Shown here: piece by piece, positions 1 to 64,000 of the stretch | How the letters are laid out: every line of letters starts with the position of its first letter | Position numbering within the stretch: position 1 is the stretch's first letter | Assembly (NCBI GenBank): GCA_963707645.1 | Contig: CAVPQW010000008.1 | Location: 3,547 to 67,546 of the forward strand | DNA from: an uncultured Actinomycetes bacterium | GTDB taxonomy: Bacteria; Actinomycetota; UBA4738; JACQTL01 | Length of the DNA stretch: 64,000 nucleotides | Direction: 5' to 3' | Notes under the pieces: model-generated | Databases searched by the model: none | The model's input: the letters and a program-made list of their open reading frames with translations, nothing else | Told to the model about the DNA's origin: nothing | Translations under genes and position numbers: made by a program

Positions 1-836
1 CCGGTCGGGATCGGGAACCACTCGTGGATGATCATCTTCACGCCCACGAAGGCCAGCACGGCCGCGAGGGAGAAGCGCAGGAACCGGAACCGGTGGATGG
101 CGTCGGCCAGGACGAAGTAGAGGGGTCGGAGCCCCATGACGGCGAGGGCGTTCGACGAGAACGCGATGAAGGCCACGGAGGTCACGCCGAAGATGGCCGG
201 GATCGAGTCCACCGCGAAGATCAGGTCGGCCACGATGATGAGGAACAGCACCGCGAACAGCAGCGTCGCCCACCGCTTGCCGCCTTCCCGCACGAAGAAG
301 CGTTCGCCGCGGTAGTCGTCGGTGATGTTGAACACCTTGGACAGGGCGCGCATGGACCGGCCGTCCTTGAAGGACTTCTCGTGCTCGCCGCCGAACAGCA
401 GCCGGGCCGCGGTCAGGATCAGAAGGCCGCCGAAGACGAACACGGCCCATTCGAAGGCGTGGAGCAGCCCCGCGCCCCCGACGATGAACCCCAGCCGAAG
501 GACGACTGCCCCGAGCACGCCCCACTGGAGGACCTTCTGCTGCAGCGGCAGCGGCACGGCGAACTGGGACAGGATCACGACGAACACGAAGATGTTGTCG
601 ACGGAGAGGCTCCACTCGATCACGTAGCCGGCCAGGTACTCGGTCGCCGACTTGCCGCCCAGTGTGAGCCAGATGACCCCGGCGAACCCAAGCCCGATCG
701 CGACGTAGAACGCGCTCCAGGCGAGAGCCTCGCGCGTGTGGACCTCGTGGGGGCGGCGATGGAACCACAGCTGGTCGACGACGAGCAGGATCACGATCCC
801 TGCCAGGAATCCGACCCATCCGTACCAGGGGACCAC
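1..836 (-). CDS. TerC family integral membrane protein (3' end lies beyond window edge)
   Basis: Hand translation of the minus strand from GTG 836-834, with GGAGG at 846-842, gives VVPWYGWVGFLAGIVILLVVDQLWFH...YVIEWSLSVDNIFVFVVIL...IFAVDSIPAIFGVT. This is a multi-TM TerC signature. The frame stays open to base 1, so it is missing from the ORF track. The listed + ORF 24..1025 is its antisense shadow. Confidence 0.85.
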   Translation of the reverse strand, partial: MVPWYGWVGFLAGIVILLVVDQLWFHRRPHEVHTREALAWSAFYVAIGLGFAGVIWLTLGGKSATEYLAGYVIEWSLSVDNIFVFVVILSQFAVPLPLQQKVLQWGVLGAVVLRLGFIVGGAGLLHAFEWAVFVFGGLLILTAARLLFGGEHEKSFKDGRSMRALSKVFNITDDYRGERFFVREGGKRWATLLFAVLFLIIVADLIFAVDSIPAIFGVTSVAFIAFSSNALAVMGLRPLYFVLADAIHRFRFLRFSLAAVLAFVGVKMIIHEWFPIPT

Positions 837-866
837 GTGCACCTCCAGCCAGCGCGAAACGCGTGG

Positions 867-965
867 CCGGAGGTCTCGTCCCCGGGGAGCCGGGAGGCCT
901 GCCGGGCCGGCGTCGAAGCCGACCGTGTTGACGGCGAGGCCCGCTTGTGGACTACTCCCCTCCGG
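867..965 (-). promoter_or_regulatory. yybP-ykoY (Mn2+) type riboswitch aptamer in the TerC 5' leader
   Basis: The minus strand reads CCGGAGGGGAGUAGUCC...GCCGUCAACACGG...CCCCGGGGACGAGACCUCCGG. It has a closing helix CCGGAGG/CCUCCGG and the conserved GGGGAGUAG, UCAACA and GAGACC boxes of this class. It sits between a TACAAT -10 box (981-976) and the TerC start, and TerC genes are a classic target. Confidence 0.7.
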
Positions 966-1061
966 TTCGCCGAGCATTGTAACCCGGGGGCGCGCCTCCC
1001 CGCCGGACCGGGGTCCGTGCGGTAAGTTCACCACCGCCCGTCGCGACTGAAGGAGGAAGCG

Positions 1062-1625
1062 ATGCGTTCGATTCGTGTGCTGGCAATGGCAGGCACCTTT
1101 GCGGTGCTTCTGGCGGCCTGCAGTGGTGGTGGCGACGAGCAGCCGACCGGGCTGCCCACCGGCCTCCCGACCGGGCTCCCCACGGCGCTGCCGACCGGGC
1201 TGCCGACGGCCCTTCCGAGCGGGCTGCCGACCGGGCTGCCCACCGGCATCCCCGGAGGGAGTCTGTCGACGGGGACCGCGCACCTCGAATTCTCGGGGGC
1301 AGCGACGGCGACCGTCGACCTGCCGTTCGACAACGGCGCCTACACGCCGGGCATCGTGATCGGCCTGGCCTACCAGGACGAGGCCAAGAACACGTTCGCG
1401 ATCGCCGGGACCGCCTTCACGGGAACCGCGACGACCGGCAACACGCTGACCGTGAGCTATGTCCTGACCAACCCCATCGCGGTCGGCACGTCGGCGAGCG
1501 GGGAATGCACGCTCACCCTCTCGGACGCGACGGCAACGCACGTGCAGGGCACGGTGGACTGCCAGAACATCCAGGGCGGCACCGGGGCGCAGAACATCAC
1601 GGGGACGTTCGAGGCTTCGGGCTAA
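1062..1625 (+). CDS. Lipoprotein with (PTGL)n repeat linker, function unknown
   Basis: ORF track 187 aa. GAAGGAGGAAGC lies directly upstream of the ATG. Signal peptide with lipobox LLAAC|SGG, then nine tandem P-T/S-G/A-L units, then a Thr/Gly-rich globular part. Confidence 0.75.
   Translation: MRSIRVLAMAGTFAVLLAACSGGGDEQPTGLPTGLPTGLPTALPTGLPTALPSGLPTGLPTGIPGGSLSTGTAHLEFSGAATATVDLPFDNGAYTPGIVIGLAYQDEAKNTFAIAGTAFTGTATTGNTLTVSYVLTNPIAVGTSASGECTLTLSDATATHVQGTVDCQNIQGGTGAQNITGTFEASG
1143..1250 (+). repeat. 12-nt coding tandem repeat (about 9 units, PTGL/PTAL/PSGL/PTGI)
   Basis: Direct reading of ccgaccgggctg-like units at 1143-1250 inside the lipoprotein CDS. Confidence 0.8.
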
Positions 1626-1659
1626 CAGCGGCCCTCAGCGGGTCGTCTCCGGCGGGAGT

Positions 1660-3321
1660 TCAGCCGGCGCCGTGCGGCCCCCATGAGGAGGGGCCGAGCC
1701 GGAGGCCGGTCGTGCCGGAGGCGACGCGGAACATCTCGTCGAGCGCCGTCTGGTGGTAGCCGCGCGCCGCGAGTGCGTCGAGCAGCCCGGGCAGCGCCGC
1801 GGCCGTCTCCGGCTTCACGTGCATGACCACGATCATCCCGGCGTGCGCGTGGCTCAGGACCCGCTGCTGGATCGCGCCCACACCGGGTGATGCCCAGTCC
1901 TGCGGATCCACGTCCCACGTCACCGTGCGGGTGAAGCCGAGGCTCCCCGCCACCTGGAGGACCTCCGAGTCGTACGCGCCGTACGGAGGGCGGAACAGCG
2001 GCAGCGGGGTGGCGTGTGCGATGCGCCACCATGCGTCGACGTCCGCCTGGATCTGCGACCGGATCTCGCCCGGCGAGAGCGTGGTGAGCACCGGATGGCT
2101 TCGGGTGTGGCTGCCGATCGACATCCCGTCGGCGACGGTCCGCCGGGCCTGCGCGATGTTGCCGTCGAGCGTCGAGCTCGCGCAGAAGAACGTGGCCCGA
2201 AGGTCGCGCGTCTCGAGCGTGTTGAGGATCGACGTCCAGGCGTCGCCGAAGGCGCAATCGTCGAACGTCAGCGCGACGCGGTTCCCCACGCCCGTGAAGC
2301 CACGGACCACGGTCGACGTGACCGGATGCTGGATCCGGAAGGGCAGGAACGCCGACTCGAGCCGGTTCCCCGCCTCGTCCACCACGGTGATCCGGGCGCG
2401 GTACAGGCCGGGGGCCGGCGACGGCGGCGGGCCGACCTGCACGCTCGCCGGCCCCGTCGGACGGGCCTTCCCCTGCACGAACGCCACCCGCTTGACCTCG
2501 TTCCAGATGGCAGCCTGGATCGAGACGGTGTCTCCCCGGTCGTACGACTGGAACGAGAGCGTCACCGGGCCGCTCCCGGAGGCCGGCTCGGGGCTGACGC
2601 TCCCCCACCGGAACCCCGGCGCCTGCGTGTCGATCCGTATTGTGCCGGCGCCGTGGCCGGCGTTCCCCGCTGCGTCCACCGCGGTCGCGCGGATCGCAAG
2701 GACGCCATCCTGGGCCACCCGCCATTGTCCGTGGCGCTGCACCATGCCGCCCCAGTCGAACCGGTGGGGCCCCGCGCTCACCGCATGGCCCGGCACGAGG
2801 CGATGGACCACCCGCCCTGCCCCGTTCACCAGGTCGAGCTCGAGCGCGGCGGGCTCGGACAGGGTCGCCCGTACGAACGTCCGGTCCTTCACCCGGTCTC
2901 CGTTCGGGCTGAAGGCTGCGGGCGACGCCTCGACCGTCACCGTCGGCGCGGTGTTGTCGACCGTGACCGCCACCGGGTCGCTGAACACGGGCGGCCCGGC
3001 CGAGTTGGCCTTGGCCCGGAGGAACCAGGCGCCCTCCGCCACCGAGGTCGTGTCCCATGCGATCTCCCAGCCGTCACCGGGCGTCGCGTCGGTCTTGATC
3101 TGGGTATACGTGCCCTCGGCCGAACGCGCGCGCTGGAACGTGACGGAGTCCGATGCGGGCGCCTCCGCCTTCATCTGTGCCCATCCGCGCAGCGCCGCGC
3201 CGTCCCCGGGCACGGTCAATTGGACGGTCGTGGGAGCTGCCAGGGCGGCGTCGGGCAGGGCCAAGACGGCGACGGCACAGCACAGCAGGGCGCGAGCGAT
3301 GGGGCGCATCGGGGACATCAT
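1660..3321 (-). CDS. Secreted polysaccharide deacetylase (NodB homology domain) with N-terminal Ig-like/FlgD-Ig-like repeats
   Basis: 553 aa ORF. Signal peptide MMSPMRPIARALLCCAVAVLALPDAALA. The C-terminal part VALTFDDC...GSHTRSHP...LFRPPYGAYD...WDVDPQDW matches NodB deacetylase motifs. Confidence 0.85.
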   Translation of the reverse strand: MMSPMRPIARALLCCAVAVLALPDAALAAPTTVQLTVPGDGAALRGWAQMKAEAPASDSVTFQRARSAEGTYTQIKTDATPGDGWEIAWDTTSVAEGAWFLRAKANSAGPPVFSDPVAVTVDNTAPTVTVEASPAAFSPNGDRVKDRTFVRATLSEPAALELDLVNGAGRVVHRLVPGHAVSAGPHRFDWGGMVQRHGQWRVAQDGVLAIRATAVDAAGNAGHGAGTIRIDTQAPGFRWGSVSPEPASGSGPVTLSFQSYDRGDTVSIQAAIWNEVKRVAFVQGKARPTGPASVQVGPPPSPAPGLYRARITVVDEAGNRLESAFLPFRIQHPVTSTVVRGFTGVGNRVALTFDDCAFGDAWTSILNTLETRDLRATFFCASSTLDGNIAQARRTVADGMSIGSHTRSHPVLTTLSPGEIRSQIQADVDAWWRIAHATPLPLFRPPYGAYDSEVLQVAGSLGFTRTVTWDVDPQDWASPGVGAIQQRVLSHAHAGMIVVMHVKPETAAALPGLLDALAARGYHQTALDEMFRVASGTTGLRLGPSSWGPHGAG

Positions 3322-3497
3322 CCGAGGTCCTCCGGCGAAATGGCAAGGAATGCGACCCCAGGGCGGATCGCCGCGTCACGCGACCGGCCGGCGCGACAGA
3401 CCGGGCCGGGTGATGGCACACTCTGCCTTGACTTGAAGTAGCAGTGGTGTCAGCTTCGCCCAGGTTCGGGGAAGAACAACAACAAGGGGAAGACTGC

Positions 3498-5033
3498 GTG
3501 CGTCGAGCACTTGTGTTCGCGCTGGCCGCGTGTTGTGTCGTGGCAGCCGGCTTGACGACCGCCTCCGCCGCAGGGCAGCGGTCCCGCGCCGCAGCCAAGT
3601 GCGGGGTCTCCGCCGCGGTCGAAGGGGCGCTCGAGCGCGCGGTCGGCACCCGGGTCGCGAACCAGGCGCTTCGGGCCTGTGCCGCCAAGGGCGGCGTGCG
3701 GGCCATGCGGGCGCATCCCCCGACGGACCGATCCCGGCCGGAGCGGGCGCACGCCGCGGCCGTGAACATCGTGGTCGACAACGACGGGTTCGCGACCGGC
3801 GCCAACTGCAACGACGGCGCGACGGCGGCGGAGACCACGATCGACGCCGGGCTGGCCCTGGCGGCCGCCGGCGACAGCGTGCTGGTGTGCCCCGGTTCCT
3901 ACGCGGGCGGCGTCGCGATTCCGGGCGGCGTGACCCTCAAGGGCATCGGCGCGACGCAGCCGATCGTGCGGTGCGGCCCCGGCTCCTTCGGCACGACCGG
4001 CGCGATCCTCGACGAGGTCGACGACGCCACGATTCAGAACCTGGACTTCGAGGGCGGCGGGACCTGCGGGACGGGCATCCAGGTCGTGGACGCCATCGGG
4101 AGCACCGTGACCGGGAACACGATCAACGGGAGTCAGGTCGGGATCCTGTCGGAGTTCGCCGGCTCCAACCAGTTCGGGCCCGACAACTCCATCACGGCCC
4201 TCGAAACGGGGATCCTCGAGTTCCTCACCGACGGCGACACGATCGTCGACAACCACGTCGGTGAGGCACCGAGCGCGGACATCGCGTTGATCGACACCGG
4301 TTTGTTCGACCTCGGCGGCAACGTGATCGAGGAGAACCGCCTCGCCGGCGGGCCCGCCACCCGGTACGGCGTCTTCCTGGACTTCGGCGATCTCACCCAT
4401 GCGGAAGGCAACGTCATCAGCGGACATGCCTACGGGGTGTGGGTCGAGGACTCGCTCGACGTCGTGGTCACGAAGAACCGCATCCACGGCAACGACTACG
4501 GCTTGGTGAACATCGCGACGGGAAGCGAGTGCGAGCAGCAGTGCAAGCGCTCGCGGGCCCTCGGAGGCCCGGTGCCGGACCTGGTCGACGGGACGCGGAA
4601 CTGGTGGGGCTCGGCGACCGGACCGGGTGACTGGGGCATCGGGACGGGCGACGAGGTGTCCGCGGAGGTCGAGTTCTTCCCCTGGGCGCTGACCAACCAG
4701 CTCACGGCGTTCCGGGCGTGCGACAAGCGGATCACGATCCCCGGCAGCCTCCGGGGGACGAACAAGAGCGACGTGCTGTGCGGCTCGGGCGGCGACGACA
4801 CGATCAACGGCCGCAAGGGCGCGGACCTCATCATCGCCAACAACGGCGACGACGTGATCTCGGGCAAGGAAGGCCAGGACTCGATCATCGGGGCCGGTGG
4901 CGACGACTTCGTGACCGGCAACACCCAGTTCGACTCCATCCAGGGCCGGGGCGGCGGCGACGTCTGCTGGTTCAACGGGGACGGCGGACAGATCTCGTCC
5001 TGCGAGAGGTTCGGGATCGGCCGCTCGCACTAG
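3498..5033 (+). CDS. Secreted parallel beta-helix repeat protein with C-terminal RTX-like Ca-binding GGxGxD repeats
   Basis: ORF 3444..5033. The likely start is GTG 3498 (VRRALVFALAACCVVAAGL signal, AAGGGGAAG upstream). Repeated GNxIxG/NxI beta-helix turns. The tail is GSGGDDTINGRKGADLIIANNGDDVISGKEGQDSIIGAGGDDFVTG. Confidence 0.75.
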   Translation: MRRALVFALAACCVVAAGLTTASAAGQRSRAAAKCGVSAAVEGALERAVGTRVANQALRACAAKGGVRAMRAHPPTDRSRPERAHAAAVNIVVDNDGFATGANCNDGATAAETTIDAGLALAAAGDSVLVCPGSYAGGVAIPGGVTLKGIGATQPIVRCGPGSFGTTGAILDEVDDATIQNLDFEGGGTCGTGIQVVDAIGSTVTGNTINGSQVGILSEFAGSNQFGPDNSITALETGILEFLTDGDTIVDNHVGEAPSADIALIDTGLFDLGGNVIEENRLAGGPATRYGVFLDFGDLTHAEGNVISGHAYGVWVEDSLDVVVTKNRIHGNDYGLVNIATGSECEQQCKRSRALGGPVPDLVDGTRNWWGSATGPGDWGIGTGDEVSAEVEFFPWALTNQLTAFRACDKRITIPGSLRGTNKSDVLCGSGGDDTINGRKGADLIIANNGDDVISGKEGQDSIIGAGGDDFVTGNTQFDSIQGRGGGDVCWFNGDGGQISSCERFGIGRSH

Positions 5034-5051
5034 GGGTGGCGGGTTCGGGAC

Positions 5052-5082
5052 GGGGAGCCGGCCGCGCAGCGGCCGGCTCCCC
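5052..5082 (+). terminator. Perfect 14-bp GC hairpin downstream of the beta-helix gene
   Basis: GGGGAGCCGGCCGC-gca-GCGGCCGGCTCCCC followed by GTCGTTCC, 19 nt after the stop codon. Confidence 0.6.
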
Positions 5083-5234
5083 GTCGTTCCGGGCGTTCGG
5101 AGCGCCCGGTTTGCCCGGCCGGCGGGCCGGGCATACAGTCGCCGAGGCGTTTGTTACTCTCCGGTAGGTAACGCGGCGCGGGCCTCCGAACGGCGTCGCA
5201 GACTTCGCGACCGGATCGCGGAAGGAGCCTGACC

Positions 5235-6443
5235 ATGCGCGAGGCAGTCATCGTCGAAGCCGTCCGGAGCCCGATCGGGAAGCGGAACGGCTCGCTTTCC
5301 GGCACCCACCCCGTCGACCTCCTGGCCCACGTGCTGCAGGCCGTGGTGGAGCGCTCCGGCGTGGACCCCGGGCTCATCGAGGACAACATCACCGGCTGCG
5401 TGTCCCAGGTGGGCGAGCAGTCGATCAACGTCGGCCGCAACGGATGGCTGGCCGCCGGGTTCCCCGAGGAGATCCCGTCCACCACCGTCGACCGCCAGTG
5501 CGGCTCGTCCCAGCAGGCCGCCCACTTCGCCGCGCAGGGCGTGATCGCCGGCGCGTACGACCTCGTCGTCGCATCCGGCGTCGAGAACATGACCCGCGTT
5601 CCCATGGGTTCGTCGATGGCCGGCGCCATGCCGTACTCGCCGTCGCTGTTCAACCGCTACGAGGGCAAGCTCGTGCCCCAGGGCATCAGCGCCGAGCTCA
5701 TCGCCACCAAGTGGGACCTGTCGCGCGAGCAGCTCGACGACTTCTCGGCCCGCTCGCACGCGCGCGCGGCCGAGGCGACGAAGGAGGGCCGGTTCCAGCG
5801 GGAGATGGCCCCGATCAAGGTGTCCGGCGAGGACGGCGAGAAGCTCCTCGACGTCGACGAGGGCATCCGGTTCGAGCTCGACCGGGAGAAGATGGGGACG
5901 CTCCAGCCGTCGTTCTTCAATCCCGGCCTCGAGGACCAGTTCCCGGGGCAGCTCAACTGGCGGATCACGGCGGCCAACTCCTCGCAGATCTCCGACGGCG
6001 CGGCCGCGGTGCTGATCGCCTCGCGGGAGAAGGCCGAGGAGCTCGGGCTGAAGCCGCGGGCGCGGTTCGTCTCGTTCTCGCTGGCCGGCGACTCGCCGAT
6101 CCTGATGCTGACGGCGCCGATCCCGGCCACCCGCCGGGTGCTCGACCGGGCCGGCCTGTCGCTGGAGGAGGACATCGACGTCGTCGAGATCAACGAGGCG
6201 TTCGCGTCGGTCGTGCTGGCCTGGCAGAAGGAGCTCGGGATCTCCGAGGAATGGTTCTCAGAGCACGTGAACCCGAACGGCGGCGCGATCGCCGTCGGGC
6301 ACCCGCTCGGCGCGACGGGCGCGAAGCTCCTCACCACCATGCTGCACGAGCTCGAGCGCACCGGCGGCCGCTACGGCCTCCAGACCATGTGCGAGGGCGG
6401 CGGCATGGCCAACGCGATGATCATCGAGCGGCTCGACTCGTAG
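5235..6443 (+). CDS. Acetyl-CoA C-acyltransferase (thiolase)
   Basis: 402 aa. GGAAGGAG RBS. MREAVIVEAVRSPIGKRNGSLSG..., active-site regions VDRQCGSSQQA and NPNGGAIAVGHPLGATG...CEGGGMANA. Confidence 0.95.
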   Translation: MREAVIVEAVRSPIGKRNGSLSGTHPVDLLAHVLQAVVERSGVDPGLIEDNITGCVSQVGEQSINVGRNGWLAAGFPEEIPSTTVDRQCGSSQQAAHFAAQGVIAGAYDLVVASGVENMTRVPMGSSMAGAMPYSPSLFNRYEGKLVPQGISAELIATKWDLSREQLDDFSARSHARAAEATKEGRFQREMAPIKVSGEDGEKLLDVDEGIRFELDREKMGTLQPSFFNPGLEDQFPGQLNWRITAANSSQISDGAAAVLIASREKAEELGLKPRARFVSFSLAGDSPILMLTAPIPATRRVLDRAGLSLEEDIDVVEINEAFASVVLAWQKELGISEEWFSEHVNPNGGAIAVGHPLGATGAKLLTTMLHELERTGGRYGLQTMCEGGGMANAMIIERLDS

Positions 6444-6468
6444 TCGAGCCTCCCGTCCTGCAGGCGCA

Positions 6469-6504
6469 GACGAGGCGCCGAGGCCGCGGCCCCGGCGCCT
6501 CGTC
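6469..6504. terminator. 12-bp hairpin between convergent genes
   Basis: GACGAGGCGCCG ... CGGCGCCTCGTC with a 12-nt loop, between the thiolase stop and the stop of the minus-strand gene at 6573. Confidence 0.5.
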
Positions 6505-6572
6505 CGCTCGGTCGGCGATCAGGCCGGGGCGAGCCTGCACCCGTGGAATCCTCAGGTGCTTGGGGCGCGTGG

Positions 6573-7328
6573 TCAGGCGACGGGCGTCTCCCAGTCGTCC
6601 TCGGCCGTGATCCGGGTCCGCCCGCTGGACGTGGCGTCGATGTCGACGCTCACCAGGTAGCGCGCCCCGGCCGGAGCGTGGAAGGCGACCCGCGCGTACG
6701 TGTCGGATCCGTCGGGAAACTCCGTGAACCCGATGTGCCTGGGCGCAATATCGTCGATCGAGGCGGCGTCGCCCTTCGCGCCGAAGACGCCGAAGAGCCC
6801 CGCCCGGAACGTCGCGGCCGAATCGTCGAGGTTCGCGACGGCGAGCCGCAGCCCTTCCGCGGGCGTCAGGTGGAACAGCATCGAGCGGAGCTCCCTGACC
6901 GTCATGAGGCGGCTCGGCCCCAGCCGGACCTCGTTGGCGTCCGTGCCCGCGTCCTGGAGGAACAGCGCGACCGCCCAGCCCTTCGAGCTGCCTCCGGGGA
7001 TCGACACCCGGCCCCTGACGTACGTGAACTCTTCCAGCTGGGTCGTGCTGGCCAATGTCTTGCCGGGCTCCGTCGTGCCCGCGAACCCGGCGACGAGGTC
7101 GCCCTGCTCGTCGAGGAGCGACGAGGTCACGCGGCGGGCGGTCCCGGTGAGGTTCGTGATCACGAAGGTGGCCTGCACCCCGGCCGCCAGCCCAACCGGC
7201 CCGATGTGGACGATGGCCGGACGGGTCGCGCGCCCCGGCGTCCGGGCCGTTCCATCCGCCGGGGCGATCGTCCCCAGTGCCAGCGTCGCCGTGATCCCCG
7301 CGACGACGCCGTGCCGAAGTCGCTGCAT
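6573..7328 (-). CDS. Secreted hypothetical protein
   Basis: ORF 6573..7424. The likely start is ATG 7328 (MQRLRHGVVAGITATLALGTIAPADG signal-like). Normal amino-acid composition, no family recognised. Confidence 0.55.
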   Translation of the reverse strand: MQRLRHGVVAGITATLALGTIAPADGTARTPGRATRPAIVHIGPVGLAAGVQATFVITNLTGTARRVTSSLLDEQGDLVAGFAGTTEPGKTLASTTQLEEFTYVRGRVSIPGGSSKGWAVALFLQDAGTDANEVRLGPSRLMTVRELRSMLFHLTPAEGLRLAVANLDDSAATFRAGLFGVFGAKGDAASIDDIAPRHIGFTEFPDGSDTYARVAFHAPAGARYLVSVDIDATSSGRTRITAEDDWETPVA

Positions 7329-7494
7329 GCGCGCCACCTCCCTGGTCGTTCGAACTCGGCCTGCGTGTGCAGTGGGCCGAACCCTACGCTCAGGCTGCCG
7401 CCCGTGCTTCCCACGTCGCCCCACAGTGGGCTAACGAGGCGCCGGAGCCCTTCGGGCTCCGGCGCCTCGCCGTGCTCCTGGCGCTCGCTTCGGG

Positions 7495-8055
7495 CTACGT
7501 GCCCGAGGTCGCGCCGGTCGTGGGTGCCGAGGTCGCGCCGGTCGTCGGTGCTCCGGTCGTCGGACCGGTCGTCGCGCCCTGGGCCTGCGGGAGCGTGTAG
7601 CCGGCGGCGGTCAGCTCGCGGCCGGCCTCCTCGAGGTCTTTGGCGTAGGCCCCCTTCGTCAACTGGTCGGACAGGCTCCTGACCTTCTGCTCGTCGCCCG
7701 CCTGGGCGGCGTCGGCCATCTCGTGCATGACCGCGGCGGCCGCCCGGAACCCGGTCACGAGCTTTGCGTTGGCCTCGGCTGCGTCCTCCGGCGGCGTCAG
7801 GTCGTCGAGCTGCCCCGCGTAGCCGTCGATGGCGCCGGCGGCCTGGTCGAGCTGGGGAGCCAGCTTGGGCAGGTCGCCCTTGCTGGCGAAGATCGCGCCG
7901 AGCACCACCGCGGCCTGCTGGTTGGCCTGGGTGGTGAGCGTGTTGAGCTTCTGCTGGTACTCGTCGTGCGACAGCGGCGAACCGCCGCCGCACGCGGACA
8001 GCGCGAGCGCGGCCGCAGCCACGACCGCGACCGAAGCCAGGCGTCGCTTGATCAT
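7495..8055 (-). CDS. Lipoprotein with helical body and Thr/Gly/Ala/Pro repeat tail, function unknown
   Basis: ORF 7495..8124. The likely start is MIKRRLASVAVVAAAALALSAC|GGG (lipobox). The C-terminus is GATTGPTTGAPTTGATSAPTTGATSGT. Confidence 0.7.
   Translation of the reverse strand: MIKRRLASVAVVAAAALALSACGGGSPLSHDEYQQKLNTLTTQANQQAAVVLGAIFASKGDLPKLAPQLDQAAGAIDGYAGQLDDLTPPEDAAEANAKLVTGFRAAAAVMHEMADAAQAGDEQKVRSLSDQLTKGAYAKDLEEAGRELTAAGYTLPQAQGATTGPTTGAPTTGATSAPTTGATSGT
7498..7584 (-). repeat. Coding low-complexity repeat (TTGA/TTGP units)
   Basis: Repeated ggtcgc/ggtgcc-type units visible on the plus strand at 7498-7584. They encode the lipoprotein tail. Confidence 0.6.
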
Positions 8056-8245
8056 CGGGTCCTCCTTGGGTGATCGGGCACTGCCCGGGCGGACCGCTGC
8101 GGGCAGGGGATCAGAGGGTAGCATTCATGCGAAATGTCGCCGTCCGGGCGAATCGGGCACCCGGACTCGTCACCGCATCCGGGCGCCCGTGAACCGCCTC
8201 ATCCCGGTCGTTCCCGCCCGTTGTGCCTGTGGTTCACTGGGAACG

Positions 8246-8524
8246 ATGGTCTTCCGGGTGCTCATCGCGATCGTACTGTTCGCCGGCATCGCGTTCCTGG
8301 GCATCCAGATGCTGCGAGCGGCCTCGGGCGCCGGCCGCGCCGAGGACGCCCGCCCGCCCGACGCCGAGCCCGAGGACGTGGCCGACCTCGACGTGTTCCT
8401 CGTCTGCACCGAATGCGGCACGGAGTTCCAGGTGACCCGCCTCGGCGAGGTCCAGGTGCCGCGCCACTGCGGGGAGCGCATGGAGGTCGTCCGCCGTCCG
8501 GCGGCCGACCCCCGGGCCAACTGA
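8246..8524 (+). CDS. Small membrane-anchored protein with zinc-ribbon-like CxxC...HC motif
   Basis: In-frame ATG 8246 inside ORF 7829..8524. MVFRVLIAIVLFAGIAFLGIQML (TM) then ...VCTECGTEFQVTRLGEVQVPRHCGERMEV. Confidence 0.55.
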   Translation: MVFRVLIAIVLFAGIAFLGIQMLRAASGAGRAEDARPPDAEPEDVADLDVFLVCTECGTEFQVTRLGEVQVPRHCGERMEVVRRPAADPRAN

Positions 8525-8538
8525 CCCACCCACGAGAC

Positions 8539-8573
8539 GAAGGGGCGCCCCCGCAGAGCGGGGGCGCCCCTTC
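8539..8573. terminator. Perfect 14-bp hairpin between convergent genes
   Basis: GAAGGGGCGCCCCC-gcagagc-GGGGGCGCCCCTTC between the stop at 8524 (+) and the stop at 8595 (-). Confidence 0.6.
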
Positions 8574-8594
8574 GCCGTCTAGGGACCAGGTCGA

Positions 8595-11553
8595 CTACGT
8601 CGACTTGGTCCCGTGCACCTCGAGCTCGGTCATGTCCATGAACGACGGGTTCCCGCGGTTCGAGAGCATGGTGAACCGCACGAACAGCACGTCGGCCTTG
8701 CCCTGCGACGGCGTGAGCGTCGTGAACTGGTGCAGCGGCAGCGGCTGCTGGCGGTTGATCGCCCTCACGAACGGTCCGGAGGCCTTCTTCGTCTCGATCC
8801 TGAAGGCCTTCACCGCCGCGGTCGAGTCGTCGCCGCAGATCTCCGACGGGTCCACCGCGAAGTTCGTGATGTCGACGGCGTGCGGCAGCCGGATCGTGAT
8901 CTGCCGCGACCCGCCGACCCCGCTCGAGTGGTTGTTCGGCGAGTCGCTCCCCCAACCGGTGTCCTGGGACAGGTCGATCGCGCCGCCCGGCCCGCAGTCG
9001 AACGGCGTGTAGTCCGGACGGGTGAACGAGATGACCCTCGCCCCGCCCCCCGCGGAGGCCCAGTCCCGCCGGACGGCCCGGTTCGCCGTCACGGTCGCCG
9101 ACTGGACGTTCAGGGGCGTCGACTTGGGCTCGTAGCCATTGCCCTGCGCGATCAGCAGGTAGCCGCTGTGCCGCGGGACGTCGGGGATGGAATAGGAGCC
9201 GTCGGCGGCCGTGACGTCGAGCAGGTTGTCGGGGGACTGGTCGCTGCCGACGGTCTGGTGGTCGCGGATTCCGACCACGATGCCCCGTACCGGGAGGCCG
9301 GTGTCCTGGTCGGTCACGGTTCCCTCGACGGTCCCGCAGTGCGCCGGGTTGTCGCACGAGGGTGGCACGACGAAGTTCTGCGTGGGCGACACGTCGTCGC
9401 CGCCGTCGGAGTGGGCGTAGAAGCCCATGCCCCGGTGCGGCGAACACGCTCCACAGCAGGTCGTGGTCGTGCCCGCCGGCGACGACCTGGTCCGCCTGCA
9501 GGATCGCGTTCCGCATGTCGAGCATCGACGGGTTCGGCGGGGAGAGCTCCATGCCGCGGGTGACGATGTCCTCGGCCCGGTCGGCTCCGTTCTGGGCTCC
9601 CATCGCGGCGACCAGGCGCTGGCGGATCTGCCACAGGGTCTGGCCCCAGATCTCGCCGTCGGCGTGGACCTCGGGGCCCACGCCGAACGGCCCGCGGGCG
9701 ATCCTGCCCATGTCGCCGTACGTGTAGCCGCCCGGCCCGGCGTTGCCGGCGCCGTGGCACAGCGGCTTCGACTGGCTCGGCGGGCAGTCCAGGCCCTCGG
9801 TCCGGATCGGCTGGGTCCGGCCGCCGCCCGAGTAGAACCCGAGCTGGACGTCACCGGGGATGGACGAGTCGTTCTCGTACCCCTGCCGGACCAGGAAGTC
9901 CATCGCGTAGAAGTCGCTCCACGCCTCGCCCATGGCGCCCGACTGGAACGAGTTGAGCGCCGAGACGCCGTTGGGCGTCGTCACCAGGCGGTGCGACAGG
10001 CCGTGCCCGTACTCGTGGTACACGATGCCCGCATCGTCACCGCCGTTCGAGTCCTGGTTGCGGTTCGACAGTGTGTTGGCTGCGAACAGGTACATCTGCA
10101 TCGTCGGCGAGCGTCCGTCGGGCGGGGTGTCCATGTTCGCGTTGTCGACGTGGTCCCCGTCGGGGAACCCGCCGCCGGTGTTGGCGCCGTCGTCGATGTG
10201 TCCCTGCACCGGGTCGTCGCCCCGGCCGTGGTGGGTCGAGTTGAGCGAGCTCGAAGTTGCCGGCGGCCTCGGTGAATCCGATCGGCGGGGCCAGCAGGTG
10301 ATTGTGGAAGTTGTTGATGTAGTAGTAGACCTGCGTCGCGTTCTGCCGCAGGTTGGGCTTCCACGAGTTGGCCTGAGTGCTGTTCCACGTGCAGACGAAC
10401 TTCGGCGTGCAGTTGCGGCTCGACGACGCGGTGTTGGCCTGGACGTGGTAGGCCCAGGTCCGCGTTCCCGGGTTGCTCGCCGGGATCTCGTCCCCGTTCG
10501 GGTAGGCACCCAGCTTCGCGTGGTTGTCGTCGTTGACGTCGGCGAACACGTGCGCGTTGTTGCCGAACAGCCGCTTGGCGTTCGCCACGGGGAAGGTCCG
10601 CATCTGCTGGCGGAACGTCCCCGGGGGCGGCTGCGAGCTGTCGGCGTACTGCCAGGCCAGGCCGTGGCCGGTCACGTCGGCGAAGCTCACCATGTTGGCG
10701 CGCCACAGGACGTCCCCGGTCGAGGCGTCGACGACCGAGATGTCGTGCTCGGTCGAGGAGGCCCGGGCGTCGACCTTCCAAGCGAGATGGCTGCCGCGGG
10801 CGTCGCCGAACAGCACGAGCGAGGCGCTGTCGCCGTCGGCGAAGACGGCGTGTCTTCGTGGCGCCCTTGCCGATCCCCACGAGCGGGGCCGGGGTGGTGT
10901 CGTCCGCGCCGGAGTTCCCGAGCGCGAGGCTCACTGCGGATCCGGGCGAGACGCCGGGGGTCGTCGTGTTCGGCGATCAGGCCGGGCACCGGCGCGCCGA
11001 GCACGTTGACGAGGCGCCCGTCGCCCGTGACGCTTGCGAGGAGGCCGTGGTCGAACGACGGCAGGCCCTCCGAGGACTGCTCCCAGTACAGGTGGTGGGT
11101 TCCGTGGATGTCGACGTAGTCGCGCACGAGCCGGAGCGTGGCCAGGTCGGCCGCCCCGAGGCCGAAGGCGGCCAGGTGCTCCCGGACGTAGTCGAGCGCG
11201 ACGTTCGCAGCGGGCCTGCCGGAGCGCCCCGTGAGGAACCCGTCCAGCCGGGCGACGACCCGCGGGGTGCCGGTGAGCGGGTCGACGTCGACGACGCCTT
11301 CGGCTCCCAGCGACCGCGCGAGATCGGCTCGGGCGACCGCCTGCTCGCCGGTCGGCGCTGCGACGAAGCCGTCGGCGGTCCGGCTGTCGAACGGCGGGAG
11401 GCCCTTCCACTGGGCCGTGGCCTCGGCGGGAGCCTGCTGCGGCGCGCGGGCGGCGCCGGCGACGCCGGGGACTCCCAGGAGCCCCGCTGCGACGACGGCG
11501 AATCCCACAGCGAGCGAGGCCATGGCCTTCAGGCGACGAGGTACGCGAACCAT
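8595..11553 (-). pseudogene. M36 (fungalysin-type) secreted zinc metalloprotease; reading frame broken at least 4 times as assembled
   Basis: Pieces lie in ORFs 10687..12054, 9981..10934, 10037..10816, 8170..10509 and 8595..9854. Start ATG 11553 with GGGAGGGA RBS. Signal peptide MVRVPRRLKAMASLAVGFAVVAAGLLGVPGVAGA, then an FTP-like propeptide. NATQVYYYINNFHNHLL, HEYGHGLSHRL, GEAWSDFYA. The C-terminus has a carboxypeptidase-regulatory-like domain and a discoidin-like domain. Frame changes near 10965, 10862, 10265 and 9440. Confidence 0.8.
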
Positions 11554-11774
11554 TGCGATTCCCTCCCTAGGCCGGCGGGGGCGCGGACGGCGGCCCGGCG
11601 GCGGTCGAACAAGACGCGTCGGCCGGCCGGGACACCCAGGTTCCCCGCCGACCGCACATGAAGGGAGGTGAACCTCCCGGGCAAAGACGGTAGCACCGTC
11701 AACATCGGCCGTAAAAGCATTTTGACCGATATGACCGAATGTAAGACCGGGCCGACTCCTGATGGACGAACCGG

Positions 11775-12023
11775 CTACTCGCCCTCGCGGATGCGCTCGG
11801 CCCGCTCCTTCAGCGTCCGGAAGTCCCTCCGCGGGCGGTCGCCGGGGAGCAGACGGTCGTTCGAGGAGAACCCCCAGCCCGTGAACACCACCCCGACCCG
11901 GCCGTAGGCCCGCTTGAGCTCGCCGCCGCACTCCGGACAGGGCCCGGGCGGGCCGGCGCCCATGGCCTGGAGCTCCTCCAGGGAATGGCTGCAGGCGGCG
12001 CAGCGGTACTCGTAGATCGGCAC
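11775..12023 (-). CDS. FmdB-family zinc-ribbon putative regulatory protein
   Basis: 82 aa. MPIYEYRCAACSHSLEELQAMGAGPPGPCPECGG is the CxxC...CxxC FmdB signature. Confidence 0.85.
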   Translation of the reverse strand: MPIYEYRCAACSHSLEELQAMGAGPPGPCPECGGELKRAYGRVGVVFTGWGFSSNDRLLPGDRPRRDFRTLKERAERIREGE

Positions 12024-12172
12024 GTTCCACAGGGTATCCCCAGGTCGTCCACATCAGGAGCCGGCAGGATTCCCCAATGGGGAAATCCCATGGGGAGAAT
12101 TACAGCCGTGTCACTCGTTCAGAAGGCCGTGACGGTGGTTTCGGGCTTAGGACCAAGAGCAGGGTCAAGGGG

Positions 12173-12892
12173 ATGCTTCGAGTGCCCGACACCAGGGACA
12201 TGACCCCCCCGATCACCGCTCGCGACACCTCCGACGACGCGGAGCAGGCGTTCCACGGCGTCCGGTTCACGACCATCGCGTGGCAGGTGCTCCCCGGCAT
12301 GGTGCTGCCCGGCCTCATCTACTTCCTGGTCTCCCGCAGCGCCCCTGTGGTGGTCGCGCTGGCCGCGGCGTCGAGCGTTCCGCTGCTGGACGCGCTGGTC
12401 CGCGTGGTGCGGCGCCGTCCGCCGAACGCGGCCACCGCGCTGTTCGTCGTGGGGACCTGCGTCTCCATCGCGCTGGCGTTCCTGTCCGGGTCGGGGATGT
12501 TCATCCTGGCGAAGGGCGCCGTGGTGAGCACGCTGCTCGGCGTGGCGTTCGCGCTGTCGGCCGCGATCCGCCGGCCGCTGACGCGAACGCTGGCGTTGCG
12601 ATTCGGCGCGCCGGACCCGGAGGCCCGTCAGCGGCTGGCCGGCCGGTGGGGCCACCCGAGCATCGCCTCGGTGTTCCGGGTGCTCTCGGTCGGATGGGGC
12701 GTGCTCCTGCTGGTGCAGGCCGCCCAGCAGATCACGCTGGCTCTGACCCTCCCGCCGGGAACGGTCATGGCGCTCGAGGGCCCGGTGCACCTGTTCGTGA
12801 CCGGTCTCGGTATCGCGGCGAGCATCGCGTACGTGCGGCGCCGCCAGCAGGCCGACCCCGCCGTCGTGCTGATCCCGTCCCGCTCCCAGTAG
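12173..12892 (+). CDS. Integral membrane protein, function unknown
   Basis: ORF 12077..12892. The probable start is ATG 12173 (AAGGGG upstream). About 6 hydrophobic segments, no family recognised with confidence. Confidence 0.6.
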   Translation: MLRVPDTRDMTPPITARDTSDDAEQAFHGVRFTTIAWQVLPGMVLPGLIYFLVSRSAPVVVALAAASSVPLLDALVRVVRRRPPNAATALFVVGTCVSIALAFLSGSGMFILAKGAVVSTLLGVAFALSAAIRRPLTRTLALRFGAPDPEARQRLAGRWGHPSIASVFRVLSVGWGVLLLVQAAQQITLALTLPPGTVMALEGPVHLFVTGLGIAASIAYVRRRQQADPAVVLIPSRSQ

Positions 12893-12976
12893 CCCGCTCG
12901 CCGTTACCGCGAACTCCCGCTCCGGCTCGCCCAGGGCGTTCAAGAAATCGAGCCAACATCGCCGATATTCGCATCG

Positions 12977-14548
12977 ATGCCCCCTGACGCCCCGGCACCC
13001 GATGCCGCTCTCGACTCTGAGCTGTCACGACGTGGGTTTCTTCGATCGGCGGGGGGCCGGGTGGCGGCGGTGGCCGCCGCCGGGCTCGCGTCGGGCGTTC
13101 TGCGCACGCCTCGGGCCTCGGCGTCGGCCCGTGTCGCGTCGGCGACCGATCCGGCGATGCACCTCCTGCGACGGGCCACGTTCGGGCCGACTCCCGCCTC
13201 CGTGGCCTCGATCCATTCGCTGGGCGTCGACGCGTGGCTCGAGCGGCAGCTCCGACCGTCGACCATCGACGACTCCGCGTGCGGCGCGCTGATCGCGGGA
13301 CGGTTTCCCCGGCTCGCGTGGTCGATCCGGGACGCCCGCCGGCACGACGACGAGGGCTGGGACCTCATGTTCGACCTCGGCGTCGCGACGCTCGCCCGGG
13401 CCTGCTGGAGCGAGCGGCAGCTGTTCCAGGTCATGGTCGAGTTCTGGTCGAACCACCTCAACGTGACCAACCCGTCGGACGACGTGTGGGATTGCCGGCA
13501 CGACTACGACCGCGCGGTCATCCGGAAGTTCGCCCTCGGCAAGTTCGAGGACATGCTGCTCGCATCCGCGCAGCACCCGGCGATGCTGAAGTTCCTCGAC
13601 AACGCGTACTCGAACAAGGACAACCCCAACGAGAACTACGGGCGCGAGCTGCTCGAGCTCCATTCCGTGAGCGTCGAGGCCGGTTACAGCGAGGAGGACA
13701 TGTGGAACTCCACGCTGCTCATGACCGGGTTCGGCGTCGACTGGGACACCGGCGGGTTCCGGTACCGGAAGGACGACCACCACGTCGGACACGTCCAGGT
13801 CATGGGGTTCTCCGCGAGCAACGGCTCCGCCGCGAACGGCTACGACGTCGGGCTGAACTACCTGCGGTACCTGGCCCGGCATCCGGCGACCGCGACCCAC
13901 ATCGCGCGGAAGCTGTGCATGCGGTTCGTGTCGGACTCACCCGCGCCGTCGCTCGTGTCGGCGCTCGCGCAGACCTACCTGGCCAAGGGGACCGCGATCG
14001 TCCCGGTGCTGCGGCAGCTGTTTCGCTCCCCGGAGTTCGCGGATTCCCTCGGTCGCAAGGTTCGCCGGCCGGCAGAGGACATCGTCGCCACGGTTCGGGT
14101 GCTCGGGATCGGGCCGGACCAGTCCGGCAACGAGGGGATGCAGGGGCTGTACTGGATGGCCGACGGCCTCGGGAACGCGCCGCTGGCGTGGCCGCCGCCC
14201 GACGGCTATCCCGACGAAGCCGTGAAGTGGGCATCGGCGGGCGGGACGCTCGGGCGGTGGAACGTCCACACGTCGCTCGCAGCGCACTGGTGGCCGGACC
14301 AGCTCACGATGCCGCCGTTCAAGTCGTACCTGCCGTCGCCGCTGCCGGCCACCCACGGCGCGCTGGTCCAGGCCCTGGCTCGCAAGCTGCTGTTCCGCTC
14401 GCTGCCGGCCGTGCAGCGCGACGGTGTGCTGGCGCTGGTCGGCAAGTCGGCGACCGCGCCGCTGCACAAGGGGGACGAGGCGGTGACGTGGCGGCTGCCG
14501 TACCTGCTGGCGGCGATCCTCGACTCGCCGTTCCACGCGCTTCGATGA
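12977..14548 (+). CDS. DUF1800 domain protein (Tat signal)
   Basis: 523 aa. SRRGFLRSAGG twin-arginine motif. FWSNHLNV and the overall pattern are typical of DUF1800 proteins, which pair with DUF1501. Confidence 0.8.
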   Translation: MPPDAPAPDAALDSELSRRGFLRSAGGRVAAVAAAGLASGVLRTPRASASARVASATDPAMHLLRRATFGPTPASVASIHSLGVDAWLERQLRPSTIDDSACGALIAGRFPRLAWSIRDARRHDDEGWDLMFDLGVATLARACWSERQLFQVMVEFWSNHLNVTNPSDDVWDCRHDYDRAVIRKFALGKFEDMLLASAQHPAMLKFLDNAYSNKDNPNENYGRELLELHSVSVEAGYSEEDMWNSTLLMTGFGVDWDTGGFRYRKDDHHVGHVQVMGFSASNGSAANGYDVGLNYLRYLARHPATATHIARKLCMRFVSDSPAPSLVSALAQTYLAKGTAIVPVLRQLFRSPEFADSLGRKVRRPAEDIVATVRVLGIGPDQSGNEGMQGLYWMADGLGNAPLAWPPPDGYPDEAVKWASAGGTLGRWNVHTSLAAHWWPDQLTMPPFKSYLPSPLPATHGALVQALARKLLFRSLPAVQRDGVLALVGKSATAPLHKGDEAVTWRLPYLLAAILDSPFHALR

Positions 14549-15897
14549 GGAAGGACGAACGGATGGAACCTCGGGAGGACGAACGGGCCGAGCGTCCGGC
14601 TTCGGGTGTGCCGCTCAAGGCATGCGGGTGCCCAGACTACCGGCGTTCCGCGGCGCGGTTCTCGCGGCGTTCGTTCCTGAAGGGCGCGGCGGCCACCGGG
14701 CTGCTCGCGGGGCTGGCCGGGTCGGAGCTGCTCTCCACGCAGCTGGCGTTCGCCGACGCGTCGTACACCGGCGACGTGCTCGTTCTGCTGTCGCTCCGGG
14801 GCGGGATGGACGGCGTGAACGTCATCGTCCCGACCGGCGACCCCGACTACGAGATGATGCGGCCGAACATCCGCGTCCCGCAGAGCGCGCTGCTGCAGCT
14901 GGACCAGATGTTCGGGCTGCACCCGGCCATGGCGCCCCTCAAGCCGTTCTACGACGCCGGGACGTTCGGCGTGGTGCAGGCCGCCGGACAGCCCCAGCCG
15001 AACCGCTCCCACTTCGAAGCGATGGAGGAGCTCGAGCGTGCCGCGCCCGGCACCTCCATGCGCACCGGCTGGATCGACCGGGTGCTCGGCGGGAGGACGT
15101 CGGGGACGGCGTTCCAGGGGATGCAGATCGGGAGCGGGATGGCGGCGCCGGCGTTCCGGGGGCCGTCGCCGGAGCTCGCGATCTATTCGGTGGACGGGTT
15201 CGGGCTCGACGCCGCGTGGGACGTCGACGAGCTGTCGCGGTGGGACGCGGCGCTACGGGGGCTGTACACGGGCGCGTCGGACCTGCTGCTCCGGCCGGCG
15301 ACCGTGACGCTCGATGCGCTGGCCACGATGCAGACGCTGAAGGACGCGGGCTACACGCCGGCGAACGGCGCCGTGTACCCGGATTCCGACCTCGGGCGCG
15401 CGTTCAGCGACCTGGCGCGGTTGATCAAGGCCGGCGTCGGGCTGCAGGTCGCGGCCATCGACTACGGCGACTGGGACATGCACGAGGGCATGGGCGACGT
15501 GGACTCGGGGTGGCTCCACGACCAGCTCACCGAGCTCTCCGGGACACTCGCCGCGTTCGCGACCGACCTCGGCACGGACGGCATGAACGGCGTGACGCTC
15601 GCGACGCTCACAGAGTTCGGGCGGTGCGTCGGGGAGAACGGCTCCGGCGGGTGCGATCACGGGTTCGGCCAGGCGGTGCTGCTGCTGGGCGGCGGTGTCG
15701 TCGGAGGTCAGGTGCACGGCCAGTGGCCCGGCTGCGCCATGGAGAACCTGGTCGACGAGATGGACCTCGACGTGACGACGGACTACCGCGCGATCCTGGC
15801 AGAGATCCTCGAGAAGCGGTGCGGCGCGAGCGGCGTCTCCGACGTGTTCCCCGGTCTGGGAAGCGACCGGCCGGGCGTAGTCAACCAGAAGGTCTGA
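14545..15897 (+). CDS. DUF1501 domain protein (sulfatase/alkaline-phosphatase-like fold, Tat signal)
   Basis: In-frame ATG 14545 overlaps the upstream TGA (ATGA) inside ORF 13234..15897. SRRSFLKGAAATGLLAG Tat motif. LSLRGGMDGVN...NRSHFEAME...DYGDWDMHEG...GCDHG. Confidence 0.8.
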   Translation: MRKDERMEPREDERAERPASGVPLKACGCPDYRRSAARFSRRSFLKGAAATGLLAGLAGSELLSTQLAFADASYTGDVLVLLSLRGGMDGVNVIVPTGDPDYEMMRPNIRVPQSALLQLDQMFGLHPAMAPLKPFYDAGTFGVVQAAGQPQPNRSHFEAMEELERAAPGTSMRTGWIDRVLGGRTSGTAFQGMQIGSGMAAPAFRGPSPELAIYSVDGFGLDAAWDVDELSRWDAALRGLYTGASDLLLRPATVTLDALATMQTLKDAGYTPANGAVYPDSDLGRAFSDLARLIKAGVGLQVAAIDYGDWDMHEGMGDVDSGWLHDQLTELSGTLAAFATDLGTDGMNGVTLATLTEFGRCVGENGSGGCDHGFGQAVLLLGGGVVGGQVHGQWPGCAMENLVDEMDLDVTTDYRAILAEILEKRCGASGVSDVFPGLGSDRPGVVNQKV

Positions 15898-15930
15898 AGG
15901 TTCGCTGTCAGTTCGTGGCCGGAGGCGCCG

Positions 15931-16161
15931 TCAGCGCCACTGCGTCGCGCCGAGGAACCCCAGCGCGATCATGCCGAGCCCCAGGAACAGGTAGAGGTTC
16001 TCCGCCTGCGGGCCGGGCATGAGGTTCAGGTAGTTCAGGACGATGATCAGCGCCCCGCCGAACAGCAGGACCAGGATGATCGCGCCGTACCAGCGGGGCG
16101 ACGGCTTGGCCTTCTTCTTCGGCGGCGGCTGATACGCCCGCTTCGACTTGGACTTGGGCAT
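15931..16161 (-). CDS. crgA: Cell division/septation protein CrgA
   Basis: 76 aa. MPKSKSKRAYQPPPKKKAKPSPRWYGAIILVLLFGGALIIVLNYLNLMPG...LGLGMIALGFLGATQWR is the typical two-TM actinobacterial CrgA. Confidence 0.85.
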   Translation of the reverse strand: MPKSKSKRAYQPPPKKKAKPSPRWYGAIILVLLFGGALIIVLNYLNLMPGPQAENLYLFLGLGMIALGFLGATQWR

Positions 16162-16303
16162 GGGACCCGAATGATACCGGCCGAGCCGCCCGTCGGTCCG
16201 CGAAGTTCAACCGTCCGGATCGTCTCCTGGCATGAATCACCAGAAATCGCGACGGCGGCGTATCCTGCCCGGGAAGACCGTCTTCGGGGGCAGGAGGGAC
16301 GGA

Positions 16304-18466
16304 ATGGGACGTCGGCCGGGGAGGGGAATCTCGATCGCCGTCGCGCTGGCGGCCCTGGTGGCAACGGCCGTCCTCGCGGAGCCGTCACCGCCCCGGGCCA
16401 GGGCGAACCCGGTGCTCGTGGTGAGATCGACGGCGGACTCGGGACCCCAAACGCTCCGGAGCGCCATCACGACGGCGAACTCGGCCCCCGGTCCGGATCG
16501 CATCGAGTTCGACCTGAACGGCCCCGTGCCGCACGTCATTGCGCCGACGAGCGGGCTCCCGTCCATCGGCGAGACGCTCGTGATCGACGGGACGACGCAG
16601 CCCGGGTTCTCGGCGGCAGCACACGAGCCGGTGATCGTGCTCGACGGCATCAACGCCGGGAACACCGGGGCCTTGAGCATCGGCGGCCCGGAGGCCGGGG
16701 GCAGCCAGATCCGGGGCCTCGAGATCATCCGGTTCCAGTTGCGCGCAATCACCCTGAACACCGTCCCCGACGTGGTGATCGCGGGCAACTACATCGGCAC
16801 GGACGGTGACTCGGATCTCAGCAACGGCACGAACTTCATGACGTTCCTCGGCAACATCGAATCGTTCGGCGAATGCCGGAACCTGCGGATCGGCGGGACG
16901 ACCGCGACCGACCGTAACGTGATCGTGACGACCAACGGCGCAGCGGCCTACCTCTCCAGCACCGGCGGCATACGGTTCCGGGGGAACTACGTCGGGACCA
17001 ACGCGGCGGGAACGGCCGCCATCGCGGGTGGCTCCGGCGTCTACGCGGATCAGGACGACATCGTGATCGGGGGCACGGCCCGGGGCGCCGGGAACGTGCT
17101 CGCGGCAGGCTACCGGGGCGTCTACATCGTCGGGTCGGGTGACGTCAGCGTCCAGGGCAACCGGATCGGCACGAACGCGGCCGGTACCGCGGCCATCCCC
17201 AACATGTTCGGGGTCCAGTTCCAGTCCGCGGCCAACGCGACCGTCGGCGGGACGTCACCGAAGGCCCGCAACCTCATCTCCGGCAACCAAGTCGGGATCA
17301 GCGTCGAGCAGTCCTCCGACATCCTGATCCAGGGCAACTGGATCGGCACGAACGCCGCCGGGACGGGCGCCGTCGCCAACGACGTCGGCGTCTCCGTCTC
17401 GGGGCCGTTCGGCCCGGCCACCCGCAACCGCATCGGCGGGACCGCCGCCGGCGCCGGCAACGTGATCTCGGGCAACGGCGACGGCGGCGGAGTGGTGATC
17501 GCGACGGCGAGCGACAACGTGGTGAAGGGCAATCGGATCGGGACCGGCCCGAACGGGACCTCGCACCTGGGCAACACCGGCGCAGGGGTCACGATCAGGC
17601 CCGGGACCGGGAACGTCGTCGGCGGCATCGCCCCCGGCGCGGGCAACCTCATCGCGTTCAACGGAGGCCCGGGCGTCGCGATCGGCGACGACGGCACGTC
17701 AGAGCACAACGTGATCCGGGGGAACGACATCCACGGCAACGGCGGGCTCGGGATCGACCTCCAGCCGGGCGGCGCCGCGGGGGTCACGCCCAACGACGGC
17801 AACGACTCGGACACCGGTCCGAACGCCTTGCAGAACTTCCCGGTGATCACGGACGCCACGTCCGGCCCCGGCGGGACCACGATCTCGGCCACGCTGCACT
17901 CCAGCGCCTTCGCGCCGTTCATCGTCGACTTCTACGCGGTCGACACGCCGGACGCGGACGGCAACGGCGAGGGCCGGATCTACGTCGGCACCCTCTATCC
18001 CTTCACGGATCCCGGCGGGGAGAGCGTCTTCACCGGCACCCTGCCGCTCGTGGGCGCCGACTACCTGACCGCCACCACGACGAGAGTGGATACCTCCGAG
18101 TTCTCTCCCGCGGTCCTCGTGCACGGCCGCGGCGGGTTCCGGTTCTCCCGGACGACCTTCGCGGTCGGGGAGGGCGCCGGGCATGTCACCGTCACCGTGC
18201 AGCGCGTCGGCGGATCCGACGGTGCCGTGTCGATCGGATACTCGACGTCCAACGGCACCGCCAGGACGCCGGGAGACTACGCGGCCAGGACCGGGCGACT
18301 GCGCTTCGGCGACGGCCAGACCAGCCGGTCGTTCACGGTGCCGATCGTGAACGACACGCGGCACGAGCCCGTCGAGCGCTTCACGGTTCGGCTCACCGAT
18401 CCCCGCGGCGGTGCGGCGTTGTCGACGCCCACCGGCGCAGAAGTCTCGATCGCGGCGAGCGACTGA
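16304..18466 (+). CDS. Secreted parallel beta-helix repeat protein with C-terminal Calx-beta domain
   Basis: ORF 16232..18466. The likely start is ATG 16304 (AGGAGGGA RBS). It has a signal peptide and more than 10 repeats of the GN.IGTNAAGT/GN.I.G type. The C-terminus FAVGEGAGHVTVTVQRVGGSDGAVSIGYSTSNGTARTPGDYAARTGRLRFGDGQTSRSFTVPIVND is Calx-beta-like. Confidence 0.8.
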   Translation: MGRRPGRGISIAVALAALVATAVLAEPSPPRARANPVLVVRSTADSGPQTLRSAITTANSAPGPDRIEFDLNGPVPHVIAPTSGLPSIGETLVIDGTTQPGFSAAAHEPVIVLDGINAGNTGALSIGGPEAGGSQIRGLEIIRFQLRAITLNTVPDVVIAGNYIGTDGDSDLSNGTNFMTFLGNIESFGECRNLRIGGTTATDRNVIVTTNGAAAYLSSTGGIRFRGNYVGTNAAGTAAIAGGSGVYADQDDIVIGGTARGAGNVLAAGYRGVYIVGSGDVSVQGNRIGTNAAGTAAIPNMFGVQFQSAANATVGGTSPKARNLISGNQVGISVEQSSDILIQGNWIGTNAAGTGAVANDVGVSVSGPFGPATRNRIGGTAAGAGNVISGNGDGGGVVIATASDNVVKGNRIGTGPNGTSHLGNTGAGVTIRPGTGNVVGGIAPGAGNLIAFNGGPGVAIGDDGTSEHNVIRGNDIHGNGGLGIDLQPGGAAGVTPNDGNDSDTGPNALQNFPVITDATSGPGGTTISATLHSSAFAPFIVDFYAVDTPDADGNGEGRIYVGTLYPFTDPGGESVFTGTLPLVGADYLTATTTRVDTSEFSPAVLVHGRGGFRFSRTTFAVGEGAGHVTVTVQRVGGSDGAVSIGYSTSNGTARTPGDYAARTGRLRFGDGQTSRSFTVPIVNDTRHEPVERFTVRLTDPRGGAALSTPTGAEVSIAASD

Positions 18467-18521
18467 CGACTGAGGAACATCGCTGAACAGCGAGGTGCCT
18501 TCCGATCAGTCCGCCCATCCT

Positions 18522-20889
18522 TTACGGAACCAGGGTCGCGGTCGACTCCGCGATCTCGTCGACCTTGGCTCGGGAGAGCGGGAGCGGGTGGTAGCGGCCC
18601 GTCGACCAGAGCTCCACGAGGTCCTTGTAGTGCGGTGATGCCGGGTTGCCGGACTGGCCGACCGTGTTCGTTCCCACGGACGCGTCGACGTCGGCGAGGT
18701 CGATGACGTGCCGCCACGACGGGATGACGACCGCGTTGTAGCCGGCGCCCGGCTCGAACAGGCCCTGGTGGATCGTCTGCTCGTCGCCGCCGATCTCGAT
18801 CTCGGCCGCGACGAACAGCGACTCGAGCCCCGGCAGGATCGCGAGCGGGTGGGCGAAGCGGATCTTGTGCAGCGCGCCCCACCGCCAGTCGTCCATGTCC
18901 TCGCCGAGCAGCGAGGTGAGCTCCGAGACCGCCTCGTCGAGCGTCTCGCGGAGCACGACGTCCCGTCCCGCCACCCCCTCTGCGCCGAACCATTGCGCGG
19001 TCGGGTTGCGCAGGAGCGTCGGCAGCACCTGCACCTGGAACGAGTTCGTCCACTGCCGCCGGCCGTAGAAGTGGTCGAACAGCTCGCCGCCGAGCTTCGG
19101 CAGCAGGATCGCCGTGGCGAGGTGCTTGCACCACGACTCGTAGATCCCGGCGGCGACCGAGTCGGCGGCCAGGTCGCCGTCCCACCCGTCGAGATACCCG
19201 AGCGCCGCCTTCTGCCGGTCGTCGGCCGGTTCGATCTCGCCCATGCAGAGAGCGATCTCCCGGGCGGGTTCGGACTGCGTGTCCATGTGCATCCGGGCGA
19301 ACGTCGCCGGCGAGTGCACGTCGGTCTCGCTCAACAGGCGGACGATGCGACGCGCGCGGACGTTCGGCAGGAAGTCCTTCCCGAGGTTGTACGGGTACGA
19401 GTCGTCGTGGATCCGCTGGTTCGCGCTCGCGATGAACCCCTGCGAGGGGTTCTCCGACCAGGGCAGGTCCTCGAACGGAACCCACCCGTCCCACTCGTAT
19501 TCCGAGGTCCACCCGGGAACCGGGAGCGTCCCGTCGTGCCCCGGGCGCCGGATCGGGTGGAGCCCGGTGCACTGGTACCCGATGTTCCCGTCGACGTCGG
19601 CGTAGACGAAGTTCTGGCCCGGGCACTCCCAGCCGCGGAGGGCCTCCCGGAACGACGCGAAGTCGGTCGCCTGCGCCAGCGCCAGCAGCACGCTCGGCTG
19701 GATACCGTGCGTCGCACCCACGTGCCGCAGCGCGTAGGTCTCGCGGATCCCGCCCTCCATCACGATGGGGTCGGCGATCCCGACCATGTACGAGTCGAGG
19801 ATCGGTCCGTGGCGCGTTTCGCGGACCTCGAGCACCTCCGGTTCGTCCCGCCCGCGCACGAAGATCTCCTCGCGGTGGATCGTGACCGGCTCCCACTCCC
19901 CGTCGTACAGCGCAGACGGCGCCGTCCTCGGACAGTCGCTCCAGGTAGAGGTCCTGCGTGTCGCCGCCGACGTTCGTCTCGCCCCACGCGTGGTGCGGCG
20001 TGTGCCCGATGACGATGCCCGGCGCGCCCGGCAGCGTGACGCCGCTCACGTCGAGCCCCGGCGCCGACAGGTGGCACTCGAACCAGATCGACGGCAGCAT
20101 CGCCCGCAGGTGCGGGTCGTTCGCCAGCAGCGGCTTGCCCGGACCGGTCCGCGACCCGGCCACGACCCAGTTGTTCGAGCCCTGGCCCTTCGGCGTCAGC
20201 GGCGCGTTCCGGAGGATGTCCAGCGCGCGGCGCCGCCCGAGCCCGCCGCCGTCCTTGCCCGGTACCACCACCGACGGGTCGCCGCTCACGTCGGGGAACA
20301 GCGCCAGCATCGCCTCGTACCCGAGCTTGTCGGCGATCTCGACGCGCAGGAGCTCGGCGTCCCAGTTCCCGGAGAGCATCCACGACATGAACGCCACGAC
20401 CGCGCCGCCGTCTGCCCGAGGACCTGCTCCTCGTCCTCGTACGCGGGCGGGTCGAGCTCGAGGATCCGGTACTCGACCGGCGGCGCGGGCATCGACGGCG
20501 ACCGCGGCCCGGTAGCCCGGCCACCATCGACCGCACCATCTCCATCGGATCGCTCGTCGTACGGACGCGATCAAGCGCCGCCCGGCGCGGTTGAGCCCGA
20601 CCGTCCGGAAGAACCGGTCGATCGAGACGGCGAACTCGCCGATCAGCTCGGACAGCCGGCCCGTCGCGAGCCGGATGGTGAAGTCCGTCTGGAACAGCCG
20701 TTCCTGCGCCATGACGAACCCCTGGGCCAGGAACACGTCCGGGAGCGACGACGCGAAGATGTGGGGGACGCCCCACCGGTCGCGGACGACCTCGACGGGC
20801 TCGCGGAGCCCGGGCACGCCGAGCTCACCCTCGACCACCGGCAGCGCCTCCCGCGCCTGCCCCATCAGCATCTCGGCCCAGTCACTCAT
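18522..20889 (-). pseudogene. Penicillin acylase (S45, Ntn-hydrolase) family protein; frame broken at least 5 times as assembled
   Basis: Start ATG 20889 (MSDWAEMLMGQAREALPVVEGELGVPGLREPVEVVRDRWGVPHIFA...). Pieces lie in ORFs 18277..21171, 19760..20776, 20286..20492 and 18522..19859. GSNNWVVAGSRTGPGKPLLANDPHL is the nucleophile region. Frame changes near 20560, 20515, 20490, 20420 and 19925. Confidence 0.8.
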
Positions 20890-21056
20890 CCGTGCGCGGC
20901 TCCCTTCCGGTCTCGTGCGGTGACGAAGCCCCACGGTACGGGCCGGGCAGCGATCCGAGCAACCGCGCGTCGTTTGAGTCGGCCCACGCTGACCTGCAAC
21001 AATGCGGCCCCACCGGCCGGAATCCACAGGGCCGGTCCCCACAGGGAGAGCTTGCG

Positions 21057-22821
21057 ATGACCGATCACCGTCCCTGGTTCGCGCAGTACCCGGAGGGCGT
21101 CCCGCACACGCTCGAGCCCTACCCGGAGAAGAACCTGTTCTCGCATCCTGGCGGAGTCGGCCGAGCGGCATCCCGGCGCGCCGGCCGTCGTGTGGTCGGT
21201 TCCGGGCGGCAAGACGCTCACGTACGCCGAGCTGCTGGCGCGAGACGGAGCGGTTCTCCGCGGTGCTCGCCGGCCTCGGCGTGAAGAAGGGCGACCGGGT
21301 CGCGCTGATCCTGCCGAACTGCCCCCAGTACGTGATCGCGTACTACGCGACGCGTTCGGATCGGCGGCGTGATCGTCGGGAACAACCCGCTGTACACGGC
21401 GCGCGAGCTCTCCCACCAGCTCAACGACTGCGGCGCCGAGGTCGTGGTCGTGCTCGACTCGCTGTGGCCCAACCTCAAGAACATCGAGAACGAGTACAAG
21501 CCGCGCGAGACCGTCGTCACGAGCGTCACCGACTACATGTCGTTCCCGATCAACATGCTCGCCCCGATGAAGCTGAAGAAGGAGGCAAAGCACGAGGGGC
21601 ACCCGTGGCCGCCCGTTCCCAAGGACGCGCCGGTCAGGTGGTGGAAGAAGGTCATGGGCTCGGCGGGCACGCCGCCGCCGGTCGCCGAGGTCGACGCGAA
21701 GAACGACCCCGCCGGGTTCATCTACACGGGCGGCACGACGGGCCTGTCCAAGGGCGCGATGCTCTCGCACTTCAACCTGGTGGCGAACGCCATGCAGGGC
21801 GCGGCGTGGTTCCCCCAGCTCGGCGACGGCACGGATTCGATGATGTGCGTGCTGCCGTTCTTCCATTCCTACGGCATGACGGTGTGCATGAACGTCGGCA
21901 TCCTCAGGGCGGCGAAGCTCGTGCTGATGCCGCGGTTCGTGCTCGAGGACACGCTGAAGGCCATCCAGAAGGAGCGCCCGACGATGTTCCCCGGCGTTCC
22001 CGCGCCTGTACATCGCGCTCAACGAGGCGGAGGAGACGAAGAAGTACGACATCACCTCGATCACGGCGTGCTTCTCGGGAGCGGCGGCCCTGCCCCTCGC
22101 GGTGGCGAAGAAGTTCGAGGGGCTGACCGGCTCGAGGGTGGTGGAGGGCTACGGCCTGACCGAGACCTCGCCGATCACGCACGCGAATCCCGTCGTCGGC
22201 GAGCGTCGCGAGGGGTTCATCGGGATCCCCATGCCGGACACCGACTGCAAGCTGGTCGACCTCGACGACGCCACCAAGGAGGTGCCTGAGGGCGAGCCCG
22301 GGGAGCTCGCCATCAGCGGTCCGCAGGTCATGCTCGGCTACTGGAACAAGCCCGACGAGACGGCCGGCATGATCAAGGAGGAGAACGGCGTCCGGTGGCT
22401 GTACACCGGCGACGTCGCGCAGCTCGACGAGACGGGATGGTTCAAGATCGTCGACCGGAAGAAGGAGATGATCATCGTCTCCGGGTTCAACGTGTACCCG
22501 ACCGACATCGAACAGGCGCTGTACCACAACCCCAAGATCGAGAAGGTGGCGGTCGTGGGCGTCCCGGATGAGACGACCGGCGAGGCCGTGAAGGCGTTCA
22601 TCGTCCTCCGCAAGGGTGAGACCGCGACCCCCGAGGAGATCATCAAGTGGAGCCGGAACGAGCTCACCGGCTACCGCGTCCCCAAGCAGGTCGAGTTCCG
22701 CGACTCGCTGCCCGAGACGCTGGTCGGCAAGGTACTGCGCCGGGTCCTGGTCGAAGAGGAGAAGCAGAAGCAGAAGGAAGCAGCCGCCTCGGGTTCCGGT
22801 TCGGGGTCGAGCTCGGGCTGA
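21057..22821 (+). pseudogene. Long-chain acyl-CoA synthetase (AMP-dependent ligase, FadD-like); frame broken about 4 times as assembled
   Basis: ATG 21057 (MTDHRPWFAQYPEGVP...). Pieces lie in ORFs 20892..21284, 21190..21372, 21002..22126, 21369..22289 and 22102..22821. AMP-binding motif FIYTGGTTGLSKGAMLSH, plus GYGLTETSP and YTGDVAQLDETGWFKIVDRKKE. Frame changes near 21148, 21243, 21355 and 22000. Confidence 0.85.
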
Positions 22822-22908
22822 TCAGAGCCCCTCGCCGGAGACCACGAACCGCCGTTGGTGGCACACTGGGCCGGCTCGATCTGCTCGTGATCCGATCGGA
22901 GGTTCGAC

Positions 22909-23160
22909 ATGGCGAGGTTGACGGGCGTGGTGGCGAGGAGCAACGCTCCGGCCCAGGGTGCGTATGTGCAGCTGCGGAACCTCGGCGGGGACTTCCAGGC
23001 AGAGATCCGGACGGGCGAAGACGGGAAGTACACGTTCCACCCGGTGCCCGGGCAGTGGCGGCTGGTGTGGTTCGCCCCGCAGACGGCGATCACCGAGCGC
23101 GTCGTCGAGGTGGCCGATGACGACGACGACATGGTGGTCGACCTCACGCTCGAGGAGTAG
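22909..23160 (+). CDS. DUF1416 (SseC-like) small protein associated with sulfur metabolism
   Basis: 83 aa. LTGVVARSNAPAQGAYVQLRNLGGDFQAEIRTGEDGKYTFHPVPGQWRLVWF parallels the mycobacterial SseC/DUF1416 pattern (ITGRV...GAFVRLLDSS.EFTAEV...G.FRFFAAPG.W.L). Confidence 0.7.
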   Translation: MARLTGVVARSNAPAQGAYVQLRNLGGDFQAEIRTGEDGKYTFHPVPGQWRLVWFAPQTAITERVVEVADDDDDMVVDLTLEE

Positions 23161-23195
23161 CGTCCGGCCCTTCAGGAGGGATTCCTCCGTTCCGA

Positions 23196-23224
23196 TTGAC
23201 AGGGAACTGAGGTGCCGGTACGTT
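23196..23224 (+). promoter_or_regulatory. Sigma-70/SigA-like promoter TTGACA-N17-TACGTT
   Basis: TTGACA at 23196-23201, a 17-nt spacer, TACGTT at 23219-23224. Such matches are rare in this GC-rich DNA. It lies about 265 nt upstream of sirA. Confidence 0.5.
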
Positions 23225-23269
23225 GCAGGTGCAATTCCCCATCCAGTTGATCGGATTCGGGTACAGCTC

Positions 23270-23383
23270 ATGATTCGAACGAGGTGCTACGGAGTCGTCG
23301 GGGCCATGATCCCCAGCCGCATGTGCGCCTGTCCCGGCGTTCCGTGCCTGCCGGAGGGCACGGAGGAGGCGGTGCGGCCGTAG
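23270..23383 (+). CDS. Candidate Cys-rich leader peptide (37 aa) of the sulfite reductase operon
   Basis: ATG 23270 to TAG 23381-23383: MIRTRCYGVVGAMIPSRMCACPGVPCLPEGTEEAVRP. It contains 4 Cys codons. Its last codons form one strand of an antiterminator (see findings). Confidence 0.4.
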   Translation: MIRTRCYGVVGAMIPSRMCACPGVPCLPEGTEEAVRP

Positions 23384-23416
23384 CAACCCACATCCGGTAG
23401 ATCGAACACCACCCAC

Positions 23417-23450
23417 GGGCCGCACCAGCAAGCGGCTCGTTTTTCTTTCC
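23417..23450 (+). terminator. Intrinsic terminator/attenuator 38 nt upstream of the sirA start
   Basis: Stem GGGCCGC (23417-23423) / GCGGCTC (23432-23438), 7 bp including one G-U, with loop ACCAGCAA. It is followed by GTTTTTCTTTCC, an unusual T-run for this sequence. Confidence 0.55.
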
Positions 23451-23488
23451 CGGGTTGGCGACGGATCTGCCGGAGGTGTGCACCAGCG

Positions 23489-25148
23489 ATGACGGAGGAC
23501 CGGAAATACGGGGGCGGCGAACGCCGTCCGCTTCGGCCCGAGCCCACGTGGGACGAGGTCCTCGAGCGCAACGCGATCGAGCGGCTGAAGCGGGACCGTC
23601 CCCCGGTGGATGCGTTGCAGGATCTGCCTTCGTTGGCCGCGACCCACTACCTCGACATCCCCGAGGAGGAGCTCGTCCGGCTGAAGTGGCACGGGCTGTA
23701 CCACGACAAGCCCAAGGTCGGGTCGTTCATGCTCCGGATCAAGGTCCCCGCGGGTGTGCTGTCGCCCTCGGGGCTGCGGGCGATCGGGTCGGTCTCGCAG
23801 CGGTACGGCGAGGGGTCGGCCGAGCTGTCGACCCGGCAGAACGTCCAGTTGCACTTCGTTCGGCTCCCGGACGTGCCGGCGATCCTGGATGAACTCGCGG
23901 CGGCGGGGCTGACCACCGCGGGAGCGTGCGGCGACGCGGTCCGGAACATCACCGGGTGCCCCTTGCAGGGCGTGCTGGCCGGCGAGGCGTTCGACGTGAC
24001 GCCGGTGGTCGACGAGGCGGCGCGGTTCTTCTACGGGCACCGCGTGTACATGGACCTGCCGCGCAAGCACAAGATCACGATCAGTGCGTGCCCGGCGCAG
24101 TGCGACATGCCGGAGATCAACTGCATCGCGTTGATCGGTCTGGTGCGGGACGGCGTGAACGGGTTCGCCGTGCGGGTGGGCGGCGGGCTCTCGACGGTGC
24201 CGCGGCTGTCGCGCGACCTCGGCGTGTGGATCCCGGTCGAGGATGCGATGCCGGTGATGCAGGCGCTGCTCGACGCGTGGCGCGAGGATCGGCGCTACCG
24301 CATCTCGCGCGTGAAGGCCCGGATGAAGTTCTGGGTCGACGACCATGGCATCGAGGCGATCCGCGCGATGGTGGAGGAACGGCTGGGGCGCTCCCTCGAC
24401 GGACGGCGCCGCGCCGGAGGCGGTCGGGTTCGCCGACCACATGGGCGTGTTCGAACAGGGCGACGGGCAGTTCCACGTCGGGGTTCCGGTGCCGCTCGGG
24501 CTGTCGTCCGGGTCGCAGCTGATGGCGATCGCTGGCCTTGCCGAGGAGGCCGGCGGCGACGTTCGGCTGACCAAGCAGCAGAACCTGATCCTGGCGAACG
24601 TCGCGGCCGACCGGGTCGACCACGTGGTCGCAGCGCTGGATGAGCTCGGTCTGCCCGTCGACGCCAACCTGTTGCGGGCCACGGCCATCGCGTGCACGGG
24701 TGAGCCCCACTGCAACTACTCGGTGACCGAGACCAAGGGTCGGATGCGCGGCCTGCTCGCGCATCTCGAGGGACGGTGGGGAACCTCGCTCGGATCGTTC
24801 CAGGTGAACCTCGACGGGTGCCCGCACGCCTGCGCCCTGCACTGGGTCGGTGACATCGGGCTGATGGGAACGACGAGCCGGGAGCCGGTCGAGGGGTCGA
24901 AGCAGGCCTTCGACGTGTTCCTGCGGGGCGGCGTCGGGCCGCTCCAGGCGATCGCCCGGCCGCTCGTCCGGCGGGTCCCCACGGGGCGGCTCGAGGAAGC
25001 CGTGGACGGGCTGATCGAGGGATGGATCGCCGGGCGGGCAGACGGCGAGTCGTTCCGGGACTTCTGCATCCGGACCCCGGACGAGGAGCTCCAGGCGCTG
25101 GCGGGCGGTTCCGCCGCCCGGGCTGCGACGGGAGGCGAGGCGGCATGA
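23489..25148 (+). CDS. sirA: Ferredoxin-dependent assimilatory sulfite reductase (NirA/SirA type); one frameshift near 24390 as assembled
   Basis: ORFs 23489..24643 and 24345..25148 join into one sirA-like protein. LKWHGLYHDKPKVGSFMLRIKVPAG, TRQNVQLH, ACGDAVRNITGCP, and the siroheme/4Fe-4S motif TGEPHCNYS...DGCPHACA. The frame change coincides with a G-run (ctggggcgc). Confidence 0.9.
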
Positions 25149-25208
25149 GGACTTCTCGAATGAGGAGCTCCGGCGCGACCGGCGGCGGCGCGCCGGGAAG
25201 GAGGCGAC

Positions 25209-25972
25209 GTGATCGACGTGACGGTGCTCGACGAGTACGAGGCCGGCGAGCTCTCCGTGCTCTACGACGACGCGCCCGCCCAGGAGGTCCTGGAGTGGGC
25301 GCTCGACCGGTTCCACCCGCGGATGGCCATCTCGGAGGGCGGCGGCGCCGAGGGCATGGCCATCCTCGACATGGCCGTGCGGATCCGGGACGACGTCCGC
25401 GTGTTCACGATCGACACCGGCCGTCTGCCGCAGGAGACGTACGACCTCATGGAGAACGTCCGAAAGCGGTACGGGATCCAGGTCGAGGTGCTGTTCCCGG
25501 ATACGGCGGCGGTCGAGGGCCTGGTGAACCGCCACGGGCCGAACCTCATGTACCAGGCCGTGGACATGCGCCTGCTGTGCTGCCAGGTCCGGAAGGTCCA
25601 GCCGCTGGTGAAGCACCTGAGCGGCCTCGACGCGTGGGCCACCGGGCTGCGCCGCGAGCAGTGGGCGTCGCGGGCGGAGGTTCGCAAGATCGAGATCGAC
25701 CACGACCACGGCGGCATCGCCAAGATCAACCCGCTCGCCGACTGGACCAAGGCCGAGGTGTGGGGCGTACATCAAGGCGAACGACGTCCCGTACCACGCG
25801 CTGTTCGACCAGGGCTACACGTCGATCGGCTGCGCGCCGTGCACCCGGCCGATCGCCGAGGGCGAGCAGGACCGCGCCGGCCGGTGGTGGTGGGAGAAGA
25901 ACGCGCCCAAGGAGTGCGGCATCCACTGCGCGATCAACACCGGCGGGTTCGAACACGAGCTCAAGGCGCTGA
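25209..25972 (+). CDS. cysH: Adenylyl-sulfate (APS)/PAPS reductase CysH, Fe-S type; frameshift near 25768 and 3' end unresolved
   Basis: GTG 25209 with GGAAGGAGG RBS. FTIDTGRLPQETY, the CC pair (LLCCQVRKV), then after a frame change YIKANDVPYHALFDQGYTSIGCAPCTRP...RWWWEKNAPKECGIH. The post-shift frame has no nearby stop, so the end coordinate is a guess at the nearest TGA in an adjacent frame. Confidence 0.8.
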
Positions 25973-26080
25973 TCGGCGACGGCGACGGCCGCCGCGGAGC
26001 CGCTCTCCGTCGACGGCGACGTGGTGACGCTCGAGCGCCGCCGCGTCCGCCCCGGTCACGGACCCCGAGGAGGAGGTCGC

Positions 26081-26548
26081 ATGAAGCTGGCGGAGGCGGA
26101 CCGGGAAGTCGTCGTGTCCGAGGCACTCGCGGTGGCGGAGGAGCTTCCGCCGGGCGAGACGCGCGCGGAGTTCCAGGAGCTTGCGTACGCGGCGGAACAG
26201 GGCGAGGTGCCGGGCGACCTGGCCGGGCGGCTCGGCGAGCTGGCAGCGGTTGCCCTCGAGACCGGACGGGCCCGGGCGGTGCACGGTCCGGACGGGGTTC
26301 GGTCGCTGACCGGCGTGTGGCGGGAGACGCCGCAGGGTCGCGCGGTGGCCGAGGACGTCGAGGGGCTGAACTCGGCGCTCCGCGCCGTGCGCGGGCACCC
26401 GATCGAGAACGTGCGTGTCGCGGTGACGTCGCCGGGTTCGTATTCGCTGGTGATTGCCGCCGGCCCGTACGAGCTTCGGGTGGCACTGGATCGGGCCGGC
26501 GCCTCCCTGCGTTCGGTGAACGTCGGCGGCGGCGGGAGCGGGGAGTAG
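26081..26548 (+). CDS. Hypothetical protein embedded in the sulfite reductase/siroheme operon
   Basis: ATG 26081 preceded by GAGGAGGAGG, inside ORF 26021..26548. MKLAEADREVVVSEALAVAEELPPGETRAEFQELAYAAEQGEVPGDLAGRLGELAAVALETG... has a balanced acidic composition. No family recognised. Confidence 0.55.
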   Translation: MKLAEADREVVVSEALAVAEELPPGETRAEFQELAYAAEQGEVPGDLAGRLGELAAVALETGRARAVHGPDGVRSLTGVWRETPQGRAVAEDVEGLNSALRAVRGHPIENVRVAVTSPGSYSLVIAAGPYELRVALDRAGASLRSVNVGGGGSGE

Positions 26549-26555
26549 CGCTCGG

Positions 26556-27270
26556 ATGGCGTTCGGCTATCCGGTGTTCCTGGAGCTCGAGGGTCGGCTC
26601 GTCGTCGTGATCGGCGAGGACGCCGTCCGCGCCGGGAAGGCGGATGGCGCTGCTCGACGCCGGCGCCAGGGTCACGGTCGTCGCGGCCGGTCCGGAGCGG
26701 CGGTTGCAGCAGCTGGAAGGTCGCGGCGCGTCGGTGGAACGGCGCGACTATCTCCCGGGCGACCTTGCGGGCGTATTCCTCTGCGTGGCGGCGTCCTCCG
26801 ATCCGGCCGTGCGTTCCTCGATCGCGGCTGAGGCCCGGGCCCGCGGGGTTCTGGTGAACGTGATGGACGACATCCCCAACTGCGACTTCGCGGCGCCGGC
26901 GGTGGTTCGTCGGGGCGACCTGCAGGTCGCGATCGGAACCGGAGGCCGTTCCCCGGCGCTGGCCCGGCGTCTGCGCGAGGAGCTTTCGGAACGCTACGGC
27001 CCGGAGTGGACGGAAGCCGTCCGGGTCATCGGCGACGTGCGCAGCGACACGCTCCCCGCGCTCCCCGACCTCGAGGACCGCGCCCAGCGATGGGCGGCGG
27101 CGCTCGATCTCGAGGAGCTGCTCCGACTCGTCAGCGAAGGGCGCTCGGCGGAGGCCGCCGGGCGCCTCACGGCCCGCCTCCTCACCAACCCCCCGGAGGA
27201 TGGCGAACCGACCGGTCCGGGCCGGGCTGACGCCCGGCCCGCACCGGTCTCCCAGGGAGCCCCGGTGTGA
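26556..27270 (+). CDS. Precorrin-2 dehydrogenase / sirohydrochlorin ferrochelatase (SirC/Met8/CysG N-domain-like); one frameshift near 26640
   Basis: MAFGYPVFLELEGRLVVVIGEDAVRAGK (Rossmann) in ORF 26556..26831 continues as ALLDAGARVTVVAAGP...VNVMDDIPNCDFAAPAVVRRGDLQVAIGTGGRSPALARRLREEL in ORF 26644..27270. Confidence 0.8.
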
Positions 27271-28073
27271 GGCTCGGGACCGTGTTCCTCGTGGGCGCGG
27301 GGCCGGGCGACCCTCGACTGCTCACGCTTCGCGGCGCCGAGCTGCTCCAGCGCGCCGACGTCGTCGTGCACGACCGACTGGCCCCCGCGGCGCTGCTCGC
27401 GCTCGCCCCGGCCGCCGCCGAGATCGTCGACGTCGGCAAGGGCGTCGGCCGTGGCCCTCGCCAGGAGGACATCTGCGACCTGCTGGTCGGCCTGGCCTTG
27501 CGAGGCCTGGACGTGGTCCGCCTGAAGGGCGGCGACCCGTTCGTGTTCGGCCGCGGGGGCGAGGAAGCGCTCGCCTGCGCTCGGGCCGGCGTTCCGTTCG
27601 AGGTGGTCCCCGGTGTCAGCTCGGCGGTCGCGGCCCCGGCGGCCGCCGGAATCCCGGTGACGCACCGGGGGGTGGCTGCCTCGTTCGCGGTGGTCACCGC
27701 CACGCTGTCGGGCGGCGCCGACAACGAGCTCGGCCGGGTCGCGGCGAACGTCGACACCGTCGTCGTGCTCATGGCCGCCGGGCGTCTCGACCGCGTGTGC
27801 CGCGCGGTGATCGACGCCGGCAGGTCCCCGGACGAACCGGCGGCCGCCGTTCAGTGGGCAACCACGCCCAGGCAACGAACAGTGGTCGGGACGCTCGCGA
27901 CGCTCCCGGAGCTCGCCCGCCGGGAGGGCGTCGGCGCGCCGGCGACGCTCGTCATCGGCCCAGTGGTCGATCTCGCGTTCGTGCTCGGAGCCGCCACGAG
28001 TCCCGCGGCGGCAGAGTCCGCCGGCGATGGTGGATCCGAGCACGAGGTCTTCTCCACCAGCACCTCCGCCTAG
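27267..28073 (+). CDS. cobA: Uroporphyrinogen-III C-methyltransferase (SUMT)
   Basis: GTG 27267 overlaps the upstream TGA (GTGA). VFLVGAGPGDPRLLTLRGAELLQRADVVVHD...RLKGGDPFVFGRGGEE...VPGVSSAVAAPAAAGIPVTHRG. Confidence 0.9.
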   Translation: MRLGTVFLVGAGPGDPRLLTLRGAELLQRADVVVHDRLAPAALLALAPAAAEIVDVGKGVGRGPRQEDICDLLVGLALRGLDVVRLKGGDPFVFGRGGEEALACARAGVPFEVVPGVSSAVAAPAAAGIPVTHRGVAASFAVVTATLSGGADNELGRVAANVDTVVVLMAAGRLDRVCRAVIDAGRSPDEPAAAVQWATTPRQRTVVGTLATLPELARREGVGAPATLVIGPVVDLAFVLGAATSPAAAESAGDGGSEHEVFSTSTSA

Positions 28074-28257
28074 TCCCGGCGTTCGTCGGGCGCTGAACTT
28101 CCCGTTGACCGCCGGACCCTCGGTCACGCCCACGGGCGAACCCGCGACGACGATGGAACCGATCCGTGGACGTGTGCGTCCTGGTATCCGCGCCGCCGAC
28201 CCGATGGGGCTCGCGTTGCGAACGGGTGGGGTGTTTCGTCGAACTGGAGGTGGAGCA

Positions 28258-29394
28258 ATGCATCGAACCGGGCTGCGGTTGGGAGCACCGATCGCTGTCG
28301 TCGTCCTACTGGCCTCGGGAGTGCTCGGGTCGGCATCCTTGTCTGCTGCCGGACGGGGCCCTGTCGTGCCTGACGGCTTCCGGGCGCAGGCGATCAACTT
28401 CGTCTCGGCCGACCACGGGTGGCTCCTCGGAACCCGGCCGTGCGGTGATGCCAAGTGCACGCTCGTCCTGCGCACGACGGACGGCGGCGACACCTGGAAC
28501 AAGGTGGGCCGGATCCACGCACCTCTCACCTACGACAAGATCGGCGGCGTCACGGAGGTCCGGTTCGCCGACGACCTGCACGGGTGGGCCTTCGGGCCGT
28601 CGTTGTGGTCGACGGTCGATGGCGGCGCGACGTGGACCAAGGAGACGATCCCCGGCGGCGGCAACCTTCTTCCGGTGCTTGCCGCCGGTCCTCTGGCGGT
28701 CTACGGGCTGGTCTCGCAGTGCGAGCTGAACCAGGCACCGGGGACGTGCGACCCGGCCACGCTCTGGAAGACGACCCCTGGCGCCGGCACCTGGTCCCAG
28801 GTCTCGGTGAAGCTGAAGGCCGGCCTCGTCACGAACGCGGCCCGCATGGTCGTGCACGGCGAGGTCGCCTACCTCGTGGTGCCGACCGAGACCGACCCCG
28901 ACGTCATCCGGGTCACGACCGACGGCGTTCATTGGACAGGACGGACGGATCCCTGCAGCAAGGGCGCCGACGAGCGGTTGGTCGAGGTCACGGCGCTTTC
29001 CGATACGGGGGTCGCGTTCCTCTGTATCGGCGATCCCGGATTCGGCCACTCGACCAAACGGGTGTTCCGTTCGAACGACACGGGGCACACGATGAAGACG
29101 TTCGGCTCCGTTCCCCGGGAGGGAATCGTCTCGCAGATGGCCGCCTCGCCGGGCGGTCGCCTGGTGATGACCTCGTGGGGCGCGCCGGGGAGCTGGATCT
29201 ACCGCAGCAACGCGGGGCATCCCTGGACGACGCCGCTGGCGCTCGAGGACCAGGGAACCGGCTGGAACGACGTCGTCATGACCACCAACAAGGTCGGGTT
29301 CGTCGTGCATGGCCCGGCCGCGCTGTTCCCGGGCAACCGACCCGGCCAGCTCGGCATGACGACGGACGGTGGAGCGACCTGGAATCCGGTCTGA
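28258..29394 (+). CDS. Secreted BNR/Asp-box repeat beta-propeller protein (Ycf48/sialidase-like fold)
   Basis: ATG 28258 with GGAGGTGGAG RBS, inside ORF 28027..29394. Signal peptide, plus Asp-boxes TTDGGDTW, STVDGGATW and TTDGGATW. Confidence 0.75.
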   Translation: MHRTGLRLGAPIAVVVLLASGVLGSASLSAAGRGPVVPDGFRAQAINFVSADHGWLLGTRPCGDAKCTLVLRTTDGGDTWNKVGRIHAPLTYDKIGGVTEVRFADDLHGWAFGPSLWSTVDGGATWTKETIPGGGNLLPVLAAGPLAVYGLVSQCELNQAPGTCDPATLWKTTPGAGTWSQVSVKLKAGLVTNAARMVVHGEVAYLVVPTETDPDVIRVTTDGVHWTGRTDPCSKGADERLVEVTALSDTGVAFLCIGDPGFGHSTKRVFRSNDTGHTMKTFGSVPREGIVSQMAASPGGRLVMTSWGAPGSWIYRSNAGHPWTTPLALEDQGTGWNDVVMTTNKVGFVVHGPAALFPGNRPGQLGMTTDGGATWNPV

Positions 29395-29402
29395 CGCGCG
29401 AC

Positions 29403-30176
29403 TCAGCTCGGTCGGACGCCGGAGCCGAGGCGGCCTGCTCCGAGCTCGCGGGAGAGGCCGCGTGCGGCCTCCTTCACCGCTGCGACCATCTCCTGGTCGG
29501 GGCCCGAGGGCATCAGGCGCTCGACGGCGCCGGTGACGCCGATCGCGCCGACGGCCAGGCCGCGGTGGTCGAACACGGCCGCGGCAATGCCGCCCTCGCC
29601 GACGATCGCCTCCTGGTCGTCGACCGCGACGCCGGCCGTTCGGACCCGCTTGAGCTCCGCGTCGAGGGAGCGCTTCAGCGTCACCGTGTTGCCGGTGAGG
29701 CGGGGGAGCGGGCCGCGTTCGAGCTCGGCGAGGCGGTCGGGTTCGGCGTGGGCCGCGATGGCCTTGCCGATCGCGCAGGCGTGCCACGGGATGGCGGCGC
29801 CGACCTCCAGGATCTGCACGGAGTTGTCCGGCCGGAACACGTGATGGACGATCAGGACGTTCTGGCCGGTGAGGACCCCGACCCGCACCGACTCCTGGGT
29901 GCGCCCGGCCAGCGACTCGGCCCACCGCATCGAGCGCGCACGGACCTCGTGGCCGTCGAGGTAGGCGTTCCCCAGCTGGAGGAGCGCGGGCCCCAGGCGG
30001 TACTTGCCGGTCTCGAGGTCCTGCTCCACCAGGCCGTGGAGCTCGAGCGCGCGGAGCAGGCCGTAGACGGTCGCCTTGGCCAGGCCGATGCGGGCCGAGA
30101 GCTCGGTGACCCCCAGGCGGGAGCCCTCGCCCAGGACCTCGAGGATCGTGGCGGCTCGTTCCACGGACTGGATCAC
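29403..30176 (-). CDS. IclR family transcriptional regulator
   Basis: 257 aa. MIQSVERAATILEVLGEGSRLGVTELSARIGLAKATVYGLLRALELHGLVEQD (wHTH) plus an IclR effector domain. Confidence 0.9.
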   Translation of the reverse strand: MIQSVERAATILEVLGEGSRLGVTELSARIGLAKATVYGLLRALELHGLVEQDLETGKYRLGPALLQLGNAYLDGHEVRARSMRWAESLAGRTQESVRVGVLTGQNVLIVHHVFRPDNSVQILEVGAAIPWHACAIGKAIAAHAEPDRLAELERGPLPRLTGNTVTLKRSLDAELKRVRTAGVAVDDQEAIVGEGGIAAAVFDHRGLAVGAIGVTGAVERLMPSGPDQEMVAAVKEAARGLSRELGAGRLGSGVRPS

Positions 30177-30189
30177 GCTTCGGCCTCGA

Positions 30190-30219
30190 TTCGGTATTGC
30201 CGAACAGGATTCGGTATCG
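30190..30219. promoter_or_regulatory. Operator: 17-bp inverted repeat TTCGGTATTGCCGAACA plus extra half-site TTCGGTA
   Basis: It lies between iclR (start 30176, -) and dhaM (start 30239, +), and overlaps a TTGCCG-N17-TAGACT promoter (30197-30225). A nearly identical element occurs at 37553-37582. Confidence 0.55.
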
Positions 30220-30238
30220 TAGACTACGGCCCGAGCCG

Positions 30239-30619
30239 ATGGTGGGGATTGTACTCGTGTCGCACAGCGCCAAACTGGCCGAAGGGTTGGCCGAGCTGCT
30301 GGCGCAGGTCGCCTCGGAGGAACTCCCCGTGGCCGTCTCCGGCGGAACCTCGGACGGACGGCTCGGCACCGATCCCGACCGCATCCGCGAGGCCGTGGCC
30401 GAGGTCGATCAGGGCGAAGGCGTCGTGGTGATCCCCGACCTGGGGAGCGCGGTGCTCGCGGTGAAGTCGGTGCTCGAGTTCCTCGACGGTGAAGTCGTGC
30501 TGGTGGATGCTCCCTTCGTGGAAGGGGCCGTCTCCGCCGCCGTCATCGCGTCCACCGGCGCGCCGCTCGACGCGGTCGCCGACGCAGCGAGGCAGGCGAG
30601 GGATGTCGCCAAGCTCTGA
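30239..30619 (+). CDS. dhaM: Dihydroxyacetone kinase phosphotransfer subunit DhaM (PTS EIIA-Man-like domain only)
   Basis: ATG 30239 inside ORF 30197..30619. MVGIVLVSHSAKLAEGLAELLAQV...GVVVIPDLGSAVL is typical of the EIIA(Man)/DhaM N-domain with the phospho-His in VSHS. Confidence 0.8.
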   Translation: MVGIVLVSHSAKLAEGLAELLAQVASEELPVAVSGGTSDGRLGTDPDRIREAVAEVDQGEGVVVIPDLGSAVLAVKSVLEFLDGEVVLVDAPFVEGAVSAAVIASTGAPLDAVADAARQARDVAKL

Positions 30620-30884
30620 GGTGGAGACCGTGGCCGTCCGGACCGTCGTGCTTCCGGTCGACCTCCACGCGCGCCCCGCGGGCCGGTTCACGCAGGAAGC
30701 CGCGCGCCACTCCGCCCAGGTGACCGTCGCCGCCGGTGAGAAGGAGGTCGACGCGCGCAGTGTCCTCCTGGTGATGGCGCTCGGCGCGATCGCCGGCACG
30801 GAGATCACGATCCGCGCAACCGGCGACGACGCAGATCAGGCCGCGGACGCTCTCGCGGAGCTCCTGGCGAACGTCGAGGAGTAG
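30603..30884 (+). CDS. ptsH: Phosphocarrier protein HPr
   Basis: Tail of ORF 30489..30884. VRTVVLPVDLHARPAGRFTQEA (His-15 motif) and ARSVLLVMALGA. The start may instead be GTG 30621 or 30630, preceded by GAGGTGGAG. Confidence 0.8.
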   Translation: MSPSSEVETVAVRTVVLPVDLHARPAGRFTQEAARHSAQVTVAAGEKEVDARSVLLVMALGAIAGTEITIRATGDDADQAADALAELLANVEE

Positions 30885-30991
30885 CTCCAAGCGTTATCAC
30901 GCTCGCGTGGGCCAGTGTCCCCGGCCCCAGGAGGCTATGGCGTCGTCGCACCTTCTTGCATTGGCCCAGCTGATCGGCCCACCATGCCGGG

Positions 30992-32296
30992 GTGAATCGG
31001 CCCGAGACCACCTACGCATGGAACGAGGGGGTGGCGATCGCCTATCAGGTCGTCGGCTCCGGTCCCGACCTCCTGTTCGCGCCGGGATCCGTCACCCATA
31101 TCGAGGCCGTGTGGGAGGAGCCGCGGGTGAACCGGTTCCTCACGCGCCTGTCGGGGTTCTCCCGGTTGATCCTGATGGACCCTCGGGGACTGGGCCTGTC
31201 GGATCGGCTGACGGCCGTTCCCACGATGGACGAACGGGTGCTCGACATGTTGTCGGTGCTCGACGCGGCGGAGAGCTCCAGGGCGGTGCTCTTCGGGAAC
31301 GCCGACACCGGGCCGCCGTGCATCGCGGCGGCCGTTGCGCATTCGGAGCGGGTCGAGGGGCTGATCCTGTGCGGGACGTACGCAAAGGCGTCGTGGAGCG
31401 AGGAGGAATGGGCGGAGTTCCGCGCAGGGGTCCAGGCCCGTTGGGGGTCGTACTCCGGATTCGAGGAGGTCGCGCCGTCGCGGGTCGGCGACGAATCGTT
31501 CCGGCAGTGGTACTCGCAGCTGATGCGCGCCGGGGCGAGCCCGACCGCGGTCCTGCTCCTTGGCGAGATGACCAGGGAGGTCGACGTCCGGGCGCTCCTG
31601 CCGCAGGTGGCCGTCCCCACGCTGGTGATGCACCGGAGCGGCGATCGTTTGAACCCCGCCGGCCTCGGGCGGGACCTGGCGGAGCGGATCCCGGGCGCGC
31701 GGTGGGTGGAACTGCCGGGCGACGACTTCGTGCTCTGGGCCGGTGACCTGGACGCGCTCGCCGACGAGATCGAGGAGTTCGTGACCGGCCGCCGGGACGG
31801 AGCCGAGCCCACCCGGGTCGTGGCCACGGTCATGTTCACGGACGTGGTGGGCTCCACCGAGCGCGCCCGTGAGCTCGGGGATCGTGCCTGGGCCGATCTG
31901 CTGGAGACGCACAACGCGAGGGTCCGGGCCGAGTTGCGCCGGTTCGGCGGCCGAGAGATCGACACGGCAGGCGACGGTTTCCTGGCGTCGTTCGACTCGC
32001 CGACGGGGGCGATCCGTTGCGCCCGGGCAGTCACCGCGACGGTGGGCGAGATCGGAGTCGATATCCGGATCGGGCTGCACACCGGCGAGTGCGAGGTGGT
32101 GGGCGACAAGCTGCGAGGCATCGCCGTGCACATCGGCGCCCGGGTGGCGTCCCTGGCGAGGCCCGGAGAGGTGCTCGTCTCGAACACCGTCAAGGATCTG
32201 GTGGCGGGATCCGGCATCGAGTTCGAGGACCGCGGGCTGCATGAGCTGAAAGGCGTGCCCGGCGAGTGGCGCCTGTTCGCCGTGGCCCCGGTGTAG
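30992..32296 (+). CDS. Alpha/beta-hydrolase domain fused to class III adenylate/guanylate cyclase
   Basis: 434 aa. The N-terminal half is hydrolase-like (LILMDPRGLGLSD, FGNADTGP). The C-terminal half is VATVMFTDVVGSTERARELGD...FGGREIDTAGDGFLASF...RIGLHTGECEV...GIAVHIGARV, the cyclase catalytic motifs. Confidence 0.85.
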   Translation: MNRPETTYAWNEGVAIAYQVVGSGPDLLFAPGSVTHIEAVWEEPRVNRFLTRLSGFSRLILMDPRGLGLSDRLTAVPTMDERVLDMLSVLDAAESSRAVLFGNADTGPPCIAAAVAHSERVEGLILCGTYAKASWSEEEWAEFRAGVQARWGSYSGFEEVAPSRVGDESFRQWYSQLMRAGASPTAVLLLGEMTREVDVRALLPQVAVPTLVMHRSGDRLNPAGLGRDLAERIPGARWVELPGDDFVLWAGDLDALADEIEEFVTGRRDGAEPTRVVATVMFTDVVGSTERARELGDRAWADLLETHNARVRAELRRFGGREIDTAGDGFLASFDSPTGAIRCARAVTATVGEIGVDIRIGLHTGECEVVGDKLRGIAVHIGARVASLARPGEVLVSNTVKDLVAGSGIEFEDRGLHELKGVPGEWRLFAVAPV

Positions 32297-32428
32297 GCGC
32301 TCAGCAGGTATGCACTCCATCGGCGCCGATCGCCTCGAGGGTCCCATTCGCCGACCAGGGCTCGAGCCGACGGAGCGCTTCCTCCGCGGTGGGTCGGTTC
32401 ATCCCATCAGATCCTTCGTTCGGGAAGG

Positions 32429-32935
32429 TCAGGACGCTGGCGGAATCTCGATGACGCGGCCGGTGACGTCGCCGTAGTCCCAGACGTCGAGGCCCGGCGG
32501 TTCGATGCCGAGCGTCGTGATGGCCGTGCAGACCTGGCTTCGGTGCTCGGTTCCGTGCATCAGTGCCTGGGCGAGCCGGATGCCGACCGACGCGTCGCGC
32601 TCGTAGCCGCCGCTGTCCACGTCCTTCACGACAGCGTCGGGATCGAGGGGCCCGGCGAGGAGCTCGGTCCAGGCTCGTTCGTCCGCCTCCATCGCAGTTC
32701 GGAGCTCCACGAGGTCCATGTGGTCCTCGTCGAGGTTCCACACGGGGTCGCCGGTCAGATGGAAGAGGTAGTACGAATCCCCTCCGACGACGTGGCGCAC
32801 GGTGTCGAGGATCGAGCCGTACGTGCCGGGGACGGCGGTCTCCAGCTGCTCGTCGGTGAGCGCGAGGCAGGCGTCGATCAGCCGGAGCGATGCCCAGACG
32901 TGATGCGCGAACGCTTCGTCGAGAAGGGAGCTCAT
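32429..32935 (-). CDS. DinB family (DinB_2/mycothiol-dependent-like) protein
   Basis: 168 aa. AFAHHVWASLRLIDACLALTDEQL...SILDTVRHVVGGDSYY...LMHGTEHRSQV shows the His-triad pattern of DinB-fold proteins. Confidence 0.75.
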   Translation of the reverse strand: MSSLLDEAFAHHVWASLRLIDACLALTDEQLETAVPGTYGSILDTVRHVVGGDSYYLFHLTGDPVWNLDEDHMDLVELRTAMEADERAWTELLAGPLDPDAVVKDVDSGGYERDASVGIRLAQALMHGTEHRSQVCTAITTLGIEPPGLDVWDYGDVTGRVIEIPPAS

Positions 32936-32960
32936 CAGCGCCGAGGATAGTCCGGCAAGG

Positions 32961-34683
32961 TCAGGCGAGCTCGGGGAAGGCCTTCTCGCGAACGAGGTCC
33001 CAGACCGCTTCCACGGAATCCAGGCGCATCGCGGTCTTGGCGACCTGGCGGCAGCTCTCGGCCTCCAGGCGGCGGACGCGGGCTCGGACCTCGTCCACGC
33101 GGGACGGCGACACGCTCACCGAGCTCACCCCGATCCCGACCAGCAGGGGGAGCACCGAGCGGATCGCCGGCGGCCTCACCGCACACGCCGACGGGCTTGC
33201 CGTTCGTTCGGCCGGCGCGCACCACGCGGTTGATCAGCGTGATCACCGTGGGGTGCGCGGCCAGCGCCGGACGCGCGCCGGGGTCGCGTCGGTGCACGCC
33301 GAGCACGCGTTCGGTGAGATCGTTCGTTCCGATCGACAGGAAGTCGACCTGGTTCGCCATGCGCTCCGCGAGCAGGGCGGCCGAGGGGACCTCGACCATG
33401 ACGCCGAGCTCGGGTTGGGCGACGCCCCCGTCGCCGACCGCCTCCAGCGCGCGGTCGAGCTCCTCGCGCGCGAGGCGGACCTCGCGGAGCGAGGTCACCA
33501 TCGGGACCAGGATCCGCAGGCGGGTTCCGGTGCCGGCGCGGAGGGCGGCGCGGAGCTGCGACCCGAGCGCGTCCGGGGTTCGAAGCAGCGGTGGAAGCCC
33601 GCGCGCCTGGCCCTCCGAGCCGTCCTGGGCCACCGTGAGGAACGGCGGCACCTTGTCCCCGCCGAAGTCGAGCACGCGCACGGTCGCCACCCTCCCCGAG
33701 AGCTGCGACAGGATCGGCCGGAGCATCCGGCGGTGCGCTTCCTCGTCGGGCCAGCTCGACGCATCGAGGAACGGCAGCTCGGTGCGGAGCAGGCCGACGC
33801 CGTCCGCTCCGGCCTCGAGCCCCGCGCGGGTCTCGGCCGCCGTGGCCACGTTGCACAGGAGCGCGACCGCGACCCCGTCGGCCGTCTCGCTCGGGAGTCC
33901 GCGTTCCGAGGCGAGCGCCGTCTTGCGGCGAGCCGCGGATTCCATGGCGGTGCGGGCGGCCGACAGCTCGGTGTCGTTCGGCGTCACCGTCACCGAGCCG
34001 GAATCCCCGTCGACCACGAGCGACGTTCCCTCGCCGACCCGCAGAAGGTCCGCGTCGACACCGAGCACCAGCGGAAGGCCGAGCGAGCGCGCCACGATCG
34101 CGGCGTGGGCGTTCGGTCCGCCCCGGACGGCCGCCGCGGCGACGATATCGCCCTCCTCCATGCCGAGGATGTCCGCGGGGCCGAGCTCGTCGGCGACGAG
34201 GATCGCGCCGCCGGAGCCATTGACAGAGCCAGCGGCAGGCGAGCCGCCGGGTGTGAGGTGCGCGACCGCGCGGCGCCCGACCTGGCGGACGTCGGCGGCG
34301 CGTTCGGCCAGCACGGGGTCGCCGATCGCGGCGATGGCGGCCGCATAGCGCTCGGCGGCACGGGTCACCGCTTCCACGGGGGTGCGGCCCTCGTCGGCCT
34401 CCCGGCGGGCCTCGGCCCGCAGGGCCGGGTCGTCCGCGATCAGCGCGCCGATGCCGACGATCTCGGCCTCATCCGCGCGACCCCGGTCGCGGAGCCGTTC
34501 GGCCAGCGCCCGGAGGTCGGCGGCCACGGCGTCGAGCGCCTCATCGACGCGGAGCGCGGCCCGGCGGGGGTCGAGCGGGCTCGTTTCCGCCGGCTGAGCG
34601 GCGACGGGCGCCAGCACCACCGCGTGGCCGGTCGCCACGCCCGGAGAGGCCGGGACCCCCCGGAACACTCGCGACGGGGTCAT
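32961..34683 (-). CDS. ptsI: Phosphoenolpyruvate-protein phosphotransferase (PTS enzyme I); one frameshift near 33175
   Basis: ORF 32935..34683 (VFRGVPASPGVATGHAVV..., RGGPNAHAAIVARSLGLP, FLSIGTNDLT, GVCGEAAGDP). The C-terminus continues in ORF 32961..33179 (PLLVGIGVSSVSVSPSRV...). Confidence 0.9.
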
Positions 34684-34701
34684 GGTGCAAGCCCGCCCGG
34701 C

Positions 34702-35338
34702 TCAGCCGGCCTTGGCGACGCGTTCCAGCGCGGCCAGGATCAGCGCGGTCGAGGTGGCGCCCGGGTCCTGATGGCCGACGCTGCGCGGGCCGAGGTACGA
34801 CGCGCGGCCCTTGCGCGCCTGCAGCGGAACCGTCGCAGCGACGCCCTCCTCCGCGGCCTCGTGGGCGTCGCTCACGGCATCCTCGAACGAGGCGCCCCGC
34901 TTGACGCTGGATTCGTACGCGGCCACCGCCGGCGCGAGCGCGTCGACCATGGTCTTGTCGCCCTCCGAGGCGGCGCCGAGCTGCTGGATCCCCTCGAGCG
35001 CCGCGCGCAGTGCGCCTCCGAAGGCCTCCGGGTCGACCTGGGCCGCGTCGTCGAGCGCCTTGCCGGCCCGCCGGAACGCGGTTCCGTAGAGCGGACCGGA
35101 CGCCCCGCCCACGGTCGACACCAGCGTCGACCCGACGAGCACGAGGAGGGGGCCGGGCGCGAGGCCGTCCCCCGCGCCCTCGGCGAGCTTGCTGGTGACG
35201 GCGGTGAACCCGCGCGACATGTTCACCCCGTGGTCGGCGTCTCCGATGGCCGCGTCGAGCTGGGTGAGGAAGTCGCGCTGATCCTCGATCGAGCGAGCGA
35301 TCTCCTCGACCCAGCTCCGAACGAACGCGGAATCCATC
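34702..35338 (-). CDS. dhaL: Dihydroxyacetone kinase ADP-binding subunit DhaL
   Basis: Tail of ORF 34702..36153. ATG 35338 with GGGGAGG RBS. MDSAFVRSWVEEIARSIEDQRDFLTQLDAAIGDADHGVNM...GGASGPLYG...GDKTMVDAL. Confidence 0.85.
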
Positions 35339-35369
35339 GCGCGAACGACCTCCCCGGCCTCGACCGACC

Positions 35370-36368
35370 CTAGGCGCCCCATCGTAGCGCCGGGGTGTTC
35401 ACCGGGGCGTCCCACAGCTGCGTGAGCTCGTCGTCGAGCTTGGTGAGCGTGATCGAGCAGCCGGCCATGTCCAGGCTGGTCACGTAGTCGCCCACCAGCG
35501 AACGGGCCACGTTGACGCCCTTCGCGGAGAGGATCTTCGCGACCTCGCTGAACACGACATACAGCTCGACGAGCGGCGTCCCGCCCATGCCGTTGACGAA
35601 CACGAGCGCCTCGTCGCCGGAGTCGAACGGGTAGTCGTCGAGGATCGCGTCCATCGACAGCGCCACGAGCTCCGACGCCGGCGCGATCTTGCGGCGCTCC
35701 CGCCCGGGCTCGCCGTGGATGCCCACGCCCAGCTCGATCTCGTCGTCGCCCAGCTCGAACGTCGGCGTTCCGGCGGCCGGCGTGGTGCACGAGGTCAGGG
35801 CGATCCCGAACGAACGCGAGCGCTCGTTCACCTTGCGCGCTACCGCCGCGACCGAGGCCAGGTCGCCGCCCGACTCGGCCAGCGCGCCCGCGACCTTCTC
35901 GACGACCGGCGTCGCGCCGGTGCCGCGGCGGCCGGCGGTCCACAGCGAGTCCTCCACGGCGACGTCGTCGTTGACCAGCACGGATTCGACCTTGATTCCC
36001 TCGTCGCCGGCGAGCTCCGCCGCGAGCTGGAAGTTCATGACGTCGCCCGTGTAGTTCTTCACGATGTGGACGACGCCGGCGCCCGCGTCGACGCCCTTGG
36101 TGGCGGCGAGCATCTGGTCCGGAACCGGCGAGGTGAACACCGCGCCGGGGCACGCCGCGTCGAGCATGCCGTACCCGACGAACCCGCCGTGCATCGGCTC
36201 GTGCCCCGCGCCGCCGCCCGAGATCAGGCCGACCTTGCCGGCGACCGGCGCGTCGGCCCGGTAGACGACCTGGCCTTCGACGTCCACGCGCAGCGACGGA
36301 TGCGCCGCCGCCATGCCCCGCAGCGCGTCGGTGACGACGTCCTCGGGAGCGTTGATGAGCTTCTTCAT
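35370..36368 (-). CDS. dhaK: Dihydroxyacetone kinase substrate-binding subunit DhaK
   Basis: 332 aa. [12 protein letters not shown]...[19 protein letters not shown]...[11 protein letters not shown]...GVGIHGEPG. Confidence 0.95.
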
Positions 36369-36464
36369 CTCGATCCGTCTCCTTCGAATTCGAAGAGGCG
36401 GTCCGCGGGCCGCCCGGAGGCGACCCGCGCCCGCTCGATCATGCTTCGAACGCCCTCGGGCGCG

Positions 36465-37259
36465 CTACGACCCGGCCCCGTCCGCCGCGACCGTGACGTG
36501 GTGCTCGGTCGTGGCTTCCTTCAGCGGGAACTCCGGGATCTGCTCGACCGTGCGCGTCCTGGCGAGCGCCAGGTACAGCCCCGCCGCGGCCGCGCCGCCG
36601 ACGAACTCCCCGATGAGGTACGCGGGGAGCTGGCTCCACGTCACGTCGCCGCCGAACAGCTGCAGGATCAGCATCGGGCCGATCGTCCGCGCGGGGTTGA
36701 TCGAGGCGCCCGTGACCGGGCCGACCACGATGATCGCCGCGAACACCACGAACCCGATCACGATTCCGGCGAAACCGGCCGGCGCCCGCCGGTCGATCAC
36801 GCCGAACACCGTGAACACCAGGATCCCGGTTCCGATGGCCTCCGCGAAGATCGCCCGTCCGTACCCGACCGTGTCGGGATTGAACGCGGCGACGCCGAGC
36901 CCCAGATCCTTCGCGTCGATCCCCAATGTCGCCAGGATCGCGAGCGAGCCGAGCACGGCCCCCAGGGCCTGCGCTCCGACGTAGGCCGGCACGTCCTTCC
37001 AGGGGAACTTGCCGGTGAGCGCCAGGCTCACCGTCACCGCCGGGTTGATGTGGCACCCGGAGATGTGGCCGATCGAGTACACCATCGCGATCACCACCAG
37101 GGCGAACGCGAACGAGATCACGCTGAGCTCCGCCATCGTGAACTGATGGTTGCCCAGGAGCATCAGCGTCGCGGGGACGGACCCCACACCGATGAACACC
37201 AGGAACCCGGTGCCCACGACCTCGGCCAGCAGCTTCTGACCGAACGAGTTCTCCTCCAT
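36465..37259 (-). CDS. glpF: MIP-family glycerol/DHA uptake facilitator (aquaglyceroporin)
   Basis: ATG 37259 inside ORF 36465..37610. LLAEVVGTGFLVFIGVG and two NPA boxes (HINPAVT, SINPART). The upstream part of the ORF is Arg/Gly/Pro-rich junk. Confidence 0.9.
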   Translation of the reverse strand: MEENSFGQKLLAEVVGTGFLVFIGVGSVPATLMLLGNHQFTMAELSVISFAFALVVIAMVYSIGHISGCHINPAVTVSLALTGKFPWKDVPAYVGAQALGAVLGSLAILATLGIDAKDLGLGVAAFNPDTVGYGRAIFAEAIGTGILVFTVFGVIDRRAPAGFAGIVIGFVVFAAIIVVGPVTGASINPARTIGPMLILQLFGGDVTWSQLPAYLIGEFVGGAAAAGLYLALARTRTVEQIPEFPLKEATTEHHVTVAADGAGS

Positions 37260-37552
37260 GAGCCTGCGCGGCGGAGCCGAGGACGGCCCCGCCGGGCGCC
37301 TCACCTCCTTCCCAGCTCCCTGGGACCGCGCCGGGTGCCCGGGCGGCGGGGGAGTGCGGAGAGTCTCGTATGGCGAACCACGGGCTCCGACCTTCGGCGT
37401 GCCTGGAACGACCACTCGCCCCACACGCCGAGGAGTCGGGCCCTCGCCTGACCGTCTCCCCGTCCCATCCGCCGGCTCCTGTCGCCCGGGGCATCGCCCC
37501 GTCCGCCGGTACCCGCCCGTCGCGGGTACTTCGCCGTCGCCACCGTCTCTTG

Positions 37553-37610
37553 TTCGGTAATGACGAACAACGTTCGGTGAACCATAGCGAGGTACTCCGG
37601 GGAATGTCAA
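37553..37610 (-). promoter_or_regulatory. Promoter TTGACA-N18-TATGGT with downstream operator (TTCGGTAATGACGAACA + TTCGGTG) for glpF-dhaKL-ptsI
   Basis: Minus strand: TTGACA (37610-37605), TATGGT (37586-37581). Plus-strand 37553-37569 TTCGGTAATGACGAACA matches the iclR/dhaM operator at 15 of 17 positions, and the extra half-site lies at 37573-37579. Confidence 0.5.
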
Positions 37611-37659
37611 GCGGAATTCGACGAATGAGGTCGACCGGCCGCCCCGGTCCCGGGTTCGG

Positions 37660-39246
37660 CTACTGATCGACGGCCGGTCGGTGGAGGAGGCCGTAGGCGT
37701 ACGACTCGGTGAGGGCCTCCCACGACGCGTGGATGACGTTGTCGGAGACGCCCACCGTGGTCCATTCGTTCGAACCGTCGCTCGTCTCGATCAGCACGCG
37801 GACGACCGCCTGGGTGCCCTTGGCTCCATCCAGCACGCGGACCCGGTAGTCGGTCAGGTGCATGTCGTCGAGCTCCGGGTAGGCGTTGGCGAGTGCGGTC
37901 CGCAGCGCGTTGTCGAGGGCCCCGACCGGGCCGGCGCCCTCCGCCGTCGCGATGTGTCGGTCGCCGTTGGTCCGGACCTTGACCGTGGCCTCGGCGGGCT
38001 CGACCTCGCCCCGGCGTTCCTCCACCGAGACGCGGAACGATTCGACCTCGAAGAAGTCGTGCTCCCAGCCGGCGGAACGTCGGAGCAGCAGCTCCAACGA
38101 CGCGTCGGCGGCCTCGTACGCGTAGCCGGCCGCCTCGCGCTCCTTGACGCCGGTGAGCGCCGCGGAGGCGGCGGAGGCCTCCAGGGGTACACGGAGCTCC
38201 GCCGCCTTCCGCAGCAGATTCGCCCGACCGGCGAGGTCGGAGACCAGCACGTGGCTGGCGTTCCCGACCGAGTCCGGCGGGACGTGCTCGTAGGCGTCCG
38301 AGCGCCGGGCCAGCGCGCTCGCGTGCAGGCCGGCCTTGTGCGCGAAGGCGCTCCGGCCGACGTACGGCTGGTGCGGGTCCGGCGGGAGGTTGGCGATCTC
38401 GGCGACGAGGTGGGCGATCTCGGTCAGGCGCTCGACGCCGCCCTCCGGCAGGACGTCGAGTCCGAGCTTCAGCGCGAGGTTCGCCGCGATCGCGACGAGG
38501 TCCGCGTTCCCGCAGCGCTCGCCGTAGCCGTTCACGGTTCCCTGGATGTGGAACGCGTCCGCATCGGCCGCCGCCGACACGCTGCTCGCCACCGCGCTCG
38601 CGGCGTCGTTGTGGAAGTGCACCCCGAGCGGCGTCGCGACCTGTTCGGCGACCTCGCCCACGACGCGCACAGCCTCGCCGGTGAGGGTTCCGCCGTTGGT
38701 GTCGCAGAGCACGAGCCGGGATGCGCCCGCCTCCTCGGCGGTCCGAACGACCTGCAGCGCGTACGTCGGATCCTCGGCGAACCCGTCGAAGAAGTGCTCC
38801 GCGTCGAAGAACACGCGCCGGCCCTCATGGACGAAGAACGCCACGCTGTCGGCGATCATCCGGAGGTTCTCCTCGGGCGTCGTCTCGAGCGTGAGCGTCA
38901 CGTGGAGCGGGCTCGACTTCCCGACCAGGCAGACGACGCTCGTCTGCGCGTCGAGCAGCTCGCGCAGGACCGCGCTCTTGTCGGCACGTTCGCCGGCCTT
39001 CCTCGTCATGCCGAACGCGGTCAGCGTGGTGCGTTCCAGCCTCAGCTGCGAGGCGAGCCGGAAGAACTCCGTGTCGCGCGGATTGGCGCCCGGCCAGCCG
39101 CCCTCGACGAACGGAACCCCCAGGGAATCCAGCGCGTGCAGGATCTTCAGCTTGTCCTCGACCGAGAACTGGAGGCCGGCCCGCTGCGCGCCATCCCGGA
39201 GGGTGGTGTCGTACAGCTCGACCTGGGGCGCCCACGCGTCACGCAT
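37660..39246 (-). CDS. cimA: (R)-citramalate synthase
   Basis: ORF 37660..39264. ATG 39246 overlaps the leuB stop by 8 nt. ELYDTTLRDGAQRAGLQFSVEDKLKI...HFHNDAASAVA... plus a C-terminal LeuA-dimer-like regulatory domain. About 530 aa, as for CimA. Confidence 0.8.
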   Translation of the reverse strand: MRDAWAPQVELYDTTLRDGAQRAGLQFSVEDKLKILHALDSLGVPFVEGGWPGANPRDTEFFRLASQLRLERTTLTAFGMTRKAGERADKSAVLRELLDAQTSVVCLVGKSSPLHVTLTLETTPEENLRMIADSVAFFVHEGRRVFFDAEHFFDGFAEDPTYALQVVRTAEEAGASRLVLCDTNGGTLTGEAVRVVGEVAEQVATPLGVHFHNDAASAVASSVSAAADADAFHIQGTVNGYGERCGNADLVAIAANLALKLGLDVLPEGGVERLTEIAHLVAEIANLPPDPHQPYVGRSAFAHKAGLHASALARRSDAYEHVPPDSVGNASHVLVSDLAGRANLLRKAAELRVPLEASAASAALTGVKEREAAGYAYEAADASLELLLRRSAGWEHDFFEVESFRVSVEERRGEVEPAEATVKVRTNGDRHIATAEGAGPVGALDNALRTALANAYPELDDMHLTDYRVRVLDGAKGTQAVVRVLIETSDGSNEWTTVGVSDNVIHASWEALTESYAYGLLHRPAVDQ

Positions 39247-40306
39247 TGGAGGCCGCCTCCGCAATCATGTCGCCGACCTCCGAGGTCGTGAACCCCATCT
39301 CGGCGGCCCGCATCGAGCGCATCTTGGGGGCGACCGCGCGGATGCCGGCGTCGACGCGAAGCGCCGCCGCCGGCTGCCCCAGTGCCTCGAGCATCAACCC
39401 GCTCGCCGCGATCGCGGCGATCGGGTTGATCGTCCCCCGCCCGGTGTGGTCGGGAGCCGTTCCGCCGATGGGCTCGAACATCGACACGCCGCCGTCGTCC
39501 GGGTTGAGATTGCCGCCCGCGGCGACGCCCATCCCGCCCTGGATGGTCGCCGCGAGGTCGGTGAGGATGTCGCCGAACATGTTGTCGGTGACGATCACGT
39601 CGAACCGGCCCGGGTCCTCGACCAGGTAGATACAAGCGGCGTCGACGTGGCAGTAGGCCGTCGTCACCGCATCGTGCGAAGCAGCCATCTCCTCGAACGC
39701 CCGGCCCCACAGGTTCCCCGCGTAGTTCAGGACGTTCGTCTTGTGGACGAGCGTGACGTGCCCCCGCCGCCCGGCCGACGCCGCGAGATCGAACGCGAAC
39801 CGCAGGCAGCGGTCCACGCCCCCTCTCGTGTTGATGCTCTCCTGAACCGCCACCTCCTCCCCGGTCCCGCGCCGGTGGAAGCCTCCGGCGCCCGCGTACA
39901 GGCCCTCGGAGTTCTCGCGGACGAACACCATGTCGATCTCCGCCGGGTCGACCGCCGCGAGCGGCAGCGTCACGCCCGGGTAGGGGCGCACCGGCCGGAG
40001 GTTCACGTACTGGTCGAGCTCGAAGCGGATCCGGAGCAGCAGGTCGCGTTCCAGCACGCCCGGCGGAACCCGCGGGTCGCCGACCGCGCCCAGATACAGC
40101 GCGTCGAGCCCGCGGAACTCTTCCAGCACGGAGTCGGGCAGCGTCTCGCCGGTCCGCAGCCAACGGTCGCCGCCGAGGTCGTACTCGACGGGCTCCAGCG
40201 TGAATCCCTCCACGGTGGCCACCGCGTCGAGCACCTTGCGCCCTTCGCGCACGACCTCGGGACCGGTGCCGTCGCCCGGGATCACACCGATCCGGTAGGT
40301 CGTCAC
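39239..40306 (-). CDS. leuB: 3-isopropylmalate dehydrogenase
   Basis: ORF 39239..40396, probable start GTG 40306. YRIGVIPGDGTGPEVV...YLGAVGDP...NLRPVR...VRENSEGLY...DNMFGDILTDL. Confidence 0.9.
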   Translation of the reverse strand: MTTYRIGVIPGDGTGPEVVREGRKVLDAVATVEGFTLEPVEYDLGGDRWLRTGETLPDSVLEEFRGLDALYLGAVGDPRVPPGVLERDLLLRIRFELDQYVNLRPVRPYPGVTLPLAAVDPAEIDMVFVRENSEGLYAGAGGFHRRGTGEEVAVQESINTRGGVDRCLRFAFDLAASAGRRGHVTLVHKTNVLNYAGNLWGRAFEEMAASHDAVTTAYCHVDAACIYLVEDPGRFDVIVTDNMFGDILTDLAATIQGGMGVAAGGNLNPDDGGVSMFEPIGGTAPDHTGRGTINPIAAIAASGLMLEALGQPAAALRVDAGIRAVAPKMRSMRAAEMGFTTSEVGDMIAEAASNA

Positions 40307-40343
40307 TGGTGGCCCCCCCGGAAACGCGTCATCGGCCCGCCCT

Positions 40344-40916
40344 TCAGTCCAGCCGCCAGTCGGCCTGTGGCGGTTCGTTGGCGGCAACGCCGGCATGGAC
40401 CGGCTGGGCAGCAGCCTCTTCCTTCAGCGAGCGCGCCACCCACGGCATCAGCCCGCCGGCGTCGAGGATGTCCCGCATGAACGGCGGCAGCGGCGTTCCC
40501 CGGAACGTCCTGCCCTTCGTGACGTTCGTGACCTCGCCGGTGTCGATGTCCACCCGGAACACGTCGCCCGACTCGGCGCCCTCGGTGACGCCCGGGCATT
40601 CCATGATCGGAAGGCCGACGTTCACGGAGTTCCGGAAGAAGATCCGGGCGAACGACTCGGCCACGATGCACGCGACGCCGCTCGCGGAGATCGAAATCGG
40701 CGCGTGCTCCCGGGAGGAGCCGCTGCCGAAGTTCTTCCCGCCGACCATGAGGTCGCCCGGCGCGCACATCGACACGAACGAGGGGTCGAGATCCTCCATG
40801 CAGTGCTGCGCGAGCTCGGCCGGGTCGATCGTCGTCAGGTACCGCGCGGGGATGATCACGTCCGTGTCGACGTTGTCGCCGTAGACGAAGGCCTTCGCCT
40901 CGAACACGGTCTGCAT
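40344..40916 (-). CDS. leuD: 3-isopropylmalate dehydratase small subunit (short type)
   Basis: Tail of ORF 40344..41765. ATG 40916 overlaps the leuC TGA (ATGA). YGDNVDTDVIIPARYL...GKNFGSGSSREHAP. Confidence 0.9.
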   Translation of the reverse strand: MQTVFEAKAFVYGDNVDTDVIIPARYLTTIDPAELAQHCMEDLDPSFVSMCAPGDLMVGGKNFGSGSSREHAPISISASGVACIVAESFARIFFRNSVNVGLPIMECPGVTEGAESGDVFRVDIDTGEVTNVTKGRTFRGTPLPPFMRDILDAGGLMPWVARSLKEEAAAQPVHAGVAANEPPQADWRLD

Positions 40917-42283
40917 CAGACGCCCCCTCCGGACGCGGCGCCGACCGGCTCGCCGTAGGACGCGCCGATCCCGGTGATGTAGTCGTCCGCCGGCGGTTCC
41001 ACGCCGATCTCGTCCGGGTGCGCCAGGCGGCCCATGATCGCCGTCGCCGCGGCGACGGCGGGGTTCGTCAGGTAGACCTTGGCGTCCTTGTGGCCCATGC
41101 GCCCGACGTAGTTGCGGTTCGAGGTCGACACGCAGACCTCGTCCGGGCCGAGCACGCCCATGTGCCCTCCCAGGCACGCACCGCACGTCGGCGTCGACAC
41201 CGTGGCGCCCGCCGAGCCGAACACCTCGAGCAGCCCCTCGCGGTTGGCCTGCAGCCAGATCTCCTGCGTGGCCGGGATGACCATCAGGCGAACGCGCGGG
41301 TCGGCCTTGCGCCCGCGCAGGATGTGGGCGGCCATCCGGAGGTCCTCGAGCTTGGCATTCGTGCAGGACCCGATGAACACCTGATCGACGGCGACGCGCT
41401 CGGCCGCAGAGACGGGCTCCGCTTTCGACGGTAGGGAGGGGAGCGAGACCTGCGGCTCGAGCGCGTCGACGTCGACGCTGTGGGTTGCTTCGTACTGTGC
41501 GTCGGGGTCGCTCGTCGGAACTTCGAAGTCCCGGACGCGCCCCGTGACGCGCTGGCGCTCGCGAACGTACGCGAGGGTGACCTCGTCGGGCGCGACGATG
41601 CCCGACTTGGCGCCGGCCTCGATGGCCATGTTCGTCAGCGTGAAGCGGGAGTCCATCGACAGATGTTCCAGCGCCGGGCCCGTGTGTTCCATGGCCTGGT
41701 ACGCGCACCCGTCGTCGCCGACCAGCGCGATCACGCTGAGGATGAGGTCCTTCCCGACGACCCACGGCCCGGGAACGCCCTCGTAGACGAATCGCACGCT
41801 CTCCGGAACGCGCAGCCAGATGCGGCCGGTGGCGAGCACCGCGGCGAGATCGGTCGACCCGACGCCGGTGCTGAACGCCCCGAGTGCTCCGTACGTACAG
41901 GAGTGCGAGTCGGCCCCGATGATCACCATGCCGGGCAGGGCGAGCGCCTGTTCGGGGAGCAGGATGTGCTCGATCCCGCCCCGGCCGAGCTCGAAGAAGT
42001 GCTCGATGCCCTGCTGCCGGGCGAACTCCCGCATCGTCATGCCGAGCTTGGCGCTCGCGATGTCCTTGGCAGGGACGAAGTGCGACGGGACCAGCGCGAC
42101 CTTCGAGGGGTCCCAGACGTTCTCGATTCCCAGCTCCCGGAATCGGGCGATCGCGACCGGCGCCGTGACGTCGTTCCCCATGGCGAGGTCGACGTCGGCC
42201 ATGATCAGGTCGCCGGGCGCCACCTCGGCCCGGCCGGACGCCCTCGCCAGGATCTTCTCGGTGATGGTCATCGGGCGGGTCAT
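40916..42283 (-). CDS. leuC: 3-isopropylmalate dehydratase large subunit (about 455 aa type)
   Basis: 455 aa. MTITEKILARASG...GADSHSCTYGALGAF...IGSCTNAKLEDL...TCGACLGG...SNRNYVGRMG (aconitase-family Fe-S ligands). Confidence 0.9.
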   Translation of the reverse strand: MTRPMTITEKILARASGRAEVAPGDLIMADVDLAMGNDVTAPVAIARFRELGIENVWDPSKVALVPSHFVPAKDIASAKLGMTMREFARQQGIEHFFELGRGGIEHILLPEQALALPGMVIIGADSHSCTYGALGAFSTGVGSTDLAAVLATGRIWLRVPESVRFVYEGVPGPWVVGKDLILSVIALVGDDGCAYQAMEHTGPALEHLSMDSRFTLTNMAIEAGAKSGIVAPDEVTLAYVRERQRVTGRVRDFEVPTSDPDAQYEATHSVDVDALEPQVSLPSLPSKAEPVSAAERVAVDQVFIGSCTNAKLEDLRMAAHILRGRKADPRVRLMVIPATQEIWLQANREGLLEVFGSAGATVSTPTCGACLGGHMGVLGPDEVCVSTSNRNYVGRMGHKDAKVYLTNPAVAAATAIMGRLAHPDEIGVEPPADDYITGIGASYGEPVGAASGGGV

Positions 42284-43882
42284 TCGGCAGAACCTCCGTC
42301 CGAGGTGGCCGTCACCTGAGGCTCGGCACCCTCGCCGCTCGAACCGCTGCCGCCGTTGCCGCCGTGGGTCACGCGCACGGAGCGGTTCACCGCGGCCAGA
42401 TACGCACGGGCGCTCGCCTCGACCACGTCCGATGCCACGCCGCGCCCGGTGAACAGCCGCCCGCCGACGTCGAGCTGCACGACCACGTCACCGAGCGCGT
42501 CGCTGCCCGCCGGTCACGGCCGAGACGTTGTAGGCGTGGAGCCGGGCCTCGACCCCGCTGGCCCGCGTGATCGCCCCGTATGCGGCGTCGATCATGCCGT
42601 CGCCCATCGCGGAGTCCTCGACCATGTCGGAGCCGTCCCGCTCCAGGCGAACCGTCGCCGTCGGGGAGAGGTGCGTTCCACCCGCCACCGCGAGCGAGAT
42701 CAGCGTGAACGCGTCCGACTCGGCCGACCCGAGCTCCTCGGACACGATGGCCTCGAGGTCGGCGTCGGTGAGCGCCATCTTCCGGTCGGCCAGCTCCTTG
42801 AACCGGACGAACGCCCGGTTCAGCGCCTCGGGCTCGAGCTGCAGGCCGAGCTTGGCGACCGCGTCGGCGAACGCGTGCCGCCCGGAGTGCTTGCCGAGGA
42901 CGATCTTCGAGCCCTCGAATCCGACCTCGACCGGGTCCATGATCTCGTAGGTCGCCCGGTTCATGAGCACCCCGTGCTGGTGGATCCCCGACTCGTGGGC
43001 GAACGCGTTCGCCCCGACCACGGCCTTGTTCGGCTGGACCGGGTACCCGGTCACCATCGACACCAGCCGCGACGTCCGGGCGATCTCCTTCACGTTGAGC
43101 CGGTGCTGCAGCCCGAGGGCCTGGCCGCGCGTGGAGACGATCATCGCCATCTCCTCGAGGGAGCAGTTCCCGGCCCGCTCTCCGATGCCGTTCACGGCGA
43201 CCTCCACCTGGCGCGCGCCGTTCATGACCCCCGCCAGCGAGTTCGCCACCGCCAGGCCGAGGTCGTTGTGGCAGTGCGTCGAGATCACGACGTGGTCGGG
43301 CATCGCCTCGCGGGTCACCCGGACCAGCTCGCCGAACTCCGCCGGGGTGGCGTACCCCACCGTGTCCGGGACGTTGATCGTCGTGGCGCCCTCCTCGACG
43401 GCCACCCGGAACGTCTCGAGCATGAACTCGGGGTCCGTGCGGGTGGCGTCCTGCGCGGAGAACTCGACGTCGTCGGTGTACGAACGGGCCCGCCGGACGC
43501 TCTTCCGCGTGGCCTCGACCACGTCGGCCTGCGACATCCGCAGCATCGAGTCCAGATGGACCTGCGACGTCGAGATGAACACGTGCAGCCGGGCCTGTTG
43601 CGCGTCGCGGATGGCCTCCCACGCCCGGTCGATGTCGTCGTCGCCGGCCCGGCACAGCGCGGCGATCGCCGAGCCCTTGACGGTCTCGGCGATCCGCCGG
43701 ACCGCCTCGAACTCGCCCGTGCCCGAGGCCGGGAACCCGGCCTCGATCACGTCCACGCCCAGGCGGGCCAGCTGCTCCGCGATCTCGAGCTTCTCGGCCG
43801 CCGTCAGCGCGATGCCCGGCGCCTGTTCCCCGTCGCGGAGCGTCGTGTCGAAGAACCGTACGTCGTCAGGCACGCGAATCAC
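42280..43882 (-). CDS. leuA: 2-isopropylmalate synthase; one frameshift near 42512
   Basis: ORF 42488..43882 ([14 protein letters not shown]...[16 protein letters not shown]...HESGIHQHG...). The C-terminal regulatory-domain end continues in ORF 42280..42486 ([33 protein letters not shown]). Confidence 0.9.
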
Positions 43883-44980
43883 CGTCCGCGTGCTGCACGG
43901 CCTCGGATGCCTCGGATGCCTCGGATGCTTCGGAGGTGCCGCCGTTGCCGTTCGAGGGCCGCGCGCCCGCCGCGTCGCCCGTCCGGGCCGCCTGGAGCCA
44001 CGGCATCATCGAGCGGAGCTCGGCGCCGACCCTCTCGATCGGGTGGTCCTTGTCGTGACGGCGCATCTGCTGGAAGCGCGGGAAGCCGTCGTCGGCCTCC
44101 TCGATCCACTCCCGCGCGAAGTCGCCGTCCTGGATCTCGCCGAGGATCGCCCGCATCCGGTCGCGGGTCGACGCGTCGATCACCCGCGGCCCCCGCGTGT
44201 AGTCGCCGTACTCGGCCGTGTCGGACACGCTGTAGCGCATCCACCCCAGGCCGCCCTCGTACATGAGGTCGACGATGAGCTTGAGCTCGTGGAGGCACTC
44301 GAAGTACGCGACCTCGGGCTGGTACCCGGCCTCGACCAGCGTCTCGAACCCGGCCTTGACCAGGGACGTCACGCCGCCGCACAGCACGGCCTGCTCGCCG
44401 AACAGGTCGGTCTCGGTCTCCTCGGCGAACGTCGTCTCGATCACGCCGGCGCGCCCGCTGCCGATCCCGGCCGCGTAGGCCAGGACGCGCTCGCGCGCGG
44501 TTCCGGTCGCGTCGCGGTGCACGGCGAACAACGACGGCGTCCCGATGCCCTCGGTGTAGGTCCGGCGCACGCAGGTGGCCGGGCGCCTTCGGCGCGACCA
44601 TGCCGACGTCGACTCCCTCCGGCGGCGTCGATCCGCCCGAAGTGCACGTTGAACCCATGCGCGAACATCAGCAGGTTCCCGGGCTGCAGGCCGGGCTCGA
44701 CGTCGGCCGCGTAGGACGCCGCCTGCGCCGTGTCGGGGAGCAGGATCATCACGACGTCGGCCTCGGCGGCCGCTTCCGCCGGCGTCGTGACCGTGAGCCC
44801 GTCCTCTTCGGCCTTGGGCCAGGACTTCGAGTCGCGCCGCAGCCCGACCCGGACGTCGTGGCCGGAGTCGCGAAGGTTGAGCGCGTGCGCGTGGCCCTGG
44901 CTCCCGTATCCCAGCACCGCGATGCGCGCGCCCTGCAGCGCACCGGGGTCGATGTCCGCGTCGTACAGCACCTTGCTCAT
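43866..44980 (-). CDS. ilvC: Ketol-acid reductoisomerase; two frameshifts (near 44632 and 44572) and a low-complexity C-terminal tail
   Basis: ORFs 44441..44980 ([40 protein letters not shown]), 43879..44658 ([18 protein letters not shown]) and 43866..44570 ([17 protein letters not shown]...[11 protein letters not shown]...) join in order. Confidence 0.9.
43901..43936 (-). repeat. 9-bp coding tandem repeat (3 perfect + 1 degenerate units; [12 protein letters not shown])
   Basis: On the plus strand cctcggatg occurs three times, then cttcggagg. It lies in the ilvC tail, near the ilvC/leuA overlap (43866-43882). Confidence 0.8.
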
Positions 44981-44992
44981 CGCTTCAGCTCC

Positions 44993-45539
44993 TCACGCGC
45001 CTGCGTTGGCCTTCGCTCCGGCGCCGTTCACGCGCCGCAGCCGCCGTTCCGAGATGGAGGTCGAACCGCGCCCGAGCGCGATCCGGCCGGTGCGGGCGAG
45101 CTCGACGATCCCGTGGGTCTCGAGGAGCGTGAGCAGCGCCTCGATCTTGTCCGGCGCCCCGGTCGCCTCGATCGTCAGCGTCGTCTCGCTCACGTCGACG
45201 ATCCGGGCCCGGAAGATGTCCGCGATCTCGGTGACCGCGGCGCGCTCCCCGGCTGGGGCTGTGACCTTGACCAGCGCGAGCTCGCGCTCCACGGCGGCGG
45301 CCTGCTCCAGCTCCACGACCTTGAGGACGTGGATGAGCTTCTGGAGTTGCTTCTCGACCTGCTCGAGCGGCTTGCGCTGAACGTCGACCACGATCGTCAT
45401 GCGCGACCGGCCCGGCTGTTCGGTCGTCCCGACGGCGAGCGAGTGGATGTTGAACCCGCGCCGGGCGAACAGGTTGGCCACGCGGGCCAGCACGCCCGGC
45501 CGGTCCTCGACCAGCACGGAGATCGTGTGCTGGCTCATG
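44993..45539 (-). CDS. ilvN: Acetolactate synthase small (regulatory) subunit
   Basis: ATG 45539 inside ORF 44993..45844. MSQHTISVLVEDRPGVLARVANLFARRGFNIHSLAVG (ACT domain). Confidence 0.9.
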
Positions 45540-45626
45540 TCGCGCTCCCGTTCCGCTCCCGTTGGGTGGAGCGGCGGAGGCCCCGGCGCACGTCCGCACA
45601 CCAGGAGGGGGGTTGTCTCCGTTCGT

Positions 45627-47384
45627 TCATGCGATCGGAGCCTCCGCCGGATCGAGGGCCGGTTCTGCGAACTCCGGCCCGAGGATGATGTCGTCGTTGG
45701 AACCGCCGGCCGGGACCATGGGGAACACCATCTCCCGCTGGTCGCACCGGAAGTCGATGACCACGCTGCGGTCGGTGACGGACAGCGCCTTGTCGAGCAC
45801 CGCGTCGACGTCCTGCGGCGTCTCGGCGCGGAGGCCGATCGCACCGTACGCCTCGGCGAGTCGCACGTAGTCGGGCACGTCCTGCGTCAGCTGCACGCCC
45901 GAATAGCGCTCGTTGTAGAAGAGCTCCTGCCACTGCCGGACCATGCCCAGGTGGCCGTTGTTCACGATGGCCACGACGATCGGGATGTTCTCCGTGGTCG
46001 CGGTGGCCAGCTCCTGCGAGGTCATCTGGAAGCACCCGTCCCCGTCGACGGCCACCACGCGCTGGTCGGGACGGCCGACCTTGGCGCCGAGCGCCGCCGG
46101 CACCGCGAACCCCATGGTCCCGAGGCCGCCGGAGTTGATCCACTGCCGGGGCCGGCGGAACCGGTAGAACTGCGACGCCCACATCTGGTGCTGGCCGACC
46201 CCGCTCACGATCGTCGCGTCGCCCTCGGTCGCCGCGTGGATCCGCTCGATGACGTACTGCGGCTTGATCGGGCCTGCGTCGTCCTGCTGGTAGCGGTAGG
46301 GGAAGCCGCGCTTCCACTCGTCGAGCGTGTCCAGCCACACGCTGCGGTCGGGCGCTCCGCCGGCGGCGATCGCCTTGGCCAGCTCGGCAGCGAGCGACGC
46401 CGTCACGTCGGCCGCGTCGCCCACGATCGGGACGTCCGCCTTGCGGTTCTTGCCGATCTCGGCCGGATCGATGTCGACGTGGACGACCTTGGCGTCCGGC
46501 GCGAACGTGGCCAGGTTGCCGGTCACCCGGTCGTCGAACCGCGCGCCGATCGAGATCAGCAGGTCGCACCGCTGCATGGCCGTGACGGCCGTGTAGTTCC
46601 CGTGCATTCCGGGCATGCCGAGCGCGAGCTCGTGATCGTCGGGGAACGCCCCCCGCGCCATCAGGGTGGTCACGACCGGCAGGCGGCCGGCCTCGGCGAG
46701 CGTGCGGAGGTGGTCGGACGCGTTCGCGCGGATCACTCCGCCGCCCACGTACAGCACCGGGCGCTCGGCGGCCATGATCAGCTTCACCGCCTCCCGGACC
46801 TGGCGGATGTTCCCCTTCGTCGTCGGCTTGTAGCCGGGGAGGTCCACCCGGTCGGGGTACTCGAACGGCGCCGTGTTGATCAGGACGTCCTTCGGGACGT
46901 CGACGAGCACCGGCCCGGGACGTCCGGTCGTCGCGATGTGGAACGCCTCCGCAACGGCCTCCGGGATGTCCTCGGTGCGCGTGACCAGGCGGTTGTGCTT
47001 CGTGACCGACATCGTGACGCCCGTGATGTCGGCCTCCTGGAACGCGTCGTTGCCGATGACGCCGGTGGGGACCTGCCCGGTGATCGCGACCACCGGGATC
47101 GAGTCCATGAGCGCGTCGGCGAGCGCGGTTACCAGGTTGCAGCCCCCCGGCCCGCTCGTCGCGAAGCACACTCCGGCCTTGCCCGTCGCGTGCGCGTACC
47201 CCTCCGCCGCATGCCCTGCGCCCTGCTCGTGCCGCATGAGCACGTGCCGTACCGACGACTCGATCAGCGGATCGTAGGCGGGCAGGATGGCGCCGCCCGG
47301 GATGCCGAACACCACCTCGGTGCCCGCGAGCTCGAGCGATCGGATCAGCGCCTGGGCGCCGGTGGGCCGCGACGGGAAGGTCAT
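45627..47384 (-). CDS. ilvB: Acetolactate synthase large subunit
   Basis: Last 585 codons of ORF 45627..50252. ATG 47384 overlaps the upstream ORF stop (ATGA). [27 protein letters not shown]...GPGGCNLVT...[15 protein letters not shown]...DGDGCFQM (ThDP motif). Confidence 0.95.
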
Positions 47385-47761
47385 CAGGCGCCTGCCTCCG
47401 GCGACCCCGTCTGCGACGCGAACGCCGCCGTCGGCACGCGGGTGGATCCGGACGTGCCGTTGGCCGAGGTCGCGGGACGGCGCTCGACGTCTTCGGAGGC
47501 CGTCCGCAGGACCTGGTAGCCCATGCGGTGGGCGAGCGCGGTACACGCGCGCTCGAACTCCCACGGCGTCCAGTCGCGGCGCCGGATCTGGAATTCCTCC
47601 TCCTGGCCGAACCCGGTGGCCAGGTACGTGGTCTCGGCCGCGAAGTACTCGGCCAGCTGGCGGCGGGCCGCCGGCTCGTCGACGTGCAGGCTCACCTGGC
47701 CGGGGCCCTCCCACTGGGCGGCGCCGACCGATTTCCCGTCCTTCGTGAACTCGAACCGCAT
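47384..47761 (-). CDS. Hypothetical protein (125 aa) between the ilv leader and ilvB
   Basis: ATG 47761 with GAAGGAGG 7 nt upstream. The stop overlaps the ilv[89 protein letters not shown]... is followed by a Ser/Thr/Ala/Gly-rich tail. No family recognised. Confidence 0.6.
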
Positions 47762-47880
47762 CTCGTTGCCTCCTTCTCGTGCGTCCTGTTGCGCTCTGAT
47801 CGCTTGCCTTGCTGTCGATGGACTCTTGGTGGTTCCGGTGGTTGGGGGGTGAGGGGGCTTCGCGTCCCGGGGATTCCCGG

Positions 47881-47911
47881 AAAACGAAAGACCCCTCGCG
47901 GCTGCGAAGGG
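47881..47911 (-). terminator. ilv attenuator terminator
   Basis: Minus strand: CCCTTCGC-agcc-GCGAGGGG (8 bp including one U-G) followed by TCTTTCGTTTTCC. It lies 43 nt after the leader-peptide stop. Confidence 0.6.
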
Positions 47912-47953
47912 CCTCTGGCGCGGTAACAGGGCGTGTCTGCCCTGGCCCCGCGC

Positions 47954-48016
47954 CTAGGTAATAAGTACGAGGGCGAGAACCGTAGCGAAGCTCGAGCGGT
48001 CTCTGGGCGTCCTCAT
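47954..48016 (-). CDS. ilvB leader peptide (20 aa) rich in Val/Leu/Ile
   Basis: Minus-strand ATG 48016 to TAG 47956-47954: [20 protein letters not shown]. Six of the last eight residues are V, L or I. The start lies 11 nt after the -10 box, so it is near-leaderless. Confidence 0.65.
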
Positions 48017-48027
48017 GTTGGTAGCGG

Positions 48028-48055
48028 ATATTACGCCGCTCGCCTGTGATGTCAA
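48028..48055 (-). promoter_or_regulatory. Promoter TTGACA-N16-TAATAT for the ilv-leu operon
   Basis: Minus strand: TTGACA (48055-48050) and TAATAT (48033-48028). This is a near-consensus match in GC-rich DNA. Confidence 0.65.
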
Positions 48056-48139
48056 CCGACGGAATCGTCCCACCGGCGTCACCTGCCCTTTGAAACCGTT
48101 GCGGTGCAAGCGTTTCCGTGCTGCGAAAAACCCTCGCGG

Positions 48140-49834
48140 TCAGGCGCCCCCGGGGGTGCAGATCGCCCCGCGCGCGGCGGTGGAGACAAGGCTCGCGTAC
48201 TTGGCCAGGGCGCCGGTCGTGTAACGGGGCTCCGGGGCCTTCCAGCCGTCCCGGCGGCGGGCGAGCTCGGCATCGTCGACCTCGAGGTCGATGCGGCGGG
48301 CGTCCACATCGAGCACGATCGTGTCGCCGTCCTCGACCAGGCCGATCGGGCCGCCGACGGCGGCCTCGGGGGCGACGTGTCCCACGGCGAAGCCGTGGGA
48401 CGCGCCGCTGAAGCGCCCGTCGGTAACCAGGGCGACGTCCCGGCCGAGACCGGCGCCGACGATGGCGCCGGTCACGGCCAGCATCTCGCGCATCCCCGGC
48501 CCGCCCCTGGGGCCCTCGTAGCGGATCACGACGATGTCGCCCTTCCGGATCCGTCCGTGGGTGACCGCGTCGAAGGCGGCCTCCTCCGAGTCGAACACGC
48601 GCGCCGTCCCCCGGAATCCCCGTCCCTCCATGCCCACGACCTTCACGACCGCGCCGTCCGGGGCGAGGGAGCCCGTGAGCACGGCCAGGCCGCCGTGTGC
48701 ATGGATCGGCGAGCCGAGCGGCCGGACGACGTCGCCGTCCGGTCCGGCGGGATTCAGCTCGGCCAGATTCTCGGCGACGGTCCTCCCGGTGACGGTGAGG
48801 GCGTCGCCGTGCAGCAGCCCGGCGTCGAGCAGCTCCCGCATCAGCACGGGAACGCCGCCCACGCGGTCGAGGTCGCTCATGACGAACCGCCCGGCGGGGC
48901 GAACGTCGGCGATGTGCGGCGTCCGCCGGCTGATCCGGTCGAAGTCCGCCAGCTCGAGGTCGACATCCGCCTCCGCCGCGATCGCCAGCAGGTGGAGCAC
49001 CGCGTTCGTCGATCCGCCGCACGCCATCACCACGGCGATGGCGTTCTCGAACGCCTCCCGGGTGAGCACGTCGCGGGGGCGGAGCCCTGCCTTGAGGCAG
49101 GCCACCGCCGCCGCGCCGGACGCGCGCGCGAACTCGTCCCTCCGCGGGTCCACCGCCGGCGGACCCGCGGACCCCGGCAGCGACATGCCGATCGCCTCGG
49201 CCGCGGTGGCCATCGTGTTCGCCGTGTACATCCCGGCGCACGATCCCGGTCCGGGGCAGGCGAGCGATTCCAATTCGTGGAGCTCCTCGTCGGTCATCCG
49301 GCCCGCGGCGTGCGCGCCGACGCCCTCGAACACGTCCTGGATCGTGACGTCGCGGCCCTGCCAATGGCCGGGCAGGATCGTGCCGCCGTACAGGAACACC
49401 GACGGGAGGTTGAGGCGGGCGGCGGCCATGAGCATCCCGGGCAGGCTCTTGTCGCAGCCGGCGATCGTGACCATGCCGTCCATGCGCTCGGCATGCATCA
49501 CGAGCTCGACGGAGTCGGCGATGACCTCGCGGGACACCAGCGACGCGCGCATCCCCTCGTGGCCCATCGCGATGCCGTCGGACACCGCAATCGTCGTGAA
49601 CTGGATCGGCACGGCGCCGGCGTCGCGCGCGCCCGCCTTCGCTTGCAGCGCAAGGCGATCGAGGTGCACGTTGCAGGGAGTGACCTCGTTCCAGGACGAC
49701 GCGATTCCGACCTGGGGCTTGTCGAAGTCCTCGTCGCCGAACCCGACGGCGCGGAGCATGGCGCGGGCGGGCGCGCGCTCGGGGCCATCGGTCACGTCGC
49801 GGCTGCGCGGGCGGGTGGGGTCGCTCGTGGTCAT
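48140..49834 (-). CDS. ilvD: Dihydroxy-acid dehydratase
   Basis: 564 aa, intact. [13 protein letters not shown]..., [45 protein letters not shown]. Confidence 0.95.
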
Positions 49835-50001
49835 GGTTCGCCTCGCTTCGTTGCTGGAGCCGGAAGCGCGGAGTGTACGCCGTTCGGTTCGTTACACAGT
49901 GTTCACACCGAGGAAACCGGCCCGAAAACGGTTGGGGCATACGGTTCTTTGGACACGAGCGATGGAAGCGGACCGGGTGAGGGTCCGGCGGAAGGAGCGA
50001 C

Positions 50002-50211
50002 ATGGCGTTGTGGGACGTGCTCGTCACCACGCATGACGAGGATGGGAAGCGGGTGAGCGAGGTGCTCGGCTCGTACGGGCCGGGCGAGCTCGGCGACGCG
50101 GTGGCCGAGGCCTGCCGCCGGGCCGAGGAGATCGGCGGCGGCATCCAGGTGGTCCGCCACATCGCGCGCCCCGCCCCGGCCCGCCCGTCCGAAACGGCAA
50201 GAGTGGCGTGA
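50002..50211 (+). CDS. Small hypothetical protein (69 aa)
   Basis: ATG 50002 with [66 protein letters not shown]... No family recognised. Confidence 0.45.
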
Positions 50212-50366
50212 CGCCGTGCCACGGCGTGCCCGCGCCCGCAACCACGGTCCACCGATCGCCAGGGCGTGTTCCCGTGTCCCAGTCGCTGCTCCGGTTCGAC
50301 GGGCTTCGCTGGCGTTCGGTGCCGTTCGGGCGGTGGCCGGGCAGGACAACTCGCAGGCAGGCGTGT

Positions 50367-50394
50367 TTGACATTCCGGAGGCCCTCCCTATACT
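50367..50394 (+). promoter_or_regulatory. Promoter TTGACA-N16-TATACT upstream of gltB
   Basis: TTGACA at 50367-50372 and TATACT at 50389-50394. It leaves a roughly 160-nt 5' UTR before GTG 50562. Confidence 0.5.
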
Positions 50395-50561
50395 CCGCCC
50401 CCAACATGCGCGGACGGAGGAACACTTCGGGCACCATCACGAAGACCGTACGAGCTGCGTAGGCGCGGGCGGGGCCGTTCCCCGTTCCGCGCACCAGGGA
50501 CCTCCCGGAGATCCGGGGGGTCTCGTCATATCGGGCGCCGGGTGAGGCGAGAGGAGGCGAC

Positions 50562-53500
50562 GTGCAGCCGAACGACCGCGAGCGCGACGCCTGCGGCACC
50601 GGCTTCGTCGCCGACGCGGCGGGCTCCGCGAGCCGCGACGTCGTGGAGCGGGCGCTCGAGGCCCTGTGCCGTGTGCGTCACCGCGGAGCCACCGACGCCG
50701 ACGCGAAGACGGGCGACGGCGCCGGCCTCCTCTTGCAGATCCCCCGGGCGCTCCTCGCCGCGGAGCTGACCCGCCTCCGCATCCCGCACCTCGATCCCGA
50801 CCGGCTCGGCGTGGCGATGCTGTTCCAGCGTGCGTCGCTCTCCGACCTCGAGCTCCGACGGGCCGCCGACCGCGCCTTCCGCGCCGAGGGCATGGAGGTC
50901 GTGGCATGGCGCGAGGTGCCGGTCGACCCGACCGCGCTCGGGCAGCGAGCGCTCGAGACCCGGCCCCGCATCGTCCAGGCGCTGTTCGTCGGGCCCCGTG
51001 ACCGCTCGGTGGAGCGCGCCGAGCGGGCGTGCCACCGGGCACGGCGACGGCTCGAGGCGTCGACGCGCGCGGTGGCGCCGGGCTCGCTCTACGTCGCGTC
51101 GTGTTCGTTCCTGACCGTCACGTACAAGGCGCTCGTCGCCGCCGACGGCCTGGCGAACTACTACCCCGACCTGTCGGACGCGCGCGTCGCGTCGGCATTC
51201 GCGCTGTTCCACCAGCGGTATTCGACGAACACGACCCCGACCTGGGAGCGCGCGCAGCCGTTCCGGATGCTCTGCCACAACGGCGAGATCAACACGATCA
51301 GCGGAAACGTCCACCGGATGCGGGGTCGGGAGGGCCGGCTGGGCACGGCGTCGATCCTCGACGAGGAGCTGCTGAAGCCGGCCATCGACGAGGACGGCAG
51401 CGACTCCGCGATGCTCGACAACGCGGTCGAGCTGCTGACGCGGGAGGGCGCCGACCCCGACGAGCCGCGCGACATCCGCCAGGTCATGGCCATGCTCGTG
51501 CCGGCGGCGTGGGAGGGCATCCCCGACCTCGACGACGACGTGCGCGGGTTCTACCGCTGGCACGCCGCGATCATGGAACCCTGGGACGGCCCGGCCGCGC
51601 TGGTGTTCACCGACGGCGTGCGGGTCGGGGCGTGCCTCGACCGGAACGGCCTGCGGCCGCTGCGGTGGTACGACTGCGAGGACGGCCTGGTGGCATGTTC
51701 CTCCGAGGCGGGCTCGGTCGACGTGAGCGGGCGCGGCGCCGTCCGGCGGGGCAAGCTCGGGCCGGGGCAGATGATCGTCGTCGACCCGGCCGATGGCGGG
51801 CTCCAGCTCGACCCGGTGCGGCGGGTGGCCTCTCGGGCCGCCTACGGCGATTGGGCGGACAAGGAGCTCTCCCAGCAGTCCTCCGGCGAGACGGCCGCGC
51901 CGGCCATCGAGGACATGGCGCGTTTGCAGTCGCTTCATGGGTACACGCGCGAGGAGCTGTCCGTGGTGCTGCGGCCGGCGGCCCGGGAGGGCAAGGAACC
52001 CACCTATTCGATGGGCGACGACACCGCCATCGCGCCGTTCTCTTCGTGGAAGCGGCCGCTGTACAACCACTTCAAGCAGCGGTTCGCTCAGGTCACCAAC
52101 CCGCCGATCGACCACCTCCGGGAACGTCACGTGTTCTCGATCCGGACGGTGCTCGGGCCGCGCGACCCGGTGCTGTGGGAACGGCCCGAGGCCGCGTCGA
52201 TGTTCGAGTACCCGTCGTTCCTGCTGTTCCGGCCTCCCGGCGGGTTCCACCTCGACGCGACCTGGCCGGTGGCCGAGGGTGTCGCGGGCATGCGCGCGGC
52301 CGTCGAGCGGATGGCCGCAGCCGCGGTGCGAGCGGCGACTCTCGGGAGCGGGATTCAGGTCGTGTCGGACGAAGAGGCCTCATCCGACAGGGCGCCGGTT
52401 CCCGCGCTGCTGGCCGTCGGCGCAGTGAACACGGCCTTGGTGCGTGCCGGGCATCGGACGCGGACGTCGATCGTCGTTCAGACCGACGACGCGCGGGAGT
52501 CGCACCACGTCGCGTGCCTGCTGGCGTTCGGCGCGGAGGCGGTGTTCCCGCGTCTGGCGCTGGCGACGGTCGCGGCCGCCGCGCGGGGGTCGGCCGAGGA
52601 AGCGCTGCTGAGCTGGCGCACCTCCGTCGAGGAGGGCGTGCTGAAGGTCATGGCCAAGCTCGGGATCTCGTGCGTCGACTCCTACCGGGGCGCGCAGACG
52701 TTCGACGCGGTCGGGATCTCGCAGGACGTCATGGAGCTGTGCTTCCCGGGGTCGGTGTCGCCGCTCGGCGGGCTGACGTTCGAGGACATCGCTTCCGACG
52801 TGCTGGAACGGCACGCGGCGCTCTTCCCCTCGGAAACGCCGCCCGCGCTGGTCAGCCCGGGGTACGTGAAGTTCCACAAGGGCGGCGAGTACCACGAGAC
52901 GAACCCCGACGTGGTCCGTTCGCTGCACCGGACCGTGGACCCCGACCTGGCGTCCCTGAAGTCGACCGCGGCGGGCGACGGCGACTCCCAAGAGATCGAC
53001 GAAGCGCCGCCGGCATCGGACGATGACATGGTGGCCGCGGCGCACGCGTTGCAGCGGGCGGTGCGCTCGCCGGGCGACCCGGAACGGTACGCGCGGTTCG
53101 CGGCGCTGGTCGACTCCAGGCTTCCTGCCGAGCCCCGCGACCTGCTCGAGTTCCTTCCGGCGGGTGAGCCCGTTCCGGTCGAGGGGGTCGAGCCGGCGTC
53201 GGCCATCCTGCGGCGGTTCTCGACGGGCGCCATCTCGCACGGGGCGATCTCGGCCGAGGCGCACGAGACGCTGGCGCTCGCGCTCAACATGGTCGGCGGC
53301 AGGTCGAACACCGGCGAGGGCGGCGAGGACCCGGCGCGCTACCGGACGCCGAAGAACTCCAAGATCAAGCAGGTCGCCAGCGGACGGTTCGGCGTGACGC
53401 CCGAGTACTGCTCGTTCGCCGAGGAGCTCCAGATCAAGATGGCGCAGGGCTCCAAGCCCGGCGAGGGCGGGCAGCTCCCGGGCCACAAGGTCACCGACGA

Positions 53501-55059
53501 GATCGCGCGCCTGCGGCACACCCAGCCCGGCGTGGCGCTGATCTCGCCGGCGCCGCACCACGACATCTACTCGATCGAGGACCTCTCGCAGCTGATCTAC
53601 GACCTCAAGCAGGTGAACCCGTCCGCGGACGTCAGCGTCAAGCTCGTCGCGGAGGTCGGCGTCGGCACCATCGCCGCCGGGGTCGCCAAGGGCCTCGCCG
53701 AGGTCGTCCACATCAGCGGTTCCGACGGAGGAACCGGCGCCTCGCCACTCTCTTCCATCAAGAACGCCGGCCTGCCCTGGGAGATCGGCCTCGCCGACAC
53801 GCAACAGGCGCTCGTCGAGAGCGGCCTCCGCGGGCGCGTTCGGGTCCGCGTCGACGGTGGGTTCAAGACGGGCCGCGACGTCATGGCGGCGGCGCTGCTC
53901 GGCGCGGACGAGTTCTCGTTCGGAACGGCGGCGCTGCTCGCCGAGGGCTGCATCATGGTCCGCTCCTGCCACCTGGACACGTGTCCGGTGGGGATCGCGA
54001 CGCAGAAGCCGGAGCTCCGCTCGAAGTTCGCAGGGACGCCGGAGATGGTGGCCGCCTACCTGACCGCGGTGGCCGAGGACGTCCGGGCGCGGCTGGCATC
54101 GCTCGGCTTGCGGTCGCTCGACGAGGCGGTCGGGCGGACCGATCTGCTGCGGCAGCGCGCTCCGTCGTCGAAGGCCGACGTGGTGGACCTCTCGGCGTTG
54201 CTGGCGCCGGTCGCCGACGAGCGGTCGTTCACCGGAACCCTTGCGCTGCAACGGATGCACAGCGCTTTCGGGGACCGGGTGTACGAGGACGCGTGGCCGG
54301 CCGTCCGCGACGGCTGGTCGGTCCGGCTGGCGTTCGAGATCGGGAACGGCGACCGGACGGTGGGCGCGCGGCTCGGCGGCGCGATCGGCCACGAGTTCGG
54401 CGAGGGCGCGCCTCCCGGCAACGCCGGCGTCGCGTTCCGAGGCCACGCGGGCCAGTCCTTCGGCGCGTTCCTGGCCTCCGGGGTCGAGTTCCACCTGGTG
54501 GGCGAGGCGAACGACTACGTCGGCAAGGGCATGGGCGGCGGCCGCATCGTGATCACGCCCCCGGCCGGCGACGCGGGCGACCCCTGGCTGGCCGGCAACA
54601 CGGTGCTGTACGGCGCCACGGGCGGAGAGCTGTTCGTCAACGGCCGCGTCGGCGAGCGCTTCGCCATCCGCAACTCAGGCGCGCTCGGCGATCGTCGAGG
54701 GCGCCGGCGAACACGCCTGCGAGTACATGACCGGCGGCACCGTGATCGTCCTCGGCCCGGTCGGCATGAACGTCGGCGCCGGGATGACCGGCGGCCGGGC
54801 GTTCATCTGGGATCCGGACTGGACCCTCGACCGCTACCTCAACGCCGAGCTCGTCGAGCACCGTTCCCTCGAGGACGACGAGATCGAGGAACTCCGAACC
54901 CTCATCACCCGGCACGCCGCGCTGACCGGCAGCCCGCGGGCGCTCGCGATGCTCGACGACTGGCCGCGGGCCCACCGCGAGTTCCGCCTGGTCGAACCCC
55001 GCCCCGAGGTCGCCGCGATCACCAGAAGGAACGAAGGAACCCGCGCCACGAAGGGCTAG
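50562..55059 (+). CDS. gltB: Glutamate synthase large subunit (GltB/Fd-GOGAT-like); one frameshift near 54688
   Basis: ORF 50562..55151 (ERDACGTGFVA amidotransferase Cys1, FHQRYSTNT, the FMN domain and the GXGXG beta-helix domain). The end continues in ORF 54727..55059 (EYMTGGTVIVLGPVGMNVGAGMTGG...). Confidence 0.95.
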
Positions 55060-55134
55060 GCGGGGCCCTTCGTCGAAGTATCGAAAGCGAGCCCGGGCCA
55101 TGCGTGCCCTGTATCGTTCGTGTCGAGGTATCAG

Positions 55135-55704
55135 ATGCCGAGCGCACATGAGTCCGTCACGGCGACCTCTTCAGCCACGAAGCGGGAGCGCATCCTCATC
55201 GCGGCCCACCGTGGAGAGGGAATGGATTCGCCCGGCGACCAGCTCACCGCTCTGCTCGACGCGGCGAACGCGCTCTCGCGGGCGTCGATCCCGTACGCGC
55301 TGATCGGCGGGATCGCCGTCGGAATCCACTCTCAGGTACCGAGGGCCACGCAGGACATCGATGTCGCCGTGCCTTCCACGGCGTCACGTGAAGCGATCAT
55401 CACCGCTCTCCAGTCCCAAAGCTTCGAGCTCGTGGGCGAATTCCCCCACAGCCTCAACCTTCGGCACCCGAACGGGGAGCGCGTTCAGGCTGCCATCGAT
55501 CCGCTCTTCGACGAGATGATCGAACGGGCGGAACAGGTCGTCGTCGGGGGGACATCGATCCACATCGTCACCGCGGCGGACCTCCTTGCGATGAAGGAAC
55601 GAGCTGCTGCTGATCCGGCACGGAGGCGGAGCAAGGCGCTCCGTGACCAGGCGGACATCGAATTGCTTCGCGGTGACGTGCCCGATCCGGACGAAGGCTG
55701 GTAG
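55135..55704 (+). CDS. Nucleotidyltransferase-fold protein (stand-alone, MNT/DUF2204-like)
   Basis: ORF 55120..55704, ATG 55135 with GAGG upstream. IPYALIGGIAVGIHSQVPRATQDIDVAV matches the G-G...D-x-D polymerase-beta NTase motif. LLAMKERAAADPARRRSKALRDQADIELL is the C-terminal helix typical of such proteins. Confidence 0.55.
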   Translation: MPSAHESVTATSSATKRERILIAAHRGEGMDSPGDQLTALLDAANALSRASIPYALIGGIAVGIHSQVPRATQDIDVAVPSTASREAIITALQSQSFELVGEFPHSLNLRHPNGERVQAAIDPLFDEMIERAEQVVVGGTSIHIVTAADLLAMKERAAADPARRRSKALRDQADIELLRGDVPDPDEGW

Positions 55705-55821
55705 CCATGCGGCCGGACGGTCGCTAGCAACCGGTTGCCCGGTCTGGTCGACTACGGCTACGATCGCCGCACAACCGAATACGCAAACGTCCTCCGGTTC
55801 CTGTAAAGCCGGAGGGCGAGA

Positions 55822-55928
55822 GCCTCATCCAGAGAGGTGGAGGGACAGGCCCTGTGAAGCCTCGGCAACCCCGGACTGCGGGGTGCCAATTCCTGCCGGT
55901 GGTGATCGAGCCGCCGGAGAGATGAGGG
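55822..55928 (+). promoter_or_regulatory. SAM-I (S-box) riboswitch aptamer
   Basis: CUCAUCCAGAGAGGUGGAGGGACAGGCCCUGUGAAGCCUCGGCAACC...GGUGCCAAUUCCUGCC...GGAGAGAUGAG matches the S-box consensus almost box for box. Downstream lie a weak hairpin plus T-run (55962-55983) and an SD-sequestering hairpin CCTCCTC(55995-56001)/GAGGAGG(56010-56016). Confidence 0.85.
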
Positions 55929-56021
55929 GAGTTCTGAGACTTCGGAGGCTCGTCGGCACACAAGCCGGCGGGCTTCTTTCGTTCCTGGGACTGCCCTCCT
56001 CGGGCTCATGAGGAGGACGCC

Positions 56022-57257
56022 ATGTCGCGTTACCTGGAAGGACTGCGGTGCCGGGCCTGCGATGCCCGCTACCCGGCCGAGGTTCGTTCGATCTGCGACG
56101 AGTGCTTCGGGCCGGTCGAGCCGTTCTACGACGAGGAACGCCTGCGCGCCGAGATCTCGCGTGAGGAGATCGCCGCTGGGCCCCGTTCCCTGTGGAGATA
56201 CGAGGCGCTGCTGCCCGCCACCCGGAACCCGGACGTCGACCTCGGGGATGGGTGGACTCCGCTCCGGCACGCCAAGCGGCTCGGCGCCGAGCTCGGGCTT
56301 CCGAACCTGTGGCTCAAGGACGAGACGCGGAACCCGACGCACTCGTTCAAGGACCGGGTCGTCTCGGTCGCGCTGACCAAGGCGGTCGAGTTCGGCTACG
56401 GAACCGTCGGGTGTGCGTCGACCGGCAACCTGGCGAACGCGGTTGCCGCCCACGCCGCGGCCGCCGGACTGCGAGCGGTCACCCTCGTGCCGCAAGGCCT
56501 CGAGCCGGCCAAGCTCACGGCGTCCGCCGTCTACGGCGCCACGCTGGTCGAGGTCGACGGGACCTACGACGACGTCCAGCGGTTGTGTTCCGAGGCCGAC
56601 GAGGAGCTCGAGACGTGGGCGTTCGTCAATGTGGGCCTGCGGCCGTACTACGCGGAGGGTTCCAAGACGATCGCTCTTGAGACCGCGGAGCAGCTCGGCT
56701 GGCGCGCGCCCGATCACGTCGTCGTGCCGGTCGCCTCCGGCGCGCTGCTCACCAAGGTCGCCGAGGGGTTCCGCCAGCTCCATCGCGTCGGCCTGCTCGA
56801 CGAGGAGCCCAACGTCCGCGTCTCCGGCGCCCAGGCGCAGGGCTGCTCCCCGGTCGCCTCCGCGTTCCTCGAGGGAAGCGACGAGGTGCGGCCCGTCCGC
56901 TACCCGGACACGATCGCGAAGTCCTTGGCGATCGGCGCCCCGGCCGATGGCTACTTCGCGCTGGACGAGGTCCGTCGCTCGAACGGCGCGCTCGCCGCCG
57001 TCACCGACGACGAGATCGTCGAGGCCGTCGGCCTGCTCGCCCGCACCGAGGGCGTCTTCGCGGAGACCGCGGGCGGCGTGACGATCGCCACGCTCCAGCG
57101 ACTTGCCTGTCTCGGCGTGGTCAAGCCGGACGAGACCGTCGTCGCGTACATCACCGGGATGGGACTGAAGACGCTCGACGGCTTCGGAACGAGGTTCGGC
57201 CTCGAGGCCACGATCGGCCCGAAGCTCGAAGCGCTCCTGGAGGCAGTCCCCGCGTAG
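56022..57257 (+). CDS. Threonine synthase-like PLP enzyme with N-terminal zinc ribbon (possibly MetM-type homocysteine-forming enzyme)
   Basis: 411 aa, intact. CRACDARYPAEVRSICDECFG zinc ribbon, PLP-lysine motif NPTHSFKDRV, and GCASTGNLANA. It lies directly behind the SAM-I riboswitch. Confidence 0.85.
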   Translation: MSRYLEGLRCRACDARYPAEVRSICDECFGPVEPFYDEERLRAEISREEIAAGPRSLWRYEALLPATRNPDVDLGDGWTPLRHAKRLGAELGLPNLWLKDETRNPTHSFKDRVVSVALTKAVEFGYGTVGCASTGNLANAVAAHAAAAGLRAVTLVPQGLEPAKLTASAVYGATLVEVDGTYDDVQRLCSEADEELETWAFVNVGLRPYYAEGSKTIALETAEQLGWRAPDHVVVPVASGALLTKVAEGFRQLHRVGLLDEEPNVRVSGAQAQGCSPVASAFLEGSDEVRPVRYPDTIAKSLAIGAPADGYFALDEVRRSNGALAAVTDDEIVEAVGLLARTEGVFAETAGGVTIATLQRLACLGVVKPDETVVAYITGMGLKTLDGFGTRFGLEATIGPKLEALLEAVPA

Positions 57258-57362
57258 CTGATCCGGGAAGGTCCTCCGTCCCTCCGGCGCCGGGACATCC
57301 GGCCCCCGAGGTGTTCGATCTGCAGGCCTACGGTGGGGTCGAGAACACCGAAGGAGGCCACC

Positions 57363-57842
57363 ATGGCAGCCACCGCCGAGAAGGTCCGGAAGCTCCCCGT
57401 TCCGAAGGCTCCGAAGGCTCCGGACGTCGTCATCAACAGCGTCGAGATCACCATCTCGATGGCGGCGCCGTTCGTGTTCGGCGTTCCGCTGCGGCTGGTG
57501 AACTGGCTGCTCGTACGCCTCGGCCTGGTCACGAAGGACGAGCTGGCCGCCATGATCGAGCCTGAGGCAACCGTCCCCGCAGTCGAGTCGCCAAGCCCGC
57601 CGCCAAGCCCCGGACGGCAAAGCCTCGCGCGGCCTGTCCGGAGAACGCCGCCGACCGACCGTCAGCGCAGCCGACGAAGCGCGACCACCGCCACGTCGTC
57701 CTCGGCCCGGCCATCCGACGACGCCGCCGCGCCGGCGATCGCGTCCGCGAGCTCGTCCGCGGACGACCAATCGAGCGACACGAACGAGCGTCCATCGCGC
57801 GTTCCTCTGCGAGGACATCGCGGGTCTCGATCCCGTCCGTGA
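57363..57842 (+). CDS. Small hypothetical protein; 3' end uncertain
   Basis: ATG 57363 with GAAGGAGG RBS, inside ORF 57333..57842. MAATAEKVRKLPVPKAPKAPDVVINSVEITISMAAPFVFGVPLRLVNWLLVRLGLVTKDELAAMIEP looks genuine. The Pro/Ser/Arg-rich remainder overlaps the convergent phosphatase gene by about 180 nt and may result from a frame error. Confidence 0.4.
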   Translation: MAATAEKVRKLPVPKAPKAPDVVINSVEITISMAAPFVFGVPLRLVNWLLVRLGLVTKDELAAMIEPEATVPAVESPSPPPSPGRQSLARPVRRTPPTDRQRSRRSATTATSSSARPSDDAAAPAIASASSSADDQSSDTNERPSRVPLRGHRGSRSRP

Positions 57843-59865
57843 ACGCGACCATCGCGTCGCCCGGCGAGAGTTCGATGACGCATTCGAGGAACTCCACCCG
57901 GTCCCACACGCCGAGGATGGGGCCGTGCGCGCCGACCAATGATCCACGGCCGTCGGGGGCCACCACGACGGGCCGAGGGTGTCCCGCCAGGGCGATCCGG
58001 ACGTGGTGCCGGTCGCCGTCCATGTCGAGCCGGAGGACGCAGGCGGTGACGAACCGCTCGCCGAGATCGTCCTGACGAGGGCGTCGTTGACTTCGCGGAG
58101 CAGCTCGCTGGGACTCTCGATGCGCCGGGCGAGCGCGTGCAGGGTTGCCCTGGCCTTGCCCATCACGGCCGCCGCCTCGGGGCCCGCGCCCGCACACGTC
58201 GCCGAGCGCGATCATCGCCGACCTCGGGCCGATCGACACCACGTCGTAGAAGTCGCCGCCGACCTCGGTATCCTCGCCGGCCGCCACGTACCGCCCGGCA
58301 ATCTCGTACCCGTGGACCTGCGGCAGCGTTCCCGGCAGCAGGCTCCGCTGGAGCACCTGGGAGATATGCCGCTGCGACTCGAAGAGCGAGGCGTTCTCGA
58401 TCGACCGCGCCACCCGGTCGGCGAATTGCACCGCGAACTCGACGTCGTCGGGTCCCATCTCCAGGCCCGTCGGTCGAGTTGGTCAGGGAGAGCGCGCCGA
58501 TCAGGCCTCGCACGCCCTGCAGGGGAACGATCAGCCCGGACCGCGCGCGGAGGTCGCCGACCTTGTGGACCAGTTCGGCGGCAGGCCGAGCTCGCACCAT
58601 CTCCTGCTCGGTGACCTCGCGGATCGCGACCGGTCGGCCGGTCCGCATGGCCTCGGCGAATTGCGACGCCGGATGGTTCGGTCGCGGGACGTACTGCTGG
58701 AGGATCTCCTCGATGCCGCCGGCCGCGTTCGGAGTCTCGGTGGGCCGTCGCGCTGCAGCTCCATGCAGGTGGCGTCCGGCCCGAGGTACAGGATGGCGTG
58801 CTCGCAGTAGAACTGGACCGCCAGCTCCAGGATCGACTGCAGCGTCTCGTCGTAGTCGATCGAGTCGGCGAGGCGCCGCCCGGCCGTTCGCCAGGACGTC
58901 CAGTCGAAGCCGGTTCGCCTCGGCCTCGGCGCGCGCCTCGCGTTCGATGGTGTACATCCGCGCGTTGTCGAGCCGGACGGCCGCGCGCCGCGCGAGCTCC
59001 TCGGCGACGGACGAGCTCGTCGTCGCCGTACCGCCGTTCCGGGTCGCACGAGACGAACGTCAGCGTCCCGAGGATGTGGCCCGCGCTTCGAGCGCGACGC
59101 ACATGAACGAACGGAACCCGAGCTCCTGGTGATCCGGTAGTGCTCGTCGTCGCGGGTGGTGCCCGCAGGAACTCCGGGCGTCATGTCCGCGAGCGATTCG
59201 GCCACGCCGGTCCGGATGACCCGCGACACCGGATGCTCGCCCCCGGCGAAGAGGCGCGTACCGGTTCGGAGCAGGTCGGCAAGGTCCTGCTTCGCGGGTC
59301 GCGGTGAACTGCGGCGACCCGGTCGATCCCGCCGTCCGTCGTGCGCACGTCGATCAGGCACAGGTCCGCGAAGTCCCCCACCACGAGCTCGCGCGAGCTT
59401 GGTGAACGTCGCCGGATAGTCGAGCGACAGGGCGAGCAGCTCGCTCGCCTGCGATACGAGCTCGAGCCGCTGCCGCGCGACGCGGGCCTCTTCGAGGGCG
59501 AGGTCACGCCGGCGGAGCACTTCCGACACCAGCACGGCGGTGGCGCGAACGCCGCGAGCGCCAGCGCATCCTCACGCGGTCAGCCCGAACCCATGGCCGG
59601 GCGGGATGAAGTAGTAGTCGAGCAGCGCTGCCGACAGGACCGTCGCGACCAGGCCCGGGATCCACCGCCCGAGCAGCGCGGCGACGAGCACCGCCATGAA
59701 GTACGGGATCGAGGGGAACTGTCCCACCGAGGTGTGGAGCGACAGCAGCGTCGCGAGGATCGGGAGCACGATGGCGGCCGCGATCCCCGCAGCGAGCCGG
59801 GGCTCCACAGGGAGCCGGCGTCGCTGCGCGGACTCGCCGAACCGGAATGGGCGCTTCGAGTCCAT
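57662..59865 (-). pseudogene. DUF4118-GAF-GAF-PP2C (SpoIIE-type) sensor phosphatase; about 10 or more frame breaks as assembled
   Basis: Ordered pieces: ORF 59572..59865 (membrane DUF4118-like), then 58531..59535, 59181..59507, 58212..59102 and 58163..58957 (two GAF-like regions), then 57529..58458, 55758..58166 and 57662..57907 (PP2C: GGDFYDV...GDVCG.G...DGI..., ending DDVAVVALRRLR). Confidence 0.75.
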
Positions 59866-59953
59866 TAGTGTCCCGTGGCCCGAATTGTTCTACCGATGGA
59901 CCCGCTCCGACAAGCCCCTCTTTCACACGCCGAAGGCAGACCTGCCCGAAACA

Positions 59954-60517
59954 TCAACGAAGGAAGTTCTCGACGATCCGTGGTCCTTCGGGCGTGAGGA
60001 TCGACTCCGGGTGGAACTGGACCCCGTACCTCGGGAGCGTCCGGTGCCGAACGGCCATGACCAGGCCGTCGTCGGTCGTGGCGATGACCTCGAGGTCAGG
60101 TGGCACGGCGTCGTCGCGGATGACGAGCGAGTGGTAGCGGCCCGCTTCGAACGGGTCGGGGACACCTTCGAACAGGTCTGTGCCGTCGTGGCGGATCGCG
60201 CTGGTCTTGCCGTGGACCGGCTCGGGCGCGCGGTCGATCGTTCCGCCAAAGGCGGCGCCGAGGGCCTGGTGGCCGAGGCACACGCCCAGGACGGGAATCC
60301 CGGGCGGCAGCGCGCCGATGAGGTCGACGAAGCACCCGGCCTCCTCCGGGCGGCCGGGGCCCGGCGAGAGGATCACCGCGGCGGGCTCACGTGCGACGAG
60401 GTTGTCGACTGGTTCGGCATCGCTGCGGACGACCTCGGTCTCGTAGCCCAGCCCCTCGACCAGCTGCACCAGGTTGTAGACGAACGAGTCGTAGTGGTCG
60501 ACGACGAGGACGGTCAC
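59954..60517 (-). CDS. trpG: Anthranilate synthase component II (glutamine amidotransferase)
   Basis: GTG 60517 overlaps the trp[22 protein letters not shown]...LSPGPGRP...GVCLGHQA...FHPES (Cys-His-Glu triad motifs). Confidence 0.9.
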
Positions 60518-62055
60518 GCCACCGTCACCTCCTCGACGATCTCCGGTACCTCGACCGAGGCCGCATCCAAGGGAGCGCCGCTCGCGCCGATGGCCGGCAT
60601 GAGGGCGCTGGCCTTGGCCTCCGTCTCGCGGAGCTCGCGCTCGGGATCGGAGTCGTAGACGATCGCCGGCCCCGGCCTGCACGTGGGCCATTCCGTTCTG
60701 GAGGATCGCCGTCCGGATCGTGATGCAGACGTCGAGGTCGCCCGCGAACGTCAGGTAGCCGACCGCGCCGGCGTACGGACCGCGGGGGGTCGGTTCCTCC
60801 TCGGCGATGATCTCCATCGCGCGCCGCTTGGGCGCGCCGGTCACGGTTCCGGCTGGGAAGGTCGCCGCCAGCGCGTCCAGTGGAGTCAGTCCCTCTCGGA
60901 GGTCGCCCTCCACGGTCGAGACGATGTGCATCACGCGTGAGAACCGTTCGACCTCCATGAGCTCGGTGGGCGTGACCGAACCGGTCGCGCACACCCGGCC
61001 GAGGTCGTTGCGGGCAAGGTCGACGAGCATCGCGTGCTCGGCGCGTTCCTTGGGGTCGGCGAGGAGCTCGGCCTCGAGCGCGAGGTCCTCGTCGTGGCCG
61101 GCGCCCCGCCGGCGGGTCCCGGCGATCGGCCTAGTCGAGACCCGCCGCCCCTCGACGCGAACCAGCGGCTCCGGCGACGAGCCGGCCAGCTCCAGCCCGT
61201 CCGGCATCCGCAGGAAGAACATGTACGGGCGAGGGGTTGGTCACGCGGAGCCGCCGGTAGACGGTCAGGCCGCTGTCCGGCGCCGGAACCGACAGCCGGC
61301 GCGACAGCACGACCTGGAAGATGTCGCCGGCCAGGATGTGCTCCCGTCGCCCGGTCGACCGACGAGCGGTAGGCGTCCTCGCCGACGTTCGCGCTCGGCT
61401 CGACCGCCGCCACCGCATCCGCGGCGGAGCCGATCGGCGCGGGCCCGAGGGACGAGCCCTCGGCGACCCGCTCCGCCAGCTCCTGCAGCGCGTCGGCGCC
61501 CGCCGCGTACCCGTCCGGCGGCACATGTGCGATCAGCACCATCCGCTGCCGCCAGTGGTCGAACACGACCGCCCGGTCGACCACGAGGAACCGCATCGGC
61601 GGGCACCCGGGGTCGCCGGCCGGGTGCGGATGGCCGTCGAGCAGCTCGGCCGCCTCGTACGCGAGGTACCCGACCAGCCCGCCGGTCAGCGGCGGCAGCT
61701 CCTTCGGATGCGGCGCGGCGAGCGCGGCGGCCAGCTCCTGCAGCGACGGCAGCACCGGCCCCTCCCGCGAGGTCCACGGCAGCGGCAGCTCCCGCGCGAC
61801 CGACTCGACGCGAACGCCGTCGCGGTCGGCGGTCACGACCGCGGCCGGGTCGCCGGCGACGAACGAGTACCGGCCCCACCGTTCGGACCGCTCGACAGAT
61901 TCCAGCAGCGCGCCCGGGCCGTCGCCCGCCAGCGCCGGGAACACCCCGACCGGCGTCGACACGTCGCCCAGCAGCTCCGCCCAGACCGGCGCCAGCGCGT
62001 GGCCGCGCGCCAGCTCCGCGAACTCCCCGGCGGTGGGCCGGATCCTCAGTTCCAT
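60514..62055 (-). CDS. trpE: Anthranilate synthase component I; about 3 frameshifts (near 61347, 61228, 60668)
   Basis: ATG 62055 with GAGGAG RBS. Pieces lie in ORFs 60931..62160, 61131..61526 and 59954..61222. [49 protein letters not shown] and [18 protein letters not shown]. The hand-translated end is [18 protein letters not shown]... Confidence 0.9.
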
Positions 62056-62131
62056 CTCCTCAGGCCTCCTCGGTCGTCGAGCGAACGGGCGCCGTGCGGC
62101 TCCTTGGCTCGGTAGGCCCGGGACAGCAGAT

Positions 62132-62158
62132 GGCCCCGGGTCTCCCGAACCCGGGGCC
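62132..62158 (-). promoter_or_regulatory. Perfect 10-bp hairpin in the trpE leader (candidate attenuator stem)
   Basis: Minus strand: GGCCCCGGGT-tcgggag-ACCCGGGGCC, 20 nt after the leader-peptide stop and about 75 nt before the trpE ATG. No T-run follows. Confidence 0.4.
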
Positions 62159-62178
62159 ACGCGGCGACTGGTCTGGCT

Positions 62179-62247
62179 TCAGACGCGTGGCGGCGCCGGG
62201 CTCGAAGAGCCCCATGACCAGCGCCAGGTGCCGTGCATGCCACGCAT
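62179..62247 (-). CDS. Candidate trp leader peptide (22 aa) with three Trp codons
   Basis: Minus-strand ATG 62247 to TGA 62181-62179: MRGMHGTWRWSWGSSSPAPPRV (W at 8, 10 and 12). The start is 10 nt after a -10 box. Promoter TTGACG (62286-62281)-N17-CACAAT (62263-62258). Confidence 0.5.
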   Translation of the reverse strand: MRGMHGTWRWSWGSSSPAPPRV

Positions 62248-62338
62248 CGTGCGGAGGATTGTGGCCTCGACCTGCGGAATCGTCAATCCGGACCACCGGC
62301 CGGGACGGTCACCGCCGGCCTGGGAGAGTGAGCGGACC

Positions 62339-63226
62339 ATGGCGGACGTCGTCGCGTACCAGGGCGAGCCGGGGGCCTATTCGGAGGAGGCCGCGCACCG
62401 GCTGTTCCCGGGCGCCGACGCTGCTGCCGCTGCCGGACGCTGCACCAGGTGTTCGACCGGGTCGCCTGCGGCGCGGTCCGGGCCGGGGTCGTCCCGCTGG
62501 AGAACTCCCAGGCCGGGTCGATCAACGAGACGTACGACCTGCTGGCCCAGGGCGAACGTCCACATCGTCGGCGAGGCCGTGACCCGCGTCGACCACGCGC
62601 TGCTGGCGCTGCCGGGCATCCCGCTGCAGTACGTCAAGCGCGTCGCGTCCCATCCGGCGGCCCTCGCACAGTGCCAGGAGTTCCTGGGCACGCTCGACGA
62701 GGACGTCGAGATCGTTCCGGTCTACGACACCGCCGGCGCCGCGAAGCGCATCGCCGAGGAGAAGCGGGCCGGCGAGGCGGCCGTCGCGAGCGAACGCGCG
62801 GCCCAGGTCTACGGCCTCGAAGTCCTCGCCGCCAAGATCCAGGACACGCCGGACAACTTCACGCGGTTCGCCGCGGTGGCCGTCGAAGACGCTCCGCTCG
62901 GCCCGCCGGACAAGACGTCGCTGGTCCTGATCACCGATCACCGGCCGGGGGCGCTGTTCCACGCGCTGCGGCCGTTCGCCGATCGCGGTGTGAACCTCGT
63001 GAAGCTCGAGTCGCGGCCGTCGGGTTCGGGCCCGTGGAAGTACCGTTTCTATCTCGACGTCGAGGCCGGGGCGCACGAGCCGGCGTTCCGGGCGGCGCTG
63101 GCGGACCTCCGCACCGAGGCCGCCGCGGTGCAGGTGCTGGGTTCCTACGCCCGGTGGAACGAGGAATCGGCGGGCGACGGCGAGGGAAGGACCAACGCAT
63201 GGACGACCGAGACCCGCTCGGAGTGA
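62339..63226 (+). CDS. pheA: Prephenate dehydratase; compensating frame changes between about 62415 and 62560
   Basis: ATG 62339 inside ORF 62033..63226. MADVVAYQGEPGAYSEEAA...; the alternate frame gives TLHQVFDRVACGAVRAGVVPLENSQAGSINETYDLLAQG; then NVHIVGEAV...TRFAAV... and an ACT domain (TSLVLITDHRPGALFHALRPFADRGVNLVKLESRP). Confidence 0.85.
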   Translation: MADVVAYQGEPGAYSEEAAHRLFPGADAAAAAGRCTRCSTGSPAARSGPGSSRWRTPRPGRSTRRTTCWPRANVHIVGEAVTRVDHALLALPGIPLQYVKRVASHPAALAQCQEFLGTLDEDVEIVPVYDTAGAAKRIAEEKRAGEAAVASERAAQVYGLEVLAAKIQDTPDNFTRFAAVAVEDAPLGPPDKTSLVLITDHRPGALFHALRPFADRGVNLVKLESRPSGSGPWKYRFYLDVEAGAHEPAFRAALADLRTEAAAVQVLGSYARWNEESAGDGEGRTNAWTTETRSE

Positions 63227-64000
63227 CGCCGAAGGGCCCGAGGCCCGGGCTGCGCCAGGAGGAGCCGTACGCCTCGCCGCAGCGCCCGGTGCCGATCCGG
63301 CTGAACACCAACGAATGCCCGTACCCGCTCCCGGAGGGCTTTGCCCGCGACCTCCAGGAGACCGTGGGCCGGCTCTCGCTCAACCGCTACCCGGACTGGG
63401 AGGCGGTCGAGCTTCGCGGCCTGCTGGCGGAGCGCACGGGCTGGCCGCTCGACGGCCTGATCCTGGCGAACGGGTCGAACGACCTGCTCCAGCAGCTGCT
63501 CCTGGCCTACGGCGGGCCGGGGCGGCGCGCGGTGACGTTCGAGCCGACCTATCCGGTGTACTCGCGCGTCGCGTGGGTCACCCACACGGACCTGACGCAC
63601 ATCCCGCTCGAGCCGCCGTTCCTGATCACCGCCGACCACGTCGACCGGGCGGTGGCCGCCGACCCGCACGTGGTCTTCGTCTGCTCGCCGAACAACCCGA
63701 CCGGGAACACCCAGCCGGTCGAGGTGGTGGAGCAGCTCGCCGCGTCCGGCGCGCTCGTCGTCGTGGACGAGGCCTACATCGAGTTCGGCGGGAAGTCGGC
63801 GGCCGTGGATCCGGGAGTCGAGCACGTCGCCTCGCTCCGGACGTTCTCCAAAGCGTTCGCGCTGGCCGGTGCCCGGCTCGGGTACGGATTGGTGTCGCCG
63901 GCAGTCGCCTCTGATGTCAAGCGGGTCCGGCTCCCGTACCACGTGTCGGCATTGACCCAGGCGGCGGGGCTGGCCGCCCTCCGCCACGTGGACGAGGCGA
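63199..64000 (+). CDS. hisC: Histidinol-phosphate/aromatic aminotransferase (HisC family), 3' end beyond window
   Basis: Hand translation from ATG 63199, which overlaps the pheA end. ...IRLNTNECPYPLP...LNRYPD...CSPNNPTGN...VVVDEAYIEFGG...LRTFSKAFALAGARLGYG. The frame is open to base 64000, so it is absent from the ORF track. Confidence 0.85.
   Translation, partial: MDDRDPLGVTPKGPRPGLRQEEPYASPQRPVPIRLNTNECPYPLPEGFARDLQETVGRLSLNRYPDWEAVELRGLLAERTGWPLDGLILANGSNDLLQQLLLAYGGPGRRAVTFEPTYPVYSRVAWVTHTDLTHIPLEPPFLITADHVDRAVAADPHVVFVCSPNNPTGNTQPVEVVEQLAASGALVVVDEAYIEFGGKSAAVDPGVEHVASLRTFSKAFALAGARLGYGLVSPAVASDVKRVRLPYHVSALTQAAGLAALRHVDEA

Follow-up and report, generated by a model that had tools for sequence, protein, structure and literature searches.

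A conserved Cys-codon leader upstream of sirA in uncultured Actinomycetota is probably a cysteine-responsive transcription attenuator

The DNA that precedes the sulfite reductase gene sirA in the window (the whole stretch analysed, 64,000 nucleotides of contig CAVPQW010000008.1 from an uncultured Actinomycetes bacterium) carries a leader that, judging by its sequence and that of its relatives, is probably a cysteine-responsive, ribosome-mediated transcription attenuator of the classical trp/his type (Table 1). Since the short upstream open reading frame (uORF), the terminator and the competing hairpin are conserved in every close relative found, an attenuation switch is very likely. An earlier note on this DNA had already read the leader as a cysteine-feedback attenuator, and that reading is supported here: its parts, the uORF, the Cys codons and the pairing of regions 2 and 3 are conserved, and none of the computable observations that would speak against it was made. 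The mechanism is well known; this particular family had not been described previously.

Table 1. Features of the sirA leader and of the genes that follow it (window coordinates).
Feature	Position	Strand	Details
Promoter	23196-23224	+	-35 TTGACA 23196-23201, 17-nt spacer, -10 TACGTT 23219-23224; read from the sequence
Conserved 5'-UTR motif	23233-23258	+	AATTCC...N12...GGATT; alignment A1 columns 41-68
Leader-peptide uORF	23270-23383	+	37 codons, ATG 23270, TAG 23381-23383, peptide MIRTRCYGVVGAMIPSRMCACPGVPCLPEGTEEAVRP
Cys codons of the uORF	23285-87 (6), 23324-26 (19), 23330-32 (21), 23345-47 (26)	+
Region 1	23316-23332	+	GCCGCAT plus Cys-codon cluster (codons 16-21); predicted partner of region 2 without a ribosome
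Hairpin inside the uORF	23342-23363	+	CCGTGCC/GGCACGG, loop TGCCGGAG, apex of the 1:2 structure; RNAalifold
Region 2, antiterminator 5' strand	23369-23379	+	GCGGTGCGGCC; ends 1 nt before the stop codon
Spacer motif	23393-23400	+	TCCGGTAG, complement of the uORF-hairpin loop CTGCCGGA, 23348-23355
Intrinsic terminator	23415-23450	+	5' arm 23415-23423 (region 3), loop 23424-23431, 3' arm 23432-23440 (region 4), T tract to 23450
sirA, with its SD	23472-25148	+	SD GGAGG 23472-23476, ATG 23489; ferredoxin-type sulfite reductase; Pfam NIR_SIR and NIR_SIR_ferr on both halves
cysH	25209-26027	+	Pfam PAPS_reduct
Siroheme synthase N-terminal domain	26644-27270	+	NAD_binding_7 with Sirohm_synth_M
Uroporphyrinogen methyltransferase	27267-28073	+	TP_methylase

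The family was defined from 35 sirA upstream regions of related uncultured Actinomycetota (65-92% SirA identity), from which 31 distinct sequences were aligned (alignment A1). All 35 close sirA loci with upstream DNA carry the full set, namely TTGACA, a uORF, a GC hairpin with a T tract, and G(Y)GCGGCC. The leader is absent at more distant sirA loci (SirA identity of 46% or less), and an nhmmer profile of the leader, run over the window and all 146 loci, found one copy at each close sirA locus and none elsewhere. Because all close loci carry the leader although their upstream genes differ, it travels with sirA. As the earlier note had placed it, the leader stands before a sulfite reductase/siroheme operon: sirA, cysH and the siroheme genes (to 28073) share a strand and are closely spaced, and for this reason they are presumably co-transcribed under the same control. 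The window's own sirA is broken by a +1 frameshift near 24398-24402 (tblastn with the intact SirA of relative L001 changes frame at 24397/24402), so the operon may be defective here, or the assembly may be error-prone. Terminator-based control also occurs elsewhere in this genome, in the form of an S-box (SAM) riboswitch at 55822-55928, the window's only Rfam match at gathering level.

The promoter proposed earlier (TTGACA-N17-TACGTT) is present at the coordinates given for it, and its TTGACA is invariant in 31 of 31 aligned relatives, each of which has a -10-like hexamer (TAnnnT, GAGAAT or CAGACT) at about equal spacing. A generic consensus promoter scan left 23196-23224 uncalled, because TACGTT matches TATAAT at only three of six positions; we take TACGTT to fit the actinobacterial TANNNT form of the -10 element. 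Transcription would start near 23231-23233, and with start sites predicted in this manner the 31 sequences have 5' UTRs of 22-40 nt, their uORF start codons lying 27-45 nt past the -10 element. The conserved 5'-UTR motif includes SD-like purines for the uORF, and between this motif and the uORF ATG the window has ~10 nt more than its relatives. The palindrome in the 5' UTR was considered as a conserved hairpin and rejected, as it is weak (-2 to -10 kcal/mol), not fixed in register and free of covariation. That a trans-acting protein or small ligand binds the leader RNA or DNA, at this AATTCC...GGAATT motif or at the covarying hairpin described below, and sets termination with no sensing by the Cys codons is, in our estimate, exceedingly improbable. 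Such a binder could explain why a palindrome-like conserved motif overlaps the predicted transcript start and why there is a covarying hairpin that the classical model does not strictly need; but no Rfam family matched 23160-23500 even when E values up to 10 were admitted, no coding feature of the uORF is more conserved than the Cys run, and the 5' motif has no covariation and could simply act on top of attenuation.

Direct reading confirms the uORF of 37 codons with Cys at positions 6, 19, 21 and 26. Its conservation and that of its Cys codons, suggested earlier as a test of the attenuator, was found in the relatives: a uORF of 30-37 codons is present at 35 of 35 related sirA loci, with Cys19 retained in 30/31 sequences and Cys20 in 27/31. 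The in-frame pN/pS is 0.36, versus 1.25 and 1.39 in the other two frames, and the relatives use both CGN and AGR codons for Arg3 and Arg5 and both AGC and TCN codons for Ser16; from this evolutionary pattern we infer that the uORF is translated and under coding selection. The peptides hold from 2 to 8 Cys, in runs of CC to CCCCC, and at least two consecutive Cys codons are found in 27/31, including the closest relative, L091, which has CCC at the site of the window's CAC. The window's cluster is C-A-C only, without two consecutive Cys, accompanied by Cys6 and Cys26. The earlier description of the codons as dispersed and not poly-Cys consequently holds for the window and a few close relatives but not for the family, whose consensus is 2-5 consecutive Cys; given the CC to CCCCC of the relatives, the C-A-C of the window is a local variant of a poly-Cys leader. 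In residues 2-18 (IRTRCYGxVGAMIP[SC]R) the amino acids are conserved while synonymous changes are abundant, and Cys6 is conserved among family members. The C-terminal half is poorly conserved and variable in length, and most family peptides terminate in Arg-Pro-stop.

Downstream of the uORF, a terminator scan returned a 9-bp stem (ACGGGCCGC/GCGGCTCGT) with seven G-C pairs and a loop of 8, followed by TTTTTCTTTCC; folded alone, the hairpin has -16.8 kcal/mol (z = -4.2). The stem noted before (23417-23423/23432-23438, with a T tract) is the 7-bp core of this longer stem. Over the 31 sequences the stem is paired in 96% of cells, and the T tract is present in 31/31. The distance from the terminator to the sirA start varies freely in both length and sequence (22-81 nt), which bears on a mechanism of the Ms5788A type, in which control would be translational: the Cys tract would pair with the sirA RBS, a stalled ribosome would free it, and hairpin and T tract would either be incidental or serve only as a pause site. 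This is the sole experimentally dissected Cys-uORF mechanism in Actinobacteria (bioRxiv 10.1101/834739), and a Cys sORF is found at the orthologous sirA locus of M. smegmatis. We nevertheless regard it as very unlikely here, where the hairpin and T tract are conserved in all sequences despite the variable spacing and the uORF is not leaderless. Sequestration of the sirA SD was rejected, as duplexes between the uORF and the sirA RBS are no better than those of shuffled controls (mean z +0.35, 31 sequences).

The strand that would compete with the terminator lies at the end of the uORF. Within region 2, GGTGCGGCC (23371-23379) is complementary to GGCCGCACC (23418-23426) along all 9 bp, and GC at 23369-70 is able to pair with GC at 23428-29 over a bulged A. 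The nine contiguous pairs, and two past the bulge, that had been proposed between 23369-23379 and 23418-23429 are thus there, although only 1 nt separates region 2 from the TAG, where 2 nt had been stated. Since the bases with which region 2 pairs comprise 6 of the 9 nt in the terminator 5' arm, together with some from the loop, antiterminator and terminator are mutually exclusive, as had been claimed. By itself the window's pairing is only modestly above chance (36 of 2000 dinucleotide shuffles gave nine consecutive Watson-Crick pairs joining the uORF region to the terminator's 5' arm and loop, and the duplex energy has p = 0.03), and it is conservation that makes it convincing. Region 2, G(Y)GCGGCC, is nearly invariant in the alignment, and the 6-bp core of the antiterminator, whose conservation had been put forward as a test, is paired in 27-30 of the 31 sequences, the three outer pairs in 11-18/31 only. 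The proposed register has 83% paired cells, versus 39-53% for every slid register, and in 22/31 no upstream segment is a better partner for the terminator 5' arm than region 2. Region 2 was not recognisable in two of the 31 sequences checked (L011 and L088). Covariation is thin, with one compensatory event in the core, a G-C to A-U change in L009 (GCGCGACC/GGUCGCGC).

The position of the stop codon gives a further view of region 2. In L003, L006, L008, L009, L077, L083 and L090 the uORF stop sits 7 nt 5' of region 2, which is unchanged; its persistence despite the displaced stop codon shows that it is conserved as RNA. The stop-to-core offset takes three values, +2 (22 sequences), +6 (2) and -12 (7), all of which fall inside the ribosome footprint, and in 31/31 no more than about 12 nt separate the A site from the region-2 columns, in three reading-frame arrangements. 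These features count against the suggestion that the peptide is itself a functional, Cys-rich micro-protein (for instance a metal- or Fe-S-related factor for sulfite reductase), with a constitutive partial terminator setting the stoichiometry of peptide to sirA and no cysteine sensing. The peptide is under purifying selection, Cys6 is conserved along with the Cys cluster, and the linkage to sirA is obligate, all of which a micro-protein would accommodate; left unexplained would be the out-of-frame conservation of region 2, its complementarity to the terminator arm, the compensatory change and the fixed stop offsets. The poorly conserved, length-variable C-terminal half and the range in Cys number also argue against a micro-protein, as does the rarity of the peptide: a 41-aa in-frame extension of it had three matches, all unnamed and 37 aa long, among 5.8 billion predicted proteins. 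We therefore hold this possibility to be highly improbable.

Without a ribosome, region 2 may have an upstream partner of its own. In the window MFE structure, 23316-23322 is paired with 23372-23378, and the Cys cluster lies directly beside the partner segment of region 2 or partly within it. The stretch from the Cys run to region 2 forms a single long hairpin in most relatives (L011 and L088 clearly differ), with a mean z of only -0.96. The 1:2 core GCCGC/GCGGC is paired in 25-29/31; no covariation was seen in the 1:2 helix over the 31 sequences, where the third position of the Arg codon varies uncompensated. At the apex, the hairpin inside the uORF is paired in 89% of cells, and four of its six pairs have changed on both sides. 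Its loop is complementary to a motif in the spacer beyond the stop codon, a possible pseudoknot on the evidence of these sequences: the duplex in the window has z = -3.7, and co-varying loop and spacer motifs pair in about 20 of the 31 (swap test p = 0.036) and are absent in about a third. The earlier note had missed this possible pseudoknot, the covarying uORF hairpin, the region-1:2 hairpin and the conservation of residues 2-18.

If the leader is a classical attenuator, it might work as follows. A leader RNA would start from the promoter, about 40 nt upstream, and the uORF would be translated during ongoing transcription of the leader. With ample Cys-tRNA(Cys), the ribosome would pass Cys codons 19-21, reach the stop codon and mask region 2 (GGUGCGGCC); region 3 could then pair only with region 4, and the GC hairpin and U tract would bring about termination before sirA. 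When Cys-tRNA(Cys) is short, the ribosome would stall at the Cys codons and cover region 1, leaving region 2 free about 50 nt downstream to pair with region 3 upon its emergence, so that no terminator would form and polymerase would read through into the sirA-cysH-siroheme genes. With no ribosome, regions 1 and 2 would be held in the long hairpin and the terminator would form. In this scheme we infer both the cysteine response and the coupled translation of the nascent transcript. The strong conservation of residues 2-18 at the peptide level has no explanation in the classical model, nor has the conserved Cys6, as a stall there would favour termination.

Masked folding of the window, a check that the earlier note had recommended, gave the expected states: a ribosome on the Cys codons led to the antiterminator, and a ribosome on the stop codon, or none, to the terminator. 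Among the relatives, full-length leaders with a Cys-stalled ribosome still preferred the terminator at equilibrium in 25/31. When transcripts were ended after region 3, the 2:3 pairing was the MFE structure in 4/31 with no ribosome, in 12/31 with a Cys stall and in 0/31 with a ribosome at the stop; in several relatives the MFE instead pairs region 2 with uORF codons 2-5, an arrangement that is lineage-specific and unconserved. Equilibrium folding thus fails to give the switch in most relatives, and the model depends on presumed kinetics: like the classical attenuators, this one would have to act kinetically, which is also why equilibrium masked folding was dropped as a decisive test.

The conserved peptide can also be read within the same architecture as one that arrests or sensitises the ribosome from the exit tunnel, so that the stall would be peptide-dependent, the signal possibly free cysteine, a thiol or redox state, and the antiterminator pseudoknotted through the loop and spacer. 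The conservation of residues 2-18 as amino acids (pN/pS 0.36) would fit, and the best-conserved stretch, G-x-M-I-P-[SC]-R, would adjoin the peptidyl-transferase centre with Cys19 in the A site, a geometry known from SecM and TnaC. TnaC ends in Arg-Pro-stop, as do most peptides of the family, and the loop-spacer complementarity with its co-varying motifs points the same way. Ribosomal interaction was also offered by Canestrari et al. as one explanation for conserved non-Cys residues (bioRxiv 10.1101/834739). There is, however, no evident similarity to known arrest motifs, the peptide conservation could stem from RNA constraints that overlap the codons or from some role of the peptide once released, and the support from the loop-spacer pairing, missing in about a third of the family, is modest. 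The C-terminal VRP is better explained by conservation of region 2 as RNA; VRP-stop was judged less likely to be a TnaC-like arrest motif, since its nucleotides persist out of frame. We thus consider arrest by the peptide to be unlikely. A broader proposal, which we put forward tentatively and with considerable doubt, is that the conserved 18-residue N-terminal peptide, lying in the exit tunnel, tunes or gates the stall at the Cys run as a nascent-chain-assisted cysteine/thiol sensor, that a loop-spacer pseudoknot locks the antiterminator, and that Cys-leader-plus-terminator switches on sulfite reductase are convergent across phyla. Unrelated poly-Cys uORFs with terminators are found before sirA homologues in Phaeodactylibacter and on one unassigned metagenomic contig.

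As a classical attenuator, the family would govern sulfate assimilation at its committed reductive steps, in a clade of uncultured soil Actinomycetota. Its approximately 30 natural variants are a ready set for asking what number and arrangement of Cys codons is needed, and the conserved peptide and extra RNA contacts could reveal peptide-assisted sensing. The motif may be used to annotate the regulation of sirA operons in metagenome-assembled genomes, and for annotators it is a warning that a real gene of 30-37 codons is being overlooked, with only three such peptides among the predicted proteins searched.

In the trp model of classical attenuators, regulatory codons lie in region 1, alternative helices form, and the terminator is followed by a U tract. 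E. coli trpL, Salmonella hisL and the trpL and ilvL leaders of Streptomyces and Corynebacterium have the same placement of codons in region 1, a stop next to region 2, the alternative helices 2:3 and 3:4, a 1:2 helix (tentative in the window's family) and a GC hairpin with a U tract. The window's leader differs in apparently sensing cysteine, in the extra covarying hairpin between the regulatory codons and region 2, and in the peptide-level conservation of 17 non-regulatory residues; leader peptides of Streptomyces are in many cases reportedly leaderless, which this one is not. With the TnaC and SecM arrest peptides the family shares conservation N-terminal to the stall site and, with TnaC, the Arg-Pro-stop end, but there is no sequence similarity, and the out-of-frame retention of the Arg-Pro-stop nucleotides points to RNA pairing.

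Among cysteine leaders, the uORFC-8-2 motif found before cysS in Rhodobacterales has been predicted to act by ribosome-mediated attenuation (Brewer et al. 2021, RNA Biol 18:2417; PMC8632094). It likewise has tandem Cys codons within a stem and an intrinsic terminator after it; it belongs to another phylum, precedes a Cys-tRNA synthetase gene and not sulfate assimilation, and its peptide is shorter, with Cys at 14-15. Short ORFs with Cys runs upstream of cysteine genes in Actinobacteria were reported in 2005 as "without obvious terminators", with a Rho-dependent mechanism suggested (BMC Microbiol 5:54; PMC1262725), in contrast to the explicit, conserved terminator and antiterminator found here. 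That Cys-rich uORF attenuators occur in mycobacteria, as the earlier note stated, is confirmed by Canestrari et al. (2020, Mol Microbiol 114:93; bioRxiv 10.1101/834739), who described polycysteine leaderless sORF attenuators that include Ms4527A before M. smegmatis sirA. The protein of that locus rises on cysteine limitation, and the authors leave the control by Ms4527A as either transcriptional or translational (bioRxiv 10.1101/834739). The mycobacterial sORFs and the window's leader are alike in being short ORFs with clustered Cys codons before cysteine or sulfur-assimilation operons of Actinomycetota, in the shown or proposed relief of repression by stalling at Cys codons, and in having some conserved non-Cys residues. 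A comparison by eye of Ms4527A (VTSARNSITGSLVARRHVDKRVCSCCCLP) with the window's peptide found no evident similarity. The differences are a 5' UTR of 22-40 nt versus a leaderless start, a Cys run that is internal (about 50 nt before the stop) versus C-terminal, and, as the earlier note had proposed, an explicit terminator and antiterminator, conserved here, versus pairing of the Cys tract with the SD. Canestrari et al. remark that cysteine had previously been without a described leader-peptide attenuator, and the mechanism that they established in mycobacteria is translational and leaderless (Mol Microbiol 114:93). The family described here would be the textbook transcriptional version for cysteine, complete with terminator, antiterminator and a stop codon next to region 2.

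Classical ribosome-mediated transcription attenuation, reading the supply of Cys-tRNA(Cys), is the best-supported explanation of the sirA leader, and we regard it as probable from the comparative sequence evidence. A ribosome stalled at codons 19-21 of the leader-peptide reading frame (uORF) would leave region 2, the antiterminator 5' strand at the uORF end, free and permit read-through into the sirA-cysH-siroheme genes. An unhindered ribosome at the stop codon would mask region 2 and let the terminator form. The earlier note had proposed such an attenuator, and conservation, coding selection, the stop position and folding of the window all support it. The promoter, 37-codon uORF with four Cys codons (6, 19, 21 and 26), terminator and complementary segment that it described are all found where it placed them; the complementary segment does pair, but is separated from the TAG by 1 nt rather than 2 nt. 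A generic sigma-70 scan of the window did not call the promoter, because its -10 hexamer agrees with TATAAT at three positions only. The terminator hairpin alone folds at -16.8 kcal/mol (z = -4.2 vs dinucleotide shuffles), and the antiterminator target takes in 6 of the 9 bases of its 5' arm. Taken on its own, the complementarity in the window is only modestly unusual (a 9-bp complementary run in 1.8% of shuffles; duplex energy p = 0.03).

Leader elements in the window
Feature	Position	Strand	Details
Promoter -35	23196-23201	+	TTGACA; sequence reading
Promoter -10	23219-23224	+	TACGTT; 17 nt after -35
uORF, 37 codons	ATG 23270 to TAG 23381-23383	+	encodes MIRTRCYGVVGAMIPSRMCACPGVPCLPEGTEEAVRP
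Terminator, 9-bp stem	23415-23423 with 23432-23440	+	then TTTTTCTTTCC; pattern scan
Antiterminator	GGTGCGGCC 23371-23379 with GGCCGCACC 23418-23426	+	perfect 9-bp complement

The SirA N-terminus, used as the query for genome and metagenome collections, gave 36 loci at 65-92% SirA identity, all of them in MAGs of uncultured Actinomycetota or in soil metagenomes, together with many far more distant homologues. The leader set, whose conservation in relatives the earlier note had proposed to examine, is kept in all 35 close loci with upstream DNA; in the 36th (L010) a contig end cuts the leader and the terminator alone is left. The MAG containing L010, SMAG_U12266, has two sirA copies on separate contigs (L010 32-71, L011 2695-3003) with a terminator before each, and L011 has a full leader whose 3' part has diverged. 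In an alignment of the 31 distinct leaders (A1), which spans the -35 box through to the start of sirA, TTGACA was unchanged and a -10-like hexamer followed at about the same spacing. The uORF start codon is mostly TTG or GTG in the family and ATG in the window; it falls 27-45 nt past the -10 region, which would give the uORF a 5' UTR. With a profile of the leader, a single match was obtained in the window (23231-23447), and sirA homologues of at most 46% identity had none upstream; an Rfam search of the leader gave no family match.

Within A1, 96% of terminator cells are paired and a T tract follows the hairpin in 31/31. In the antiterminator core, columns 185-190 pair with 233-238 in 27-30 of the 31, with a compensatory change in L009 (GCGCGACC with GGUCGCGC), and sliding the partner by 1-3 columns lowers pairing from 83% to 39-53%; the two structures are mutually exclusive by complementarity, as first proposed. 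Region 2 is the best partner of the terminator arm anywhere upstream in 22/31, and it is conserved at the RNA level. In seven leaders (L003, L006, L008, L009, L077, L083 and L090) an indel places the stop codon 7 nt before region 2, and G(Y)GCGGCC is kept, usually along with the TAG after it, now out of frame. Stop-to-core offsets across the three frame arrangements are +2, +6 and -12 nt only, each within a ribosome footprint, which matches the model's need for a terminating ribosome to mask region 2. Most sequences are predicted to form a single long hairpin that extends from the Cys run as far as region 2 and would correspond to the classical 1:2 element, the partner of region 2 being GCCGC (codons 16-17) or the Cys codons themselves; L011 and L088 clearly differ, with a diverged 3' half and no clear region 2. 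The 1:2 helix showed no covariation among the 31 sequences and a weak z-score, and a shorter hairpin at its apex covaries well (4/6 pairs changed on both sides).

The uORF is, by its substitution pattern, evidently translated: over codons 2-19, pN/pS is 0.36 in its frame vs 1.25 and 1.39 in the alternative frames, CGN and AGR codons both occur at Arg3 and Arg5, and AGC and TCN codons both occur at Ser16. Of the 31 sequences, 30 have Cys19 and 27 have Cys20, and this run appears to be the conserved sensor. Relatives have runs of CC, CCC, CCCC or CCCCC, with CCC in the closest (L091, 92% SirA identity); therefore the C-A-C of the window, common to few close relatives only, represents local variation on a poly-Cys leader. 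The description "dispersed rather than poly-Cys" thus fits the window and those few relatives, but not the family.

Some features are not explained by the classical model and would allow a peptide-assisted variant of the attenuator, which we consider unlikely. Residues 2-18 are kept as amino acids, including Cys6 (25/31), where a stall would favor termination. A conserved 5'-UTR motif lies just 5' of the uORF start codon, forming no consistent hairpin across the aligned leaders, and about two thirds of the sequences have an SD-like GGAGG before region 2 (alignment, by eye). The uORF-hairpin loop CTGCCGGA (23348-23355) is complementary to the spacer TCCGGTAG (23393-23400), and matching pairs of differing sequence occur in ~20/31 (CUCGGA/UCCGAG, CCCGG/CCGGG, CUCGGG/CCCGAG; swap test across lineages, p = 0.036). 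Such a helix would cross 2:3, giving a possible pseudoknot.

When an unpaired mask stands in for the ribosome, the window folds as the earlier note predicted, into the antiterminator with a ribosome on the Cys codons and into the terminator with one on the stop; the free leader also gives the terminator. Across the family, masking the Cys codons still leaves 25/31 full leaders in the terminator form at equilibrium. For transcripts that stop just past region 3, the terminator 5' arm, 2:3 is the MFE structure in 4/31 with no ribosome, 12/31 with a Cys stall and 0/31 with a ribosome on the stop. Modelled folding thus shifts in the expected direction, but thermodynamics alone fails to give the switch, and the order of synthesis must therefore matter, as in known attenuators. 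A mycobacterial-type mechanism, in which the Cys tract pairs with a downstream SD, is not supported, since duplexes between the uORF and the RBS do not outscore shuffles (mean z +0.35) and the terminator-to-sirA spacer varies freely (22-81 nt).

The gene downstream encodes a ferredoxin-type sulfite reductase with two NIR_SIR/NIR_SIR_ferr halves, followed by genes for CysH (PAPS_reduct), a siroheme-synthase N-terminal domain and a uroporphyrinogen methyltransferase. An ORF between cysH and the siroheme-synthase gene (26021-26548), without Pfam match, could be a chance ORF in high-GC DNA or an uncharacterised operon member. Directly upstream of the leader is a gene for a small DUF1416/CarboxypepD_reg-like protein (22909-23160), also near the leader in L146 (4302-4553); in mycobacteria this family is found alongside thiosulfate sulfurtransferases. 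A +1 frameshift at 24398-24402 divides the window sirA (23489-25148) into two ORFs that overlap (23489-24643 and 24345-25148), the extra base lying within CTCGACGGACGGCGCC where relatives have ..CTGCAGGACGGCGCC..; intact SirA in relatives is 548-553 aa long (580 aa in the L146 gene call). The window copy is either a pseudogene or carries an assembly indel. An AMP-binding (acyl-CoA synthetase-like) gene likewise spans three overlapping frames (21002-22126, 21369-22289 and 22102-22821), which suggests more indels and so an assembly prone to error. The window has another sulfur-related cis-regulator, a SAM (S-box) riboswitch (RF00162, 55822-55928, + strand, 88.9 bits), which precedes a PLP-dependent PALP-family enzyme gene (56022-57257).

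Unrelated poly-Cys uORFs lie upstream of sirA homologues of Phaeodactylibacter (Bacteroidota; L059 2494-2816, L060 ~2490-2830, L055 2788-2889, L062 2831-2896) and resemble Cys attenuators that arose convergently in another phylum. In L059, a first uORF, MKPASFCQFCCCCCCM.. (2494-2577), is followed by a hairpin (2601-2630) with TTATTATT, and a second, ..MACCCPCRK.. (2645-2770), by a hairpin (2772-2808) with TTTTTCTT (-32 kcal/mol), the gene starting at 2866. L060 has a similar pair; the uORFs of L055 and L062 end in ..RCCCCRCTAT and ..RYCCCCR. The metagenomic homologue L092 (2112-2345; 46% identity, lower GC) has TTGACA at 2112, a uORF at 2179 encoding ..KRMCFCCCMPAF.. and a hairpin (2295-2323) then TTTTAATTTTTT (-24 kcal/mol) just 5' of the ATG at 2345. 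Small ORFs with CC occur upstream of distant sirA at 16/106 loci on the gene strand vs 7/106 on the opposite strand.

Cys leader peptides predicted in Mycobacterium, P. acnes and B. longum are "without obvious terminators" (Seliverstov et al. 2005, PMC1262725), whereas the sirA leader family has a conserved one. Leaderless poly-Cys sORFs of M. smegmatis were shown to work through SD sequestration at Ms5788 (Canestrari et al. 2020, bioRxiv 10.1101/834739), in contrast to the predicted 5' UTR and transcriptional terminator here. The sirA locus Ms4527 is among the cysteine-responsive loci of that study, which left its mechanism undecided; its sORF, VTSARNSITGSLVARRHVDKRVCSCCCLP, has no similarity to the window peptide evident by eye. 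A Cys-Cys uORF with intrinsic terminator has been predicted before cysS in Rhodobacterales (Brewer et al. 2021, PMC8632094); the gene there is cysS and here sirA. Cys-leader attenuators are thus already known, and the sirA leader is an undescribed family of them, a textbook transcriptional version for sulfate assimilation.

Follow-up and report, generated by a model that had tools for sequence, protein, structure and literature searches.

A SAM-I riboswitch precedes a predicted MetM-type homocysteine synthase annotated as threonine synthase in an uncultured actinomycete

Why should a gene annotated as a threonine synthase be placed behind a riboswitch that senses S-adenosylmethionine (SAM)? 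The question arises from a stretch of 64,000 nucleotides (hereafter the window) of an uncultured Actinomycetes bacterium, for which an initial annotation made from the letters alone had proposed a methionine-branch rather than a threonine enzyme, pointing to a ThrC-like enzyme, MetM, that works with a carrier protein, MetO, in Streptomyces and is associated with such a riboswitch. Two sources bear this out: in Streptomyces albulus, MetM and MetO, together with Mec and MoeZ, form a route that leads from O-phosphohomoserine to homocysteine (Hasebe et al. 2024, Appl Environ Microbiol 90:e01247-24, via bioRxiv 10.1101/2024.10.14.618325), and the SAM riboswitch of S. albulus MetM is mentioned in PMC12172450. 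Our data indicate that the gene at 56022-57257 is almost certainly MetM and, as judged from sequence comparisons, the whole locus very likely specifies a MetM-type homocysteine synthase under SAM-riboswitch control. The features on which this reading is based are as follows.

55822..55928, + strand: SAM-I (S-box) aptamer (RF00162), with helix P1 formed by 55823-55829 and 55921-55927.
56022..57257, + strand: metM-type gene for a 411-aa fold-type II PLP enzyme, a zinc-ribbon ThrC paralogue (family matches, tree placement).
56049..56105, + strand: N-terminal zinc ribbon (C10, C13, C25, C28), predicted carrier dock (clade conservation, complex model).
56349..56351, + strand: codon of K110 in the S-F-K-D-R motif, predicted PLP Schiff-base lysine (invariance, alignment to the solved ThrC 2ZSJ).

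A cmscan search matched RF00162 on the + strand at 88.9 bits (gathering score 44.4, E 8.6e-20) over model positions 1-108, i.e. the full model, and at the very coordinates where the initial annotation, which had suggested a search with this covariance model, had recognized a textbook S-box aptamer. It was the only SAM-I element in the whole assembly; SAM-IV was also searched for and none was found. The end of the aptamer lies 93 nt from the start of the metM-type ORF, placing the riboswitch in the 5' leader of a predicted methionine-branch gene. Among 40 relatives, 12 of the 13 SAM-I matches were located just upstream of an orthologue of 56022-57257, the remaining one being a second copy in a single genome (G015).

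The protein itself was confirmed as the zinc-ribbon PLP enzyme of the ThrC family that had been noted behind the aptamer: it matched PF00291 (251 bits) and the NCBI equivalog TIGR00260 for thrC (274 bits, cut-off 167), a model that also accepts proteins of the MetM clade according to the GapMind authors, and it displayed the motif C-x2-C-x11-C-x2-C. Across 90 clade members, the four cysteines reached a conservation of at least 98%; canonical ThrC lacks the segment that carries them. Residue K110 is invariant in the MetM clade and in canonical ThrC, while approximately 30 positions differ between both groups and are conserved within each, including the replacement of GNA by ASG and residues of the substrate loop. 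All but three of 105 clade-conserved positions were retained in the window protein, which, along with its counterparts from a genome of the same genus (G001) and from a related genome (G007), departs from the family consensus at L32V/I, N186Q and N205G.

A quick maximum-likelihood tree with SH-aLRT supports set the MetM clade (90 rows, including the window protein; support 97) apart from canonical ThrC (support 100). The window protein grouped with those of G001 and G007 (support 100), and this group was nested with the MetO-linked proteins of genomes G030 and G004 (support 100); its nearest MetO-linked relatives were 71-74% identical. A protein of Streptomyces griseoincarnatus (locus L100) belonged to the same clade, at 53% identity, and it is through this Streptomyces locus of the same context that the tree is tied to the characterised enzyme, the S. 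albulus MetM sequence being absent from it. Directly downstream of 60 of the 90 clade members, across phyla and including S. griseoincarnatus, lies a gene for a MetO-type carrier ending in ...PAVAGG; a SAM-I element was found upstream of 55 members, and most of the actinobacterial ones follow such an element. Identity of the window protein to the lineage's own ThrC was only about 38%, and its scores against solved ThrCs ranged from 178 to 190 bits versus 429 to 463 bits for the canonical gene of the lineage. Relatives possess two thrC-like genes, the canonical one residing in an argS-hom-thrC-thrB-rho cluster (thrB 205 bits, hom 519 bits); the hom-thrC-thrB arrangement is present in G001 and in G007. 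The window gene lies outside this context and is not orthologous to characterised ThrC. The phylogenetic comparison advocated in the initial annotation thus placed the protein outside canonical ThrC and within a clade linked to MetO and to the SAM riboswitch, and this placement, together with the second, canonical thrC of same-genus genomes, agrees with the methionine-branch assignment. Judging from these same-genus genomes, the present organism would be supplied with O-phosphohomoserine and would possess a separate ThrC.

The requirement for such an enzyme is apparent from the rest of the methionine pathway. Five related genomes (this assembly, G001, G007, G004 and G030), of which three reach 94% completeness, yielded neither MetX nor MetA, and no PF01053 enzyme in the same genomes met a MetY cut-off; MetH is present. 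In these five genomes, MetM is therefore probably the only route to homocysteine. The predicted activity of the 411-aa protein is that of an O-phosphohomoserine-dependent homocysteine synthase: with PLP as cofactor, the gamma-substituent of O-phosphohomoserine would be replaced by a sulfur nucleophile to yield homocysteine, which MetH would then methylate to methionine.

The origin of the sulfur is less straightforward. The initial annotation had pointed out that no ThiS/MoaD-like, GG-ending carrier gene follows 56022-57257; this was confirmed, and no carrier was present in the window at all. The next ORF, at 57363, which had been considered unrelated, had no family match. This small ORF is conserved in G001 and G006 and is not consistently linked to metM. 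An adjacent metO was also missing in G001 and G007, and neither this assembly nor G001 contained a MetO-type carrier anywhere, only the CysO type. The adjacency of MetO has changed at least six times across the clade, so that a metO neighbour is typical of the MetM family and does not define it. Among cultured actinomycetes, a MetM gene that stands alone, with its SAM-I element, is a common finding, and the suggestion that the missing neighbour denotes a distinct variant of the pathway was consequently unsupported. Examination of ten loci with such orphan MetM genes revealed no conserved alternative partner downstream.

In line with the earlier proposal that a carrier might be encoded elsewhere, the genome search identified a JAMM-E1-CysO-CysM cluster on another contig (C2:242859-245530). 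The only MetO-like carrier of the assembly is found there (C2:243978-244253); it is of the CysO type, ends in GG, and stands beside CysM (TIGR01136, 351 bits), the JAMM protease and an E1 that lacks a rhodanese domain and whose reading frame, in this assembly, is broken in two by a frameshift. Where MetO is not adjacent, the genome retains the CysO type alone, as observed in G001, G007, Lentzea, Asanoa, Actinomycetospora and Actinoplanes. A structural model of the complex between MetM and CysO scored 0.72, a mark that 58 of 80 solved complexes attain, as do 2 of 110 mismatched pairs, while the best of three controls scored 0.00; the runs shared at least 91% of contacts and the pLDDT of the partner was 86 or higher. 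Contacts to the carrier were made by MetM residues 12 and 23-31, in the zinc ribbon. The model supports docking of the CysO-type carrier to MetM, with the proviso that it may pass through its likeness to a solved complex of the CysM-CysO type and that near relatives of a genuine partner pass as well. In the same model, MetM residue 187 contacts carrier residue 64, and it is possible that MetM (L32V/I, N186Q, N205G) and the carrier (D64G, L70G) have co-adapted after the loss of metO.

Taken together, a scenario can be proposed in which the lineage would have lost the dedicated metO that normally comes after metM, and in which the thiocarboxylate of the CysO-type carrier from the C2 cluster would be the most likely sulfur source, the carrier docking on the zinc ribbon of MetM and its Gly-Gly tail entering the active site. 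For the step that makes CysO the sulfur donor, taken alone, we consider the chances to be about even. The broader proposal is put forward a little more tentatively: a single CysO-type thiocarboxylate, matured by the JAMM protease and activated by an E1 devoid of a rhodanese domain, could feed both CysM, for cysteine, and MetM, for homocysteine, in this genus and in other orphan-MetM lineages, so that all amino-acid sulfur would pass through one carrier for which the zinc ribbon would be the dock. This sharing of a carrier between cysteine and homocysteine synthesis may be the one new lead provided by the locus. A rather unlikely alternative is that the enzyme is MetM-like and takes free sulfide or another small donor directly, acting as an O-phosphohomoserine sulfhydrylase that needs no carrier after the loss of metO. 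Such an enzyme would fit the lack of a linked carrier gene, seen both in this genus and in several families of cultured actinomycetes, and in a later paper Na2S was used to imitate the MetM reaction in vitro (PMC12172450). However, the orphan genes still conserve the zinc ribbon along with the remaining residues predicted to touch the carrier, the CysO-type carrier system was kept in every orphan genome examined, and the curated description of MetM is that of an enzyme dependent on MetO thiocarboxylate.

With a CysO-type carrier as the preferred, if uncertain, donor, the remaining issue concerns the manner in which SAM would govern the gene. The leader comprises the following elements.

55785..55821, + strand: 5' leader before the aptamer, with a possible transcript start near 55785 (RNA-library contigs).
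55913..55940, + strand: 5' arm of the anti-sequestor (3' strands of P4 and P1 plus linker), predicted from unconstrained folds to pair with 55981-56005 in the ligand-free state.
55944..55977, + strand: 14-bp hairpin, then a poor U tract, UUCGUU (folds of both conformers, covariation).
55981..56005, + strand: 3' arm of the anti-sequestor, holding the anti-Shine-Dalgarno (anti-SD) box CCUCCUC at 55995-56001 (constrained and free folding).
56010..56016, + strand: Shine-Dalgarno (SD) sequence GAGGAGG, 5 nt before the ATG at 56022 (unpaired probabilities from folding).

The perfect 7-bp helix between CCTCCTC (55995-56001) and GAGGAGG (56010-56016), described in the initial annotation as sequestering the SD sequence, is real and invariant in six relatives; as it never varies there, it has no covariation support. 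When the aptamer was enforced, the anti-SD box paired with the SD sequence (-112.1 kcal/mol), whereas in the free fold it paired with the 3' strand of P1 (55921-55928; -114.9 kcal/mol), and the probability of the SD sequence being unpaired was about 0 in the first case and 0.23-0.88 in the free ensemble. The annotation's model of sequestration, with the anti-SD strand alternatively pairing with the 3' strand of P1, is supported by this comparison. In the six relatives, 92-94% of cells were paired between 55913-55940 and 55981-56005, with one compensatory pair, and, the SD/anti-SD helix excepted, the mutually exclusive pairings of the platform are backed by covariation in addition to conservation. 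These folding results indicate a translational OFF switch. SAM would close P1 and leave CCUCCUC free for GAGGAGG, blocking initiation; without SAM, 55913-55940 would pair with 55981-56005 and release the SD sequence. The riboswitch would thus set metM expression chiefly at translation.

A second possibility, an unlikely one, is that the riboswitch chiefly stops transcription prematurely, be it at the 55944-55977 hairpin acting as an intrinsic terminator or through Rho in the first part of the ORF, with SD sequestration being secondary. The initial annotation had described a weak hairpin within 55962-55983, which turned out to be an underestimate: the stem is formed by 14 bp (55944-55957 with 55964-55977), of which a terminator scan detects only the tip, as a 5-bp version at 55962-55975. 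In the alignment of relatives, compensatory changes were found at four of its pairs and 96% of cells were paired. Termination would draw on this strong, conserved hairpin with a pyrimidine-rich tail behind it, and on more distant relatives (G004, G008) in which a different platform without an anti-SD box carries the same hairpin before a better U tract; RNA-library contigs from two runs ending at 56034, where one DNA contig continues, provide a weak hint in the same direction. Against it, the window has a poor U tract, neither the anti-SD nor the SD box varies within the genus, and the hairpin is present in the SAM-bound and SAM-free folds alike, so that it cannot on its own be what SAM regulates. 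A role for the hairpin as an intrinsic terminator under SAM control was therefore judged unlikely.

Contigs from two soil RNA libraries start at 55785 and that of a third library extends further upstream, which gives a weak hint of a transcript start near 55785; a sigma-70-like scan for a promoter ahead of the aptamer, a type of scan uninformative for Actinomycetota, gave nothing. The body of the ORF was not covered at high identity by RNA-library contigs, pieces at 90-95% identity being from other organisms, and this gap was given no weight as evidence. Soil metagenomes contain close relatives. The sequenced DNA runs contain only 0.25-0.42 of the sampled words, and no claim on habitat or strain is made beyond these close relatives.

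The enzyme could also be a true second threonine synthase with incidental SAM control, a very improbable explanation for which the TIGR00260 score above cut-off, the lack of another thrC-like gene above cut-off in this assembly and the threonine synthase activity reported in vitro for a cyanobacterial (Microcystis) member of the same clade (PMC12172450) can be cited, but against which stand the canonical thrC adjoining hom and thrB in genomes of the same genus and in sister genomes, the separate clade with its group-specific positions, the MetO linkage of most clade members, the lack of any other homocysteine route among those searched, and the fact that shutting down threonine synthesis at high SAM makes no regulatory sense. 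The initial annotation had regarded a sole thrC in the genome as an argument against its own reading. Formally, this is the situation in the assembly, where no second thrC-like gene exceeded the cut-off, but the assembly is 69% complete and argS, hom and thrB were not found in it either; since argS and hom, which flank thrC and thrB in G001, are likewise missing, the sole thrC and the absent thrB were rejected as evidence for ThrC.

The locus is a member of a known pathway published in 2024, to which it makes an incremental addition. The gene and thousands of its relatives are annotated as threonine synthase, and under the MetM reading a lineage of soil actinobacteria devoid of MetX or MetA would have a complete methionine pathway, with O-phosphohomoserine as the branch point between threonine and methionine. 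Orphan MetM genes raise the question of whether CysO from the cysteine pathway can serve MetM, in which case both sulfur amino acid pathways would be coupled at one carrier protein. The predicted contact of the zinc ribbon with the carrier suggests a function that can be tested for the domain distinguishing MetM from ThrC.

Compared with the MetM/MetO system of S. albulus, the window gene likewise encodes a ThrC-like PLP enzyme after a SAM riboswitch, its clade includes the S. griseoincarnatus gene with riboswitch and adjacent MetO, and genes for the JAMM and E1 partners occur at another place in the genome. Unlike that system, it has no adjacent metO, is accompanied by a CysO-type carrier only and by an E1 without rhodanese domain, and shares with G001 and G007 the three departures from the family consensus. 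With canonical ThrC (2D1F, 1UIM, 2ZSJ, 6CGQ), the protein has in common the fold, the S-F-K-D-R motif, the S-T-G-N loop, a pass of the thrC HMM and, likely, O-phosphohomoserine as substrate; it differs in its extra zinc ribbon, its separate clade, its SAM riboswitch and its position outside a hom-thrC-thrB cluster. Mycobacterium tuberculosis makes cysteine by the thiocarboxylate route of Mec, CysO and CysM. The C2 cluster similarly unites a JAMM protease, a GG-ending carrier and CysM, and follows the same principle of a carrier-served enzyme, but it includes the E1, and its carrier is proposed to serve a second enzyme, MetM. In plants, O-phosphohomoserine is the branch point at which cystathionine gamma-synthase and threonine synthase, both tuned by SAM, compete. 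The metabolite would be common to the threonine and methionine branches here as well, and SAM would again lower the methionine-branch enzyme; the enzymes and mechanisms are unrelated, since here a riboswitch would act on a ThrC paralogue and sulfur would be inserted directly, with no cystathionine.

The initial annotation had placed a SAM-I riboswitch ahead of a ThrC-like gene, and this was borne out by cmscan, which matched RF00162 at 55822-55928 (+) with 88.9 bits (gathering score 44.4), the complete model being covered. It was the sole Rfam match within the window and the only SAM-I element in the whole source assembly, G000 (3.42 Mb, 16 contigs, 69% complete), and SAM-IV was found neither there nor in two relatives. 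The features concerned, one of them on another contig (C2) of G000, are:

56022-57257, + strand: metM-type ORF, product P0001 (411 aa), starting 93 nt downstream of the aptamer
55944-55977: 14-bp hairpin between the anti-sequestor arms of the leader, with four compensatory pairs
C2:243978-244253: CysO-type carrier, 92 aa, ending in AVAGG, 49% identical to the MetO of relative G030

P0001 scored 251 bits against PF00291, 274 bits against TIGR00260 (thrC, cut-off 167) and 283 bits against PRK08197, under the cut-off of 303 for the latter. Four cysteines (C10, C13, C25, C28) form a zinc-ribbon motif at its N-terminus, and its database relatives, from uncultured Actinomycetota, are labelled threonine synthase. 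Directly upstream of the riboswitch lies an AbiEii/DUF6036-like nucleotidyltransferase gene (55120-55704, +; PF08843, 33.8 bits), which may be a toxin-antitoxin remnant.

Most of 40 genomes of the same order held two thrC-like genes above cut-off (five unpublished genomes, G005, G021, G031, G034 and G040, entered only this tally and that of SAM-I matches). Type A, the canonical thrC, spans about 950 nt with about 300 bits; in G001, G007 and G012 it is part of the classical argS-hom-thrC-thrB-rho cluster (thrB 205 bits, hom 519 bits). Type B, to which the P0001 gene belongs, spans about 980 nt with 254-292 bits. Against the solved threonine synthases 2ZSJ, 2D1F, 1UIM and 6CGQ, type A reached 429-463 bits and P0001 just 178-190 bits. 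In a quick maximum-likelihood tree, type B (90 rows) and type A formed separate groups, with SH-aLRT 97 and 100, respectively. The type B clade has about 30 conserved positions that differ from ThrC, and P0001 keeps all but three of the 105 residues conserved in the clade. The window gene grouped with those of G001 and G007 (SH-aLRT 100), nested with the MetO-linked genes of G030 and G004 (100), which share 74% and 71% identity with P0001 and are immediately followed by a carrier of roughly 90 aa ending in ...PAVAGG.

Among the 40 relatives, 12 of the 13 SAM-I matches lay directly upstream of a type B gene, the remaining one being a second copy in G015 (C4:97832-97939). In that genome, a 359-aa ORF stands between SAM-I element and MetM gene (L020, G015:C69). 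Scanning a single genome for each species yielded 80 loci, spread over Actinomycetota, Chloroflexota, Cyanobacteriota, Acidobacteriota, Nitrospirota, Aquificota and archaea. A carrier was found directly downstream in 60 of 90 clade members and a SAM-I element upstream in 55 (cmscan on 34 loci, nhmmer on all). MetX and MetA were not found in G000, G001, G007, G004 or G030, and no PF01053 enzyme came up to a MetY cut-off, so that MetM is probably the only homocysteine source of the lineage, in which MetH is present; O-phosphohomoserine would then be the threonine/methionine branch point. The separate clade and the linkage to MetO and SAM-I support the methionine-branch reading, which is judged to be right, and P0001 is assigned to the MetM family, first published in 2024. 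In sister families within the order (L018 of G012, L019 of G038, L021 of G009, L022 of G018, L024 of G026), the MetM-clade gene has neither SAM-I nor adjacent MetO and follows closely on ilvD; in the window, ilvD (48140-49834, minus) is about 6 kb from the metM-type gene.

A sole thrC in the genome had been named as an argument against this reading. Type B alone was indeed seen in G000, where neither type A nor thrB was found. However, hom, thrB and argS of G001 gave no tblastn match in G000 either; the entire cluster is therefore missing from an incomplete assembly, and its absence is no argument against the methionine role. Four Rho-like loci of G000 (C5:83207-84991, C1:19868-21682, C15:7722-9493, C10:57358-59148) are just 30-51% identical to the rho behind thrB in same-genus G001, and the orthologue of that rho seems to be absent along with hom-thrC-thrB. 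Nine relatives, including G001-G003 of the same genus, have at E <= 1e-30 a third paralogue of ThrC type that carries a zinc ribbon as well (G001:C5:1308562-1309536, L110; G007:C11:260966-261940, L111; PRK08197, 542 bits; 34-37% identity to MetM); it was not found in G000 at that threshold.

Two readouts had been proposed for the expression platform, of which the Shine-Dalgarno-sequestering helix was retained. With the aptamer pairs constrained so as to stand in for bound SAM, CCUCCUC (55995-56001) paired with the Shine-Dalgarno GAGGAGG (56010-56016), whose unpaired probability fell to about 0 (best fold -112.1 kcal/mol). In the free fold (-114.9 kcal/mol), 55994-56001 paired with the 3' strand of P1 (55921-55928) and the Shine-Dalgarno was mostly open (unpaired 0.23-0.88); so small a predicted gap would suit a ligand-driven switch. 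Anti-SD and SD boxes were invariant across six relatives, and the anti-sequestor arms had 92-94% of cells paired, with one compensatory pair. The hairpin is unlikely to be the regulated terminator: since it is present in both folded states and its U tract is poor, it is read as a probable scaffold. In more distant relatives the hairpin has a better U tract behind it and the anti-SD box is missing; remodelling of the platform has therefore taken place within the order. In three soil RNA libraries, contigs matched the leader (55785-56034) with 0-1 differences; two start at 55785 and two stop at 56034, a position 13 nt inside the ORF and one that a DNA contig extends beyond. This hints only weakly at an abundant short leader RNA.

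As initially annotated, no carrier gene was found near the metM-type gene; the only MetO-like carrier of G000 is that of C2, clustered with genes for a JAMM protease, a MoeB/UbaA-like E1 and CysM (TIGR01136, 351 bits). In G001 this E1 is unbroken and lacks a rhodanese domain. Judged by its sequence signature and its context, the C2 carrier has its orthologues in the CysM-linked carriers of G001, G007, G030, G004 and G012, and not in MetM-linked MetO. Genomes with adjacent MetO have one extra carrier compared with those without, and MetO adjacency changed at least six times on the tree. In G001 (L113 3783-5144), the N-terminal domain of an about 450-aa frame is a carrier of a third type, with the ending ...ISGG, that occurs also in L116, L119, L120 and L121 and was absent from G000 by tblastn.

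MetM modelled in complex with the C2 carrier scored 0.72, the best of 3 controls 0.00; among solved complexes 58 of 80 attained this mark, among mismatched pairs 2 of 110. Runs agreed in at least 91% of contacts, with partner pLDDT of at least 86. The model supports binding of the C2 carrier to MetM, with the caution that a complex of the CysM-CysO type is known and that a true partner's cousins pass such a test as well. Carrier tail residues 86-91 and the 55-69 loop are modelled in contact with the zinc ribbon (residues 12 and 23-31), helix 183-194 and substrate-loop residues 203-207 of MetM. The window, G001 and G007 proteins depart from the clade consensus at MetM positions 32, 186 and 205, all within one residue of the modelled interface (post hoc probability about 0.007), and their genomes' carriers have D64G and L70G, residue 64 being modelled against MetM 187. 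Representing one evolutionary event, these changes may serve as a lead and not as a test.

Several G000 genes are split between reading frames: MetH (C6:4116-7665), one PF01053 gene (C5:160940-162050), the E1 gene of the C2 cluster and, in at least three frames, a GAF/PP2C phosphatase gene of the window (57529-59865, -; SpoIIE-type, GGDFYDV motif), whose 823-aa orthologue is intact in G001 (L015 2606-5077). These breaks look like long-read indel errors. A small ORF (57363-57842, +) begins 106 nt past the metM stop behind a very strong SD, GAAGGAGG, and had no match in Pfam or NCBIfam. Conservation with G001 (L015 2400-2624, minus) and G006 (L124 1755-2063), where the protein has about 100 aa, extends over its first ~67 residues; the window frame continues into low-complexity sequence, perhaps through an indel error.

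It had been suggested that the missing metO would make this a variant of the pathway. This is not supported, since stand-alone riboswitch-controlled MetM also occurs in the cultured actinomycetes Lentzea, Asanoa, Actinomycetospora and Actinoplanes, whose sole carrier is that of the mec-cysO-cysM operon. The new testable points are confined to the shared-carrier hypothesis and the zinc ribbon as carrier dock. Streptomyces has both carrier types. In S. griseoincarnatus (L100), upstream SAM-I and downstream carrier are both present, the same layout as that reported for S. albulus metM-metO (bioRxiv 10.1101/2024.10.14.618325; PMC12172450).
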